From a virus: DNA of 38,138 nucleotides. Where the stretch lies: the IMG/VR virus record IMGVR_UViG_3300027895_000005, positions 1-38,138 of that record. One strand, written 5' to 3'. The position numbers and the translations under genes were made by a program. Below the pieces are notes generated by a model that saw only the letters and a program-made list of their open reading frames with translations, was not told where the DNA came from and searched no databases. Of this stretch, positions 1-38,138 are shown one piece after another. Every line of letters begins with the position of its first letter. Position 1 is the first letter of the stretch.

Positions 1-150
1 GTCGTCAGCAACGTCTTTCGCCCTGACGTCCACGGCGATGACGGACAGTTGGGCGTTCTGCGTCTCGAGCAGGACGTTCGTTGTCTTGAGTTCCGCGAGG
101 ATCTGTCCGAGGATCGTTTCCGCATTCAGGTCTTCGACGTCGGCCGGCAT
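1..150 (-). CDS. Hypothetical protein, 5' part (runs off window): MPADVEDLNAETILGQILAELKTTNVLLETQNAQLSVIAVDVRAKDVADD...
   Basis: Translated by hand. ATG at 150 is preceded by GAGGAG, directly after the S53 stop, and the frame is open to the window edge. Confidence 0.75.
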   Translation of the reverse strand, partial: MPADVEDLNAETILGQILAELKTTNVLLETQNAQLSVIAVDVRAKDVADD

Positions 151-163
151 GGTTTCTCCTCAC

Positions 164-1666
164 TCAGGGTGTCGCCGTTACGGGCGTCGGCAACGTCACC
201 CCCAACGCCGCAAGGATCGCCTGCACCGCCGGACCGGCAGAGACGATCAGCGCCGCCAGACCCGCCCAGTTCTTCTGACCCGCGAGCGCGATCACCTGGA
301 GCACCAGCGGGTAGTCTTGCGCCAGCAGTCCAGCCAGGACCGGCCAGTTGACCGTGTGCGGCGACAGTCCGGCCGACTTCATGACCGAGTGCATCGCGTG
401 GAACTCTTCCTCAACTTCCACGACGGACGCACCGGGCGCCGGTTCGGAGACAACCCCATAGGTCCCAGCGGGAATCGCGACGGGGGCGGCGAAGGTCACG
501 CGGGTGCCTTTGCTGATCGCACGGGCGAATTTCAGGTGAAACAGGTCCGTCGAGACGGGAGGCGGCGGAGGGGGAGGCGGTGGAGGCGGGGACGCCGTCC
601 CTGACAGCACGGCAAAGAGTGTCGCCAGCGGCCGGCCAAGCCCGCTGCACGGGTCAGGTCCCACAGTGGCGCTGTACGCGCCGTTGTTGCCGTTGGTGAC
701 GTCGTAGAACGACTTCGGGTTGGCCCACAACAGCGGGTTGACCGCTGCGAGTACGGGAAGGCCAGCCTTGACGCGTGCCCCGTTGACCGCACCCAGAAAG
801 CCGGCCATCATCGGTGCCACGGCCGACGTCCCGCCGATGACCTGCCATGTGCCGTTGATGACGACGTTGTGCCCCGTGTTGGGGTCGGCGTTCATCGCCA
901 TGTCGGGAACCATCCTCCCGCTGCCCTGGCTGTTGGCCGGCTGCCACGAGGGAGCGGGAACCAGCCTGGAGAACCCCCCTCCCGTGCCTTCACCGTCGCC
1001 GTTGTTCCATACCGTTTCGAGGCCGCCAACCGGCAACGAGGTTCCACCGCAACCGACGACGCCCCCTCTGCTTGCCGGACAATCCACGGTCGGCGCGTTC
1101 TCCCCGTCTCCGGAGTCGTTATCCCCCGACGCGGCGCAGATCGGGTAAGGCGCTGCGACCACGGCCATGTCAAGCGCGGTCAGGTCGCCTGCGTCCCACT
1201 GAGGCTCGCCCGAACCCCAGGACCATGAACCAGCGAAGACCCCACCCAGAGAGGTAGCGTAATTGATGCAGTCCGCGAACGCCGCCCCGCTGTTGGGTCC
1301 GTAGACGATCAGGATCTTCGCTGCCGTCCCGGAAATGTAGCTCCAGAACTCAGCGGCCTTCTGCCAATCCAATCCTACTTCGCCGTCCGCGTCCGACGGA
1401 GAGTCGTCGGCGCCCGCGAGCAGGTGCGTGGTAATGATCGGCGCAGGCATGCCCGACTTCGTTGCCCACAAGGGCACGTCAGAGGGGTAGAAACGGCCCC
1501 CTAACTCGAACAGAACAATCGTCCCTTCGCTGACCGGAATCCCCACCGGCATACCATAAACGGCCGGCATCTGCCCCGGCTCGTAGTTCTGCGATGCGGC
1601 GCGCGGACGGCGTATCTTGGAGTCGATGCGGCGAATATGCGACTTTGCGAATGGTTTGAGGGTCAT
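164..1666 (-). CDS. S53 family (kumamolisin/sedolisin-like) serine-carboxyl peptidase with poly-Pro linker and hydrophobic C-terminal extension
   Basis: Motifs DGEVGLD (catalytic Glu/Asp), SWG, AASGD (oxyanion Asp), PASRGGVVGCGGT, GGGFS, RMVPDMAMNADP, GGTSAVAP (catalytic Ser) and FYDVTNGNNG..GPDPCSGLG (Ca site). Start at 1666 chosen from the TAATG overlap with the upstream ORF. Confidence 0.92.
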   Translation of the reverse strand: MTLKPFAKSHIRRIDSKIRRPRAASQNYEPGQMPAVYGMPVGIPVSEGTIVLFELGGRFYPSDVPLWATKSGMPAPIITTHLLAGADDSPSDADGEVGLDWQKAAEFWSYISGTAAKILIVYGPNSGAAFADCINYATSLGGVFAGSWSWGSGEPQWDAGDLTALDMAVVAAPYPICAASGDNDSGDGENAPTVDCPASRGGVVGCGGTSLPVGGLETVWNNGDGEGTGGGFSRLVPAPSWQPANSQGSGRMVPDMAMNADPNTGHNVVINGTWQVIGGTSAVAPMMAGFLGAVNGARVKAGLPVLAAVNPLLWANPKSFYDVTNGNNGAYSATVGPDPCSGLGRPLATLFAVLSGTASPPPPPPPPPPPVSTDLFHLKFARAISKGTRVTFAAPVAIPAGTYGVVSEPAPGASVVEVEEEFHAMHSVMKSAGLSPHTVNWPVLAGLLAQDYPLVLQVIALAGQKNWAGLAALIVSAGPAVQAILAALGVTLPTPVTATP

Positions 1667-1827
1667 TATTTCCCCATTGTTGTTACTGTTCCATCGGGCA
1701 TGACCACGCACGTCTGCCCGTTTTTCAGCATCTTCACCGGACCGCCCAGCACAACCGGGACCGGCACGGCCACTTCCCAGCCCTGCGTCTGGAGTTCGAC
1801 GATCTTGTCCGCCTGGACCTTGCTCAC
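1666..1827 (-). CDS. Small hypothetical protein (~53 aa)
   Basis: Fills the gap in the operon, its stop overlaps the S53 start, and a GTG start is likely. Confidence 0.6.
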   Translation of the reverse strand: MSKVQADKIVELQTQGWEVAVPVPVVLGGPVKMLKNGQTCVVMPDGTVTTMGK

Positions 1828-1843
1828 TTCTTCACCGCCGTGT

Positions 1844-2461
1844 TCAGTGCGCCTTGAAAGCAAACATCGCTATCGCCATCGCGACGGCCGCCAGCATACC
1901 GACGACGCCAATCAGCATTCCCCAGGCGTCCCCGGCACCCTTGCCTCTGCTCTCATAGGCGGTCATCCGTTGCTCGATGGTTCCCGTCCTCTCCTTCTGG
2001 TCGTCGATCTTGCCAACCAGGGCGTCCGTCTTGGCCTGTACAAGGTCCTGGAGCTTGACGATAGTTTCCGTGGTGGATTTCTCGCTCTTGTCGATGGCCT
2101 TCGCGTTGCTCTCGTCCTGCTTGGCGGCGGCTTCCTTCTGGGCGGCGAAGGCGGCGTCAACGGCAACCTTGTTGTCTCTGCTCTCGCGCTCGCTGCGAGT
2201 GTCCCGCTCCAGGAACTGCTTGGCAACGCTGTTGAATTTCTCCTCGTGAACCCTTCGCAACGTCTCTATCTTCTCATCAACGAGTCTGGGCAAGTTGCCC
2301 AACTGTTCGCGCTGGAGTTCGTTAGCTTTGTCCATGCCGTTGATGCGCGTCTCGATGAACTCCTTCAACATTGCTACTTCACGCAAGAGCGCTCTTGTCG
2401 TTAATTCCGTGGGGTCTGGGACCGGCACGGACCCGGTAGACAGCTTGTGTTCTTCCGGCAT
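1844..2461 (-). CDS. Coiled-coil protein with C-terminal transmembrane helix (lysis-module membrane protein)
   Basis: GAGGAG RBS before MPEEHK, a charged heptad-like body, and C-terminal WGMLIGVVGMLAAVAMAIAMFAF. Confidence 0.8.
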   Translation of the reverse strand: MPEEHKLSTGSVPVPDPTELTTRALLREVAMLKEFIETRINGMDKANELQREQLGNLPRLVDEKIETLRRVHEEKFNSVAKQFLERDTRSERESRDNKVAVDAAFAAQKEAAAKQDESNAKAIDKSEKSTTETIVKLQDLVQAKTDALVGKIDDQKERTGTIEQRMTAYESRGKGAGDAWGMLIGVVGMLAAVAMAIAMFAFKAH

Positions 2462-2469
2462 TTTTCTCC

Positions 2470-2706
2470 TCATGCACCGTCCTTCGGCCTCTGACGTTCC
2501 TTCTCCATCTCCTGAATCATCCGTTCCTCGAAAGCTACTCTTCTCGGCACCTCCGCAAGGGACGCCCTCACGGCGTCAATGGCCTTCTCCAGTACGTCCA
2601 GCCGTCTCTCGGCTTCCCTGGACCGCCGGTTGGCCCTAGACGACAGCCAGACAGCCGCAATGACGCACGCGGCGCTGGCGACGGCGAGCAGGAGCGCCTG
2701 GTCCAC
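2470..2706 (-). CDS. Small protein with N-terminal TM helix and coiled coil
   Basis: LLLAVASAACVIAAVWL followed by a charged helix. GTG start with a GGCAGGT/GAGG-like upstream sequence. Confidence 0.65.
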   Translation of the reverse strand: MDQALLLAVASAACVIAAVWLSSRANRRSREAERRLDVLEKAIDAVRASLAEVPRRVAFEERMIQEMEKERQRPKDGA

Positions 2707-2713
2707 ACCTGCC

Positions 2714-2881
2714 TCACTGCAACGGCGCGCCGAACAGTTTCCAGCCCAGCAAGCCGAGCAGGACGAACAGCATCAAGTTGCCGCCCAGCATGCCGTAGTT
2801 GCCGCCGGCCACTTCGGCGCGGTTCCAGTACAGGCCGAAGAAAAACCACAACAGCATAATAACCCAGAACAAAATTCCCAT
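2714..2881 (-). CDS. 55-aa two-TM membrane protein (holin-like), absent from the ORF track
   Basis: Translated by hand: MGILFWVIMLLWFFFGLYWNRAEVAGGNYGMLGGNLMLFVLLGLLGWKLFGAPLQ. AAGGAAGG lies upstream. Confidence 0.8.
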   Translation of the reverse strand: MGILFWVIMLLWFFFGLYWNRAEVAGGNYGMLGGNLMLFVLLGLLGWKLFGAPLQ

Positions 2882-2914
2882 AGGCAGATGGATACCCTTC
2901 CTTTCACGAATAGT

Positions 2915-3319
2915 TTACGTGGGCGTTTGCTCGCTCTCTCCTGGTCTCATCTGGCTCTGCTGCCGCGGCCCCCTGCGGTTGGTTTCCGGAATGTTGTAAC
3001 GGCAGACGGTGCTCAGCTTCGCCAGGATCTCTTCCTTAGCCTTGTTCGCCGTCTCGTGCGTCTCGTCAATGGCGTCGGTCATTCTGGTAGTGGCCTGGTG
3101 GCGCAACTCCCTCTCGATGTCGCGCTCCTTGTGGCTGGCGTCCCACTGCTTTTCCACCAGCGCCATCTGCTGCTTCATGGCCGCTATCAGGTTGTCGCGG
3201 ATGGGGATGACCAGTTCCCGACCGATCCAGACCACCATTCTCCAGAGCCCGTACCCTCCCGCCACGATGATCATGCTTGCCAGGCCGAAAGTTTGTAAAA
3301 GGTTCGTCCAAACTTCCAT
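2915..3319 (-). CDS. Membrane protein with N-terminal TM helix and coiled coil (holin/lysis-associated candidate)
   Basis: LLQTFGLASMIIVAGGYGLWRMVVWIG followed by a helical charged tail. The start is uncertain (3319 or 3403). Confidence 0.7.
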   Translation of the reverse strand: MEVWTNLLQTFGLASMIIVAGGYGLWRMVVWIGRELVIPIRDNLIAAMKQQMALVEKQWDASHKERDIERELRHQATTRMTDAIDETHETANKAKEEILAKLSTVCRYNIPETNRRGPRQQSQMRPGESEQTPT

Positions 3320-3444
3320 CTCCGCCCCTAATTGCTCCGGATTCCGCAGAAACGCCAGCGCCGCCGTGACTCCGTTCGTGGGAGCCGTTTGAAGTTGGCC
3401 CATCGCCTCGGAGAGGATAAGCGAATGGTCACGCGGCAGACAAA

Positions 3445-3747
3445 TCAAGGGACCGCCTGCACGTTGAACTGGACGGCCGGCATCGTCTCTTGCACCCCGG
3501 ACAGCACGGCATTCCACCACCTGTACCACACGCCTGGAACCGACAGGTCGCTTGTCGTGCAGGTGTAGACCGCTGAGAGACCGCCGGGTTGCACCGTCGC
3601 CGAGAAGGAGATGGGGACGGCGCCGGGAGTCGGCGAGAGCAGGTAGAACGTCACCGTCGCACCCGTGAGGTTCCACACCGCGCCGTCCAGGGTGGGGGCA
3701 TACGTGAAGGCTTTCGTGTTGCCAACCATGAAAGTTTCAGCGGCCAT
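3445..3747 (-). CDS. Ig-like beta-sandwich virion protein (BppU N-terminal-like)
   Basis: GGGAGG RBS. NLTGATVTFYL...AVYTCTTSDLSVPGVW resembles the phage DLTGATV..F / Y.....DL...G.W pattern. Confidence 0.65.
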   Translation of the reverse strand: MAAETFMVGNTKAFTYAPTLDGAVWNLTGATVTFYLLSPTPGAVPISFSATVQPGGLSAVYTCTTSDLSVPGVWYRWWNAVLSGVQETMPAVQFNVQAVP

Positions 3748-3797
3748 GTCAGCCTCCCGGATAGAATATCTATCGCCCCATTCCTGAGAGGATTCCC

Positions 3798-3986
3798 ATG
3801 TCATCCCCGGATGAAGAATGGCCCGACTGTTCGGACGCCGTTATCACCACCTGCTGCCGATGCGGCAAGGAACGGCACTGCTGCCTTGTGGGCGATCCAT
3901 TCCTGAGCGAGGTCTATCCGGACGAATCCAACGAGCCGGAATACTGCTGTCGGCCCTGTTTTATGGCCAGAAAAGGCGACATCTGA
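3798..3986 (+). CDS. Small zinc-finger-like protein (CCRC...CCRPC), opposite-strand moron
   Basis: GAGAGGA RBS, paired Cys motifs, and a TAGAAT -10-like hexamer at 3761-3766. Confidence 0.65.
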   Translation: MSSPDEEWPDCSDAVITTCCRCGKERHCCLVGDPFLSEVYPDESNEPEYCCRPCFMARKGDI

Positions 3987-4027
3987 CGATGCACCTCTCA
4001 GGCGATTTCGACCTTCTCACCCTTGCT

Positions 4028-4096
4028 GTAGGCCGGCGCGTCAAGGATGACGTAATTAAGAGCGGGCGCGTCGGTTACAGTCAAAACAAGGGGCGG
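4028..4096 (-). repeat. Degenerate duplicate of the 3' end of the 5025-6188 gene (other copy at 5028-5096)
   Basis: gtaggccggcgcgtc(a/g)aggatgacgtaattaagagc is shared and similarity continues for about 30 nt. The copy encodes LVLTVTDAPALNYVILDAPAY versus LDLTITDSPALNYVILDAPAY. Confidence 0.9.
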
Positions 4097-4176
4097 GAGC
4101 GATCACCGTCCAGTTGCCTGTAGAATCGATGACTGCGCTTCGGATGGTCATTGTCGCTCACCAGGGGTGGAGACGG

Positions 4177-5013
4177 TTAAGCCTGATTGAACAACCCGTC
4201 AACCGAGTCGAGGGTGAACGTGAACGTGTTCGCGGTCACGCTGTAGTTGCTGCCGTTGTTGAACAGGGAGATCAGCTTGTTGCCAGCAGTGGAATCATAG
4301 CAAACGCCGTATTGTCCGATGAACGTTGCGCTCGTCCACTGCGGACTGGTCGCCGTGACGGTAATCACGCTCTCCCCGGCACAGGTCCACGTTACCGTTC
4401 CGTCGGTGAACGAAACGCCGATAGTCGTGGACCACGTCGGTACGATGGTCGGCGAACCGCCGAACGTGCCGTTGCCGTTGACGAGCACCAGCGTTGCCGG
4501 GTTCATCAGGTTGTAAGTGGAACTGCTTTGCACCACGGCGAGGCTGGCCGCGTTCATGTTCGTGTTGCCGGTCACCGAGGCAATCGTGATCGCGTTACCC
4601 GTGGCCAGTCCGTGCGCCGCCGCCGTGACCACGATCGGTGAGGCGTTGGTTCCCACCGTGGGCGCGACCCCGCCGCCCGACGTCCCCGCCGAGACGCAAC
4701 GGTAGACGAACCCGTTGGGAGTGACGGGAATCACGATCTTGCCCACCGTGTAGGCCGTGTTCGCTGCCCACGTCGCGCTCCAGGAATTCGCCAGCGTCTT
4801 TGTCACCGTCACCCCGGACAGGGTGACGCCGCCCGCCGTGTAACCCGTCCCGGACACCTCGTTGGCGCTGATGTCCGAATAGACGCCGTCGTTGTCCTGG
4901 CTTGGCGTGTAACTCGACGTCAGCAGCATGAATTTCAGGGTGTCCGACGCGAAGTTGAACGACCCGTTCAAAACCGAGTTCTTCGCCTTGGTGTAGATGA
5001 ACGATGACGCCAT
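4177..5013 (-). CDS. Minor tail/fibre-associated protein with inserted carbohydrate-binding-like domains
   Basis: Phage-type N-terminus DTLKFMLLTSSYTP...NEVSGTGYTAGG, and an internal WAANTAYTVG...YRCVSAGTSG...TDGTVTWT module. Confidence 0.8.
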   Translation of the reverse strand: MASSFIYTKAKNSVLNGSFNFASDTLKFMLLTSSYTPSQDNDGVYSDISANEVSGTGYTAGGVTLSGVTVTKTLANSWSATWAANTAYTVGKIVIPVTPNGFVYRCVSAGTSGGGVAPTVGTNASPIVVTAAAHGLATGNAITIASVTGNTNMNAASLAVVQSSSTYNLMNPATLVLVNGNGTFGGSPTIVPTWSTTIGVSFTDGTVTWTCAGESVITVTATSPQWTSATFIGQYGVCYDSTAGNKLISLFNNGSNYSVTANTFTFTLDSVDGLFNQA

Positions 5014-5024
5014 GATTTCACCCC

Positions 5025-6188
5025 TTAGTAGGCCGGCGCGTCGAGGATGACGTAATTAAGAGCAGGACTGTCAGTTATGGTCAAATCAAGGGACGGCGCA
5101 TCGACAACGGCGAAACTCAGGGCTGGCGCATCGGTCACGGCGAAGGTCAACGCGGGCGCGTCAACGATGGTCAAGTTCAGCGCTGGCGCATCGAGCACCA
5201 CGGGTGCGTCGCTCGGTACGACGACCGTGGTCGTCTGGCCCGCACTCCACACCAGCCACGCCGCAAGGCCCGCAACGGACCCCGGCGCGGTCGGCACGCC
5301 CTGCCCGGCCTGGATCTGTAGCCACGCAGGCACGGCGGCAACCAGGGTGCCTGGAATGCTTGGGAAAGCCGGGCTTGCAGCCGCCTGCATGGCTGCAGGC
5401 GCTGCTGTCGCCGTTCCCGGGGCGGTTGGCGAGGTTCCAGACGCCGTGACGGTCATCGACGCCGATAGGGCGGTTGACGCCCCTGGCGCGGTTGCCGTCC
5501 CTGACGCCCCCGCCAGCGCAACCCACGCGGACAGCCCGGATGCGGCGCCAGGGGCCGTGGGCGTGCCGGCAGCGCCCGCCAGCGTCATCCATGCCGGCAA
5601 CCCGCTGGCCGCAGCCTGGATCGACACTGACGACGGACCTGAGGCAATGGCCATGCTTGGGGCAAGACCTGTCGCGGCGCCCGGAGCGTTCGGGACGCCC
5701 TGCGCGGCCGACACCGTCAGGGGGGCGGCGTTGGCCGTCGCCGTTCCCGGCGCTGTAGGGCTAAACGTCCCGCACGCCAGACTCTCCCACGCAGACAGCG
5801 CCGTTGCCGCAGCCTGGACCGAGAGGCTTGCCGGCCCCGTGGCGACCTGCATCCATGGCGCAAGGACTGTACTCGCTCCGGGGGCAGTCGGCGAGAACGT
5901 CCCCGTGGATATGCTCTGCCACGCGGCAACGGCACTTGCCGCCGCTGCAATGGAGACGCTTGCCGTGCCGGTCGAGAGGGTTCCCCACGCCGCAAGAGCC
6001 GTTGCCGCGCCCGGCGAGGTTGGCGTGGCGAGGGGCGAGGCGATCACGCAGAACGCGGCAAGGGCCGTGCTGGACCCCGGCGCGGTCGGGGTTGCCTGTG
6101 CGGCGGCGATGTTGCAAGACGCCGCCAGCGCAGCAACGCTCACGGGCGAAGTAGATGCATCTGTCCCGCTGTAGAGGATGAAGGGCAT
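5025..6188 (-). CDS. Ala/Thr/Pro-rich repeat virion protein (fibre-like)
   Basis: About 24-25-aa repeats PTAPGxA(T/S)xLxAW, plus about five C-terminal 10-aa DAPALxxxxx repeats. Coupled to its neighbours. Confidence 0.8.
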   Translation of the reverse strand: MPFILYSGTDASTSPVSVAALAASCNIAAAQATPTAPGSSTALAAFCVIASPLATPTSPGAATALAAWGTLSTGTASVSIAAAASAVAAWQSISTGTFSPTAPGASTVLAPWMQVATGPASLSVQAAATALSAWESLACGTFSPTAPGTATANAAPLTVSAAQGVPNAPGAATGLAPSMAIASGPSSVSIQAAASGLPAWMTLAGAAGTPTAPGAASGLSAWVALAGASGTATAPGASTALSASMTVTASGTSPTAPGTATAAPAAMQAAASPAFPSIPGTLVAAVPAWLQIQAGQGVPTAPGSVAGLAAWLVWSAGQTTTVVVPSDAPVVLDAPALNLTIVDAPALTFAVTDAPALSFAVVDAPSLDLTITDSPALNYVILDAPAY

Positions 6189-6189
6189 G

Positions 6190-6498
6190 TCAGGTTGTCT
6201 GGATATTGATGGTCAGGTCGGCCCAGGGCTTCGGCGAGGTCTGGGAGATGAACTGGATGCCGATGTTGTTGCCGGTCATCTCCGTGCTGGTGAGCGCCAG
6301 CAACACCCATACCGACGACGCAGGCGACACCGTCGGCAGGGTGTTGATGTTGGCCAGCGCGCCGCCGTCCTGCATGACCTTGACGTCGCCCACGTTCAGC
6401 GTCGGGTTAACCTTGAAACTGCCGGGGTTGGCCGTGTCTTGCAAGCACACCTGCCCGGTCCAGGCCTGGGCTTTCACCGGCGGATTGTAGAGTCCCAT
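6190..6498 (-). CDS. Small beta-rich virion protein
   Basis: NPTLNVGDVKVMQDGGALANINTLPTVSP..LALTSTEM pattern seen in phage tail regions. GGGAG RBS. Confidence 0.75.
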   Translation of the reverse strand: MGLYNPPVKAQAWTGQVCLQDTANPGSFKVNPTLNVGDVKVMQDGGALANINTLPTVSPASSVWVLLALTSTEMTGNNIGIQFISQTSPKPWADLTINIQTT

Positions 6499-6507
6499 TG
6501 TCGCTCC

Positions 6508-7665
6508 CTAAAAACTGATGATCGCTGCGAAGCCGGGGGAGGATGTTCCACTGGCCCCGCCGCTGCCCGTGTTCGTGCTGGCGTTCCTTGCCCTGCCGCC
6601 TCCACCGCCGCTGCCACCGCCGAAAAAACCCACGCCTGCAGTGGTGCCTCCCGCACCTCCCGCCGTGGCGCTCGCGTCGCTGCCCCCGCCGCCTGCGCCG
6701 CCTGCGCTGCCAGTAGTGCATGCACCGCCTTGCCCGCCGCCAACCGCGCCGCCACTGTTCCCGCCGGTTCCCGTCGAGAAGTCGTTGGCGCCTGACCCTC
6801 CTATTCCTTGAGCCGAGTCCGACGTTGCCCCGCCGCCGCCGCCGCCGCCTGAACCACCTGCGTTCGTGCAAGCTGCGCCGCTCCCTCCTGTTGTGGAACT
6901 GCTCGTGCCTGCACCTCCTGCGCCTCCGACCACGTCTCCGGTTCCACCAGTTCCACCAGTTCCGGTCTGCGTTCCCGTTCCTTGTACGCCAGCACCACCT
7001 CCACCTCCACCGCCTGCCGTCAACCCGGCAAACGTGGTGTTATTGGCAGAGTGGCCGGCTGTGCCGTTTGTGTCGGCCGTGGATGCGCCTGCCACGTTCG
7101 AGACGGCTGCAGCTATCACCACGCTGCCTGTGGACAACCCACTGAGAAGCGCCACCCTGGTTATCAATCCCCCTCCACCGCCGCCCCCGCCGCCGGATGC
7201 TTGATTTCCCAGGATAGTCACCTTGGCCCCGCCGCCGCCGCTGCCTCCACCGCCAACGAGGGTTATGCTGGCCCACCTCTTCGGCAGTCCTGGATTGGTC
7301 CAGGTTCTCGTGGCAGGGTTGGTGTAGATCTCCACGTTTGCCGTCTCGAACACCACCGGTCCACTGTCGAAGCTGAACAGCATGGCGAACATGGTGATCC
7401 AGTCGTAGCCAACGGGAACCGCCATCGTGTCGTCGTCGATGCGCAACCAGCCCAGCACGTCCCGGTACTTCTCCGGGATCATGGACACGAGCCTGTCGAG
7501 GTGCGGCCATTCGCCCCGCTTCAAGAGCCTGTTGTCCAGCCGGCGAAAACCGTGGATGAACAGCCGCTCGGGATCGAGTTCCCTCACGGTCGGTCCCAGC
7601 AGGTCGATGATGTCGCACCGCCTGACCTTGCCGCTCGGGAGTTTGCTCAGCAGCGCCGCAACCAT
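6508..7665 (-). CDS. Glycine-rich tail fibre/spike-like protein
   Basis: ITLVGGGGSGGGG...SGGGGGGGG...GGAGG repeats ending in PGFAAIISF, typical of phage Gly-rich domains. Confidence 0.8.
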   Translation of the reverse strand: MVAALLSKLPSGKVRRCDIIDLLGPTVRELDPERLFIHGFRRLDNRLLKRGEWPHLDRLVSMIPEKYRDVLGWLRIDDDTMAVPVGYDWITMFAMLFSFDSGPVVFETANVEIYTNPATRTWTNPGLPKRWASITLVGGGGSGGGGAKVTILGNQASGGGGGGGGGLITRVALLSGLSTGSVVIAAAVSNVAGASTADTNGTAGHSANNTTFAGLTAGGGGGGGAGVQGTGTQTGTGGTGGTGDVVGGAGGAGTSSSTTGGSGAACTNAGGSGGGGGGGATSDSAQGIGGSGANDFSTGTGGNSGGAVGGGQGGACTTGSAGGAGGGGSDASATAGGAGGTTAGVGFFGGGSGGGGGRARNASTNTGSGGASGTSSPGFAAIISF

Positions 7666-7668
7666 GAT

Positions 7669-9558
7669 TCACCCCAGCAGCAACCCCGGAAACCACCAGT
7701 ACGACTGATCGAGCGGGGCAACTAGCGCTCCGCTTGTCCCGCCCGTCCACGAGTAGAGCAGCCCTTGCGGCGTCAGGAAATACCATCCGCCATATGCCGT
7801 GTTGCTGCCGTTGCCGCTCTGATACCAGTCCGCATCCATCCCGCGATAGGTTGTGTCCCACGCGCCCGTGAACTGCAAATCCAGTCCGGCAGGCGGCGTG
7901 TATCCCGCCGTCGCCAGCGCGAGGGGATTCTGCCAGAGGCTCGTGTCCATCAGAGCGACCGTCGCCGACGATTGCCCCGTAGCAGAGCCTTGTACGCCGT
8001 CCCACTGGTGCAGCGTGCCGTCAGCGAGGATGAAGTACCACCCGTAATGCGCCGTGTTCGACCCGTTGGCGCTTTGGAGCCAGTCGGCGTTGATGCCGTA
8101 CTGTACGGTGTACCAACGGCCGGTGTATTGCAGGTCAAGAGACTGTTCAACGCCAGCCAGGTAGGATGAGGCAGGCCAAGGAAATTCAACGGGTATGCTG
8201 GAAACGCCATTGGCAATCACCGTGAGGGAGTATGTTCCCGGGTTGAGTCCAGCGGGAACCATGAACTGTGTGCTGACGACCTGCGCGCCCGTGGCGACTA
8301 CACTGCTCCAGCCGTAGGTCGTCGCGAAGACCGTGTTGCCACCCGCTGACAGCGTGACCAGCGGGTAGTTGCTCGCCATCTGCGCGTCGTCGCCGTAGGA
8401 CGCCCCCTCGTTCCAGCCGTTGAGGTTCGTGCCCGCGACGGTGTACGACCCGTCCGCATCCGGCAACACGCTGGCGATGGTTGGAGCGACACCCGCAGGG
8501 GCCGCGCCTGCCTCGCTATAGACCACCAGTGAGTCAGTGATCCCGTCCGTCATGAGCACCTGACCCGTGGGCAGGAGCAGCATCCTCGCGGGGAAAGCCG
8601 GCTCGCCCGAGTAATCGCCTGGCGGCGTCGGGACGCTCGTGATGGTGTTGCTCGCAGGGTTGTACTCGAACACCTGCGAGGGCGCCGTGTATCCCGGCTG
8701 ATCGGCGATGAATAGGACATTGCCGTCTGGCAGTTCGGCCGCGGGCGCGTCGTCGGCCACATTACCACCCGGGATCGTCGGCCCCTGCGTCCAGGCGTTG
8801 CTCGCGGGGTTGTAGAGCCCTGTCTCGCCCGTCGCGCCGAGGAAGAACACCTGTCCGCTGTACAGCAGCATGGCCGGCCCGATCTCGGGTTGACTGCTGG
8901 CGAGCGCTGGCCCCTGTCCGGTCCAGGTCCACGTCCCCGACGTGGGCGAGTACACCTGTCCGTACTGCGGGTATCCCTCGACGTCGTAATCCAGCACGCC
9001 GCCGCCGGGCAGCTTCACCCACGTCTCCTCTTCGCCCGGATCGCCGCCAGCCTTGCTTCCCGTCTGGGTCCATGTGTTGCTCGCGGGCGCGTAGATCCAC
9101 GTCGTGGCATCGTGCGTGGACCCTGCCAGGACGTTGCCGTCCGGCAGGACCATCAGTTCGCCGTCGCCAAAGGAAGCCTCCGGGAATGGTGCAATGGCTG
9201 TCCAGGCGTTGCTCTGCACGTGGTAGATTTCCCCGTCCGGGGTGTTATCCCCGCCCGCGCTACTGAACTCGCCGCCGAGGAACATCACATCGCCATCGGG
9301 GAGCACAACCGAACCGTAGGAGTTCCGCGAGTTGATGCTGCTCGCCAGCGTGGACCAGACGCCGTTGACATAACTCCCATTCACGGGCGTCAGTTCGTAC
9401 CACGTCGTCGAACCGAACGCGGCGCTCTGCGCCATGACGTCGCCATTGGTCAACAGCAGCATGGTGCTGACGGCCGATGGTGGCGCATTCGCCAGCAGTG
9501 TGTAGCCAGCAAGGGCGATACGATCTTCGAGGGTTTCCAGGTTCGGTCGAGTCGTCAT
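7669..9558 (-). CDS. Kelch/galactose-oxidase-like beta-propeller protein with planctomycete LEPRxLL-type N-terminus, Ig-like domain and two C-terminal aromatic repeats
   Basis: MTTRPNLETLEDRIALA at the start. Repeated LLxxGxV...YxPxSNxWT blades. Duplicated LDLQ(Y/F)TG.W...ADW.QS.NGSNTA..GWYF units. Confidence 0.85.
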   Translation of the reverse strand: MTTRPNLETLEDRIALAGYTLLANAPPSAVSTMLLLTNGDVMAQSAAFGSTTWYELTPVNGSYVNGVWSTLASSINSRNSYGSVVLPDGDVMFLGGEFSSAGGDNTPDGEIYHVQSNAWTAIAPFPEASFGDGELMVLPDGNVLAGSTHDATTWIYAPASNTWTQTGSKAGGDPGEEETWVKLPGGGVLDYDVEGYPQYGQVYSPTSGTWTWTGQGPALASSQPEIGPAMLLYSGQVFFLGATGETGLYNPASNAWTQGPTIPGGNVADDAPAAELPDGNVLFIADQPGYTAPSQVFEYNPASNTITSVPTPPGDYSGEPAFPARMLLLPTGQVLMTDGITDSLVVYSEAGAAPAGVAPTIASVLPDADGSYTVAGTNLNGWNEGASYGDDAQMASNYPLVTLSAGGNTVFATTYGWSSVVATGAQVVSTQFMVPAGLNPGTYSLTVIANGVSSIPVEFPWPASSYLAGVEQSLDLQYTGRWYTVQYGINADWLQSANGSNTAHYGWYFILADGTLHQWDGVQGSATGQSSATVALMDTSLWQNPLALATAGYTPPAGLDLQFTGAWDTTYRGMDADWYQSGNGSNTAYGGWYFLTPQGLLYSWTGGTSGALVAPLDQSYWWFPGLLLG

Positions 9559-11510
9559 CGCTTCCCCCTCAGTACCTCATCATGCCGGGCGACCTTCTCC
9601 GCAATCGTCGAGTCGCTGTAGTGAACGAAGTACGCGGCGTACCGTGCATCCCCTTCGCGCTGCATGCAGTTCCACTTGCCATCCAGCCGATACGCCTGCT
9701 CGGGACGCAACCTCACGTTGAAGTGGGTCTGTTCCGCCCACGGGCACGTCAAGATCGTCTCCGGCGGCCGGAACAAATCGGCGTGCTTCCTTGACACCAC
9801 CATGACGCCGGCGTTGAAGTACTCCTGACGGCACTCGCGCGACAGGCCAAGCTGCTCGAACGCTTGATCCCACACCGCCCGGAGGCTGTGCAGGCCGTGA
9901 TTCTCCACCTCGTTGAACGCGCCGACCCTGTCTTCGGGAACCACCCGGAAGATATCCGGAGCCGCGTCGCTCACCCAAATGTCACCGTCCAGCCAGCAGA
10001 CGCGCTCGTATTGCTCGAGCCTCTTCGCAAACTGCCATTTGCCATATAGTTCTGGCGTGCCGTCATGCTCGAGCGTGAGGTAGTCCGCCCCGATGCGCTC
10101 AGCGTACCGCCGGTGCGACGGACCGAAGATGGGTTCCAGTTCCGCGTACGCGCCCCAGAACGCGCTGACGACGGCGCGGCGCATGAAGGTCTGCTGCTGC
10201 TCGACAACGTGAGCCACCTCTTCCGGGGTAATCATGTCCATGCAGCGAGGAACGGTGTCCTGTCCCTGTTGCGCGATCGGGAATCGGCACAGGCTCTTGT
10301 TCTTTTCCGTGTCGCCGTCGGGCAGGGTGACCACACGCTTCTTCCAGCAGCAGCTTTTCCCGGCCTCGAAGCACGGCAGCATCCCCGCCTTGCTGAGGTA
10401 GATGCTGCGCGGGTAAGCAAGCCAGCCCAGGGGGAACAACCCGCTCGTGAGCACTACAGAGGGCAGGTCCAGCGCCGCCATGACGTGGTTCAAAAACGAT
10501 TCAGGTCCCACAGCACCGCGTGCGTGGTACGCCAGCAAGATCAGGTCGCGCGTGTTCTCCGTCTTGCCTCGGTAGTCGATCACGCCGTCAAGCGGTCGGT
10601 GGTTGTGCTCGCTCCTGCCCACCTGCACGAACTGCACCCGCCCGCGCAGCAGGTCCACCAGCGCCTGGTAGTTGTGGTTTCCCCAGCCTTTCGTGGTGTA
10701 GTCGCTCTTCACCCCGGGGTTGACCAGCCAGTACGCCCCCTTAATGACCGGCGGTCGCTCGCGCTCCTCCTGGGAGAGGTACAGGGCAGGCCGATTCACC
10801 TGGCACTCCAGCGGTCGTGGCAGTCCAAGCGCCTGACCGAGGTGCCGCGTGAACGATTCAAGGTAGTGGATCGGCCGGCTGTCGCACTCGTGAACGAGCG
10901 GATGACGCATCTCGATTATGCGTCCCCCAATGTCACCCTCAACGTGGGGGTTGTGGGCGAAGATCGCCGCCGCGTCCGTCCCGCTGACGCTGATCCTGTA
11001 GCGCCCGGGATAGGACCGCACCAGCGATTCGATGGCAGCGCTGGCGGTCAGGGTGTCGCCGGGAGACTCCGGGAAATGGATGTGGATACGCTCGCGGGCG
11101 TCCGTCTTCACCTCCACGCGCAGTCCGTAGTCCGGGCATGCCGCACAGCACTGGATCGCGTCCACGGCGTACTGTGCGATGGTGCATTTGCCGTGACGGG
11201 CGCAGCCGAACACCTTGAGCCGGGTCTTTGGTCCGCATCGGCAGGGGACCAGTTCACCAGTGTCGGCGCCGAGATGGATGCAGGGGGCGGTGCGGTTGGC
11301 GGTTGGGGCGGGCGCGTGCTGTTTCGGCCGCAAGTGCAGCGGCACATCCGCCATCGTCTTGCCTGCCTGCGCCAGCCAGCGCTCGCGGTAGGCGGCGCAA
11401 TCTGTCGGGGTCAGACCATCAGCCGTCTCAAACCAGATCTCCAGCCGGCGCGGGGTCAGAGGGATCCCGAGCAGATCGGCGAGTTCGGCGTGTGGGTGGG
11501 TCGATGTCAT
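9555..11510 (-). CDS. Two-domain glycosyltransferase (GT9/heptosyltransferase-like GT-B plus GT8-like GT-A) with Cys-rich N-terminal domain
   Basis: SPGDTLTASAAI, DYTTKGW, FVQVG, IDYRGKT, VGPESFLNHVMAALDLPSVVL and CMDMITPEEV (GT9-like). WLDGDIW (DxD), YFNAGVMV, EQTHFN, KWN and FVHY (GT8-like). Confidence 0.88.
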   Translation of the reverse strand: MTSTHPHAELADLLGIPLTPRRLEIWFETADGLTPTDCAAYRERWLAQAGKTMADVPLHLRPKQHAPAPTANRTAPCIHLGADTGELVPCRCGPKTRLKVFGCARHGKCTIAQYAVDAIQCCAACPDYGLRVEVKTDARERIHIHFPESPGDTLTASAAIESLVRSYPGRYRISVSGTDAAAIFAHNPHVEGDIGGRIIEMRHPLVHECDSRPIHYLESFTRHLGQALGLPRPLECQVNRPALYLSQEERERPPVIKGAYWLVNPGVKSDYTTKGWGNHNYQALVDLLRGRVQFVQVGRSEHNHRPLDGVIDYRGKTENTRDLILLAYHARGAVGPESFLNHVMAALDLPSVVLTSGLFPLGWLAYPRSIYLSKAGMLPCFEAGKSCCWKKRVVTLPDGDTEKNKSLCRFPIAQQGQDTVPRCMDMITPEEVAHVVEQQQTFMRRAVVSAFWGAYAELEPIFGPSHRRYAERIGADYLTLEHDGTPELYGKWQFAKRLEQYERVCWLDGDIWVSDAAPDIFRVVPEDRVGAFNEVENHGLHSLRAVWDQAFEQLGLSRECRQEYFNAGVMVVSRKHADLFRPPETILTCPWAEQTHFNVRLRPEQAYRLDGKWNCMQREGDARYAAYFVHYSDSTIAEKVARHDEVLRGKR

Positions 11511-11538
11511 GGCTTACGCTTTTGCAAACAGTGGATGC

Positions 11539-11832
11539 TTACACGAAATCGATTTCGAGTCCCAGCGCCTTGGCGATCTTCCTGACCGCTTCACGCTTCT
11601 CTTCCAGTTCGCAATCCGGCTCATTGTGCCGCTTGTCGTATTCGCGGGCGCGTTCCAACAATCGCCGGAATTCCTCTATCTCGGCTGGCGAGATAAACGG
11701 AACAGGGACAGGTTCTTGCGGCGGCAGAGGATAGTACGGATAAGGAATGACCGGGAACGGCACTATCGGAATGGGGATAAGCGGACCCCACTTATCGCGG
11801 TAGTGGTCCATTACCATCGACACTACACACAT
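11539..11832 (-). CDS. Conserved-looking phage hypothetical protein (MCVVSMVMDHY...EFRRLLERAREYDKRHNEPDCE)
   Basis: AGGAGAG RBS before ATG 11832, and a motif-like sequence. Confidence 0.75.
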   Translation of the reverse strand: MCVVSMVMDHYRDKWGPLIPIPIVPFPVIPYPYYPLPPQEPVPVPFISPAEIEEFRRLLERAREYDKRHNEPDCELEEKREAVRKIAKALGLEIDFV

Positions 11833-11855
11833 AAACTCTCCTCTCCTTTCTTGGC

Positions 11856-14800
11856 TCACCCCGTAACCGTGATAATGGTGGCGTCGGGCAGGTCCATGAA
11901 GCCGAACCCCGGACCTTTTGCCAGGCTGGCGATGACGCTGGCGGGAAACTGAAACTCCAGGGAGCTGCAAACCGGGACAAGGACCGCCGTGCCCGGGTTC
12001 CGCCCGTCAGACGTTTCCCACACCGAACCGACGCATTCGATCTTGGGACTGAAACTCAACCCCTCGCCGCACACGCTGAGTACGCTGCTGTTGATCCAGC
12101 CGCCGTTGGGGTTGGTCGGATCATAGTAGAGGGGGATGGTCTCGGAGCACGCGCCTGAAGCAAAACTCAGGTAAACCGTCTTCGGCAACAGCACGCCTGG
12201 ACAGCAAGGGGAAGAGAAACCCCCCGGCACGGTCGGCGGGCAATTCGCCATGCCCGATTGCGTGATGCTGATTGTCACTGGCGACGTGCAACCACATGTG
12301 CCGGAAGCGATCGTGTAACACAGCGAGAGAGCACCCGGGGCGCAGTTCACGACGCCCGTCAACGGAATGGACGTCCCGTTCCAGTCGAGCGTGAACGTCG
12401 CAGGGTTCAGCGAGATCGCCGACGTCGTGCAGGTCCCGACTGATTGTCCCGCCGTCAGGTAGTAGAGCGATGCGCCCGAGTTCCAGGTCAAGCTATAGTT
12501 TCCGGTGCAAGATCCGCCATTGTCATCGGCCGATAGATACAGCACGGGGGGCAGCGTCTGACCGGCGCATGGCCCGCTCGTGATGGTCGCCGGCGAGCAC
12601 GTCCCCGGGCAGTTCAAAGGCTGGAGCGTGACCGTCATCGGGCCGGCCGTCGATGGGGTCGATCCAGGCGACGACGTCGGGCCGTAGCAGAAGGGGATGA
12701 CAGTCGCGGTCGAGGGGAAATAGGCCGTCCCTGGACTGCTGGCCCCGGCGTCGTAGTTGAGCGTGAGGTTGTCGCAGCAGTTGAGCGTCCCCGACCCGGT
12801 CGCGGTGTACGTCGCCTCCAGCGAGGTCACAAAAGGTCCCTGCCCAGGCCCCAGGGGAGGTAGGATCACGTTGACGGCAAGCGCGAGCGTTGCGCTCCAG
12901 TTGCCCCCGCTCTCGCTGATGGCGAAGCCCGCTTCCATCTCGCACACGCCGGAGTTGCAGGTCCCTCCCGTTCCGCTGTACCCGCAACCAGTCGTGTTCA
13001 GCCCCATTCCGACAGGCGTTCCGGGAACTCCGTTCATGGCCTGGAGCGTCCAGCTCGCCGCCGGGTTGGCCGTGCAGCCGTTGCATGTGCCGCCGCCTCC
13101 ACCCGTCAGGGCTGGCGTCGTCAAGGTCAGCGTGTTCGTACAGGCGCAATCCCACGCCCCGCCCGTGTACTGCACCACGAGGCTGTTGAACGTCCCCGTG
13201 AGCACTCCTGTTGCCGCATTCAGCGACCAGATACCCGTGGAGTCGGTGTATGTACACCCGCTGCTGTAGTTCAGCACGAAGCTGCCGTTGAAGATGGCAT
13301 ACGCCCCGGAAAAACCCGTCAGCGCAAACCCGTACTGGCTCGGCATCCCGCCCGGGCACGTGCTGCAACCCGTGGGACACCCTGGACCCCCTCCGCTGCT
13401 GCTGCTGACGCCCGGACAACAGCCCGTGCAGCCTGTAAACGTGGTCTGCGTCTGCGCCGGACCACCGCCGGCGATGAGCTGGCCCGTCGAATTGAACAGC
13501 AGCGTCTGGGGGACGCCGTAGGGAGGAGCACAGGTAACGCTCGCGAGAATGGTCACCGAAGGGATAACGGGTGAGATCAACCCGTTGACGAAGGTCAGGG
13601 TGAGCACCGATGGAACGGACACCCCCGTCGCGCACGAGTAGCCGGAGATCACGGTGTAAGAGCCGGTGTAGGGTCCGCTGCCGTCGCCGGCTTGCGCAGC
13701 GCCGTTTGTGAAGGTGATCGCGCTGGGTACGACGGTAAGCGTCGTGCCGTTGCAGACAACGCTGAGAACCACCGGGATCTGGAGAGTGGCACCCGTGCAG
13801 CAGGAGGGGGGTGGGGGCGGGGTTGGCGGCGTCACGCTCGCCTGGGGGACTTCGGGCGGGTGGTCCAGCCACGGGCCACGCTGTACTCGTACCACAACCC
13901 GGGCGTCATCGGTGATGTACTCCACCAACTCGGCCACGCCGTCCATCTGCCACGCGACGGCCCCCGAATACATCGCATCGACGCCGTAGGCTTGCCAGGT
14001 GTACCAGTCGGCCGCCCACTGCGCGGCCAGGGCGCTGTCGGTCGTACTCTGTGCGCTGATGAGGTTCTTGGTCCCGGGGAACCCCGTCACCCCCGCGAGA
14101 ACCGGCACGGTCAGAGCTGCGCTTGAAAGCGACGTGGTGACGGATGCCTCGCCCGACGTGCCCTGACCGAACACCACGGTCACGCTCTGGGGCATGGCGC
14201 GTGTGAGGTCGGTCAGCGATCCCGCTCCCAGGTCGAACACGTCGCCCGCGAGGCGTGCGGCGCGTGCCAGGTTCGCGGTGAAGCGCGTTGCTCCCGTACT
14301 GGCGTTCAGCGCCTCCACCGTGCCGTCGAGTTGACAGACGATCCGCTGACCGCACAACCAGGCGATCGAGTCAAGGAGCAACGGAAGGGAGGTTGACGGC
14401 GCTGTAAGGTCCGAAGGCGGCGTGCCGTAGTTGCTATTGACCGCGTCGCCGCCGATGGTGATGCCGAGGGCGTCGGCGATGGCCGTGTAGAGGTCCGCCC
14501 ATGTGCTCCCGGTCAGTCCCAGCGAGTAGTTGAACCACAACGCGAAACGCTGATCCACCAGCGTCAGCAGGTACAGGCCGCTCGGCGATGCGCTGCTCTG
14601 CGTCGGCGTGATCGCCCGATACAGCGGCCGGGCGGGCAGCATCGCCATGTTCTTCGCGGTGACGATGTTCTGGCCGTCGTTGATGACCAGATCGCCGACG
14701 CCGTTATTTCCTGGGACGCTCAGGTAGGTGCGGATGAGAGCGAGTTGCTGCTCGCTGGCGGCGTAGTGCCCCACCGCGAAGCGGGACGCGTCCGCCGGCC

Positions 14801-14963
14801 AGTGAAGCGAGCCGATGCGGGGTTGCTGACGGGGGAGAGCGCCGCGGAAACCAGAGAAGGCAAGAGCCGAGCCGGGATATGTGCGAGAAGCGAACTCCCA
14901 GATAAACCTGTAATCGAGGTCGATCTGGAGTTCCGCGACCTGCTCGCGCGAGAGAACGGTCAA
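11856..14963 (-). CDS. Large tail-tip/baseplate-hub-like protein with Cys/Ser/Thr/Gly-rich C-terminal two thirds
   Basis: N-terminal LYLLTLVDQRF...LLLDSIAWLCGQRIVCQLDG is hub-like. A poly-Pro linker is followed by many CC/CxxC motifs. TTG start, and position in the tail module. Confidence 0.75.
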   Translation of the reverse strand: MTVLSREQVAELQIDLDYRFIWEFASRTYPGSALAFSGFRGALPRQQPRIGSLHWPADASRFAVGHYAASEQQLALIRTYLSVPGNNGVGDLVINDGQNIVTAKNMAMLPARPLYRAITPTQSSASPSGLYLLTLVDQRFALWFNYSLGLTGSTWADLYTAIADALGITIGGDAVNSNYGTPPSDLTAPSTSLPLLLDSIAWLCGQRIVCQLDGTVEALNASTGATRFTANLARAARLAGDVFDLGAGSLTDLTRAMPQSVTVVFGQGTSGEASVTTSLSSAALTVPVLAGVTGFPGTKNLISAQSTTDSALAAQWAADWYTWQAYGVDAMYSGAVAWQMDGVAELVEYITDDARVVVRVQRGPWLDHPPEVPQASVTPPTPPPPPSCCTGATLQIPVVLSVVCNGTTLTVVPSAITFTNGAAQAGDGSGPYTGSYTVISGYSCATGVSVPSVLTLTFVNGLISPVIPSVTILASVTCAPPYGVPQTLLFNSTGQLIAGGGPAQTQTTFTGCTGCCPGVSSSSGGGPGCPTGCSTCPGGMPSQYGFALTGFSGAYAIFNGSFVLNYSSGCTYTDSTGIWSLNAATGVLTGTFNSLVVQYTGGAWDCACTNTLTLTTPALTGGGGGTCNGCTANPAASWTLQAMNGVPGTPVGMGLNTTGCGYSGTGGTCNSGVCEMEAGFAISESGGNWSATLALAVNVILPPLGPGQGPFVTSLEATYTATGSGTLNCCDNLTLNYDAGASSPGTAYFPSTATVIPFCYGPTSSPGSTPSTAGPMTVTLQPLNCPGTCSPATITSGPCAGQTLPPVLYLSADDNGGSCTGNYSLTWNSGASLYYLTAGQSVGTCTTSAISLNPATFTLDWNGTSIPLTGVVNCAPGALSLCYTIASGTCGCTSPVTISITQSGMANCPPTVPGGFSSPCCPGVLLPKTVYLSFASGACSETIPLYYDPTNPNGGWINSSVLSVCGEGLSFSPKIECVGSVWETSDGRNPGTAVLVPVCSSLEFQFPASVIASLAKGPGFGFMDLPDATIITVTG

Positions 14964-15001
14964 CAGACTGCCGCAGTAGTTAAACAGAGTCGCCTACTCC
15001 A

Positions 15002-15523
15002 CTACTGAATGCTCTGGTCGAGGTTCCGCTCGTACTCCACCGTCGCCGTGAAGTGTGAGCAAACCCAGTTGGGGTCGTCGCGCATCTTCTCCGCGCTGGT
15101 CGGTCCCTTCACGAAGACCGGGAAGGAGAGAATGTTGCCGAGTGCGTCCTGCGCCGCCCAGATTTGCAGCGCATTGGCGACCTGATCTTCCAGGGCGAAG
15201 TGGCCCAGCGATGCGTCCGTCAGGCGTATGGCGTCCTGGTCGGCCGGATCGAGGTAGACGCGCGTCCGGCAGTAGACGTAGATTTGCCGCTTGCGGCGGT
15301 CGTCCACGCGGCCGGAGCCTTCCAGCATGCCCTCCTCTTCGTCTTCGCCCATTGGGCGAATAAGTATGTCTTGATCCCCCTGGTATCGGGGAACGGTCTC
15401 TCCGTCCTCGGCAACGATCATGATGCGCGACTGGTCAAGGTTGGTGGACTTGACGAGTTGTGCTTGCATGAGAAGCACGATCGGGCCGATGTTGGCGCGG
15501 AGGAAGGCGGCGGGAGCCGGCAT
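15002..15523 (-). CDS. Tail terminator/completion-like protein
   Basis: 173 aa with an alpha/beta pattern ending HFTATVEYER, as expected for tail terminators. AAGGAG RBS. The function is inferred. Confidence 0.5.
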   Translation of the reverse strand: MPAPAAFLRANIGPIVLLMQAQLVKSTNLDQSRIMIVAEDGETVPRYQGDQDILIRPMGEDEEEGMLEGSGRVDDRRKRQIYVYCRTRVYLDPADQDAIRLTDASLGHFALEDQVANALQIWAAQDALGNILSFPVFVKGPTSAEKMRDDPNWVCSHFTATVEYERNLDQSIQ

Positions 15524-15538
15524 GGAGGGCTCCTTGGA

Positions 15539-16954
15539 TCAAGCCACAAGGGAGTCAGCGATCGTCGGAGAACCGCTGTACGGGAATTGCAACCCAAGCA
15601 GCCGCAACCCAAAGAACCGCTCCAGCCAGATGGCGAGCAGTCCGGGAGTGTTGCTCAGGGCGATCGTCCAGGCGTCGTTCCTGACCACGTTTGTGCTGCC
15701 CGCAAACGCCGCCACAGTCGGCCCGCCCACGTAGGTTGGTTGCGCCGGCCGCATCGCCAGATCGTCGATGTAGATGATCTTCGTGCTGGTCAGGGCGGTC
15801 GTCAGGCTCAGTTGCAGACGCACGATTGCCGGCAACGCTGTTGGGGTGGCGAAGGTTCCGTTGTGGGCCACATAACTGGTGGTGACGCCTGAGAGGGTGA
15901 CGGAGAAGTCGCACGGGTTACCGGCGTCGTTGTTGATGACCGTGTTGGTGTCATCCGTGAGCGCCACGCGCAAAACGCCCGCTGATGGGGCACTTGGGGT
16001 CTTGAGGAACATGTTCACGGTGTACAGGGTGGACGGCAGGATCTTGTAGGGCGTTCCGCCGGCGCCGCTGGTGACCGAGTGCGGCGTGTTGAATTGCTGG
16101 TACAGCGTGCTCAGGGTGGAACCGTCGCCCAGCAATTCCAGGCAGTTCGTTCCCGTGTAGGCGTTGCCCGAACCGCCAGCCGTTATGTCGGTCCCAGCCA
16201 CCCCCGTGGAGATCACGAAATCCTGGGGGTAATTGGCCGTGAATGTCTCCATGTCGCCGTTGAACAAAACGGTGTTTCCCGCGTTGTTCAGTTGCGAATC
16301 GGCGATGTTGATTGCGGTAACGCTGCCCGAACCGGCTGGCCACGCATACGACCAGATATTCGGCGCTGCCGCCGCGCCGACGATGGACAGTGGCTCCTGT
16401 CGCGCCACGGCCCCGCTGTTCTGGTCGAGGGTTGCCGTTGCGCGAAACGTCTCGGCGAAGGGCGTCTGGATCGTGTCGCCACGCTTGTTGAGCAGCCCGA
16501 AGACGATGACAGGGTTGCCGGTCGCGAGAACGGCAGTTTGCGCCCCGACCGAGACGGAACTGGCGTTGATGCTGTCGGAACTGAGGCGCATCTGCCGAAT
16601 CAGTTCCGTGACGCAATTGGTGAGCGTTGGGCTTTGCAGCGAGGCGTCGAGCTGGACCTGCTGGTTGAAGACACTGACGGCAAGAGCGGCCAGTTGCGTA
16701 AGGAATCCGGTCTGAGAAACAGACCAGGCGTTGATTTGCGGCCATGTCCCTGACGCGGAGTTGTACGTGGAAGTGAGAACCGGGTTGTAGTTCGCATCGG
16801 TCTGGAGGGTCTGACCGCGCGTCTGCCAGGATGCGCCACTCAAAACGCGAGCAGTCGCCGTTCCGCCAAGTAGGGCCTCGATGTCGGCAGCGCCGCCCGC
16901 GATGTGCGCGACCCTGGGGAATATGCCGCCATTCCCATTCAGCAGCACAGTCAT
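15539..16954 (-). CDS. Tail-associated structural protein with a carbohydrate-binding-like jelly-roll segment
   Basis: GGAGGG RBS before MTVLLNG. The segment LFNGDMETF...YTGTNCLEL...LYQQ...YTVNMFLK...IYIDDL resembles CBM4/9-type domains. Confidence 0.7.
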   Translation of the reverse strand: MTVLLNGNGGIFPRVAHIAGGAADIEALLGGTATARVLSGASWQTRGQTLQTDANYNPVLTSTYNSASGTWPQINAWSVSQTGFLTQLAALAVSVFNQQVQLDASLQSPTLTNCVTELIRQMRLSSDSINASSVSVGAQTAVLATGNPVIVFGLLNKRGDTIQTPFAETFRATATLDQNSGAVARQEPLSIVGAAAAPNIWSYAWPAGSGSVTAINIADSQLNNAGNTVLFNGDMETFTANYPQDFVISTGVAGTDITAGGSGNAYTGTNCLELLGDGSTLSTLYQQFNTPHSVTSGAGGTPYKILPSTLYTVNMFLKTPSAPSAGVLRVALTDDTNTVINNDAGNPCDFSVTLSGVTTSYVAHNGTFATPTALPAIVRLQLSLTTALTSTKIIYIDDLAMRPAQPTYVGGPTVAAFAGSTNVVRNDAWTIALSNTPGLLAIWLERFFGLRLLGLQFPYSGSPTIADSLVA

Positions 16955-16960
16955 GGAAAA

Positions 16961-16992
16961 ACCCTCCAGCACGATTAATCGTGCTGGAGGGT
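16961..16992. promoter_or_regulatory. Perfect 32-bp palindrome overlapping the RBS of the 16954 gene
   Basis: accctccagcacgatt|aatcgtgctggagggt is an exact reverse complement of itself. Confidence 0.9.
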
Positions 16993-17013
16993 AAGCGGAA
17001 GAGGATCGGAAGG

Positions 17014-18069
17014 TCAAAAGCAGTAGCGACCTCGATACCTGTCGAGTATCTGTGCCGCCAAGCTTGCTTTTCGGTTCAGCGCAACCGATGCGTTCGCGTA
17101 CATCGCTTGAATTACCTGGTAGGCGAACGGCCCGCACGTAGAAAAACTCCAGATGCTGTGGTTTCGTCTCAAGCAGGTGCGATGCGGGGTAATGGATGAG
17201 CAGAAAGCCCGAAACTGCTCGCAGCACGCCAGAGAACCAGTAAACCCAATCACTGGAGAATCGTAGCGCTTCACGACGCTAACCCACCCATCCCCATCGA
17301 CCATGCCTCGCCAAAAGTGCCTGTTCTTTTCCAGCCGCTTCACTTTCGCAATCTTCGACTTACGCGGCACAACGCCAAAACGCCGAAGGGCAATGGCAAG
17401 CCGCTCGGAATGGACAGTAAGGGATGCTGACGGCGAACAGTTTGGCAAGCTGGTGGATGGTTCTGCTCGACGAATAGGCGTATCCGTTTGAAGAAAGTCG
17501 CGGAAACGAAAGACGGTATCTCGGTCGCTCCAGGTCAACCCAAGCGTGACCGTCGATCTGCCTCGCCCCGGTCGAGGGTTGGTGACACACCCATCGGCCA
17601 TGAGCAGGCCGGCAAAATAACACCCCTCCTCGCTCAACGGCTCATCAAAAACGCTCTCGTTTAAAGTGTACTTGCGGCTCGTCTCTGTTGGCGGCCTGGT
17701 ATCTTCGCCAAGGATTCTCAGCGTTCGACAAATGCAGACACGGTTGACTTTGAAGATTCTTGCGATTTCATTCGCCGTCTTCCCTTCGCGATAGCGAGTC
17801 GCCACTTCCTGCTCTTCCGCTGGGGCGAGATTTCGCCTTTCCGGGCGTGCATCTGCTTTTGAACGAATTCGGACCCCCTCGCCGCGAAGGAGTTCAAGCA
17901 CCTTTGCCGCGCAAATCCCCGTAGCCGCAGCAATTTCGTGGCACGTATCCCCGGCCGTATAAGATTCCTGTATCTGCGCCAGCGTCTCCCGCGATGGCTT
18001 CATCGGCAGCAGTCTGCCAGTGACTCGACATCGCTGAACATTACCGGACCGCACCTTCTCCTCGCTCAT
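17014..18069 (-). CDS. Free-standing double-motif LAGLIDADG homing endonuclease with N-terminal HTH repeats
   Basis: YFAGLLMADGCV and HFWRGMVDGDGWV motifs, LRRFGVVPRKS, and two HTH-like segments. GGAGGGGAG RBS. Confidence 0.9.
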   Translation of the reverse strand: MSEEKVRSGNVQRCRVTGRLLPMKPSRETLAQIQESYTAGDTCHEIAAATGICAAKVLELLRGEGVRIRSKADARPERRNLAPAEEQEVATRYREGKTANEIARIFKVNRVCICRTLRILGEDTRPPTETSRKYTLNESVFDEPLSEEGCYFAGLLMADGCVTNPRPGRGRSTVTLGLTWSDRDTVFRFRDFLQTDTPIRRAEPSTSLPNCSPSASLTVHSERLAIALRRFGVVPRKSKIAKVKRLEKNRHFWRGMVDGDGWVSVVKRYDSPVIGFTGSLACCEQFRAFCSSITPHRTCLRRNHSIWSFSTCGPFAYQVIQAMYANASVALNRKASLAAQILDRYRGRYCF

Positions 18070-18085
18070 TCTCCCCTCCTCCCTC

Positions 18086-18125
18086 AACGGCAACGGGACA
18101 GGATTCTACCCCGTCCCGTGCCGTT
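18086..18125. promoter_or_regulatory. Imperfect hairpin in the 5' leader of the LAGLIDADG gene
   Basis: aacggc(a)acgggac ... gtcccgtgccgtt inverted repeat. Confidence 0.6.
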
Positions 18126-18140
18126 CACCATGTCGGTAGT

Positions 18141-18341
18141 TCACGCAACCTGCGCGAACCGCTTCACGTCTGCGATCCGGAACCGCGTCAGGTTGCGGCT
18201 GAACCGGATGGGTTGCGGCAGGTCGCCTCGCTCAACAAGACGCCAGATGGTCCGCGGGTGGACGGCCAGCAGATAGGCCGCTTGCCGCGCAGAGACGAAC
18301 TCAGCGTCAGGGGGGATCGGGAGAGCGTCGGACTTCTTCAT
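18141..18341 (-). CDS. AlpA/excisionase-like HTH DNA-binding protein
   Basis: VSARQAAYLLAVHPRTIWRLVERGDLPQPIRFSRNLTRFRIADV. Confidence 0.88.
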   Translation of the reverse strand: MKKSDALPIPPDAEFVSARQAAYLLAVHPRTIWRLVERGDLPQPIRFSRNLTRFRIADVKRFAQVA

Positions 18342-18355
18342 GATGCCCACCCCTT

Positions 18356-18709
18356 TCACATCCACTTGGTTGCGGTCTCGCCGTGCTTGTCCGGGTAGAG
18401 AATCGCCACGACACGCAACCCGCCGCCCTTCCGCTCGCGCCAGACGACGATTTCTTCGTCTCTCAACTCCGAGAAGGAGAGCGTCAGATCGTCAACGAAG
18501 TCTTCGAGGTTCTTGCCGACGTCGAGGGTGGCGTCTCCCTGCATGGCGAGGAACCTGTCTTCGGGCTCGACGTTCTCACGCTGGATGACGTAGCCCTGGC
18601 TGTCGCACGACCAGCAGGGACCGAGTTTGCTGCGTCCGACGCCGCCGCAAGACGAGCAGCGGACCTTGCCGGGGTTGCGTCCCGGCGTTTCAACGAGTAG
18701 ACTTTGCAT
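18356..18709 (-). CDS. Hypothetical protein with DnaJ-type zinc ribbon (CSSCGGVG / CWSCDSQG)
   Basis: Two CxxCxxxG motifs. AGGGGA RBS. Confidence 0.75.
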   Translation of the reverse strand: MQSLLVETPGRNPGKVRCSSCGGVGRSKLGPCWSCDSQGYVIQRENVEPEDRFLAMQGDATLDVGKNLEDFVDDLTLSFSELRDEEIVVWRERKGGGLRVVAILYPDKHGETATKWM

Positions 18710-18738
18710 AGGTGCATTCCCCTAACGAATGTTGCCTA

Positions 18739-18772
18739 GCAACCGAAGCGGAATGCGAGTCCGCTCGGTTGC
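18739..18772. promoter_or_regulatory. Leader hairpin upstream of the 18709 gene
   Basis: gcaaccga(a)gcgga-atgcgag-tccgctcggttgc. Confidence 0.65.
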
Positions 18773-18784
18773 ACCTAATAAAGC

Positions 18785-18813
18785 ATGGTACTAAAAGCCG
18801 AATCATCGGTCAA
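18785..18813 (-). promoter_or_regulatory. Sigma70-like promoter TTGACC-N17-TACCAT, divergent from the XRE gene, with a short palindrome CCGA-N4-TCGG in the spacer
   Basis: The minus strand reads TTGACC GATGATTCGGCTTTTAG TACCAT. Confidence 0.65.
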
Positions 18814-18828
18814 GGGAAGTAGGCGGCA

Positions 18829-19062
18829 ATGTTGATGACACTCGATGGGAAACTTGTCGGCCGGCGGGTGCGGGCGCTGCGAGAGGCGACAGATCCGAGG
18901 ATGTCTCAGCAGGATCTGGCCAGTGCTGCCGACCTGACGCTGTCCGCACTGTTCCGTCTTGAGAAGGGAAGAACGACCGATCCTCGACTGAGCACCATTG
19001 TTCGCCTTGCTGCCGCCCTGGACGTTGCGGTCGATGAACTCATCCGGGAGGAGAAACCATGA
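18829..19062 (+). CDS. XRE-family HTH transcriptional regulator
   Basis: VRALRE..MSQQDLASAADLTLSALFRLEKGRTTDPRLSTIVRLAAALDVAVDELI. Confidence 0.93.
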   Translation: MLMTLDGKLVGRRVRALREATDPRMSQQDLASAADLTLSALFRLEKGRTTDPRLSTIVRLAAALDVAVDELIREEKP

Positions 19063-19313
19063 TCCCCTCCGAACTTCTCGAACTCCTGCGCCGCCGACCG
19101 TTCGTCCCTTTCGTCCTGGTCAGCAGCGACGGCAAAACGTACTCGATCAGCCATCCGGACATGGTCGCTCCGCTTCCATCCGCCATCATGGTTCTGCGCC
19201 CCAATCCGGCGATTCCCGGCGCCTACCTTGGGATGGATTTCGTGTCGATGTTTCATATCGTTCGCGTCGAACAGCATGAGACGGCGCAGGGCAACGGGAC
19301 CGGCCAGTCGTGA
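19059..19313 (+). CDS. Small hypothetical protein of the RRRPFxPF..xSDGxxYxIxHP type common in planctomycetes
   Basis: ATGA coupling to the XRE gene, GGAGGAG RBS, and a recognisable motif. Confidence 0.8.
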   Translation: MIPSELLELLRRRPFVPFVLVSSDGKTYSISHPDMVAPLPSAIMVLRPNPAIPGAYLGMDFVSMFHIVRVEQHETAQGNGTGQS

Positions 19314-19315
19314 AC

Positions 19316-19516
19316 CTACAGCAGATCCTTCGTGAGGGCTGCGGCCGGAAAGGACTCCTTCATCACGAGACGGTCGCCGACGTCGAACCAGGTGACGCAA
19401 ACAGGCGTTGCGGCCCCGGGGCCGAATCCTGTGACAACCATCGGAGGGCCTCCTGATTTCACCTTCACAATGTCCCCTACTTTGAAGGGGCAATCAGTTT
19501 GCGGTGCTTCGTTCAT
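19316..19516 (-). CDS. DUF2158/YodC-like small protein, copy 1
   Basis: FKVGDIVKVKSGGPPMVV...VCVTWFD...ESFPAAAL. It may carry an N-terminal extension to about 19723. Confidence 0.85.
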   Translation of the reverse strand: MNEAPQTDCPFKVGDIVKVKSGGPPMVVTGFGPGAATPVCVTWFDVGDRLVMKESFPAAALTKDLL

Positions 19517-19737
19517 CGCTGAGGTTTCCACAGGGCGACCAGAGGGAACAGGGGAAACTGTATCGGAACCGTCATCGTCTGTCTCGATCCACGGACCAGA
19601 AAGCAGACGGAGCGAGGATTTAAACCTTCTTCGCGCCCTGGCGCCACTCTCTTGCTCGGTGGCAGCAATCTCTTCGCGGGCAATGCGGCGGATGGTTGGT
19701 TCATGCATCGTATCAGTCTCCAAGAGGAGTAGCCCCC

Positions 19738-19959
19738 ATGTCCGAACAGGTCCAACCTGGCGACATCGTCAAACTCAAATCGGACGGTCCGACGATGGTC
19801 ATCGGTTGCTTTGAAGATGGTGCGACAGAGCCGGTGGCGCGGTGCTACTGGTTTGTCGGCAACGATCTGCGAGAGGTTGCCATTTCCATTTCGGCGCTCG
19901 TCAAGACATCCGCAGGGGAGGCCAATTCAGCAACCCCTTCGTCACCGCCTCCGGATTGA
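19738..19959 (+). CDS. DUF2158/YodC-like small protein, copy 2
   Basis: PGDIVKLKSDGPTMVI...ARCYWF. GAGGAG RBS. Confidence 0.85.
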   Translation: MSEQVQPGDIVKLKSDGPTMVIGCFEDGATEPVARCYWFVGNDLREVAISISALVKTSAGEANSATPSSPPPD

Positions 19960-20113
19960 ACGTCGCGGTCCTCTCGGTGCCGTCGAGGAGAAACCACATG
20001 CATCCTACCGCCGTGGCGTACCCCCCGGTCACCGTCATGGCGGGACCGCCACTCTTTAACATCACCACGTCCCCCGGCTTGTAGGGGCATTCGGCTTTCT
20101 GCGTCTCGTTCAT
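19901..20113 (-). CDS. DUF2158/YodC-like small protein, copy 3
   Basis: YKPGDVVMLKSGGPAMTV...VGCMWF...ATFNPEAV. GGAG RBS. Confidence 0.85.
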   Translation of the reverse strand: MNETQKAECPYKPGDVVMLKSGGPAMTVTGGYATAVGCMWFLLDGTERTATFNPEAVTKGLLNWPPLRMS

Positions 20114-20162
20114 CGCTTGAGTCTCCACGGGGCGAACAAGGGAAATTGTAGCAGGTTGCATC

Positions 20163-20519
20163 ATGATCCGCTTCACCTGCCTTGCGTGCCAGGCCGTCTC
20201 CGAAGCTCCCGAGTCCGCCGCCGGCAAGATGACCCGTTGCCCCGACTGCGGCGCCAGCATCCGAATCCCCCTGCCGCCGACCACGTTGCACGTCTCCCCA
20301 GAGGACGAACCGAAGCTTGTGCCGATACCGCCACCATTGCCACCCGCCGAATCAATCCTCGACACGCCGTTCTCCAAGCTGACCCCTCGAGGCGTCTTTA
20401 AGATTTGGTGGTTCTGCGCTCAGATAATCCTGATCGCTGGCGTTCTCTTCTTCCTGGCCTACCTCGCGTGGGCGATGTGGATAATGCAGCAAAGCGATCT
20501 GCGGAATTTCAAGCCGTGA
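20163..20519 (+). CDS. Zinc-ribbon / Pro-rich / transmembrane protein
   Basis: MIRFTCLAC...AAGKMTRCPDCG, a Pro-rich linker, and the TM segment IILIAGVLFFLAYLAWAMWI. This architecture is common in planctomycetes. Confidence 0.8.
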   Translation: MIRFTCLACQAVSEAPESAAGKMTRCPDCGASIRIPLPPTTLHVSPEDEPKLVPIPPPLPPAESILDTPFSKLTPRGVFKIWWFCAQIILIAGVLFFLAYLAWAMWIMQQSDLRNFKP

Positions 20520-20526
20520 TCGCCTG

Positions 20527-21117
20527 TCAGAACGTGATCGCTTGCCCGGAGAATCCTGCCGGGGACGGGATCGGACCGAGAAGATTCTGGATGTATGTGC
20601 CGGGATTGATGACGTTGGCCGTCAGCGCCGTCGTATCGAGCTGGATCACGCCGCCGTACAGCGGATCGGTGTCAGCCGGCGGAACCTGCAGGACGTAGAA
20701 GTACTGTATCGTGCGAACGTAGATCGGTGTCCCGTCAGCCATCACCTCGTTGGCGGGAATCGTCTTCGTGCTGAACATGAGCACTTCATTATCGTTCGTC
20801 AAGGGAGACGGCAACGTCGGCGGTCCGCCGACGGATTGAAAGGCCGCCGAGACGACTTTCCAGGTAATTCCTCCCGTTAATCTCCAGAACTGCACGGGCG
20901 AACCTGGCGGACCGGACGACGGCGCCGCTCCGAGGCCGCGGTTGCTAGCGTAACCTACGGTCATGCCGGCCGAGATTAGTGCCGTCCCAGGCGGCTGTGG
21001 GGGATAGTCGAACCCCGACGGCGCAGGCGACGGGGCGTTGTCGGGCGGCGTGTTCGCCAGATTCGACTCGGGAGGCGTCGGCGGTGGATTCGTGTAGTTC
21101 GGCGGTTGATTCGGCAC
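20527..21117 (-). CDS. Tail-associated structural protein
   Basis: GGAGG RBS and GTG start, Pro-rich N-terminus then a beta-rich domain, located in the tail module. Confidence 0.7.
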   Translation of the reverse strand: MPNQPPNYTNPPPTPPESNLANTPPDNAPSPAPSGFDYPPQPPGTALISAGMTVGYASNRGLGAAPSSGPPGSPVQFWRLTGGITWKVVSAAFQSVGGPPTLPSPLTNDNEVLMFSTKTIPANEVMADGTPIYVRTIQYFYVLQVPPADTDPLYGGVIQLDTTALTANVINPGTYIQNLLGPIPSPAGFSGQAITF

Positions 21118-21120
21118 TTC

Positions 21121-22569
21121 TCAAACCTCCGTCGTTATATCCATCGCGATCGGTGGCGCGATGGGGGCAGGTGGCAGCGAGCCGGGGACGGGGGTCAACG
21201 CCTGGGCGAAGATGTTATTCAAATAGCCGCTGCCGCGGGTATTGTTCGAGTTTGGTAGTTGTGTTCGTGGTGTGGATGGCAAGTAGTTAAGCGGAGCGCC
21301 TACTCCGGTGTTCATATCCATGAGGCTCGGGGCAAACGTATCACCCAGAAAACCCTTGGCCGAAATCAGGTTCTGCATCACCAGTGTGAAGCGAACTTCA
21401 ACGGTCGGCTGATCTTCCGATCCAATCCACTGGGTGAGGGTGATACTTTCTATCGCCAGCAGGTTACCAGACGCCAGCGCAGGCGTTTGAACCTTGATTG
21501 AGAACACCTGCCTGGCGATTTTGTAGAGGTTCTGATTGTTGGCGCCGCTTTGGCCGAGAACGCGGACAACGCAGGAAACCCTGGTGTCGGCGCTACTCAT
21601 GTTGAGCGCCTGATGCGCTATGTTTGCCACCGTTCGCGCCGTGAAAGCTGCGCCGGCGCCTGTCCAGAACGATGCGGCTTCGGCGGCTATGGCTGCGGCT
21701 GTATCGATTCCCCGATGCGCTAACTTCTTGAAGGTGAACACCTCGACCCCTGAATGGACGCTGATCGTCCCCTCGATCTTCTCCACCCCGCTATTAGCGC
21801 CTAAACCGTAGCTCGTTTCTCTGTCAATGCACCTGTACCGATATGTCCGGTTGTCATCCTCCACGGTCCAAGAGGGCCGAATCCGTCGAAAAGAACTGTC
21901 CGACGGAACCAACAACAGGTTGCGGAAGTCGTCCGGAAAAGCTTCCTCTGCAACCAACCCGTCCAGGCGAAACACGGCCGTGCCGTCGATAGTGCGCGTG
22001 GTGAACCCGGCGCTGTCGATGTCAGCCGTCATCGACCAGCGGTTGGAAAGCAGGATCTTCGTGTACGCCGTCGTTGCCAGCTCAACCGAGAAGTTGAGAA
22101 AAATCGTCTTGTCGCCGCGCACCTCGTAACAGCGGCAGCGCCGCACGAACGGCCCACCCATCGCATCGCACGGAAGGAACTGCGTTCCAGCGGCGTCGAT
22201 GCGGTTGGGCGCTTCCAGAACGAGGTCGGGGCCGATCCAGTATTGCACCAGCGGACGGGGGTTGCCAAGCAACTGTGTGATGACGCGAGCGGTGAGTCCA
22301 GAGCGGTCGCCCGGCCCCGTCGCGAAGGTCAGCCCCGCAGGGGGTAGCGCACCCGGGGGCGGAACCACGGCAAGGCTTACGGTCGGCTGGTTGGTCGCCA
22401 TCATCAGAGGGTTGATGATGGCGCGAACCTCGAGCTTTACCCGGTGAAACAGCACCTCCATGCCGGAAGAATCCATCTCCGGCGTCGCCTCCATCGAGAT
22501 GGTTTCCATCTCGTTCGGGCGTATCTCGAATGTCGTGCCGTCCTGTCCGGTAATCACCAGTCTGGCCAT
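21121..22569 (-). CDS. Distal tail/tail-tip-like protein (first gene after the tape-measure position)
   Basis: AGGAG RBS, beta-rich sequence (SNRWS...FTTRTIDG...YRYRCIDRE), and synteny. Confidence 0.7.
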   Translation of the reverse strand: MARLVITGQDGTTFEIRPNEMETISMEATPEMDSSGMEVLFHRVKLEVRAIINPLMMATNQPTVSLAVVPPPGALPPAGLTFATGPGDRSGLTARVITQLLGNPRPLVQYWIGPDLVLEAPNRIDAAGTQFLPCDAMGGPFVRRCRCYEVRGDKTIFLNFSVELATTAYTKILLSNRWSMTADIDSAGFTTRTIDGTAVFRLDGLVAEEAFPDDFRNLLLVPSDSSFRRIRPSWTVEDDNRTYRYRCIDRETSYGLGANSGVEKIEGTISVHSGVEVFTFKKLAHRGIDTAAAIAAEAASFWTGAGAAFTARTVANIAHQALNMSSADTRVSCVVRVLGQSGANNQNLYKIARQVFSIKVQTPALASGNLLAIESITLTQWIGSEDQPTVEVRFTLVMQNLISAKGFLGDTFAPSLMDMNTGVGAPLNYLPSTPRTQLPNSNNTRGSGYLNNIFAQALTPVPGSLPPAPIAPPIAMDITTEV

Positions 22570-22581
22570 CACTTCTCCTGG

Positions 22582-23823
22582 TCAGACGACGGAAGAACCC
22601 CGGGCGCCGCGAATCGACTCGGGAGCGGTTGGGCTCAGTTCTCGCTTCTCGCGATCCTCCTTCGCATACGCCCCCTCGCCGTGCGAGAACTTCTTGCGCA
22701 TCGACGAAGCCGCCCCACCGCCCTTTTCCCCTTCCTTGAGCGTACCCAGAATTTCCTTGAGTACACCTGCCATCTCCTTGAGGAATTCAGTGTCCTCTTC
22801 CGCGCCTTCGTCGCGTTCGACCTGTTCAGCGTCGTCGCGCCCCCTGCCCGGCAACTGCTGATCCGCGGACGGCAACGGCGGTTCGGGCAATTGTGATTCC
22901 CGGCCCCCTGGAAGCTGGAACAACTCTTCCAGGTCGGCACGGTTCAGGTTCAGCCGCTTGCTGTCCCTTGGCGCTACGGACTCTTCCAGGGAGTACGGTT
23001 CGGCCGGTGGTCGCGGCAATGGCTGTGCCGCGTAGTCGAACAGCGAAGGAGGGCGCGGGCCAGCCTCTTCCGCTGGAATCGTACCAAGAGGCAGTTTCGA
23101 CCCGAAGTCGCCGTCGATGCGGGGAATGCCGAAATCGCTCATCCCCTTCACCTTGAACCGCGGCAACTGACTGGCGTCGAACTCTTCCTTTGTCGATCGT
23201 GGCGCCTCGGGAGGGCCGGGCAAGACATCGCTTGCGCTGATCGCGTCCCACCACTTCTTCGGCGGTCCGACGTCAGCCTCGTCCTGTGCGTCTTCCCACT
23301 CCTGTAATCGCTTCTCTTCGGGGGTGGACGGCGGCGCCGGGAGACTCGGGTCGAGCAGCGGAGCGGTCTGGTAGAAGGACGACGGCAGCGGGGGCGGCGA
23401 GACCTTCCCGGCGAAATCCGGGTCAAGGAGCGGCTGGCCGGCCACGTCGCGTTCCAGCATCTCCCACGGGAGCGCTGGCGGTGTTGCCTGGGACGCCGGG
23501 GGCGGCGTGGGCAACTGGTTGGCGGTCCAGTCGGGCATGTCTCGCGACTGTAGGAACCGCAGCGTGCTCTGCTCCACGTTCTGCTGATTGAACCCGCCCC
23601 GCGCGATGTTCTCGAACAACTCAAGGGCTGATTGTAGATGATCGTCGCGCTGCTGCTGGGCAACCCACTGCGTGACCATCCCCTCGCGCACAGCCTTCGC
23701 CACGGCAGCAGGGAGATCCTTGAGGAAGTCCAGACCGCCGGACGCCTGCTGCCGCGCAAGGTTGGCCGCGAGACGGGCATTCATCTCCAGCGCGGCGTTC
23801 AGGTCTTGCGGTGTCTCAGCCAC
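22582..23823 (-). CDS. Protein at the tape-measure position; helical ends with a Pro-rich acidic middle
   Basis: Immediately follows the G/GT chaperone. GTG start overlaps the GT stop, with a GGCGAGGG upstream sequence. Confidence 0.6.
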   Translation of the reverse strand: MAETPQDLNAALEMNARLAANLARQQASGGLDFLKDLPAAVAKAVREGMVTQWVAQQQRDDHLQSALELFENIARGGFNQQNVEQSTLRFLQSRDMPDWTANQLPTPPPASQATPPALPWEMLERDVAGQPLLDPDFAGKVSPPPLPSSFYQTAPLLDPSLPAPPSTPEEKRLQEWEDAQDEADVGPPKKWWDAISASDVLPGPPEAPRSTKEEFDASQLPRFKVKGMSDFGIPRIDGDFGSKLPLGTIPAEEAGPRPPSLFDYAAQPLPRPPAEPYSLEESVAPRDSKRLNLNRADLEELFQLPGGRESQLPEPPLPSADQQLPGRGRDDAEQVERDEGAEEDTEFLKEMAGVLKEILGTLKEGEKGGGAASSMRKKFSHGEGAYAKEDREKRELSPTAPESIRGARGSSVV

Positions 23824-24157
23824 GTTTCGCCCTCGCCGCCGCCCTCTGCTGCTGGCTTGCCCCCAAAATCGCATCCACCTCGGCCGGGTCCTGCGCCACC
23901 GCGTCGGCCCACTCCGGCCCCAGGTCCGCCAGGCTGTGGTAGCTCTGCACGCCCTTGCCGACCGCGACCGACTGTTGCAGGCGCACGCGCGAGATGTGGC
24001 TGACGAGCGAGACGTAGTGGTAGTAGCCGCCGGATGGGGTTGTGCCCGTCAGCCAACCCCAGAGACGAGCAACAAGGGATGCAGGAGCAAGCGACATGGG
24101 GCAGAACCCGTAGGCGGCGCAGAAGTCGGCTAACTCCCGGCCGCTCTCCCGTTTTTT
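23816..24157 (-). CDS. Tail assembly chaperone, -1 frameshift (GT) extension
   Basis: The -1 frame is open from the slippery site (KKRESGRELADFCAAYGF...) to the stop at 23816. Confidence 0.75.
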   Translation of the reverse strand, partial: KKRESGRELADFCAAYGFCPMSLAPASLVARLWGWLTGTTPSGGYYHYVSLVSHISRVRLQQSVAVGKGVQSYHSLADLGPEWADAVAQDPAEVDAILGASQQQRAAARAKRG

Positions 24158-24519
24158 TCCGACCACTCCCACCACTGTTTGAGACAGTACCAGCACTCCG
24201 CGTCGAGCGCCCCTTTACCGTCAGCCGGGTTGAACGCCGGCAGTTTGAACGCCTGGCGGACCACGGCGGCGAGGTTGTCCTGAGCTTCGGCGCGGCGGAG
24301 CTGGTCTATCGCCTCCATCTTCTCCTCTTCCTCGGTCAACTTTCGATCGCCAGGAGGAGGAGGCACGTCGCTCGCATCGCGGCACAGTTGCGACAGGCGT
24401 CCCCCCGACGCCTGTACGAGTCGCCGGCGCAGGGCGAGCGGGTCCTCGTTCACCATCATCTGGCCGTTCCAGAACGTAAATATTTTTCTCTCAGGAGGGG
24501 CAAAGTTGGCGCTGGCCAT
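24130..24519 (-). CDS. Tail assembly chaperone (G-like)
   Basis: 129 aa between the tube and tape-measure positions, ending with GAA AAA AAC near the stop. GAGGA RBS. Confidence 0.8.
   Translation of the reverse strand: MASANFAPPERKIFTFWNGQMMVNEDPLALRRRLVQASGGRLSQLCRDASDVPPPPGDRKLTEEEEKMEAIDQLRRAEAQDNLAAVVRQAFKLPAFNPADGKGALDAECWYCLKQWWEWSEKNGRAAGS
24151..24157 (-). promoter_or_regulatory. Programmed -1 ribosomal frameshift heptamer A AAA AAC
   Basis: TCG GAA AAA AAC GGG in the G frame. A -1 slip joins the downstream ORF. Canonical X XXY YYZ at the canonical position. Confidence 0.85.
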
Positions 24520-24528
24520 GCGTTCCTC

Positions 24529-24708
24529 TTACGTGGGCCTTGGCGATTCAGCGGTGGGGTAGTGACGCCCACGGACGTTGACCACGACCCGATGAAACAG
24601 AAGTTCTGTTTCAGAGTCGTTCATCTCCGGCACGGAGTCTATTGTCATCTCGTCGCACTGGATCTCCAGCGTCTTGCCGTTATGCTTGATGAGAACAAGT
24701 CTGTCCAT
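24529..24708 (-). CDS. 59-aa protein paralogous to the N-terminus of the 21121-22569 tail protein; absent from the ORF track
   Basis: Translated by hand: MDRLVLIKHNGKTLEIQCDEMTIDSVPEMNDSETELLFHRVVVNVRGRHYPTAESPRPT. GAGGA RBS. Confidence 0.8.
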   Translation of the reverse strand: MDRLVLIKHNGKTLEIQCDEMTIDSVPEMNDSETELLFHRVVVNVRGRHYPTAESPRPT

Positions 24709-24717
24709 ACTTTCCTC

Positions 24718-25323
24718 TTACGTTGGCGCCGGCAAGCCGCTGATGGTTGTATCAAACATTTGCCATCTACCATATCCGAAAGCGTTGCTGATCCCGGGGA
24801 TGAACACGCGCAGCGCCTTCCACGAGAGCGACAAGAGTCGCGGCTTCGTGCCGAGCTGTTTCCAGTTGTCCTGATTGATGCGGCAGGCGAAGAACCTTGT
24901 ACCGGCGACCTGCGCGGCGTATGCCGTCTTTGCTTGATACGGAAAGGGGAGTATTAATTGCATACATTCCCCCTCCGTAGTCATCAGTGTGCCGATGTTG
25001 CCGGGATCGTCGATGCCGAGGGTGACTCCGACGGGACAGGCGATGAAAGTCTGGTAGATTGCGTCGTCCCAGCGGGAAAGAGTGGCCGTGATGATCGCTG
25101 TACGTCCCTGGTAGGATTCGTCGGCTTCGACATCGCCGCCCAGATCCACATTAAAGGGGACAAAGCGGTTCTCGTACTGGATGTCAAGGCCCCCCACGGT
25201 CCAGCCAAGGAAGGAGATTAGCGAGGGAGCATTTATCGTGGTTCCGTTCACAAGGGGCTGGCCGGAGACGTAGGAACCCAGGTACAAAGGGACGGCCCCC
25301 GACACATATGGAGAGCTTGACAT
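24718..25323 (-). CDS. Major tail tube protein (putative)
   Basis: 201 aa. LGWTVGGLDIQY...AIITATL...LSLSWKAL pattern, strong GGAGG RBS, and position upstream of the chaperone. Confidence 0.75.
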   Translation of the reverse strand: MSSSPYVSGAVPLYLGSYVSGQPLVNGTTINAPSLISFLGWTVGGLDIQYENRFVPFNVDLGGDVEADESYQGRTAIITATLSRWDDAIYQTFIACPVGVTLGIDDPGNIGTLMTTEGECMQLILPFPYQAKTAYAAQVAGTRFFACRINQDNWKQLGTKPRLLSLSWKALRVFIPGISNAFGYGRWQMFDTTISGLPAPT

Positions 25324-25404
25324 ATGTTAAATCCTCCATATGGTAGCACCCGTTACACGCCGCGCACGCCAAGCTACCGTCCGGGCGTCACGTCGGGCAA
25401 ATGG

Positions 25405-25977
25405 CTACGGGCATCCCCATTGCCGCGATTCCTGAGACCGACGTCCAAAGAACCTTCGAGCGATCTGAACCGGCCCCCGCCGCGCCTCAATCACCCGTGG
25501 ACTGTCCACGGTGATGCCGAGAACCCCCGCTTGCTGATGCTCCAAAATCCCGAAAATTCTCTTCCCCTGATGGATCTGCTCCAACAGGTCCAGCGCCCAC
25601 TGCGCCTGTGCAGGCAACTTCACGTCCTGACGGAACGACGGGCGGCGCTCCCACATCAGCCACAGGGCCAACCGGCAGACGATCCCGGCGAGCAACGCCG
25701 CTGAGTTGCCCCCTGCGGTCTGGATCAGCAACAGATCGTTGATGGGCGGCACGGCAAGCGGATTGATCACGTAGGCACCGCCCTCGGTGCAAGCCGCTTC
25801 CACCAGTCCGGAGGCTTCCGCCAGCAGGTCCAGCAACGTGGGCGAAGCGGCGATCTGCGGTTGCGTGAGCGGTACACCGACGTCGGAGAGCAGTTGCCCG
25901 GCGGTGCGGTTGTCACACTTGATAACGAAGTTTGCCGGGGTTGCGTATGGCGCTGACCCTGTCGCTGAAGTTGACAC
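25405..25977 (-). CDS. Head-to-tail adaptor (Mu gp36/DUF1320-like)
   Basis: YAT..., LAEASGLVEAA..GGAY, LAGIVCRLALWLMWERRP and ALDLLEQIHQG match the gp36-like pattern. Confidence 0.75.
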   Translation of the reverse strand: MSTSATGSAPYATPANFVIKCDNRTAGQLLSDVGVPLTQPQIAASPTLLDLLAEASGLVEAACTEGGAYVINPLAVPPINDLLLIQTAGGNSAALLAGIVCRLALWLMWERRPSFRQDVKLPAQAQWALDLLEQIHQGKRIFGILEHQQAGVLGITVDSPRVIEARRGPVQIARRFFGRRSQESRQWGCP

Positions 25978-25989
25978 GATCCACCCTCC

Positions 25990-26613
25990 TTACTGGCTGA
26001 TGGACGCGCCGATGTTGCAGCTGATGTAGTTGGTGCTGACGATGGTTCCGCTCGTCACCTTGAGGTCAAGGCTCTTGTTGGCGACGGTCTGGGGAATCGA
26101 CAGATCGGTCAGGATGATGCTCGCCATAGTGTTGGCCAGCGCCGCTATGTCGCCCTGCCAGAGGATCGCGGGCGAGCCTGCCGCGTCCTGGATCAGCTCG
26201 ACGTGGAGCGGCGGCTGATTCGCCGTGGCGGCCAGCGTGATGCTGATGAGGTTGACGTTGTAGATCTTGCCCGCCCCAGGCGCACCGAGCGAGGCGTCAG
26301 GAGTGACTGTTCCTGTAACGATGTTCGCCGTGCCGATCTGCGACCCCGGCGACGCCACAAGCATGGCCTTGTTGCCCGTGTAGGCCTGCAGGTTGGCCAG
26401 CGAAGACGACAGAAAGGGATTGGTCCCATCGCCCGCGGCAACAAAGATCGACCGGGCGATGGCGTCACCCGTGGGCATCGTGTACGTGTTCGTCGGGTCC
26501 ACGATGATGTGCTGCGTGGCGATTGGGCCGCCCGCCTGCGTGGTGTCGTAAGCGGCGATGATGCGCGAGGCTCCGTTGACGTCCCGCGTGTTGAAGTTGT
26601 TAGTGGCAGCCAT
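25990..26613 (-). CDS. Putative capsid/neck decoration protein (beta-rich)
   Basis: Located between the capsid and adaptor genes, with APGAGKIYNVNLISIT...TVANKSLDL. Confidence 0.6.
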   Translation of the reverse strand: MAATNNFNTRDVNGASRIIAAYDTTQAGGPIATQHIIVDPTNTYTMPTGDAIARSIFVAAGDGTNPFLSSSLANLQAYTGNKAMLVASPGSQIGTANIVTGTVTPDASLGAPGAGKIYNVNLISITLAATANQPPLHVELIQDAAGSPAILWQGDIAALANTMASIILTDLSIPQTVANKSLDLKVTSGTIVSTNYISCNIGASISQ

Positions 26614-26623
26614 GATAGAACCC

Positions 26624-27070
26624 CTAGAAGAGGACTGCCACGAAGTGGCCGTTTGCGACGTTGGTGAAGTCCGGGCCGCCTTGCTGGTACTGATGGGTTT
26701 CCAGGACGTGGTCTCCCACTGAGACCGATCCGACGTTGCCGCTGCCGCCGCTGGGCAGGTTCAAAACCATCGGATTGTTCGGACTGCCCAGCTTGTCCGC
26801 GCGGAAGCTGAATGTGGTCGATCCCGCTGCCGCGATCTCTGCTGTGAAAATCACCGTAACCCCATCCGAGATGGTGAACGCCACGGGGGCGGTGGGCGTG
26901 GCGCTGAAGCCAACCGTGATGTTGTTGACGCCGTGGCAGGCGTTGTTGCCCGCTGCGCCGTAGGTGACGGTTGCCGCTCCGGCCGTTGCCATCGCCACGT
27001 CGCCGGGGACGCCCTGCAAGGGGAGTTCGCGGACGAACTTCGGATCAACCTTCGGGAAGCCGACCCCCAT
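26624..27070 (-). CDS. Putative capsid/neck decoration protein (beta-rich)
   Basis: GGGAGG RBS and a small jelly-roll-like sequence loosely similar to its neighbour. Confidence 0.6.
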   Translation of the reverse strand: MGVGFPKVDPKFVRELPLQGVPGDVAMATAGAATVTYGAAGNNACHGVNNITVGFSATPTAPVAFTISDGVTVIFTAEIAAAGSTTFSFRADKLGSPNNPMVLNLPSGGSGNVGSVSVGDHVLETHQYQQGGPDFTNVANGHFVAVLF

Positions 27071-27087
27071 ATCGCCCGCCTCCCTGT

Positions 27088-27828
27088 TCAGCCCTGTTGC
27101 ACCAGTTTGGCGACTGCTTCGGCCGCCACCCGGGCGCCGTCCACGCTCACCATGCTCCTGCGCTCCTGGCAGCGCTGCGCCAACTGAGTCAGCGTCCCCT
27201 GAATCGGCGTGAGGATCTCGGCGAACGAGGCGTCCACCTTGCGCAGCAGGTCTTCACGCGCCTCTTTTGCCGCCTCCATGCCGATTTTCGGGGCCATTGC
27301 CGCGAGGTCGCGCTGAGCCTGAGCATAGAGCGGTTGCAGCGTTTCCAGTTCAGCCGTCGGCGCATCAGCCGTACGCGATGCCTTGCGGATCTCATCAGTG
27401 ATCCCGATGAGTTTGCGGGCCAGATCCGGCGGGACGGGCTTCATGGCGACCAGTTCGGCCTTCTTCGCCTCCAGGGCTGCGAGAGTCGCCTGTGCAGCTT
27501 GCAGAGTCGCCTTTGCATGAAGCAGTTGCGGGCGCAGTTCGATCAGCCGGCGGTAGGGGTCGCTGTCCTGGAGCGTCTTCGTCACCTTGCGGGTGACGCC
27601 GTCCTCGAACTCGCTCTGAGTCTCGCCCGTGGAGATGCGCGGCAAGGGGCCGTCAAGAGCCAGGCTGATCTCAAGCGAGACCTTCTTGCCGTGAAGGGTC
27701 ACATCCACGGCGACGGGATAGGGTCGGCGGGTCCACTCGCCGGCAAGCTTCCATTCAGGCGCGACCGCTCTTGCCGGGACGGCCGGCGCGGCGGCGAGTT
27801 GAACAGGGGCGATCTCTTGCGTCGTCAC
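27088..27828 (-). CDS. Coiled-coil hypothetical protein
   Basis: AAAGGA RBS before the GTG, and a long Ala/Leu/Glu heptad-like C-terminal half. Confidence 0.7.
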   Translation of the reverse strand: MTTQEIAPVQLAAAPAVPARAVAPEWKLAGEWTRRPYPVAVDVTLHGKKVSLEISLALDGPLPRISTGETQSEFEDGVTRKVTKTLQDSDPYRRLIELRPQLLHAKATLQAAQATLAALEAKKAELVAMKPVPPDLARKLIGITDEIRKASRTADAPTAELETLQPLYAQAQRDLAAMAPKIGMEAAKEAREDLLRKVDASFAEILTPIQGTLTQLAQRCQERRSMVSVDGARVAAEAVAKLVQQG

Positions 27829-27884
27829 AAACGATCCTTTCCATTCACGGAGCAGGAGCGACAATAAGCCACATCTCCAGTGGC

Positions 27885-29000
27885 TTAAATCGTACCAGTT
27901 ATGTCGAACCCGCTTTCCAGCGCCCCGCCGACGATGCAGTAGAAATCGACCAGAGAAAATTGCGTGTATGCGTCCTTGACTTCGTGGAATTCTTCCACCT
28001 TGAGCTGATGTTCACACCAGTGCATCTGCACGGTCGAGAAGGACGGTCCCACCTGGGCGTCGATCTTGCCCGGACGGCTCATGATGACGGCGTTGCTGTC
28101 GTTCTTGATGAAGGTGCGCGCCGTGGAACTGACGGTCTGATTGGCCGCGGGCAGGTCTTGCAGGATCGGGGAATCCTCGACGACGATCTCGACGCCCGCG
28201 TAGGTCGGAGGCAGGCCGAAGCGGTCGTTCATGTTCGCGTCGTTGCCTTCGATGTACTCCTGAGCCTTTGGGCCGTACTTATAGGCGTCGCGCATCTCGT
28301 CGCTGTTGGCCATCGCCTTGGCGAGGTTGGGAGACACCACAAGGCGCAGATCGCGCGGCCGGACGCGCGAATTCGTCTGGAGGAAGATGACGTTCATGGC
28401 CGACATGATGCTCTTGCGGATGGCCATGTAGTTCGACGGATTCCCCGAGTCAGAGCCGGCCTTGTCCCACGTCCCGGCCCCGCCGTTGAGGTCGTTGGCG
28501 GCGGCGACGTTGGTCGAAGGCCACGTACTCGCGTTGTCCAGACCGCCCCAGTTGGTCGTGGTCCCCTCGGCCCCGCCGCCGGGTCCACCCTGCCAGAGAT
28601 TGAGCGTGCGGCCGGTCATCGCCTGGCAGGTGTAGCCCTCCAGGTAGACCTGCTTGGCATTCCATGTGTTGTCGGCGTGCTTGAGCGCAATGTCGCCAAC
28701 GATGCCGCCCCACTCGAAGCGGTTGCAGAACGCCTGCGTCTCGCGGAAGCCAAACTGATTGTCCCGGCGCGACGGCCGCACCGCACCGTCGGCCCAGAGT
28801 TGACCCGCCAGGCTGGTGACGCGAATCGCCTGGTCCCTGTCCAGTTTGTAGTAGAAGAAAGAGGGAGTCTTTGCCTCCACCATCTGGATAATACGGTTGA
28901 TGGGAAACTCTTCCTTCTTGCGACTGTAGGAGATTACGTATCGCGAGGCGGCGATATTGTAACCGTCGGTCGCAGACAAAAATCGGTAGGCTTGCGTCAT
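27885..29000 (-). CDS. Major capsid protein (HK97-fold, putative)
   Basis: 371 aa downstream of the protease and decoration genes. LRLVVSPNLAKAMANSDEMRD...FGLPPTYAGVEIVVED pattern and strong codon bias. Confidence 0.85.
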   Translation of the reverse strand: MTQAYRFLSATDGYNIAASRYVISYSRKKEEFPINRIIQMVEAKTPSFFYYKLDRDQAIRVTSLAGQLWADGAVRPSRRDNQFGFRETQAFCNRFEWGGIVGDIALKHADNTWNAKQVYLEGYTCQAMTGRTLNLWQGGPGGGAEGTTTNWGGLDNASTWPSTNVAAANDLNGGAGTWDKAGSDSGNPSNYMAIRKSIMSAMNVIFLQTNSRVRPRDLRLVVSPNLAKAMANSDEMRDAYKYGPKAQEYIEGNDANMNDRFGLPPTYAGVEIVVEDSPILQDLPAANQTVSSTARTFIKNDSNAVIMSRPGKIDAQVGPSFSTVQMHWCEHQLKVEEFHEVKDAYTQFSLVDFYCIVGGALESGFDITGTI

Positions 29001-29170
29001 CGCTGTTCCACCCGTTCAATGAGGTCGCGGTCGTCCGCGCGACCCCCAAACGGGTGCGACGTGTTTTGGCCGTCTGGCAGGATAGCTACTTCCTGTTTGG
29101 CCTGTCCGTTGGTCGCGCGGACGCCGCGCGGCCTCATATGGTTGATGTTGTAAAAGCCGCCTGCGCTCAT
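28997..29170 (-). CDS. 57-aa hypothetical protein bridging the decoration and capsid genes
   Basis: Translated by hand: MSAGGFYNINHMRPRGVRATNGQAKQEVAILPDGQNTSHPFGGRADDRDLIERVEQR. ATGA overlaps at both ends. Confidence 0.6.
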   Translation of the reverse strand: MSAGGFYNINHMRPRGVRATNGQAKQEVAILPDGQNTSHPFGGRADDRDLIERVEQR

Positions 29171-29577
29171 GCGCCGCGATAGCCGATCAGAAGCCGGACG
29201 CGGATGAGTTGTCCCACCGCCGTGGCCGCTTGCTGGGCGATGGCGCCGTACTGGTCGCCGTCGGAGCCGGCCGTGATTCCACGGCCGCTGCCGTCAGGCT
29301 TGAGATAGTCGAACGCAGACACCGCCGCGCCAGACTCCAGCCAGCACTCCTGAATGTGCTCGCCGGGGACGATCACCTCGATCTCGTTGATTCCGGCAAC
29401 ACCCGCGAAGCCGTCGTCAAGGAGGTTGATCGGCGGCTGGCGAACGCCCGGCTGGCTGATGCCGATGGGCCGGTCGCTGCCGACGCACTGGATCACGTAA
29501 CCGCCGCCCGTCTGCGTCGGGTCGCCCTTGACGAAGCGGCTTGGGTTTACCGACCCGTTACAGAGATATGAGGCCAT
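29167..29577 (-). CDS. Capsid decoration/cement protein (DUF2190-like)
   Basis: PSRFVK..RPIGIS..WLESGAAVSAFDYLKPDGSGRGI..GAIAQQAATAVGQLIRV. GGGAGG RBS. Confidence 0.8.
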   Translation of the reverse strand: MASYLCNGSVNPSRFVKGDPTQTGGGYVIQCVGSDRPIGISQPGVRQPPINLLDDGFAGVAGINEIEVIVPGEHIQECWLESGAAVSAFDYLKPDGSGRGITAGSDGDQYGAIAQQAATAVGQLIRVRLLIGYRGA

Positions 29578-29655
29578 TTCATCAACCTCCCGCCGCAAGA
29601 GAAATAGTGCGGCAACCAGGGTAGCTTTTTGGGGAGGCTGCGGTAAAATTGAGCA

Positions 29656-29687
29656 TGCCTACAAGGTGGTGGAACACCTTGCAGGCA
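29656..29687 (+). promoter_or_regulatory. Leader hairpin upstream of the endonuclease VII gene, just after a TAAAAT -10-like hexamer
   Basis: tgcct(a)caaggtg-gtggaa-caccttg(c)aggca. Confidence 0.65.
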
Positions 29688-29725
29688 CTGACCACATCGC
29701 AGCCTTGAGGAACAAGGACAACGCT

Positions 29726-30391
29726 ATGGCTAGCGCCAATTCTACCAACCAACCCGGCCTTTTCGACGCACACGCCCAAAAGAAGCGATGCACGCAGTGC
29801 GATGGCATCAAGCCGATGTCCGACTTTTACGTCAACAAGAAAATGCGTTGCGGACGGATGTCGGAGTGCAAGGAATGCACGAAACGGATGGGCCGTCGTA
29901 CGGCATACAAGCAAAAGGCAAGCGCTGAAGGAGTCATTGGGAAACCATGCTCCAAATGCGGAGAAACAAAACTGCTTGAGCAGTTCGGTAAGAGCCGTCA
30001 GTGCAAATTCGGCCGTTCTCCACGGTGTAAGGAATGCACGGCTGCCGAGGCCAGCGCAAAACATGCTCAGCAGAAGGCATGCCCGGAGTATCGCCGCAAA
30101 AGGCAAGAGTTTGACCGCATCCAGGGCATGAAACGATACGGCGTCAGTCCCGAACAGTACGCCGAAATGCACGCGTCGCAGGGTGGTCTTTGTGCGATTT
30201 GCGGCGAACCGGAAATGGCCCGGGTCAATCACACTCGCCAGGTTCGCAGACTGTGCATCGATCACGACCACTCCACCGGAAAGATTCGTTCCTTGCTCTG
30301 TTCGCGATGCAACCACGGCATCGGAAACTTCCGCGATGATCCCAAACGACTTGCTGCCGCCATTGCCTACCTGCAAAGGCATGCGAACTGA
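29726..30391 (+). CDS. Endonuclease VII-family (His-Me finger/HNH) homing-type endonuclease with two N-terminal Zn-finger repeats
   Basis: YGVSPEQY..QGGLCAICG..LCIDHDHSTGKIRSLLCSRCNHGIG, and KxCxxCxxxK...CKEC twice. Confidence 0.92.
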   Translation: MASANSTNQPGLFDAHAQKKRCTQCDGIKPMSDFYVNKKMRCGRMSECKECTKRMGRRTAYKQKASAEGVIGKPCSKCGETKLLEQFGKSRQCKFGRSPRCKECTAAEASAKHAQQKACPEYRRKRQEFDRIQGMKRYGVSPEQYAEMHASQGGLCAICGEPEMARVNHTRQVRRLCIDHDHSTGKIRSLLCSRCNHGIGNFRDDPKRLAAAIAYLQRHAN

Positions 30392-30395
30392 CTCG

Positions 30396-31121
30396 CTATC
30401 GCTGACCGTAGAAGCCGCGCACGAGCGACAACGTGTCCGCCGTGGTCGCGTTGGGGTTGAACACAACCAGCGGGTCGCCCGGGTGCAGGCCAGACCACAG
30501 CCCGCCCGTGTCGCTGTACTCGACCCGCGCCGCACTCGCTGGGATCGGGAACGTCGGCTGCAAGGCACCCGTGTTGGGGTCCGTGTAGCCCGTCTGGCCC
30601 ATGAAGTAGAGGATCGATTTGACCGATACGCCGCCCGTCGGCAGCGCAGTGACCGTGATCGCCCCGGCCGTATAAGCGCTCTGCGCCGTATCGAGCACCC
30701 AGGTCCCGTCTGCGGCCTGGTAGACGATGTAGTCGCCGCTCTGGATGGCCGAGTTCCCCGTGCGCGGGGCAGTCGATCCGTCGGCCAGCGGGTAGTTGAA
30801 GTTGGTCGCGTACAACCCTGGGTCGCCATTGATCGAGAGCGACGTGGCCGAAGCCAGAGCGTTGGCCGTGACCTTGACGCGATTGAGCGGCCGGAGAATC
30901 GTCAGAGCGTTGCCGTGGCCGCCAGCGTCCACGATGATGTGGTTGATGTGCGGCACGCCGTTTAGCGCCGGCATCGGGCCAGTGGGAGATCCCGGCAAAG
31001 AGGCTGTTCCCACCATGCCGTAGGGTTGGACGAGGATGGCGATGGCGGTTCCGAAAGCGTGCGTCTGTACGCCGACGCCGTTGAACTTGCCAAGGTCTTG
31101 CACGCCAGAACTTGTTGCCAT
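30396..31121 (-). CDS. Putative head-associated structural protein
   Basis: Gly/Thr/Ala-rich and beta-rich, located between the scaffold and decoration genes. GAGG RBS. Confidence 0.65.
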   Translation of the reverse strand: MATSSGVQDLGKFNGVGVQTHAFGTAIAILVQPYGMVGTASLPGSPTGPMPALNGVPHINHIIVDAGGHGNALTILRPLNRVKVTANALASATSLSINGDPGLYATNFNYPLADGSTAPRTGNSAIQSGDYIVYQAADGTWVLDTAQSAYTAGAITVTALPTGGVSVKSILYFMGQTGYTDPNTGALQPTFPIPASAARVEYSDTGGLWSGLHPGDPLVVFNPNATTADTLSLVRGFYGQR

Positions 31122-31176
31122 GACGAACTACCTCGCTCCTGGATGCCGGCCGTGATCGGCCACGGGGTTCAACCGA

Positions 31177-32052
31177 TCACTTGCGAGCGCCGTTGCCGTT
31201 CGCGCCGTTGCCGTTGGCGTGCTGCTTGCCGTATTTCAGCGGCAGAGCTTTCGCCGCCAGTTCGGGCAAGGGCGTGTCCCACAGACCGTGCTTCCGCTGG
31301 TAGCGATCGACCGCGGCGGCGTCCTCGGCCGGCATCGACTCCGGATCGTTCTCCAGATCCACGGGTGCGTCACTGCCGGTACGAGCGTACTGCTGCGTGT
31401 CGGTGCGGATGCGGCCTATGGGTGCAACCGGGGCTGGGTCCATGAGTTCGCGCAGGTGTTCTTCGTAGTCCTCACGCGCTTTCCGGGTGAGCATCTTCGA
31501 GAACCGCAGGACATGCTTCTCAGGGGCCTTGAACGTGTACCCTTCGTGCTGCATCTGGGCAATGATGCGCCGCCCATCGGATTCAGCCGTGATCTGTTGT
31601 TCCTCGATCTTGGCTTGCCGCTCCTCAGCCAGTTGCGCCTTCATCTCGGCGTTTTCCCGCTCGACGCGAGCCAGGCGGATGGCGTCGCTGTCCCGGCGCA
31701 CCTGCTGCACGGGGGCGGCGCGGCGGGCGTTGCGCTGCGGGTCGCCAAGCCCGGCGTTGGTCGCCGACGGCGTTGCAAACGCCCCGTTGCGGATCGGTTC
31801 GGCCACGTCGGGCGGCATGGTCGGATCGGCCGCGGCCGGTTCCTCGGGAGGAGCGTCCTCCATCGCGTACTGCTTCATCGCCTTGGCGTGCAAGGGATGC
31901 TCGGCCATCATCGAATAACACTTAGCGCAGTGCTTCGAGTACTGCGCATGTTCCTGGGGGCTCATCCCGCCCCCGCCCGCCATCTCTCCAACAGTCGCGC
32001 CGGGATCAGTCGGCTCAGTCGCGGGCGCATCGTCTTCCCAAGGTTCAGGCAT
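31177..32052 (-). CDS. Nested scaffold protein from an internal in-frame start (Mu gpZ-like)
   Basis: TTGGAGACCGCC-ATG (MPEPWEDD) lies exactly at the protease/scaffold boundary. Confidence 0.6.
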   Translation of the reverse strand: MPEPWEDDAPATEPTDPGATVGEMAGGGGMSPQEHAQYSKHCAKCYSMMAEHPLHAKAMKQYAMEDAPPEEPAAADPTMPPDVAEPIRNGAFATPSATNAGLGDPQRNARRAAPVQQVRRDSDAIRLARVERENAEMKAQLAEERQAKIEEQQITAESDGRRIIAQMQHEGYTFKAPEKHVLRFSKMLTRKAREDYEEHLRELMDPAPVAPIGRIRTDTQQYARTGSDAPVDLENDPESMPAEDAAAVDRYQRKHGLWDTPLPELAAKALPLKYGKQHANGNGANGNGARK

Positions 32053-32628
32053 GGCGGTCTCCAACGAATAATTGAGGCAGGGTTTGCCGCCCCGGGAATA
32101 GCGCCAGACTGGATCGCCAGCCGGCGCGCGTGAATCGCCCTTCGAGTAGGTCCACTGCCCCAGATCTCTCTGCGGCGTTCGCCTTAAGAGACTTACCGGG
32201 TCTATAATAGGCTTTTCGCCCGTCTTCTTGTTCCCCGGCCACAACTCAACCGATGTTCGCGGATAGGTCTTCGCTTCTGCAAATCGCTCTTTGCGGATGT
32301 AATAATCCACGGCGATGACGTACTTGCCGAGTCTGGCGTCCCAGCGGACGCGGTAGGTGCGGGCGTACCCCTGCGGTTCGGGTTGCTTGCTTTCGTCGGG
32401 TTGCTGCGGCGTTGTGTGGCCGAACGTCAGCGGCGCGAGAGTGCCCGTGGCGTCCCGCTCGTTGCAGGACTGGGCGATTTCCTCGAGGTCGGCACGAGTG
32501 AACCGGCGCAGGAGTTTGCCGTCAGGGGAACGCTCTTCGTGTTCATCGAAACACGCAACGTCAGGCACGCGGACGTAGAGTCGCGGGTCGGCCAACTGCG
32601 TCAGGAATTCGGCGAAGCGGTCTGCCAT
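31177..32628 (-). CDS. Prohead protease/scaffold fusion (Mu gpI-like)
   Basis: FTRADLEEIA, PLTFGH (His), GY and YPRTSVEL (Ser), then an acidic/Pro linker and a coiled-coil scaffold. Confidence 0.82.
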   Translation of the reverse strand: MADRFAEFLTQLADPRLYVRVPDVACFDEHEERSPDGKLLRRFTRADLEEIAQSCNERDATGTLAPLTFGHTTPQQPDESKQPEPQGYARTYRVRWDARLGKYVIAVDYYIRKERFAEAKTYPRTSVELWPGNKKTGEKPIIDPVSLLRRTPQRDLGQWTYSKGDSRAPAGDPVWRYSRGGKPCLNYSLETAMPEPWEDDAPATEPTDPGATVGEMAGGGGMSPQEHAQYSKHCAKCYSMMAEHPLHAKAMKQYAMEDAPPEEPAAADPTMPPDVAEPIRNGAFATPSATNAGLGDPQRNARRAAPVQQVRRDSDAIRLARVERENAEMKAQLAEERQAKIEEQQITAESDGRRIIAQMQHEGYTFKAPEKHVLRFSKMLTRKAREDYEEHLRELMDPAPVAPIGRIRTDTQQYARTGSDAPVDLENDPESMPAEDAAAVDRYQRKHGLWDTPLPELAAKALPLKYGKQHANGNGANGNGARK

Positions 32629-32676
32629 GCAAGGCAGTGTCGCCAAACGCTTCGCACAGACGCAAATCGTGAAGAA

Positions 32677-32850
32677 TCAGAACGGACCGGCAGCCTCATT
32701 CCACAAATCAATCAGTTTCCGGAGCGCCCTGAACCTTCTCCGCTCCTCCGATGGATCGAAGTCAGGGTGGGTGTAGGATAGGTAATCGAAGTATGCTTTT
32801 TCGGCGTCCAGCAGCGCGTCGTCTATATCCGCAAGAACCTTGTCCATCAT
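32677..32850 (-). CDS. 57-aa hypothetical protein, absent from the ORF track
   Basis: Translated by hand: MMDKVLADIDDALLDAEKAYFDYLSYTHPDFDPSEERRRFRALRKLIDLWNEAAGPF. ATGA overlap and GAGG RBS. Confidence 0.6.
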   Translation of the reverse strand: MMDKVLADIDDALLDAEKAYFDYLSYTHPDFDPSEERRRFRALRKLIDLWNEAAGPF

Positions 32851-33062
32851 CCAACCTCTTTCGCAGCCGCAAGAGCTTCCCTTCGATTGAGGACCACCTC
32901 ACGACCTGATTCCATAACAGCGAGAATCGTCCTTCTGTCCGCCTTGGAGTCTCCGTCAAGAACAACCATTCGCACGGTCTCGCCCGTCGCTCTGGACATG
33001 AGACGTTCGGCGCCGGTGAGTAAGGCGCTCTGGATTGCGGTTGGCGCTTTCCCGACTGGCAT
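32847..33062 (-). CDS. 71-aa hypothetical protein (MPVGKAPT...)
   Basis: AGGGGG RBS, and fits between the KTSC gene and the next ORF. Confidence 0.6.
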   Translation of the reverse strand: MPVGKAPTAIQSALLTGAERLMSRATGETVRMVVLDGDSKADRRTILAVMESGREVVLNRREALAAAKEVG

Positions 33063-33075
33063 GACGCCCCCTTGC

Positions 33076-33408
33076 TCAGAACGGTCCGGCAAATGGAATG
33101 TTGCTCCGGCGGATGTTCTCCCAGAACCACGTTCCCCGACTGCTGGCGGCCAGCATGCCGGTGAGATAGCTGATCGGGCAGTCGTACACGTAAAACTGCC
33201 CGCTCCCCAGGAACCGCACCCCCAGGCAACTCTTGACGCCCCGTTCGACGCTGGAGAAATACGCGACCCCGACGATGTTGGTGCTTCCCGTGACCGTCTT
33301 CCAGTTGTCGGGCTGCGAGAAGTAGAACATCGCCTGCGGCGGCGGCGTCCACCGGGGGCCGTTTGTGCCGAAGCCGAAGAACTTCTTGACCGCTTTGAAG
33401 AATCCCAC
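33076..33408 (-). CDS. KTSC-domain protein
   Basis: STNIVGVAY...LGVRFLGSGQFYVYDCP...MLAASSRGTWFWENIR. GGAGG RBS before the GTG. Confidence 0.82.
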   Translation of the reverse strand: MGFFKAVKKFFGFGTNGPRWTPPPQAMFYFSQPDNWKTVTGSTNIVGVAYFSSVERGVKSCLGVRFLGSGQFYVYDCPISYLTGMLAASSRGTWFWENIRRSNIPFAGPF

Positions 33409-33501
33409 TGTGGATGCCTCCCCAAATCGCATCGAACATGGGCGTCAGAGGGGATATGATGACGAGACGAGCAGCGGGAGAGCAAAGCAGAGGGACGCGA
33501 G

Positions 33502-34233
33502 ATGGCATCATTGCAGGCGGTTGCGCCGGTCAAGGTCACGCTGGAGGGTGGTGATCTGGGAGGAGTGAGAACCTTCACCCTCGCCGGGGCGGACGTGCAG
33601 ATCAATCCACGCTATCGAGACGTGATGGGCGGGAACGGCCTTCCCGTGGATCAGGAATATCGCGGTACGGATCTCGTCATCAGCGGGAGTGTCATCCCCT
33701 CGCAGGAGCAACTTGCCGCCGCCGTTCCCGCCGTCCGTCCGGAGATCGCCCTGGCACAAGCCGTGCTTCGTGCCGACTGGCTGGCGGCGTATGCGCTGCG
33801 GGACCTGCTGGCGGAAGCGCCGCCCGGGGAAGCGGCGTGGATTCCGCAGAAGCCGACGCGAGAATGCCTCTACTGCAAGACGACGGAGCAACTGCGAATA
33901 GGTTCCGATGTGGATGATCAGGCGATGAAGATTCGCTGCGCCCGTTGCCGTAGCGTCCACGCCTCCGCTCCGTTGCATCTGTTCTTGACGGCTGCCAGGG
34001 TGTGGGACAAGGCGGATCGCGCCGTTCGCACCTGGGTATTCAATGAGGCGCCGACGCTGCTCCAGTTGCTGTTTGACATGGGCTTCGCCAGTAACTGGAT
34101 AGCCCTGCTGCCGCCGGGAGTCGCGTGGCCAAGCTGGATGGCAGAAGGGTCGGGCAGCCCGAACGAGAAAGACATTGGCGAGGGATGGCGTGTCGTCCTC
34201 GGCTGGCCTGCCAGAGAGGAGGCCGACGTATGA
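33502..34233 (+). CDS. Mosaic hypothetical protein (tail-tube-like fragment, TIGR02996-like helix pair, Zn finger)
   Basis: GAGGGA RBS, CLYC...CARC, and first gene of the plus-strand cassette. Confidence 0.7.
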   Translation: MASLQAVAPVKVTLEGGDLGGVRTFTLAGADVQINPRYRDVMGGNGLPVDQEYRGTDLVISGSVIPSQEQLAAAVPAVRPEIALAQAVLRADWLAAYALRDLLAEAPPGEAAWIPQKPTRECLYCKTTEQLRIGSDVDDQAMKIRCARCRSVHASAPLHLFLTAARVWDKADRAVRTWVFNEAPTLLQLLFDMGFASNWIALLPPGVAWPSWMAEGSGSPNEKDIGEGWRVVLGWPAREEADV

Positions 34234-34829
34234 GCAACCGCACCACCACCAGACGCTGGCGCATCTACCATGTCCCGGAAGAGGCCGTCCTGTCGCTCTT
34301 CATCGGCCGGCGGACGCCCGAATGCCTCTACCTGCCTGTGCCGACGAACCTGCCGGCTGACGCCGTGGTGCGCGACGTCAAGCACTGCTGGGAGAACAAC
34401 ACCTTCGGCTTTCGCGTGGAAAGCGCGGAGTTCGACGTAGTTGCCGATGGGGACATGACGCCGACGGCCGGCTTGCTCGAATGGGAATCGCTCAAAGTGA
34501 TGCCGGACCCCGGGAGCGCAGACAACCCCATGCGCTACGACCTGCTGGCCGCGGCGATGGACGAGACACAGCACTTGCGTGGGATCTTCGGCGACCTGCG
34601 CAACGACAGTCCGGCGATCAAGGCGGCGTATGAGCAAGGCGTCCAGGAAGAAGGCGAGCGTGTGCTGGGACATCTCAGCGCAGCCATCGGGGACTGGAAG
34701 AAGAGCAACGACAGCGACAAGGGCATCGTCATTGCCGCGCTTTCCATGACGGCGTCCTGTATCACGCATCGAGGCATAACGCGAGAAGAAGCCTTGAGTA
34801 AGCTCGCCCCGTCAGCACGCAACCGGTGA
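34230..34829 (+). CDS. Hypothetical protein
   Basis: GGAGG RBS, ATGA coupling, and LPADAVV...FGFRVESAEFDVVADG. Confidence 0.75.
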   Translation: MSNRTTTRRWRIYHVPEEAVLSLFIGRRTPECLYLPVPTNLPADAVVRDVKHCWENNTFGFRVESAEFDVVADGDMTPTAGLLEWESLKVMPDPGSADNPMRYDLLAAAMDETQHLRGIFGDLRNDSPAIKAAYEQGVQEEGERVLGHLSAAIGDWKKSNDSDKGIVIAALSMTASCITHRGITREEALSKLAPSARNR

Positions 34830-34888
34830 AACGCGGCGATGGGCTTGCCAGACACCCTTTACGGTCTGCCGATCGTGGTGGAGGAACC

Positions 34889-35626
34889 GTGATCACTTTC
34901 GATGACCCCGTCCTCATCGCTGGCATGCAGTCGGAATCGCCCCCTGACATGCTCGTGGACTACCTGCAGGACGCTGGATGCGACCTGGGCAACCTGCTGG
35001 CGTTGTTCACAGGCAAGCCGCCACGCTGGGATCACCGCGCCGGGCAGGGCTTGCTGTGCCGCTGGCTGGAGGTGGTGGAAAGGGACAGGACGGTGCGGCG
35101 CACGAAGAAGGGGCCGATTCGCCCGGCTTATGCGGTGGTTGCCGCGATGGCGCCACGAACGCCGAAGCCTCCCGAAGGAGCATGGCGCGACCGCTTCAAT
35201 CGGGGGTATGACAACTTTGGCGAGGTGTCGGCGGATCGCAAGGCGTCGGCCGTGTTCGTCGGCTACCACGAGGCGGAACCTGACGGTTGGGGAATGAGGC
35301 CAGCGTCGCCTCACAGCCTCGCGCTCGACTGTCCCGCATGCCAGGAGAATAAGACGCCTGTTGCCAGGATTGGAACCGTCCCTCTGCTGTCGCAGGACTG
35401 CTACGGCCGCCCCGGGCATATTCTGGCCGGCGCCTGCCCGACGTGTGACACGCTCTTCTGGGTCGCCACGGACGTGCGCCCGGAGATGATCCCGTTCAAG
35501 CGGCGCATCCTGGCGCTGTTCCCTGACGTGATGTGTCCGGTGCTGTGGGCGGACAAGGTGAGGTTCGTCAAGGCGCCGGATCTGATCTCACCTGGAGAGG
35601 AGGAGAGGTTGCGATGGTTGCGATGA
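34889..35626 (+). CDS. Hypothetical protein with TIGR02996-like N-terminus and CxxC...CxxC
   Basis: GGAGGA RBS and GTG start, PPDMLVDYLQDAG, and CPAC/CPTC. Confidence 0.7.
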   Translation: MITFDDPVLIAGMQSESPPDMLVDYLQDAGCDLGNLLALFTGKPPRWDHRAGQGLLCRWLEVVERDRTVRRTKKGPIRPAYAVVAAMAPRTPKPPEGAWRDRFNRGYDNFGEVSADRKASAVFVGYHEAEPDGWGMRPASPHSLALDCPACQENKTPVARIGTVPLLSQDCYGRPGHILAGACPTCDTLFWVATDVRPEMIPFKRRILALFPDVMCPVLWADKVRFVKAPDLISPGEEERLRWLR

Positions 35627-36318
35627 TGCCGCTGCAACGTCCCGACGCCGTCCTGTCCGGCATGGTCGCCGACGCCTGCCGCGATCCCTCGCTCTGGCCG
35701 GTTGCCGTGGACTGGATGGTCGAGGAGAAGACGCCCGTCAGCGACGTGGCGCTGCTCTACGCTGGCTCGCCGCCCGATTATGTGGACGGCCTGCCGCAGA
35801 AGTGGCTGATTCAATGGATGGAGGCGACGGGGGAGAGAAGCCTCGAAGCGCGGTCGATGAAAATGATCGGGAAGTCACTTTGTGGGCAGGTGCCGGGGCA
35901 GATGCTGGACGATATATTCGACGGCCTTCCGGTTCGTCTGTTCTCTTCCGATGCGAGAAATAGTGTTGCGGCAGCGCTTCGCGCAATTAAACGAGGGACG
36001 CTAAACAGTCAACCGTTTCGGTCGCTGAGGTTCAGCCTGGGTGCGAGCATAGGCTTGCTGGACATCGAGCTTGACCGACGGTCAAGCAATGCCAGGCTCA
36101 AGGCGCTGTACGGTAGAGGCTTCCGCCGGGACATGCCTATCGAGGTATGGGAAGACCGCCCAAACCGCTGCATCCAGGTCAGGCAGAGGTTGACCGCCGT
36201 CGAACTGATCCCGCCCGAAGATCTGCGGAATCGGGATGTGCTTGTAATGGGCTCGTCGTGGGCAAACCTGATCCACCTGATTCATGGTCGCCGGCAACCG
36301 TCACTACCTCCCCCCTGA
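35614..36318 (+). CDS. Hypothetical protein with TIGR02996-like N-terminus
   Basis: GGAGGAGAGG RBS, overlap with the upstream stop, and DPSLWPVAVDWMVEE. The start is 35614 or 35623. Confidence 0.7.
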   Translation: MVAMMPLQRPDAVLSGMVADACRDPSLWPVAVDWMVEEKTPVSDVALLYAGSPPDYVDGLPQKWLIQWMEATGERSLEARSMKMIGKSLCGQVPGQMLDDIFDGLPVRLFSSDARNSVAAALRAIKRGTLNSQPFRSLRFSLGASIGLLDIELDRRSSNARLKALYGRGFRRDMPIEVWEDRPNRCIQVRQRLTAVELIPPEDLRNRDVLVMGSSWANLIHLIHGRRQPSLPPP

Positions 36319-36329
36319 GAGGCAATCAC

Positions 36330-36608
36330 ATGACCGAAAGCGAAGAACGCGCCTACCAGATGGGGCGCAAGGCGTTTGCCCGGACCATCCTCGCTGAGGC
36401 GGTCGCCGAGCTGGGGCACGGCCCAGAGCGTGACGTCGAATCGTGGCGTCTGGAGCGCGCCGACACGGTGGCGATGCTCCGATCCCTCTGCGAGACCTTC
36501 GGCGACAACGACTGGCCCGATAACCTGCATCTGGCCGATGTGATCGACAAGCACCTGGGGCGGCACCTGCACGCAGAGCGCCGGGACCGTTTGGCCGAAA
36601 GCGAGTAA
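36330..36608 (+). CDS. Hypothetical protein (FGDNDWPDNLHLADVIDKHL motif)
   Basis: GAGAGG RBS and a motif-like helical protein. Confidence 0.75.
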   Translation: MTESEERAYQMGRKAFARTILAEAVAELGHGPERDVESWRLERADTVAMLRSLCETFGDNDWPDNLHLADVIDKHLGRHLHAERRDRLAESE

Positions 36609-36671
36609 CGTTGCCATCCCTTAGCACCTTCGCCACACCTCGGCCATCAGGGAATCCAGGGTGATCCCCCA

Positions 36672-36833
36672 TTACAGTTCGGACTCTTCCCACTGGTCGG
36701 CGGGTATCGCCAGCGTCGTCGCCACGATCCGGCCGCGAGCCTCGACGACTACCTCGGCCGCACCGTCAGGCGTTTCCGGCATCACGGTGATGCACAGATC
36801 CAGCGGGCGGTGGGGAAGCGGGTGCGTTGGCAT
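36672..36833 (-). CDS. 53-aa hypothetical protein
   Basis: TAATG coupling and GGAGAGG RBS. Confidence 0.5.
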   Translation of the reverse strand: MPTHPLPHRPLDLCITVMPETPDGAAEVVVEARGRIVATTLAIPADQWEESEL

Positions 36834-37042
36834 TACTGGCCCTCTCCCGCAAACACCCGGAATGTCCCCGTGTAGAGGCAACGGGCATCATCATAGGTGA
36901 TCCTGGCTGACGCGGGAACGATCGAATGGCCGTTCTTTCTGGCGATATCCATTCTCGCGACAAGCTCAGCAGTCAGAGTTCCAAGGGCGTCGCCTGGCGC
37001 GAACTCGCTGACCGTGAGTGTAACCGTCACTTCCTCGCCCAT
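36833..37042 (-). CDS. 69-aa hypothetical protein (MGEEVTVTL...)
   Basis: GAGGGA RBS directly after the stop of the large upstream gene. Confidence 0.6.
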   Translation of the reverse strand: MGEEVTVTLTVSEFAPGDALGTLTAELVARMDIARKNGHSIVPASARITYDDARCLYTGTFRVFAGEGQ

Positions 37043-37046
37043 CCGT

Positions 37047-38138
37047 TCATCCCTCTCTGGCTGCCCGCACGAAGATCTCCGCGCTCGCCTCATCTCCCTC
37101 CGCCATCGCGGATTCGGCAGCACGGCGGTATCGCAGGGCCATACCGGTGCGGGCGTAGTGGGACGGCGTTGACAGTTCCGACACCTTGACGGACGTCTCA
37201 AAGGGAGGACCGCTTTCCGGCCGCACAATGACACGAGCGACCTTCTCGCCGGTTGTCGGGTCGTTGTGGAAACCGCGGAACTCTGCCGGCATGGATCCGG
37301 CGCGGCCTGTGTAGGTTAACTCCTGACCTACCTTGAAGGAAGCTGAAACCGCCGGTGGTTCCGTAACCCGAATCTGAACCCCACCTTTCCCACTTCCGCC
37401 GGCAAGGCGATCTGCGATGGAGTTGGCTTCCGCAAGCACCTTGTTGATGCTGGCGGCGTTCTTCTGGGTCGCCGCCCATCGCCCCACAGCGTCTACGCGA
37501 TCCTTCAAGGCCTGCGGATCCGCCGTGCCGCTTGCGAGGTCATTGCGGATTGCCTGCAATTCGTCGGAGGCGTCGCGCGATCCACGAAACGCCCTTGGCT
37601 TGTTCGCAGCCGTCGAGGCAGATCCCCCTTCCTGTTGCCGTCCTCTCGCTGCTTCGCGGAAAATGCGTGCCGACGCCTCATCGCCGGAAGCAGCGGCAGA
37701 GGATGCGTGAGACTCGAGGGCGGCGACGTGGGGAGTGGGGATGACCTTCCCCGGCATCTCCAACCCAGCCCGCTTGAACACCCTCTCAACCTGCGCCCGG
37801 TCCAGTTCGCCGACGTTGCCCTTGAGCCATGCCGCCGCCCGCTGGAATTCGCTCGCCCCGGGCGATCCGCGCATCTCGTCGCTGGTCATGGCGCGAGCGA
37901 GACGGCCGACGTGTGCGGGGTCCAGGCCGCGCTCGCTGCCGATGGCTTGCAGGGTGGCGGCGTCAGTGGGGGAGAAACCTTGCGAGACGAGGGCCTTGTG
38001 GGCGTCGGTAGGTGGTGCGGCTGGCGCTGATGCCGCCTCTACAGGTTCCAGATTGGCCAGCCAGTTCTTCAACTCGTCCGGCTCAAGAAGTCTGTGTGGA
38101 CCCTTCTGTTTATCGTCTTCAATGACGGCGTATCCTCG
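37047..38138 (-). CDS. C-terminal part of a large modular, probably head-associated protein; partial
   Basis: The frame stays open to the window edge (RGYAVIEDDKQKGPHRLLEPDELKNW...). Ala-rich helical modules plus an SH3-like FKVGQELTY...VKVSEL module. Lies upstream of the prohead protease. Confidence 0.7.
   Translation of the reverse strand, partial: RGYAVIEDDKQKGPHRLLEPDELKNWLANLEPVEAASAPAAPPTDAHKALVSQGFSPTDAATLQAIGSERGLDPAHVGRLARAMTSDEMRGSPGASEFQRAAAWLKGNVGELDRAQVERVFKRAGLEMPGKVIPTPHVAALESHASSAAASGDEASARIFREAARGRQQEGGSASTAANKPRAFRGSRDASDELQAIRNDLASGTADPQALKDRVDAVGRWAATQKNAASINKVLAEANSIADRLAGGSGKGGVQIRVTEPPAVSASFKVGQELTYTGRAGSMPAEFRGFHNDPTTGEKVARVIVRPESGPPFETSVKVSELSTPSHYARTGMALRYRRAAESAMAEGDEASAEIFVRAAREG

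Follow-up and report, generated by a model that had tools for sequence, protein, structure and literature searches.

The window analysed here is a 38,138-nucleotide stretch of viral DNA belonging to a 105-kb contig. Comparison of its termini shows the contig to be circular (~145 bp at the end repeat the start), so that the cassette lying at the window edge can be read past it. Six ORFs, all on the - strand between positions 164 and 3319, follow tail-type genes in a late operon; they encode four membrane proteins, a small soluble protein and an S53 protease, whose ATG overlaps the stop of the small ORF (TAATG). Coordinates, hydropathy and this overlap agree with the first-pass annotation of the six genes. 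Phages normally keep their wall-cutting enzyme, with holin and spanin, in this gene slot.

Table 1. Features of the cassette, of its protease and of the operon beyond the circular junction (window positions unless marked; residue numbers refer to the respective protein)
Feature	Position	Strand	Remarks
Helical gene, about 69 aa	1..150	-	spans circular junction
S53 (kumamolisin-like) protease, 500 aa	164..1666	-	candidate lysin; no pro-domain, no signal peptide
Protease C-terminal tail	164..544	-	beta-type module (about 375-410), then amphipathic helices (structure model)
Protease poly-Pro linker, residues 360-370	557..589	-	sequence
Protease catalytic domain, residues 28-357	596..1585	-	
Protease basic N-stub, residues 1-27, net +7	1586..1666	-	aligns with 1T1E linker
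Small soluble protein, 53 aa	1666..1827	-	GTG start; coupled to protease gene
209-aa C-anchored coiled-coil protein	1844..2473	-	TM 186-204
78-aa N-anchored coiled-coil protein	2470..2706	-	TM 4-22
55-aa two-TM protein	2714..2881	-	TMs 1-19 and 36-54 (hydropathy)
134-aa protein	2915..3319	-	one weak TM 7-25, then polar helical region (hydropathy); candidate holin or accessory
Operon beyond junction	genome 105244-98189		Ig-like 142 aa, 205-aa TM, large haem-c 537 aa, small haem-c 321 aa, Gly/Arg/Phe-rich exported 236 aa

The 55-aa protein is without family match; judged by its shape, it is the best holin candidate, and a 62-aa two-TM gene in the cassette of locus L212 resembles it in pairwise alignment. 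The 78-aa protein has a weak PHROG holin match (E=8e-4, the best among the TM genes) and a weak Rz-like match (E=2e-3); no outer-membrane lipoprotein partner for a spanin was noticed by eye. The 134-aa protein has no notable family match and no homologue in related loci. The 209-aa protein belongs to a family of 628 homologues whose genes adjoin Amidase_2, GH25, CHAP, M15 and glucosaminidase lysins in IMG/VR phages, and papain-like proteases at L092/L093, L212 and L213. This is a lysis-cassette marker family. Orthologues of the 53-aa ORF likewise flank papain-like proteases (L092/L093, L212) and occur within the L091 module. Most of the membrane genes are mosaic; recurrence is seen for the 209-aa gene and the small ORF alone, and probably also for the 55-aa gene. 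The four TM genes had been taken at first for part of one cassette with S53. Comparison of related loci rules them out as a fixed partner set of S53.

The S53 protease

The protease matches pro-kumamolisin (1T1E) with E=8e-47, and its model, of subtilisin-like fold, matches kumamolisin in Foldseek with E=9e-28 (TM by target up to 0.80). The Glu/Asp/Ser triad was correctly read as intact: E96, D100 and S281, as well as the oxyanion residue D182, are invariant in 35 homologues of 48-82% identity, in which D322 of the Ca site aligned to kumamolisin is also invariant and D338 nearly so. The catalytic apparatus is intact on sequence grounds, and proteolytic activity at acid pH is a prediction.

Sedolisins and kumamolisins are normally secreted zymogens with an inhibitory pro-domain. 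The phage enzyme has in common with kumamolisin and kumamolisin-As (MEROPS S53; PDB 1T1E, 1SIO) the fold, the Glu-Asp-Ser triad, the oxyanion Asp, the Ca site and a groove-threading linker; it differs in being phage-borne, on a separate branch, and in having a poly-Pro segment and swappable tail but neither a signal peptide nor a folded pro-domain. As first noted, no signal peptide is predicted, and no Pro-kuma_activ domain (PF09286) is found in the protease or anywhere in the genome; no pro-domain supplied in trans was found. The small ORF is also ruled out as a split propeptide: it accompanies papain-like proteases too and matches no pro-domain profile. The enzyme belongs to a large pro-less subfamily that branches separately from pro-bearing enzymes in a tree built by a quick IQ-TREE search rather than a careful one. 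Pro-less S53 proteases are not confined to phages, since cellular genome contigs carry them as well, and no member of the close clade is present among the best 80 GTDB matches (maximum 43% identity). Scans of IMG/VR for S53 found nothing, and a metagenome scan yielded distant kumamolisins only.

The short segment preceding the mature domain stands, at 27 residues, and can now be identified from its sequence as a retained kumamolisin pro-linker rather than an arbitrary leader. In the complex model this N-stub lies in the active-site groove like the linker of pro-kumamolisin, with His10 at Ser281/Asp182/Glu96. The model scores 0.89, against 0.05 for the best control, with run agreement of 88% or more and a partner pLDDT of 67 or more. 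It clears a mark that is reached by 58 of 80 solved pairs and by 2 of 110 mismatched ones, a pass to which its likeness to 1T1E probably contributed. For TPP1, another S53 enzyme, occlusion by the linker and autoactivation at low pH are documented (PMC2635056).

At the other end, the poly-Pro segment and amphipathic helices first described are present, with the refinement that a beta-type module precedes the helices. This module is common to P0008, P0010, P0015, P0017 and P0027 and, by eye, to the papain-type proteins of L212 and L213. The S53 layout can be described as catalytic domain, Pro linker and swappable tail: 73 of 78 S53 tails start Pro-rich, papain versions have Pro-linker tails as well, and individual tails cross protease classes (P0002 with L093, 69%; P0024 with G200, E=1e-17; P0004 with L091, E=1e-7). 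The tail is a putative envelope-targeting part.

The protease slot and its haem-protein neighbours

Exactly one co-oriented protease lies 0-7.2 kb away in 19 of 21 haem-gene loci (S53 in 8, papain-like in 5, M10 in 6, the M10 and C1 profiles for this census having been built from these same loci). Class was checked independently by Pfam M10 (E=7e-19), by xylellain (E=3e-11) and by papain-fold models (TM 0.63-0.71). Loci found without using S53 give a similar count: 11 of 13 have one protease (6 M10, 5 papain-like). In G000 and G002 the slot protease is the sole such match in the whole genome. L212, with a papain in the slot, has the gene order found here (209-aa gene, small ORF, protease, Ig-like gene). 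Among the M10 versions, several are anchored in the membrane by their N-terminus. A Gly/Val-rich exported protein and the haem-c pair are conserved beside the slot protease in related phages, and the large haem gene is within 0-300 bp of the protease in many loci. The conserved unit is any protease with the haem-c pair and the Gly-rich exported protein; S53 is replaceable. The module is variously tail-distal, among head genes (L002, L091) or pre-terminase. The fragment L094 has no protease, and in G010 the module is found among cellular genes, in a context that is not phage-looking. At L176 a distant pro-less S53 gene immediately precedes a probable lysozyme gene (Pfam E=2e-3, phrog_7 E=3e-4) and membrane genes. 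An Acb2/Tad1 gene is located near the slot in several genomes.

The large haem protein is confidently modelled (pLDDT 94) and has 4292 representatives, with atlas clusters that are mostly viral; the haem-gene scans of IMG/VR were insensitive. Foldseek gives no match for it, VIA none with Z of at least 5, and no solved relative was found, which does not prove a new fold; its central sheet weakly resembles c'-beta/P460 proteins (Z 4.5, 4.2 and 3.6; rmsd 3.6-4.2; 99-110 residues aligned). It also resembles cellular PSCyt1- or DUF4384-fused haem-c proteins of Planctomycetota and Pseudomonadota, whereas the phages carry a stand-alone two-gene form. To our knowledge haem proteins play no role in any known lysis system.

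The first-pass annotation saw no muralytic enzyme, and there is still none after reading the circular contig past position 1 and searching the whole genome: no known muralytic family was found among 132 called proteins compared with Pfam (62 of these also with PHROGs), and six-frame searches gave no match for Amidase_2, phrog_7, SLT or PG_binding_1. The G002 genome likewise yielded no known muralytic family; the complete genomes of L001, L083, L084, L085, L002, L086 and L175 lay outside the search. An endolysin beside the cassette together with sporadic S53, the combination originally held to speak against protease-assisted lysis, is not what is seen; no endolysin family was found in the genome and the protease slot is conserved.

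The resemblance to holin-endolysin-spanin cassettes (lambda S-R-Rz/Rz1) and modular endolysins lies in a late block of small TM genes with a signal-less hydrolase whose catalytic domain and tail are swappable, and canonical cassettes also contain the 209-aa gene family. Modular endolysins, however, join a catalytic domain through a linker to a wall-binding domain, and S53 has no PG-binding domain; here, moreover, the enzymes are of protein-endopeptidase rather than muralytic families, no spanin lipoprotein is seen, and the haem-c pair and Gly-rich exported protein are extra. Peptidase lysins for a non-murein wall do exist: PeiW and PeiP, the pseudomurein endoisopeptidases of archaeal viruses, cut isopeptide cross-links of a glycan wall. 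In contrast, three protease classes interchange here and the presumed target is protein.

Host wall and proposed mode of action

Host marker TIGR02996 is above cut-off, and 8 of the 252 Gemmataceae genomes contain the module, which in most cases lies among phage genes; from such markers the host family is likely Gemmataceae. Above cut-off, MraY was found in 0 of 252 and MurD in 0 of 151 Gemmataceae (controls 10 of 14), many of these genomes being incomplete MAGs. YTV wall proteins are present in 57 of 61. PMC8567305 agrees with this. On the other hand, peptidoglycan components have been reported in G. obscuriglobus (PMC12673574), so that the wall may be a divergent one and a muralytic enzyme may have gone unrecognised.

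The comparative evidence (no endolysin family found, a conserved slot, a likely host family without MraY and MurD above cut-off) supports the original suggestion of protease-assisted lysis. We think it probable, with real room for doubt, that the cassette is the lysis locus of a phage of Gemmataceae type, in which a holin-released, acid-activated protease serves as lysin against a protein wall. S53 would accumulate in the near-neutral cytoplasm, held inactive by pH and by its N-stub, until released at a time set by one of the small TM proteins; in the periplasm, presumed to be more acidic, it would clip its own stub after His10, be retained at the envelope by its tail and cut the Cys-rich protein wall. 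Speculatively, the haem proteins might aid by attacking the cross-linked wall through redox chemistry, and the Gly-rich protein, which is cationic, might help to breach the outer membrane, replacing spanins. The fuller proposal, a dedicated Gemmataceae-phage module with an interchangeable protease (S53, papain-like or M10) as lysin, two exported haem-c proteins that help to break the Cys-rich wall, and an S53 form gated by pH and mini-propeptide, is offered tentatively.

That the protease just assists lysis, the haem proteins or an unrecognised hydrolase doing the main wall-breaking, seems unlikely. Of the two, the haem pair varies less, as the 4292 representatives of the large protein and its mostly viral clusters attest, L094 is without protease, and the L176 S53, in accompanying a probable lysozyme, indicates that S53 can be accessory; yet the protease is kept in 19 of 21 loci through swaps among three unrelated classes, which suggests a required activity, and no other hydrolase candidate was found. 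Tight linkage to the large haem gene, and the cellular surroundings of the G010 module, would fit a protease that processes the exported haem and Gly-rich proteins into mature form, within a module that acts in the periplasm without causing lysis (in envelope remodelling, superinfection exclusion or the control of host redox state). We rate this as about equally unlikely: three interchanging chemistries with different specificities fit bulk degradation better than site-specific processing, the S53 and papain versions lack export signals, and a lysis-marker gene flanks the slot. It is more doubtful still that the protease is a virion component digesting the protein wall at entry. The late-operon place after tail-type genes is compatible with this, and linker and tail could dock the enzyme on the particle, but several M10 versions are membrane-anchored, the neighbours are membrane and exported proteins, and the locus shifts among tail-distal, head and pre-terminase positions as lysis blocks do. 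A cytoplasmic protease directed against host defence or host proteins, for which the missing signal peptide and nearby Acb2/Tad1 gene might speak, is very improbable in view of the low pH that characterised S53 enzymes require (PMC11294657), the export of anchored M10 versions and the late-operon placement.

Returning to the lysin reading, no paper describing the module of protease, haem and Gly-rich proteins was found in the literature searched, most subscription journals being outside its scope. The novelty would lie in the whole module, the protease and membrane part alone presumably working like a holin-endolysin pair. The module brings into view a large subfamily of pro-less S53 enzymes, apparently not yet characterised, whose members may fold without a pro-domain, and a very large family of phage-associated haem-c proteins, confidently modelled and with no solved relative found. 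Unrelated proteases in one slot beside the same two haem proteins, in a soil phage and its relatives, suggest an undescribed way of bursting a protein-walled bacterium. The make-up of the planctomycete wall is still debated, as is the way in which tailed phages exit bacteria that have little or no peptidoglycan; the module makes both testable, prophage versions exist in sequenced Gemmataceae genomes, and the phage proteases offer natural probes with which to find the wall component that bears the load in this family.

The S53 peptidase and its N-terminal stub

The ORFs, hydropathy and gene overlaps of the six-gene cassette are, on re-reading the sequence, as described in the first-pass annotation, and the identification of its 500-aa product as an S53 peptidase is borne out by a match to pro-kumamolisin both in sequence (E=8e-47) and in structure comparison of the model (E=9e-28). 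Residues E96, D100, D182, S281 and D322 are unchanged in 35 relatives of 48-82% identity, so that catalysis appears, at the level of sequence, to be under selection. The enzyme falls within S53 yet is distinct from its secreted-zymogen type. That it lacks a pro-domain also holds: a search of the genome found none in cis or in trans. About 105 of the 120 top homologues likewise begin no more than 100 residues before the catalytic core (the pro-domain profile matches only 2 of these). A quick tree places the pro-bearing kumamolisins, together with one contig-truncated row, on a single branch (SH-aLRT 99); the pro-less forms lie apart from it, and the close S53 clade has support 100. Pro-less or short S53 genes also occur in pairs, on cellular or unassigned contigs (L080, L106, L198/L206).

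The stub that precedes the catalytic domain (residues 1-27) aligns with the linker of pro-kumamolisin. When modelled as its own chain, the stub is placed in the groove, where its His10 lies against Ser281, Asp182 and Glu96 (score 0.89 versus 0.05 for the best control; runs agreeing at 88% or more; partner pLDDT 67 or higher), a mark also attained by 58 of 80 solved pairs and 2 of 110 mismatched pairs. Likeness to the pro-kumamolisin structure 1T1E probably helps the docking to pass, so the result is read as resemblance rather than inhibition. In TPP1 a comparable linker obstructs the active site until autoactivation at low pH (PMC2635056), and kumamolisins are active at about pH 4 or below (PMC11294657). 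From this we infer that a mini-propeptide and a pH gate would make the pro-domain dispensable.

The protease slot and its neighbours

The G000 contig (this phage's genome) is circular, and the cassette was read past position 1, as had been proposed. Downstream of S53 lie, in order, a small helical gene, an Ig-like gene, a 205-aa TM gene, two exported CxxCH proteins (537 and 321 aa) and a Gly/Arg/Phe-rich exported protein. The remark that no muralytic enzyme is visible holds genome-wide for the endolysin families searched: no member turned up among the 132 proteins called, nor in six-frame searches run alongside positive controls, and the relative G002 (89% complete) gave the same result.

Features in and around the module
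Feature	Coordinates	Remark
Exported haem-c pair and Gly-rich exported protein	G000:C1:98189-103221	L087
Ig-like 142-aa gene, preceded by small helical gene	G000:C1:104816-105244	Ig-like gene also in L091, L175, L212, probably L084
Acb2/Tad1-like anti-defence gene	G000:C1:99851-100108	Repeatedly within or beside module (L084, L085, L092)
Intradiol dioxygenase C-terminal domain gene	L092:8445-9002	Within module of G002
Stand-alone response-regulator receiver gene	L001:15790-16206; L083:8863-9243; L212:16762-17235	After TM coiled-coil gene
Intein with HNH domain	L212:11843-13963	Splits papain-like slot protease just past putative catalytic His motif
M10 protease and haem genes (L191)	G010:C65:11984-15162	Flanking genes look cellular; may be a domesticated copy or a remnant
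Distant pro-less S53 with probable lysozyme, TM and lipoprotein-like genes	L176:10001-12513
Kelch-repeat protein	window:7669-9558	Possibly host-derived

The Kelch-repeat protein begins with LETLEDR, which resembles a motif of planctomycete extracellular proteins.

The 209-aa membrane family has 628 homologues and is found in 35 IMG/VR loci. Pfam domains among 51 hand-picked neighbours include Amidase_2 (4), PG_binding_1 (4), NlpC/P60 (3), GH25, Rv2525c, M15_3, M15_4 as well as CHAP (2 each), besides others; a gene-by-gene check confirmed eight loci, and some loci have no nearby lysin. Independently, a distant pro-less S53 in L176, whose phage also carries a GcrA-like gene, is followed at once by genes for a probable lysozyme, a TM protein and a lipoprotein-like protein. 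On these two grounds the protease slot is probably, judging from gene neighbourhoods, a lysis slot. The L176 enzyme would be an accessory within a canonical cassette, which is one reason for regarding the protease as accessory to lysis, an unlikely reading here.

The haem pair is present in 6/6 close S53 phage loci and in the distant L175. Loci collected via the haem gene or the 209-aa gene, not via S53, contain no S53; in its place is a papain-like protease (L091, G002, G200, L212, L213) or an M10 metalloprotease (G169, G059, G240, G010, G023, G024), each class assignment being confirmed on one member. Exactly one co-oriented protease lies within 7.2 kb in 19 of 21 loci, the exceptions being a contig only 3.6 kb long and a provirus of 30% completeness. 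L212 keeps the gene order of the G000 cassette, with papain where S53 stands. Tails behind the Pro linker are common to S53 and papain versions (at least two kinds by BLAST, a third by eye), the architecture of modular endolysins.

The large haem protein (4292 representatives, nearest atlas clusters mostly viral) has an invariant CxxCH and a confident model (pLDDT 94), with no clear solved relative and only weak c'-beta/P460 matches; the small one opens with a Tyr- or Val-rich stretch and combines a helical middle part with a haem domain resembling class I. That the protease matures proteins in a non-lytic periplasmic module with such exported partners is rather doubtful.

Likely host wall and proposed mode of action

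The likely host family is Gemmataceae. One domain encoded by G000 scores above the TIGR02996 cut-off, and of 252 Gemmataceae genomes 8 carry the haem gene, for the most part with phage genes around it. MraY is above cut-off in 0/252 Gemmataceae and MurD in 0/151 (controls positive in 10/14). YTV wall proteins are detected in 57/61, so incompleteness alone does not explain this gap. The same pattern has been reported (PMC8567305), although some peptidoglycan components were detected all the same in G. obscuriglobus (PMC12673574).

The best explanation, and a reasonably probable one, is that the slot protease is a lysin: a small TM protein would free it, acid would turn the released S53 on, and it would then attack as lysin. 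A virion enzyme for entry is improbable, and a cytoplasmic protease scarcely credible. At a guess, the haem proteins might lend redox help against a Cys-rich wall. The S53 cassette, whose enzyme comes from a protein-endopeptidase family rather than a known muralytic one, is proposed to work like a holin-endolysin pair.

Follow-up and report, generated by a model that had tools for sequence, protein, structure and literature searches.

A siphophage tail requires far more copies of the tube protein than of the products of the genes downstream of it. MicroProteins, small single-domain derivatives of larger proteins, titrate the proteins from which they derive, and capsid-protein homologues encoded by satellites, such as Ccm of SaPIbov5, redirect assembly. 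The fold common to tube proteins, the distal tail protein Dit and Hcp, a beta-sandwich flanked by a helix, is well established (PMC5717097). Dit is represented by SPP1 gp19.1 (2X8K), p2 ORF15 (2WZP), the 80alpha protein (6V8I) and T5 pb9. Concerning the copying of gene fragments, long-distance template switching in E. coli is accompanied by junction microhomologies of 4-15 bp (PMC4888836). The gene described here, ORF59, touches upon each of these systems, being a 59-residue partial paralogue of the N-terminus of a Dit-like protein, set between the tail tube gene and the tail assembly chaperone gene of a phage. The parent of ORF59 agrees with the Dit proteins in its position after the tape-measure gene and in its predicted tube-fold N-terminal domain, whereas ORF59 itself has three to four of about eight strands and lacks the helix and the C-terminal domains, forms a separate gene ahead of the chaperone genes and has lost a near-invariant aspartate; because the domain is incomplete, ORF59 is not a Dit. 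Like a moron it is an extra small gene wedged between two conserved tail genes and missing in the closest relative, but it derives from a resident structural gene, and a duplicated junction links its translation to that of its neighbours. No promoter-like or terminator-like sites were found on the minus strand between 23800 and 25500; with neither element to itself, and with DNA that is not foreign, ORF59 does not count as a moron. As with microProteins and Ccm, an oligomerising protein here has a short derivative in its own genome, which could engage the partners of its parent; ORF59, however, covers part of a domain and falls short of a whole interaction domain, and the likeness is one of logic only.

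The window, i.e., the whole stretch of DNA that was analysed (38,138 nt), comprises the first 38 kb of a 105,489-b IMG/VR record from an uncultured soil phage (CheckV completeness 81%). Its minus strand carries a siphophage-type tail module with the following features:

24718-25323, minus strand: tail tube (major tail) gene, 201 aa, ending in ..APT-TAA, upstream of the G/GT chaperone pair
24701-24727, minus strand: junction repeat, copy 1, with the last codons of the tube gene, TAA, the GAGGAA ribosome-binding site (RBS) and ATGGACAG, the start of ORF59
24529-24708, minus strand: ORF59, 59-aa partial paralogue of the Dit N-terminus (parent residues 1-63)
24580-24626, minus strand: predicted mRNA stem-loop within ORF59, 16 bp, the core of which is the perfect palindrome 24593-24613
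24512-24538, minus strand: junction repeat, copy 2, with the last codons of ORF59, TAA, the GAGGAA RBS and ATGGCCAG, the start of the chaperone gene
24130-24519, minus strand: tail assembly chaperone G-like gene, 129 aa, with the slippery sequence A_AAA_AAC at 24151-24157 and an overlapping -1 ORF at 23816-24196 (T part)
22582-23874, minus strand: gene in the tape-measure position, 413-430 aa, with synteny kept in relatives
21121-22569, minus strand: Dit-like distal tail protein, 482 aa from the ATG at 22569, parent of ORF59
22381-22569, minus strand: donor segment, Dit codons 1-63, bounded by ATGGCCAG on the left and CGTAAG on the right (codons 63-65)

The tube gene is followed after 9 nt by ORF59, which in turn is followed after 9 nt by the 129-aa chaperone gene, and all three share a single common reading frame. 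Translation of 24529-24708 yields the 59-residue peptide that the original prediction had quoted; the ORF is, however, not hidden, as had been supposed, for it figures in public gene calls, and four contigs of 50-200 kb in public assemblies carry the identical protein. A tRNA-Ala (TGC) is predicted by ARAGORN in the head-gene region of the window (30442-30525, minus strand).

Neither Pfam nor PHROGs returned anything usable for the tube, the chaperone, the gene in the tape-measure slot, Dit or most of the other genes, and the labels of the tail genes were therefore tested by other means. The names tube and tail-tip protein had started as guesses and are now backed by fold and synteny. The family of Dit-like proteins comprises 960 representatives at E ≤ 1e-3, mostly of 440-490 aa, with 51 at E ≤ 1e-30; a profile search of PDB sequences with this family produced no match, and there is no Pfam family for it either. 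The AlphaFold2 model of the Dit-like protein, built with 50 homologues, attains a pLDDT of 84.6 and a pTM of 0.74. In a VIA-wide fold search its residues 1-170 matched the 80alpha baseplate protein (6v8i_AC; Z 8.4, rmsd 3.9, 114 aligned residues), lactococcal p2 (2wzp_P; Z 7.7) and SPP1 (2x8k_A; Z 6.6), and furthermore tube initiators, tail tubes and Hcp, the matches spanning Z 8.4-5.5. Dit, tube and Hcp structures make up nearly the entire top 50; the individual Z values are middling, and the support comes from the consistency of the list and from synteny. Past the N-terminal domain, another beta-rich region and long helices (residues 281-367) follow in the model. Foldseek found no counterpart of this model in the PDB at E ≤ 1e-3, and in BFVD just unnamed phage proteins along with weak Dit-like rows. 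The gene in question lies directly downstream of the tape-measure gene in the order tube, G/GT, tape measure, Dit, and the succession of a tape-measure gene (≈ 410-460 aa), a Dit-like gene and a gene for a protein of ≈ 200 aa recurs in the window, L005, L008, L009, L011 and L012. In view of the tube-fold N-terminal domain, which is predicted for residues 1-170, and of the synteny, the parent protein is best called Dit-like. As to the 201-aa protein, its nearest neighbours in the ESM Atlas are the tail-tube clusters Phage_TTP_17 and YomU_Tube (TM 0.64-0.72), and it has an orthologue of 67% identity in L005, a 21.7-kb Logan contig which is the only close relative found (58-60% identity for Dit). 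The slippery A_AAA_AAC sits 20 nt ahead of the stop of the 129-aa gene and, judged by this heptamer and the overlapping -1 ORF, the arrangement is the classic, canonical frameshift layout of G/GT tail chaperones, here in a phage without Pfam-recognisable tail genes.

The original prediction had described ORF59 as a truncated paralogue of the 21121-22569 tail-tip protein, whose gene follows that of the tape measure, and the alignment is indeed significant: BLASTP of ORF59 against the product of 21121-22572 (true start at ATG 22569) gives 22 identities in 50 positions with a 3-residue gap (E 1e-11), and in a tblastn search of the whole 105-kb genome the Dit gene is the sole match (E 1e-9). Gapped alignment extends the homology to Dit residue 63 and thus to the entire length of ORF59, with 44-47% identity of the proteins and 38% divergence of the DNA. 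Two positions that stand out in the Dit family, the near-invariant Asp34 and the conserved Gly37, are replaced. The first hairpin of ORF59 has a 5-residue insertion in common with P0002 and P0006, which P0008 and almost all other members of the family lack, pointing to a Dit gene of the narrow P0002/P0006 clade as the donor. This shared insertion was used in place of a tree of N-termini, which was set aside because MAFFT --auto had misaligned ORF59 (end branch 4.65). A codon tree slightly favours ORF59 as sister to the phage's own Dit, at a non-significant lnL difference of 1.1-2.4 across settings, and the donor could equally have been the Dit gene of a co-infecting close relative rather than the phage's own. 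No family of Pfam or PHROGs fits ORF59, and Rfam has none for its locus; in the ESM Atlas its best score was 0.77, within the noise range, and the best Z of its model in a VIA-wide fold search was 2.5, a value that is meaningless for a hairpin. Word-indexed searches of 5.8 billion sequences, with the peptide and with a 5-sequence N-terminal profile, found no other small homologue, each returning the query alone. The identity and origin of ORF59 can be regarded as well supported.

In L005 the stop of the tube gene and the ATG of the chaperone gene are separated by just 9 nt (TGA-GAGGGAAAT-ATG), in the same stop-RBS-ATG layout and with no ORF in between. Because this nearest relative is devoid of ORF59, the latter is taken as an insertion at the tube/chaperone junction, in line with the original prediction. 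In the more distant relative L009 the junction holds a 137-nt spacer without a homologue of ORF59. The comparison of junctions draws on L005 and L009, the contigs of P0007, P0009, P0011 and P0031 contributing none. A second copy of the N-terminus of their own Dit is absent from all five related loci (5/5), and searches with tube and Dit peptide patterns brought up no relatives in IMG/VR, JGI metagenomes or GTDB genomes. ORF59 is a lineage-specific singleton, present in one genome, with no orthologue found.

The insertion is bracketed by a direct repeat that is longer than had been claimed, the segments 24512-24538 and 24701-24727 being identical in 23 of 27 nt and in all 12 nt of the core ACGTAAGAGGAA. 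Both TAAGAGGAA and the combination of a stop codon with GAGGAA are confined to the two junction sites, in the window as well as in the whole genome, with 0.08 occurrences expected from shuffles. The common end ..PT-TAA-GAGGAA that had been noted for the tube gene and ORF59 is seen in both. In front of ORF59 the GAGGAA, previously put forward as a good RBS, is intact together with the ATG, while the spacer and the wobble positions of the repeat have changed. At the left border, the chaperone and Dit genes start alike with ATGGCCAG (8/8), and ORF59 starts with ATGGACAG and is Dit-like thereafter. At the right border, Dit codons 62-65 (GCCGACCGTAAG) and the end of the tube gene (GCCAACGTAAG) have exactly CGTAAG in common, or 10 of 12 positions if one gap is admitted, and ORF59 ends in GCCCACGTAAG. 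The 27-nt repeat is exactly the interval between the two microhomologies which, as read from the present-day sequence, coincide with both borders of the Dit-derived segment. Two further differences from L005 concern gene starts: those of Dit and chaperone differ in L005 (ATGGCGCG vs. ATGCCGGA), the first 8 nt, ATGGCCAG, being identical here (window positions 22569 and 24519, minus strand), and the N-terminus of the chaperone is longer here, such that its residue 5 aligns with residue 3 in L005.

The simplest reading of this architecture is a double template switch. A nascent strand, during replication or repair, would have continued past the end of the tube gene into the chaperone gene for 8 nt (ATGGCCAG), moved over to Dit, 2.1 kb downstream on the same strand, whose start has the same 8 nt, copied some 63 Dit codons and returned via the second microhomology (CGTAAG / GCCNAC) to the stop region of the tube gene, where the junction would have been copied once more. 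Re-copying of the junction would have duplicated the stop-RBS-start unit, and the fragment would thereby have gained the last codons and the stop of the tube gene, the GAGGAA RBS, an ATG and the frame of its neighbours. Such a double switch would explain why ORF59 starts at Dit's own ATG, why it ends in the Thr-TAA of the tube gene, why its GAGGAA RBS is the same as that of the chaperone gene, and why one frame runs across tube gene, ORF59 and chaperone gene. Evidence of the kind on which template switching is diagnosed is present at each point, namely microhomology at both junctions, a flanking duplication of recipient sequence and the empty site in L005. The event resembles FoSTeS/MMBIR in that the donor is nearby and on the same strand, in that the junctions have microhomologies of 8 and 6 nt, and in that resumption on the original template upstream of the point of departure leads to a short direct repeat. 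It differs in being old, read from one diverged product in a phage genome, and in having made a translatable gene. ORF59 thus represents a further instance of a known process, gene birth by microhomology-mediated partial duplication, with an unusually clean architecture. Its interest lies in being an unusually legible one-step gain of a translatable phage gene, in which the 5' end of a structural gene would have been copied into an intergenic junction, with stop, RBS and start inherited from the duplicated junction itself.

Several lines of evidence bear on whether the fragment is translated and kept. The codon usage of ORF59 corresponds to an LLR of 0.225 per codon, compared to 0.174 ± 0.144 for in-frame and -0.098 ± 0.127 for out-of-frame windows, just 1.8% of the latter reaching the value of ORF59; its GC3 is 0.69, with a genome mean of 0.695. 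Identity to Dit at the three codon positions amounts to 0.68/0.74/0.43 (pN 0.30, pS 0.67), the synonymous sites being near saturation. A four-taxon branch codon model returned an omega of 0.13-0.29 for the ORF59 branch and of 0.04-0.12 for the Dit branches. On all columns omega=1 is rejected (2dlnL 9.9-12.5); restricted to the 50 well-aligned columns, the LRT varies with topology and gives 3.9 (p 0.05) for the best one and otherwise 1.7 (p 0.19). These tests comprise 47-59 paralogous codons from one genome, with saturated dS and branch lengths at bounds. When neutral decay was simulated, the probability of an amino-acid identity of at least 22/47 was 0.05 at a divergence of 0.38 per site and 0.002 at 0.45, and the joint probability of an open frame and the observed identity was 0.008 at 0.38 (i.e., ≤ 0.008); at 0.30 per site the neutral model is not rejected, and an open frame of 59 codons persists in 7-18% of the simulations. 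There is hence moderate evidence, drawn from codon comparisons, that the peptide is translated and under relaxed purifying selection, and we consider it plausible, at somewhat better than even odds, that ORF59 is translated and has been retained by selection. The earlier description of an intact, maintained gene stands as far as codon usage, the RBS and omega (0.13-0.29) are concerned, and its maintenance is supported with moderate strength.

The AF2 model of ORF59, built on an alignment of five N-terminal sequences, has a pLDDT of 82.8 and consists of a beta-meander with strands at residues 3-7, 13-29 and 36-49, mirroring strands 3-8, 14-17, 22-33 and 40-53 of the Dit model. The product is thus predicted to be a short strand plus one long beta-hairpin, i.e., less than half of the tube fold. 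The complete ring domain of that fold is not attained, the 59 residues aligning to residues 1-63 of about 170; with less than half of the fold the whole domain cannot form, and an autonomous domain is unlikely. It may be inferred that the peptide could act only by pairing an edge strand with another subunit of the tube fold. Within the relay from tube to chaperone the fragment would be translated as a 59-residue beta-hairpin peptide and kept under relaxed purifying selection, for which the evidence is moderate, and its most likely action would be strand pairing with tube-fold partners, Dit or the tube protein, during tail-tip assembly or tube initiation. Strand pairing would make ORF59 a small assembly modulator, and the mRNA hairpin acquired along the way may, in addition, adjust the expression of the genes that come after the tube gene. 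To this full account, a partial duplication by template switch that is translated, kept and serves as an assembly modulator, we assign a probability of roughly 0.45. Its last element, a role in tail assembly, is when taken by itself a reasoned guess and rather doubtful. A still bolder version, which we deem unlikely, would see in ORF59 a phage "microprotein": produced as plentifully as the tube protein, this beta-hairpin from the Dit ring domain would pair with subunits of the tube fold and hold back the tube until the tip is ready, or else cap or poison the rings of co-infecting relatives. If true, this would define a new class of tail-assembly regulator, born of a structural gene in a single template switch. 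Should ORF59 be functional, fragments of the tube fold would be seen to act alone in tail assembly or in conflict between phages, and the peptide would be a natural lead for peptides that block tail-tip assembly. A fusion of tube, ORF59 and chaperone through stop read-through was also considered and found unsupported, in-frame 9-nt junctions occurring at other gene pairs both here and in L005.

The same insertion may have left a peptide without function, its frame and RBS being kept for the passage of ribosomes from tube to chaperone gene, or too little time having elapsed for their loss, and this reading carries a substantial minority of the probability. The singleton status of ORF59, its absence from both relatives that cover the junction and the lack of any other small homologue would fit, as would the possession of less than half a fold in which the conserved Asp34 and Gly37 are gone, the marginal LRT on well-aligned columns and the survival of the open frame in 7-18% of neutral simulations; moreover, the perfect 12-nt repeats could delete ORF59 cleanly, which would be in keeping with a loss elsewhere. 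Selection for ribosome passage alone would, however, leave the amino acids unconserved, whereas third codon positions have diverged far beyond the first and second ones, the point estimates of omega lie at 0.13-0.29, codon usage and GC3 are still gene-like in spite of near-saturated synonymous sites, and open frame plus amino-acid identity have a joint probability of 0.008 at 0.38 divergence. That the similarity is due to chance or the locus to an assembly artefact, as one might suspect of a short peptide in a metagenome assembly, has a negligible probability in light of E values of 1e-11 and 1e-9, the same sequence on four public contigs of 50-200 kb and the coincidence of microhomologies with segment borders; copies that differ by 38% in DNA are, for that reason, not a mis-assembled repeat.

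Selection might also act on the RNA instead of the protein. The palindrome at 24593-24613, which had been noticed within the ORF from the outset, is perfect (10+10) and unique in the genome, and it forms the core of the stem-loop 24580-24626 with 16 bp and -20.1 kcal/mol (z -4.05), none of 200 shuffles reaching this stability. No such folding is seen in the homologous stretches of Dit, be it from this phage or from L005 (z -0.8 and -0.7), and the hairpin is therefore regarded as derived in the ORF59 copy, where some six changes from the Dit sequence were needed to build its left arm. A use as a repeated operator was ruled out by this uniqueness, and one as an intrinsic terminator by the lack of a T-run (U-run in the mRNA) after the stem. 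Along these lines, a spacer with a stem-loop ≈ 100 nt past the tube stop could set the ratio of tube to chaperone and tape-measure protein by affecting how the mRNA is processed, by shielding it from 3' decay or by slowing the ribosomes. The strength, novelty and uniqueness of the hairpin speak for this, as does the general knowledge that tube protein outnumbers the products downstream, and the hairpin could modulate expression between the abundant tube and these low-copy products. Selection of the RNA in place of the protein is nevertheless improbable: the hairpin lies inside a translated frame and has no U-tract, the structure of the whole 241-nt region is not unusual (z -1.44) and has no Rfam match, the conservation of amino acids outside the hairpin is left unexplained, and the closest relative L005 does without any spacer. 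Less probable again is a use of ORF59, put forward in the original prediction next to that as an assembly modulator, as a weapon that poisons the assembly of Dit ring or tube in co-infecting relatives, or as a decoy of host sensors for tail proteins. ORF59 would suit either purpose as the diverged descendant of an oligomerising structural domain, placed where it would be produced in quantity together with the tube protein, and the 44% identity to the phage's own Dit could spare its own assembly. Yet that Dit would face the same poison, expression from a late tail operon comes too late for superinfection exclusion, the Pfam-covered flanks have no defence or anti-defence signature, ORF59 itself belongs to no Pfam or PHROG family, and such fragments are not recurrent in other phages.

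Elsewhere in the window, positions 16961-16992 form a perfect 32-bp palindrome, its longest short-loop inverted repeat. The start of the plus-strand gene at 33502-34233 (33502-33820), for which a kinship with the tail tube had been suggested, aligns with the tube protein at a BLASTP E of 0.82, which lends such a paralogy no support. A side result of the analysis is the recognition of a large unannotated family of Dit-like proteins (≈ 960 representative sequences) from uncultured phages, probably with hosts of the Planctomycetota type. A gene on L005 (L005:20108-20938) carries N_methyl and SBP_bac_10 domains (DUF1559-type), typical of Planctomycetota, and gives a hint of a planctomycete host.

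Follow-up and report, generated by a model that had tools for sequence, protein, structure and literature searches.

Organization of the Locus

The window, a stretch of 38,138 nucleotides of viral DNA (IMG/VR record IMGVR_UViG_3300027895_000005), belongs to the genome of an uncultured soil phage of 105 kb, whose portal is of the Mu type. Five co-oriented genes on the plus strand, designated as g1 to g5, occupy positions 33502-36608 (Table 1). They are translationally coupled; the stop of g1 overlaps the start of g2, and the overlap between g3 and g4 is 13 nt long. Purine-rich ribosome-binding sites precede all five starts at 4-8 nt, in agreement with the strong sites described in an earlier reading made from the sequence alone (the sequence-only reading). 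The start of g3 is a GTG located four bases after GGAGGA, and an upstream extension of this gene to 34826 shows poor codon statistics. GC3 is 0.72-0.82 across the five genes and the codon log-odds are positive in all of them; the minus-strand ORFs overlapping the cassette reach only -0.52 to +0.06. The same five products (243, 199, 245, 234, and 92 aa) were obtained when genes were called independently on a sister contig. The plus-strand operon of five genes proposed in the sequence-only reading is thus borne out by the codon statistics and by this gene call. The sister contigs are 100% identical to the window sequence, and therefore they offer no variation for selection analysis.

The cassette is set opposite to the surrounding head block. 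A scaffold-like gene (PHROG 673) is found on one flank, and a Mu-type portal gene and an ADP-ribosyltransferase (ART) gene on the other. These flanking genes are all on the minus strand, and the earlier statement that the cassette interrupts the head region on the opposite strand is correct. The divergent intergenic gap is the sole room for promoters in both directions. The TATGAT hexamer pointed out earlier is indeed present inside it, at 33455-33460; no sigma-70-type promoter was found by a scan of the region, the hexamer notwithstanding. No terminator was found by a scan of the convergent gap, and Rfam and tRNA scans of the region revealed nothing relevant. The region is a coupled accessory cassette of five genes, inverted inside the head block.

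Table 1. Genes and features of the cassette, and TIGR02996 genes of the same phage located outside the window.
Feature	Position	Strand	Description
Divergent intergenic gap	33433-33501	.	69 bp, between a minus-strand 118-aa gene (start 33432) and g1
g1	33502-34233	+	243 aa
g1 proposed motif	33751-33816	+	residues 84-105
g1 zinc-ribbon-like segment	33865-33948	+	residues 122-149, CxxC...CxxC
g2	34230-34829	+	199 aa
g3	34889-35626	+	245 aa
g3 N-terminal domain	34889-35080	+	residues 1-64, putative diverged TIGR02996-type helices followed by a family-specific half; alignment A1, N-block profile
g3 zinc-ribbon-like insert	35330-35446	+	CxxC, 31 residues, CxxC; within the hypervariable middle
g3 block 2	35495-35530	+	alignment A1
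g3 block 3	35573-35599	+	alignment A1
g4	35614-36318	+	234 aa
g4 N-terminal domain	35635-35835	+	residues 8-74
g4 C-terminal alpha/beta module	35986-36222	+	alignment A1, AlphaFold2 model
g4 block 2	35986-36018	+	alignment A1
g4 block 3	36196-36222	+	alignment A1
g5	36330-36608	+	92 aa
Convergent gap	36609-36671	.	63 bp, from the g5 stop to the stop of the last minus-strand gene
Phage TIGR02996 gene	L061:3166-3954		outside the window
Phage TIGR02996 gene	L002:1009-1611		outside the window
Phage TIGR02996 gene	L061:1320-1733		outside the window
Phage TIGR02996 gene	L003:1381-1890		outside the window
Phage TIGR02996 gene	L004:1093-2364	-	outside the window

The g3/g4 Protein Family

A full HMMER search with g4 returned 26 remote relatives. 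When the window's own proteins were left out of the family profile, it still matched g4 with 127.1 bits (E 8.5e-38, profile positions 3-247 of 250) and g3 with 62.1 bits (E 6e-18, positions 3-169), and the N-block profile matched g3 with 44.9 bits; block 3 of g3 was placed through the MAFFT alignment. The recovery of both proteins by the window-free profile identifies g3 and g4, as judged from their sequences, as belonging to one and the same undescribed family, in which both are divergent. This family is absent from Pfam and PHROGs, and its members are 100-400 aa long.

Three conserved blocks were detected in the family alignment A1. Block 1 is an N-terminal helical domain, block 2 is a basic helix that opens the C-terminal alpha/beta module, and block 3 is a proline-rich strand motif near the protein end. 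The middle between blocks 1 and 2 is hypervariable, and it holds the zinc-ribbon-like insert of g3. No conserved catalytic-type residues were seen in the family. The sequence-only reading described the motifs as fused to different unrelated regions; since g3 and g4 share the two C-terminal blocks as well, they are paralogues and not unrelated fusions. A recent tandem duplication is not borne out, because the pair groups in no bootstrap tree; the branches of the family tree are very long, and its topology is not resolved.

The AlphaFold2 model of g4, built with A1, has a pLDDT of 79.3 and a pTM of 0.75, and places three short helices within residues 12-50, an arrangement that would be compatible with a TIGR02996 fold. 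The helices predicted for its N-terminal domain are at 12-23, 25-37, 42-50, and 62-72. The single-sequence structure prediction of g3 was unusable (pLDDT 36.6). Fold searches with the g4 model gave E > 0.1 with Foldseek against PDB and BFVD and a best Z of 5.5 with VIA-align, and a sequence profile search of PDB found nothing.

All family members with readable context are on phage contigs, which carry terminase, portal, and Mu-type capsid genes. The family had 1 weak match only in 301 Planctomycetota genomes, and searches for g1, g3, and g4 in four Gemmatales-type genomes gave noise only. Word-based homologue searches with the same three proteins returned only the queries themselves. Pattern scans of IMG/VR with g3, two family alignments, and two further genes of the phage (the flank gene of 489 aa and the putative major capsid gene of 371 aa) gave no confirmed relatives. 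A typical family member and the phage's own TIGR02996 protein had no match among GenBank phages.

Relationship to TIGR02996

In the sequence-only reading, three degenerate TIGR02996-like domains were proposed. All three peptide strings given there occur in the translations, in g1, g3 (residues 9-30), and g4 (residues 17-38). Scored alone, none of these segments is above chance, relaxed thresholds included. The NCBIfam model TIGR02996.1 (rpt_mate_G_obs, curated cut-off 29.05 bits) found nothing in g1, g3, and g4 at E <= 10, and its search of the whole record matched four places, none inside the cassette. With a profile built independently from 33 host TIGR02996 domains, g3 and g4 were absent at E <= 100 and g1 appeared at E 69; the iterated host profile found none of the three. 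The real scores were reached by 113-129 of 1000 shuffles (P about 0.12), and hhalign on single sequences, with a sample of 48 ORFs, gave probabilities of 0.2-0.8% (g3 and g4 below 1%).

At the level of the family, hhalign aligned the N-block with the 33 host domains with a probability of 84% and a score of 29.2. Column shuffles averaged 9.7 and peaked at 23.0, 0 of 300 reached the observed score, and the reversed alignment scored 11.3. The first half of the N-block alone gave 87%. The match is centred on one Asp-Trp-Leu core. TIGR02996.1 itself matched 3 of 28 family members (best E 1.2e-6). Scores of the host profile across the family form a gradient from 27.6 bits to about 0, at one fixed alignment position; P0031, which is named 'TIGR02996 family' by IMG, has 27.6 bits, P0022 16.8, and P0013 16.0. 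In the leave-one-out comparison, the C-terminal parts of the intermediates alone scored 58-67 bits on the family profile. In the reciprocal check, in which the family N-profile was compared with the phage, the next best matches after g3 and g4 were the phage's bona fide TIGR02996 genes. The sequence search found no solved TIGR02996 structure.

The N-block match and the intermediates together indicate that the TIGR02996 idea holds for g3 and g4, at the level of the family. The profile comparisons identify the opening ~40 residues of block 1 as a far-diverged TIGR02996 'repeat-companion' domain, linked by intermediates that the curated model accepts; in g4, the first ~40 residues of the N-terminal domain align to the TIGR02996 core. 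The third proposed domain, that of g1, is at chance level. What appears to be new here is a phage-only family, with g3 and g4 as members, whose front end would be a far-diverged host-type domain.

The Genes g1, g2, and g5

The motif proposed for g1 is internal, not N-terminal. Its likeness to TIGR02996 is not supported (P 0.05-0.12 against shuffles, hhalign probability 0.16%). A search of 5.8 billion proteins with g1 returned only g1 itself. Two candidate relationships of g1 were rejected: kinship with a tail-tube protein is without support because the BLASTP E is 0.82, and the comparison with g3 gave E 5. CxxC pairs are present in both g1 and g3; the zinc-ribbon Pfam hints are weak (E 0.01-0.03 for g1), and Zn_ribbon_5 and zf-ChsH2 reach 13-16.5 bits on the two proteins against gathering thresholds of 23-29.

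The N-terminal ~100 aa of g2 are similar to small beta-barrel hypothetical proteins of phages, and its ESM Atlas model gave a TM of 0.66-0.74, by target, against viral clusters. The last gene, g5, encodes an acidic, helical protein, which has 92 aa on the sister contigs too. No family matches for g2 and g5 were found in NCBIfam, Pfam, and PHROGs; direct scans of all five cassette proteins against these three collections yielded nothing usable. In GenBank phages, g1 and g2 had no match.

On the g3/g4 family profile, g1, g2, and g5 score at the shuffle level, and no relatives of them were found beside family members on other contigs. They are classified as orphans, not as extra copies of the g3/g4 family. 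The notion of a conserved five-gene cassette is not upheld by the survey of related phage contigs. The earlier picture is corrected to two related genes instead of three, with no conserved five-gene operon.

TIGR02996 Proteins of Hosts and Phages

The hosts are likely to be Gemmata-like planctomycetes. Each of four Gemmatales-type genomes contains from 26 to at least 126 copies of TIGR02996, in line with the great expansion in Gemmata-like planctomycetes described in the sequence-only reading, and all five sampled host copies are fused to leucine-rich repeats (LRRs), consistent with the role of N-terminal companion of repeats described there. TIGR02996 is thus among the most expanded domains of these bacteria. 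Matches to the TIGR02996 profile were also found in the window phage and in four of six related contigs, and three of these are strong. Phages of Gemmata-like bacteria would keep a phage-only family built on a diverged TIGR02996 copy, beside several plainer copies. No paper naming TIGR02996 was found in the literature searched.

Interpretation of the Cassette

As a whole, the locus is probably best explained as an accessory cassette in which g3 and g4 represent one phage family with a diverged TIGR02996 N-terminal domain. The likeness could instead be convergent or due to chance, an unrelated helical N-terminal domain sharing one acidic Asp-Trp-Leu helix. Convergence on a short helical motif keeps a small share of probability because the match covers only ~31 columns; the negative direct tests on g3 and g4 and the very long branches of the family tree are in line with it. 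It is nevertheless improbable, as the family scores grade at one fixed alignment position, the curated model accepts three members, the top profile matches are reciprocal, and no column shuffle reaches the observed score. Equally improbable is the full earlier model, an anti-defence or decoy operon of five genes with three TIGR02996 mimics (g1, g3, and g4) that jam host sensing. The diverged domain of g3 and g4 fits this model, the position of the cassette is a common one for accessory genes, and the host TIGR02996-LRR families are very large and partly tandem, as expected for fast-evolving recognition proteins. Against it, the g1 motif does not exceed chance, g1, g2, and g5 are without any relatives, and the five genes never recur together across the related contigs. 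Moreover, a TIGR02996-based sensing system of hosts was not found in the literature searched, and the defence-system models of PADLOC gave no match to the five proteins at E <= 0.1.

Another explanation is that g3 and g4 are associated with the head, as helpers of assembly or packaging or as capsid cargo, with the N-terminal domain as a handle for the portal/terminase side of the particle. In three of six related contigs, a single family member, in the same orientation and with little spacing, is located between the gene of the large terminase (or a gene replacing it) and that of a Mu-type portal, and in a fourth it lies 2 kb downstream of a small-terminase gene. A Mu-type portal is encoded by the window phage too, the g3/g4 pair is inside the head block of this phage, and the block already carries an effector-like protein, with the ART domain. 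However, all head genes of the window phage are on the other strand, so that g3 and g4 are not co-transcribed with them, and in contig L063 the family member has small early-type genes as neighbours and is 10 kb away from the terminase gene. The similarity of the g4 model to capsid proteins is weak and partial (VIA-align Z 5.0-5.5 over 54-58 residues, under the noise guide of Z 8). The head-associated role is considered unlikely.

If the accessory cassette with a TIGR02996-type family is accepted, g3 and g4 might be non-enzymatic adaptors, whose TIGR02996-type handle binds the partner of the host handle; this role is conceivable, though somewhat doubtful. The handle would engage a partner that recognizes the handle of host TIGR02996-LRR proteins, which can number more than 100 per genome, and the phage proteins would then either compete with the host proteins for that partner or bring their C-terminal module to it. 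A broader and rather unlikely proposal is that TIGR02996 serves as the common docking handle of a very large, fast-evolving family of LRR recognition proteins in Gemmata-like bacteria, and that their phages use sets of 'handle on new body' proteins to jam or redirect the partner, the g3/g4 family being the most diverged of them. If true, viral domain-mimic decoys would have a counterpart in bacteria, and an undescribed recognition system of the host would be indicated. With small, soluble proteins and a confident model of one of them, g4, the family may be usable as bait for the binding partner of TIGR02996.

Comparison with Known Systems

The host TIGR02996-LRR proteins and g3/g4 are alike in ~40 N-terminal residues, predicted to form a helix-loop-helix around an Asp-Trp-Leu-x-acidic core, and the domain is N-terminal in both. 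In contrast to the host proteins, g3 and g4 score far under the curated cut-off, carry a family-specific half, a variable middle, and the alpha/beta module instead of LRRs or other repeats, and belong to a family seen on phage contigs only. The phage's own TIGR02996 genes resemble g3 and g4 in being phage-borne, in having non-LRR bodies, and in ranking next on the N-profile. They differ in scoring 8-72 bits directly, which g3 and g4 do not, and in having neither block 2 nor block 3 of the family.

Packaged effectors linked to the portal or MuF adjoin terminase and portal genes, as the family does in the three related contigs. Unlike these effectors, g3 and g4 have no fusion to the portal or MuF and no detected toxin or enzyme domain, and in this phage they are on the opposite strand.

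Single-domain mimics of host signalling or adaptor domains are known from viral CARD-, pyrin- or TIR-like proteins and from F-box proteins of viruses and pathogens. These mimics are without sequence or fold relation to g3 and g4, and the likeness would be in the logic alone, that of a host docking domain placed on another body.

Structure of the cassette

The IMG/VR virus record is 105,489 bases long, and the window covers its first 38,138. Each of the five plus-strand genes g1 to g5 has a purine-rich ribosome-binding site 4–8 nt 5′ of its start; g3 starts at GTG, with GGAGGA four bases before. The g2 start overlaps the g1 stop, and g4 overlaps the end of g3 by 13 nt. Third-position GC (0.72–0.82) and codon log-odds (+0.09 to +0.30 per codon) are like those of confident phage genes; log-odds are −0.52 to +0.06 for minus-strand ORFs overlapping the cassette, and −0.44 for a possible 5′ extension of g3. 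A soil metagenome yielded a sister contig of 100% identity, on which genes called separately have exactly the same five protein lengths.

The flanks are minus-strand head-region genes: a scaffold-like gene (PHROG 673), a Mu-type portal, and an ADP-ribosyltransferase-domain gene. The apparent 438-bp gap after g5 is reduced to 63 bp by two small, translationally coupled minus-strand genes; they come after a long minus-strand gene (949 aa open frame; 927 aa in the sister contig call). Scans of the cassette region revealed no sigma-70-type promoter and no convincing terminator. With these gene models, codon statistics, sister-contig call, and flanks, the opposite-strand five-gene cassette recognized in the sequence-only reading therefore stands.

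Coordinates of the cassette and related features (L002, L003, L004, and L061, parts of this phage's record beyond the window; L063 and L069, related phage contigs; G001, a host-type genome)
Feature	Location	Strand	Remarks
g1	33502-34233	+	243 aa; ORF list and sequence reading of 33380-36720
g2	34230-34829	+	199 aa; ORF list and sequence reading
g3	34889-35626	+	245 aa; ORF list and sequence reading
g4	35614-36318	+	234 aa; ORF list and sequence reading
g5	36330-36608	+	92 aa; ORF list and sequence reading
Divergent gap, 69 bp	33433-33501		cassette boundary; contains TATGAT at 33455-33460
Convergent gap, 63 bp	36609-36671		cassette boundary
Small genes ending upstream minus-strand block	36833-37042 and 36672-36836	-	69 and 54 aa; also called on sister contig (69 and 53 aa)
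Second opposite-strand gene	29528-30391	+	endonuclease VII/HNH-type
Candidate tRNA-Ala (tgc)	30442-30525	-	within ORF 30396-31121
16-nt stretch	32677-32692/33076-33091		15/16 identical
22-nt direct repeat	33852-33873 and 34310-34331		86% identical; g1 and g2
Second half of g4 N-domain	35755-35820		residues 48-69
Further TIGR02996-type genes	L061:3166-3954	+	host-derived profile
	L002:1009-1611	+	host-derived profile
	L061:1320-1733	+	host-derived profile
	L004:1093-2364	-	host-derived profile
	L003:1381-1890	+	host-derived profile
Genes immediately upstream of family members	L063:9543-10004, L069:2980-3381		12.6-12.8 bits
Host TIGR02996 array	G001:C3:290056-302229		eight matches in 12 kb, one contig

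The second opposite-strand gene within the minus-strand head block (PHROG 2633, E 8e-42) probably encodes a homing endonuclease. The 84-nt tRNA candidate was called by ARAGORN and lies within a 241-aa ORF. The 16-nt stretch spans the stop codons of two neighboring minus-strand genes (57 and 118 aa), the last four residues of which are identical.

The family of g3 and g4

Word-based searches for homologues recovered nothing beyond the query proteins themselves. When g4 was run in a full HMMER search against 1.84 billion representatives, 26 proteins were recovered (100–400 aa; E between 1e-9 and 9e-4); for almost all of them the match ran through the N-terminal ~70 residues. A profile built from these 26 external proteins only matches g4 near full length (127.1 bits, E 8.5e-38) and also g3 (62.1 bits, E 6e-18); its N-terminal block alone scores 70.8 and 44.9 bits, respectively. 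The sequence-only reading had each motif fused to a different unrelated or Zn-binding region. Because both proteins are recovered by one external-only profile, g3 and g4 are paralogues within one family and not two different fusions. Their identity is only ~20%, and both resemble external members more closely than they resemble one another; they are not joined in the family tree, but this tree lacks resolution.

Three blocks are seen in the alignment of the 26 proteins with g3 and g4: an N-terminal helical domain (an Asp-Trp-Leu core, a Pro-Pro loop, then a second Trp-Leu helix), a basic Lys-Arg-Arg helix, and a proline-rich motif close to the C-terminus. A hypervariable middle separates the first two and houses a CxxC...CxxC insert in g3. 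Only three columns are invariant (Asp, Arg, and Leu), and none suggests catalysis. The family was not found in Pfam, PHROGs, or GenBank phages, nor in PDB by sequence search. The g4 model built with this alignment (pLDDT 79.3, pTM 0.75) has predicted helices at 12–23, 25–37, 42–50, 62–72, 77–90, 95–103, and 112–130, followed by a small alpha/beta module (strands 139–147, 177–181, and 186–194); fold searches with it gave no convincing library structure match.

Relationship to TIGR02996

None of g1–g5 matches the NCBIfam model TIGR02996.1 at E ≤ 10. Over the whole phage record this model matches four places, all outside the window; two, at 61.7 and 29.9 bits, exceed the curated cut-off. A host profile was built independently; its 33 TIGR02996 domains were taken from four Gemmatales-type genomes, with copy numbers ranging from 26 to at least 126 per genome. 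Run unfiltered on the complete six-frame set of 1,291 phage ORFs, it matches five (72, 29, 14, 13, and 8 bits), namely those four places and one more; g3 and g4 are absent even at E ≤ 100, and g1 appears at E 69. Iteration with the phage's own copies did not change the result for the cassette proteins. The real TIGR02996 scores of the three motif segments were equaled by 113, 129, and 118 of 1000 shuffles, while the phage's three weakest accepted copies outscored 1000/1000. Single-sequence hhalign gave probabilities of 0.8%, 0.3%, and 0.2%, inside the spread of 40 random ORFs. On these direct tests alone, the proposed likeness of the three segments to TIGR02996 would fall.

The family-level comparison gives a different picture for g3 and g4. 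The N-terminal block aligns with the host TIGR02996 domains at 84% hhalign probability (score 29.2, 31 columns), with or without the window proteins and in the register first assigned by eye; 300 column shuffles averaged 9.7 (sd 2.5, maximum 23.0), and the reversed alignment scored 11.3. Among the 28 family members, three match TIGR02996.1 (best E 1.2e-6); no other family model matches more than one. Host-profile scores grade across members at one fixed position (27.6, 16.8, 16.0, 12.5, 10.7 bits ... ~0), with g3 and g4 at the low end; the best-scoring member is named "uncharacterized protein (TIGR02996 family)" by IMG. In leave-one-out profiles, the C-terminal parts of the intermediates alone score 58.6, 57.6, and 67.3 bits, so they are family members by those parts. 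In the reverse search of the phage with the family N-profile, its own TIGR02996 genes come next after g3 and g4. From the profile-profile match, the gradient, the accepted intermediates, and the reverse search, it is concluded that g3 and g4 carry an N-domain of TIGR02996 type that has diverged far; there is a small chance that the likeness arose by convergence on a short motif. The claim of such domains in three products thus holds for two. TIGR02996 was not named in any paper found by literature search.

The second half of the N-domain shows a weaker match to the TIGR02996 core (hhalign probability 54–62%), which may reflect an internal duplication. On two related contigs, the gene immediately upstream of the family member has its own weak TIGR02996-like match, recalling the g3-g4 pairing.

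The motif of g1 is rejected as a copy (3.3 bits on the family N-profile, equaled by 51/1000 shuffles; hhalign 0.16%). No homologue search found relatives of g1, and it has no detectable likeness to tail-tube protein. The N-terminal part of g2 is a small beta-barrel resembling some phage hypothetical proteins, and g5 is short, acidic, and helical. No relative of these three lies next to family members on related contigs, and thus the five-gene unit is particular to this phage. The direct repeat, through which g1 and g2 share a short Glu-Cys-Leu-Tyr peptide, may be due to chance.

Genomic context and possible role

On all six contigs whose context was read, family members lie among phage genes; across 301 sampled Planctomycetota genomes one weak match only turned up. 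TIGR02996-profile matches are also present on four of these six contigs, strong on three. The sampled host TIGR02996 proteins (5/5) combine the N-domain with LRR, including members sampled away from the tandem array in G001. All five further TIGR02996-type genes of the phage have non-LRR bodies. One of these five (424 aa) adjoins the Mu-type portal, the slot of the g3/g4 family in relatives.

Sequence comparison establishes the identity and ancestry of g3 and g4, and for their role two readings are weighed. A head- or packaging-associated function, the main rival and rather unlikely, would suit the relatives: on three of six contigs (L065, L067, and L069) the only family member has the large terminase, or a gene in its place, on one side and a Mu-type portal on the other. 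In L066 the member comes 2 kb after a small-terminase gene, in L063 it is amid small early-type genes, and the context in L070 is uninformative. Against this role, g3 and g4 are on the opposite strand in the window phage.

The likeliest reading, held tentatively, is that g3 and g4 are putative adaptors. The anti-defence operon of three mimics once proposed survives in a reduced form only; the g1 motif is at chance level and the five-gene unit does not recur on related contigs. The TIGR02996-type handle would engage a partner of the many TIGR02996-LRR proteins of the host, and g3 and g4 would then act in one of two ways, by competing with the host proteins or by bringing in a C-terminal module that is the phage's own.
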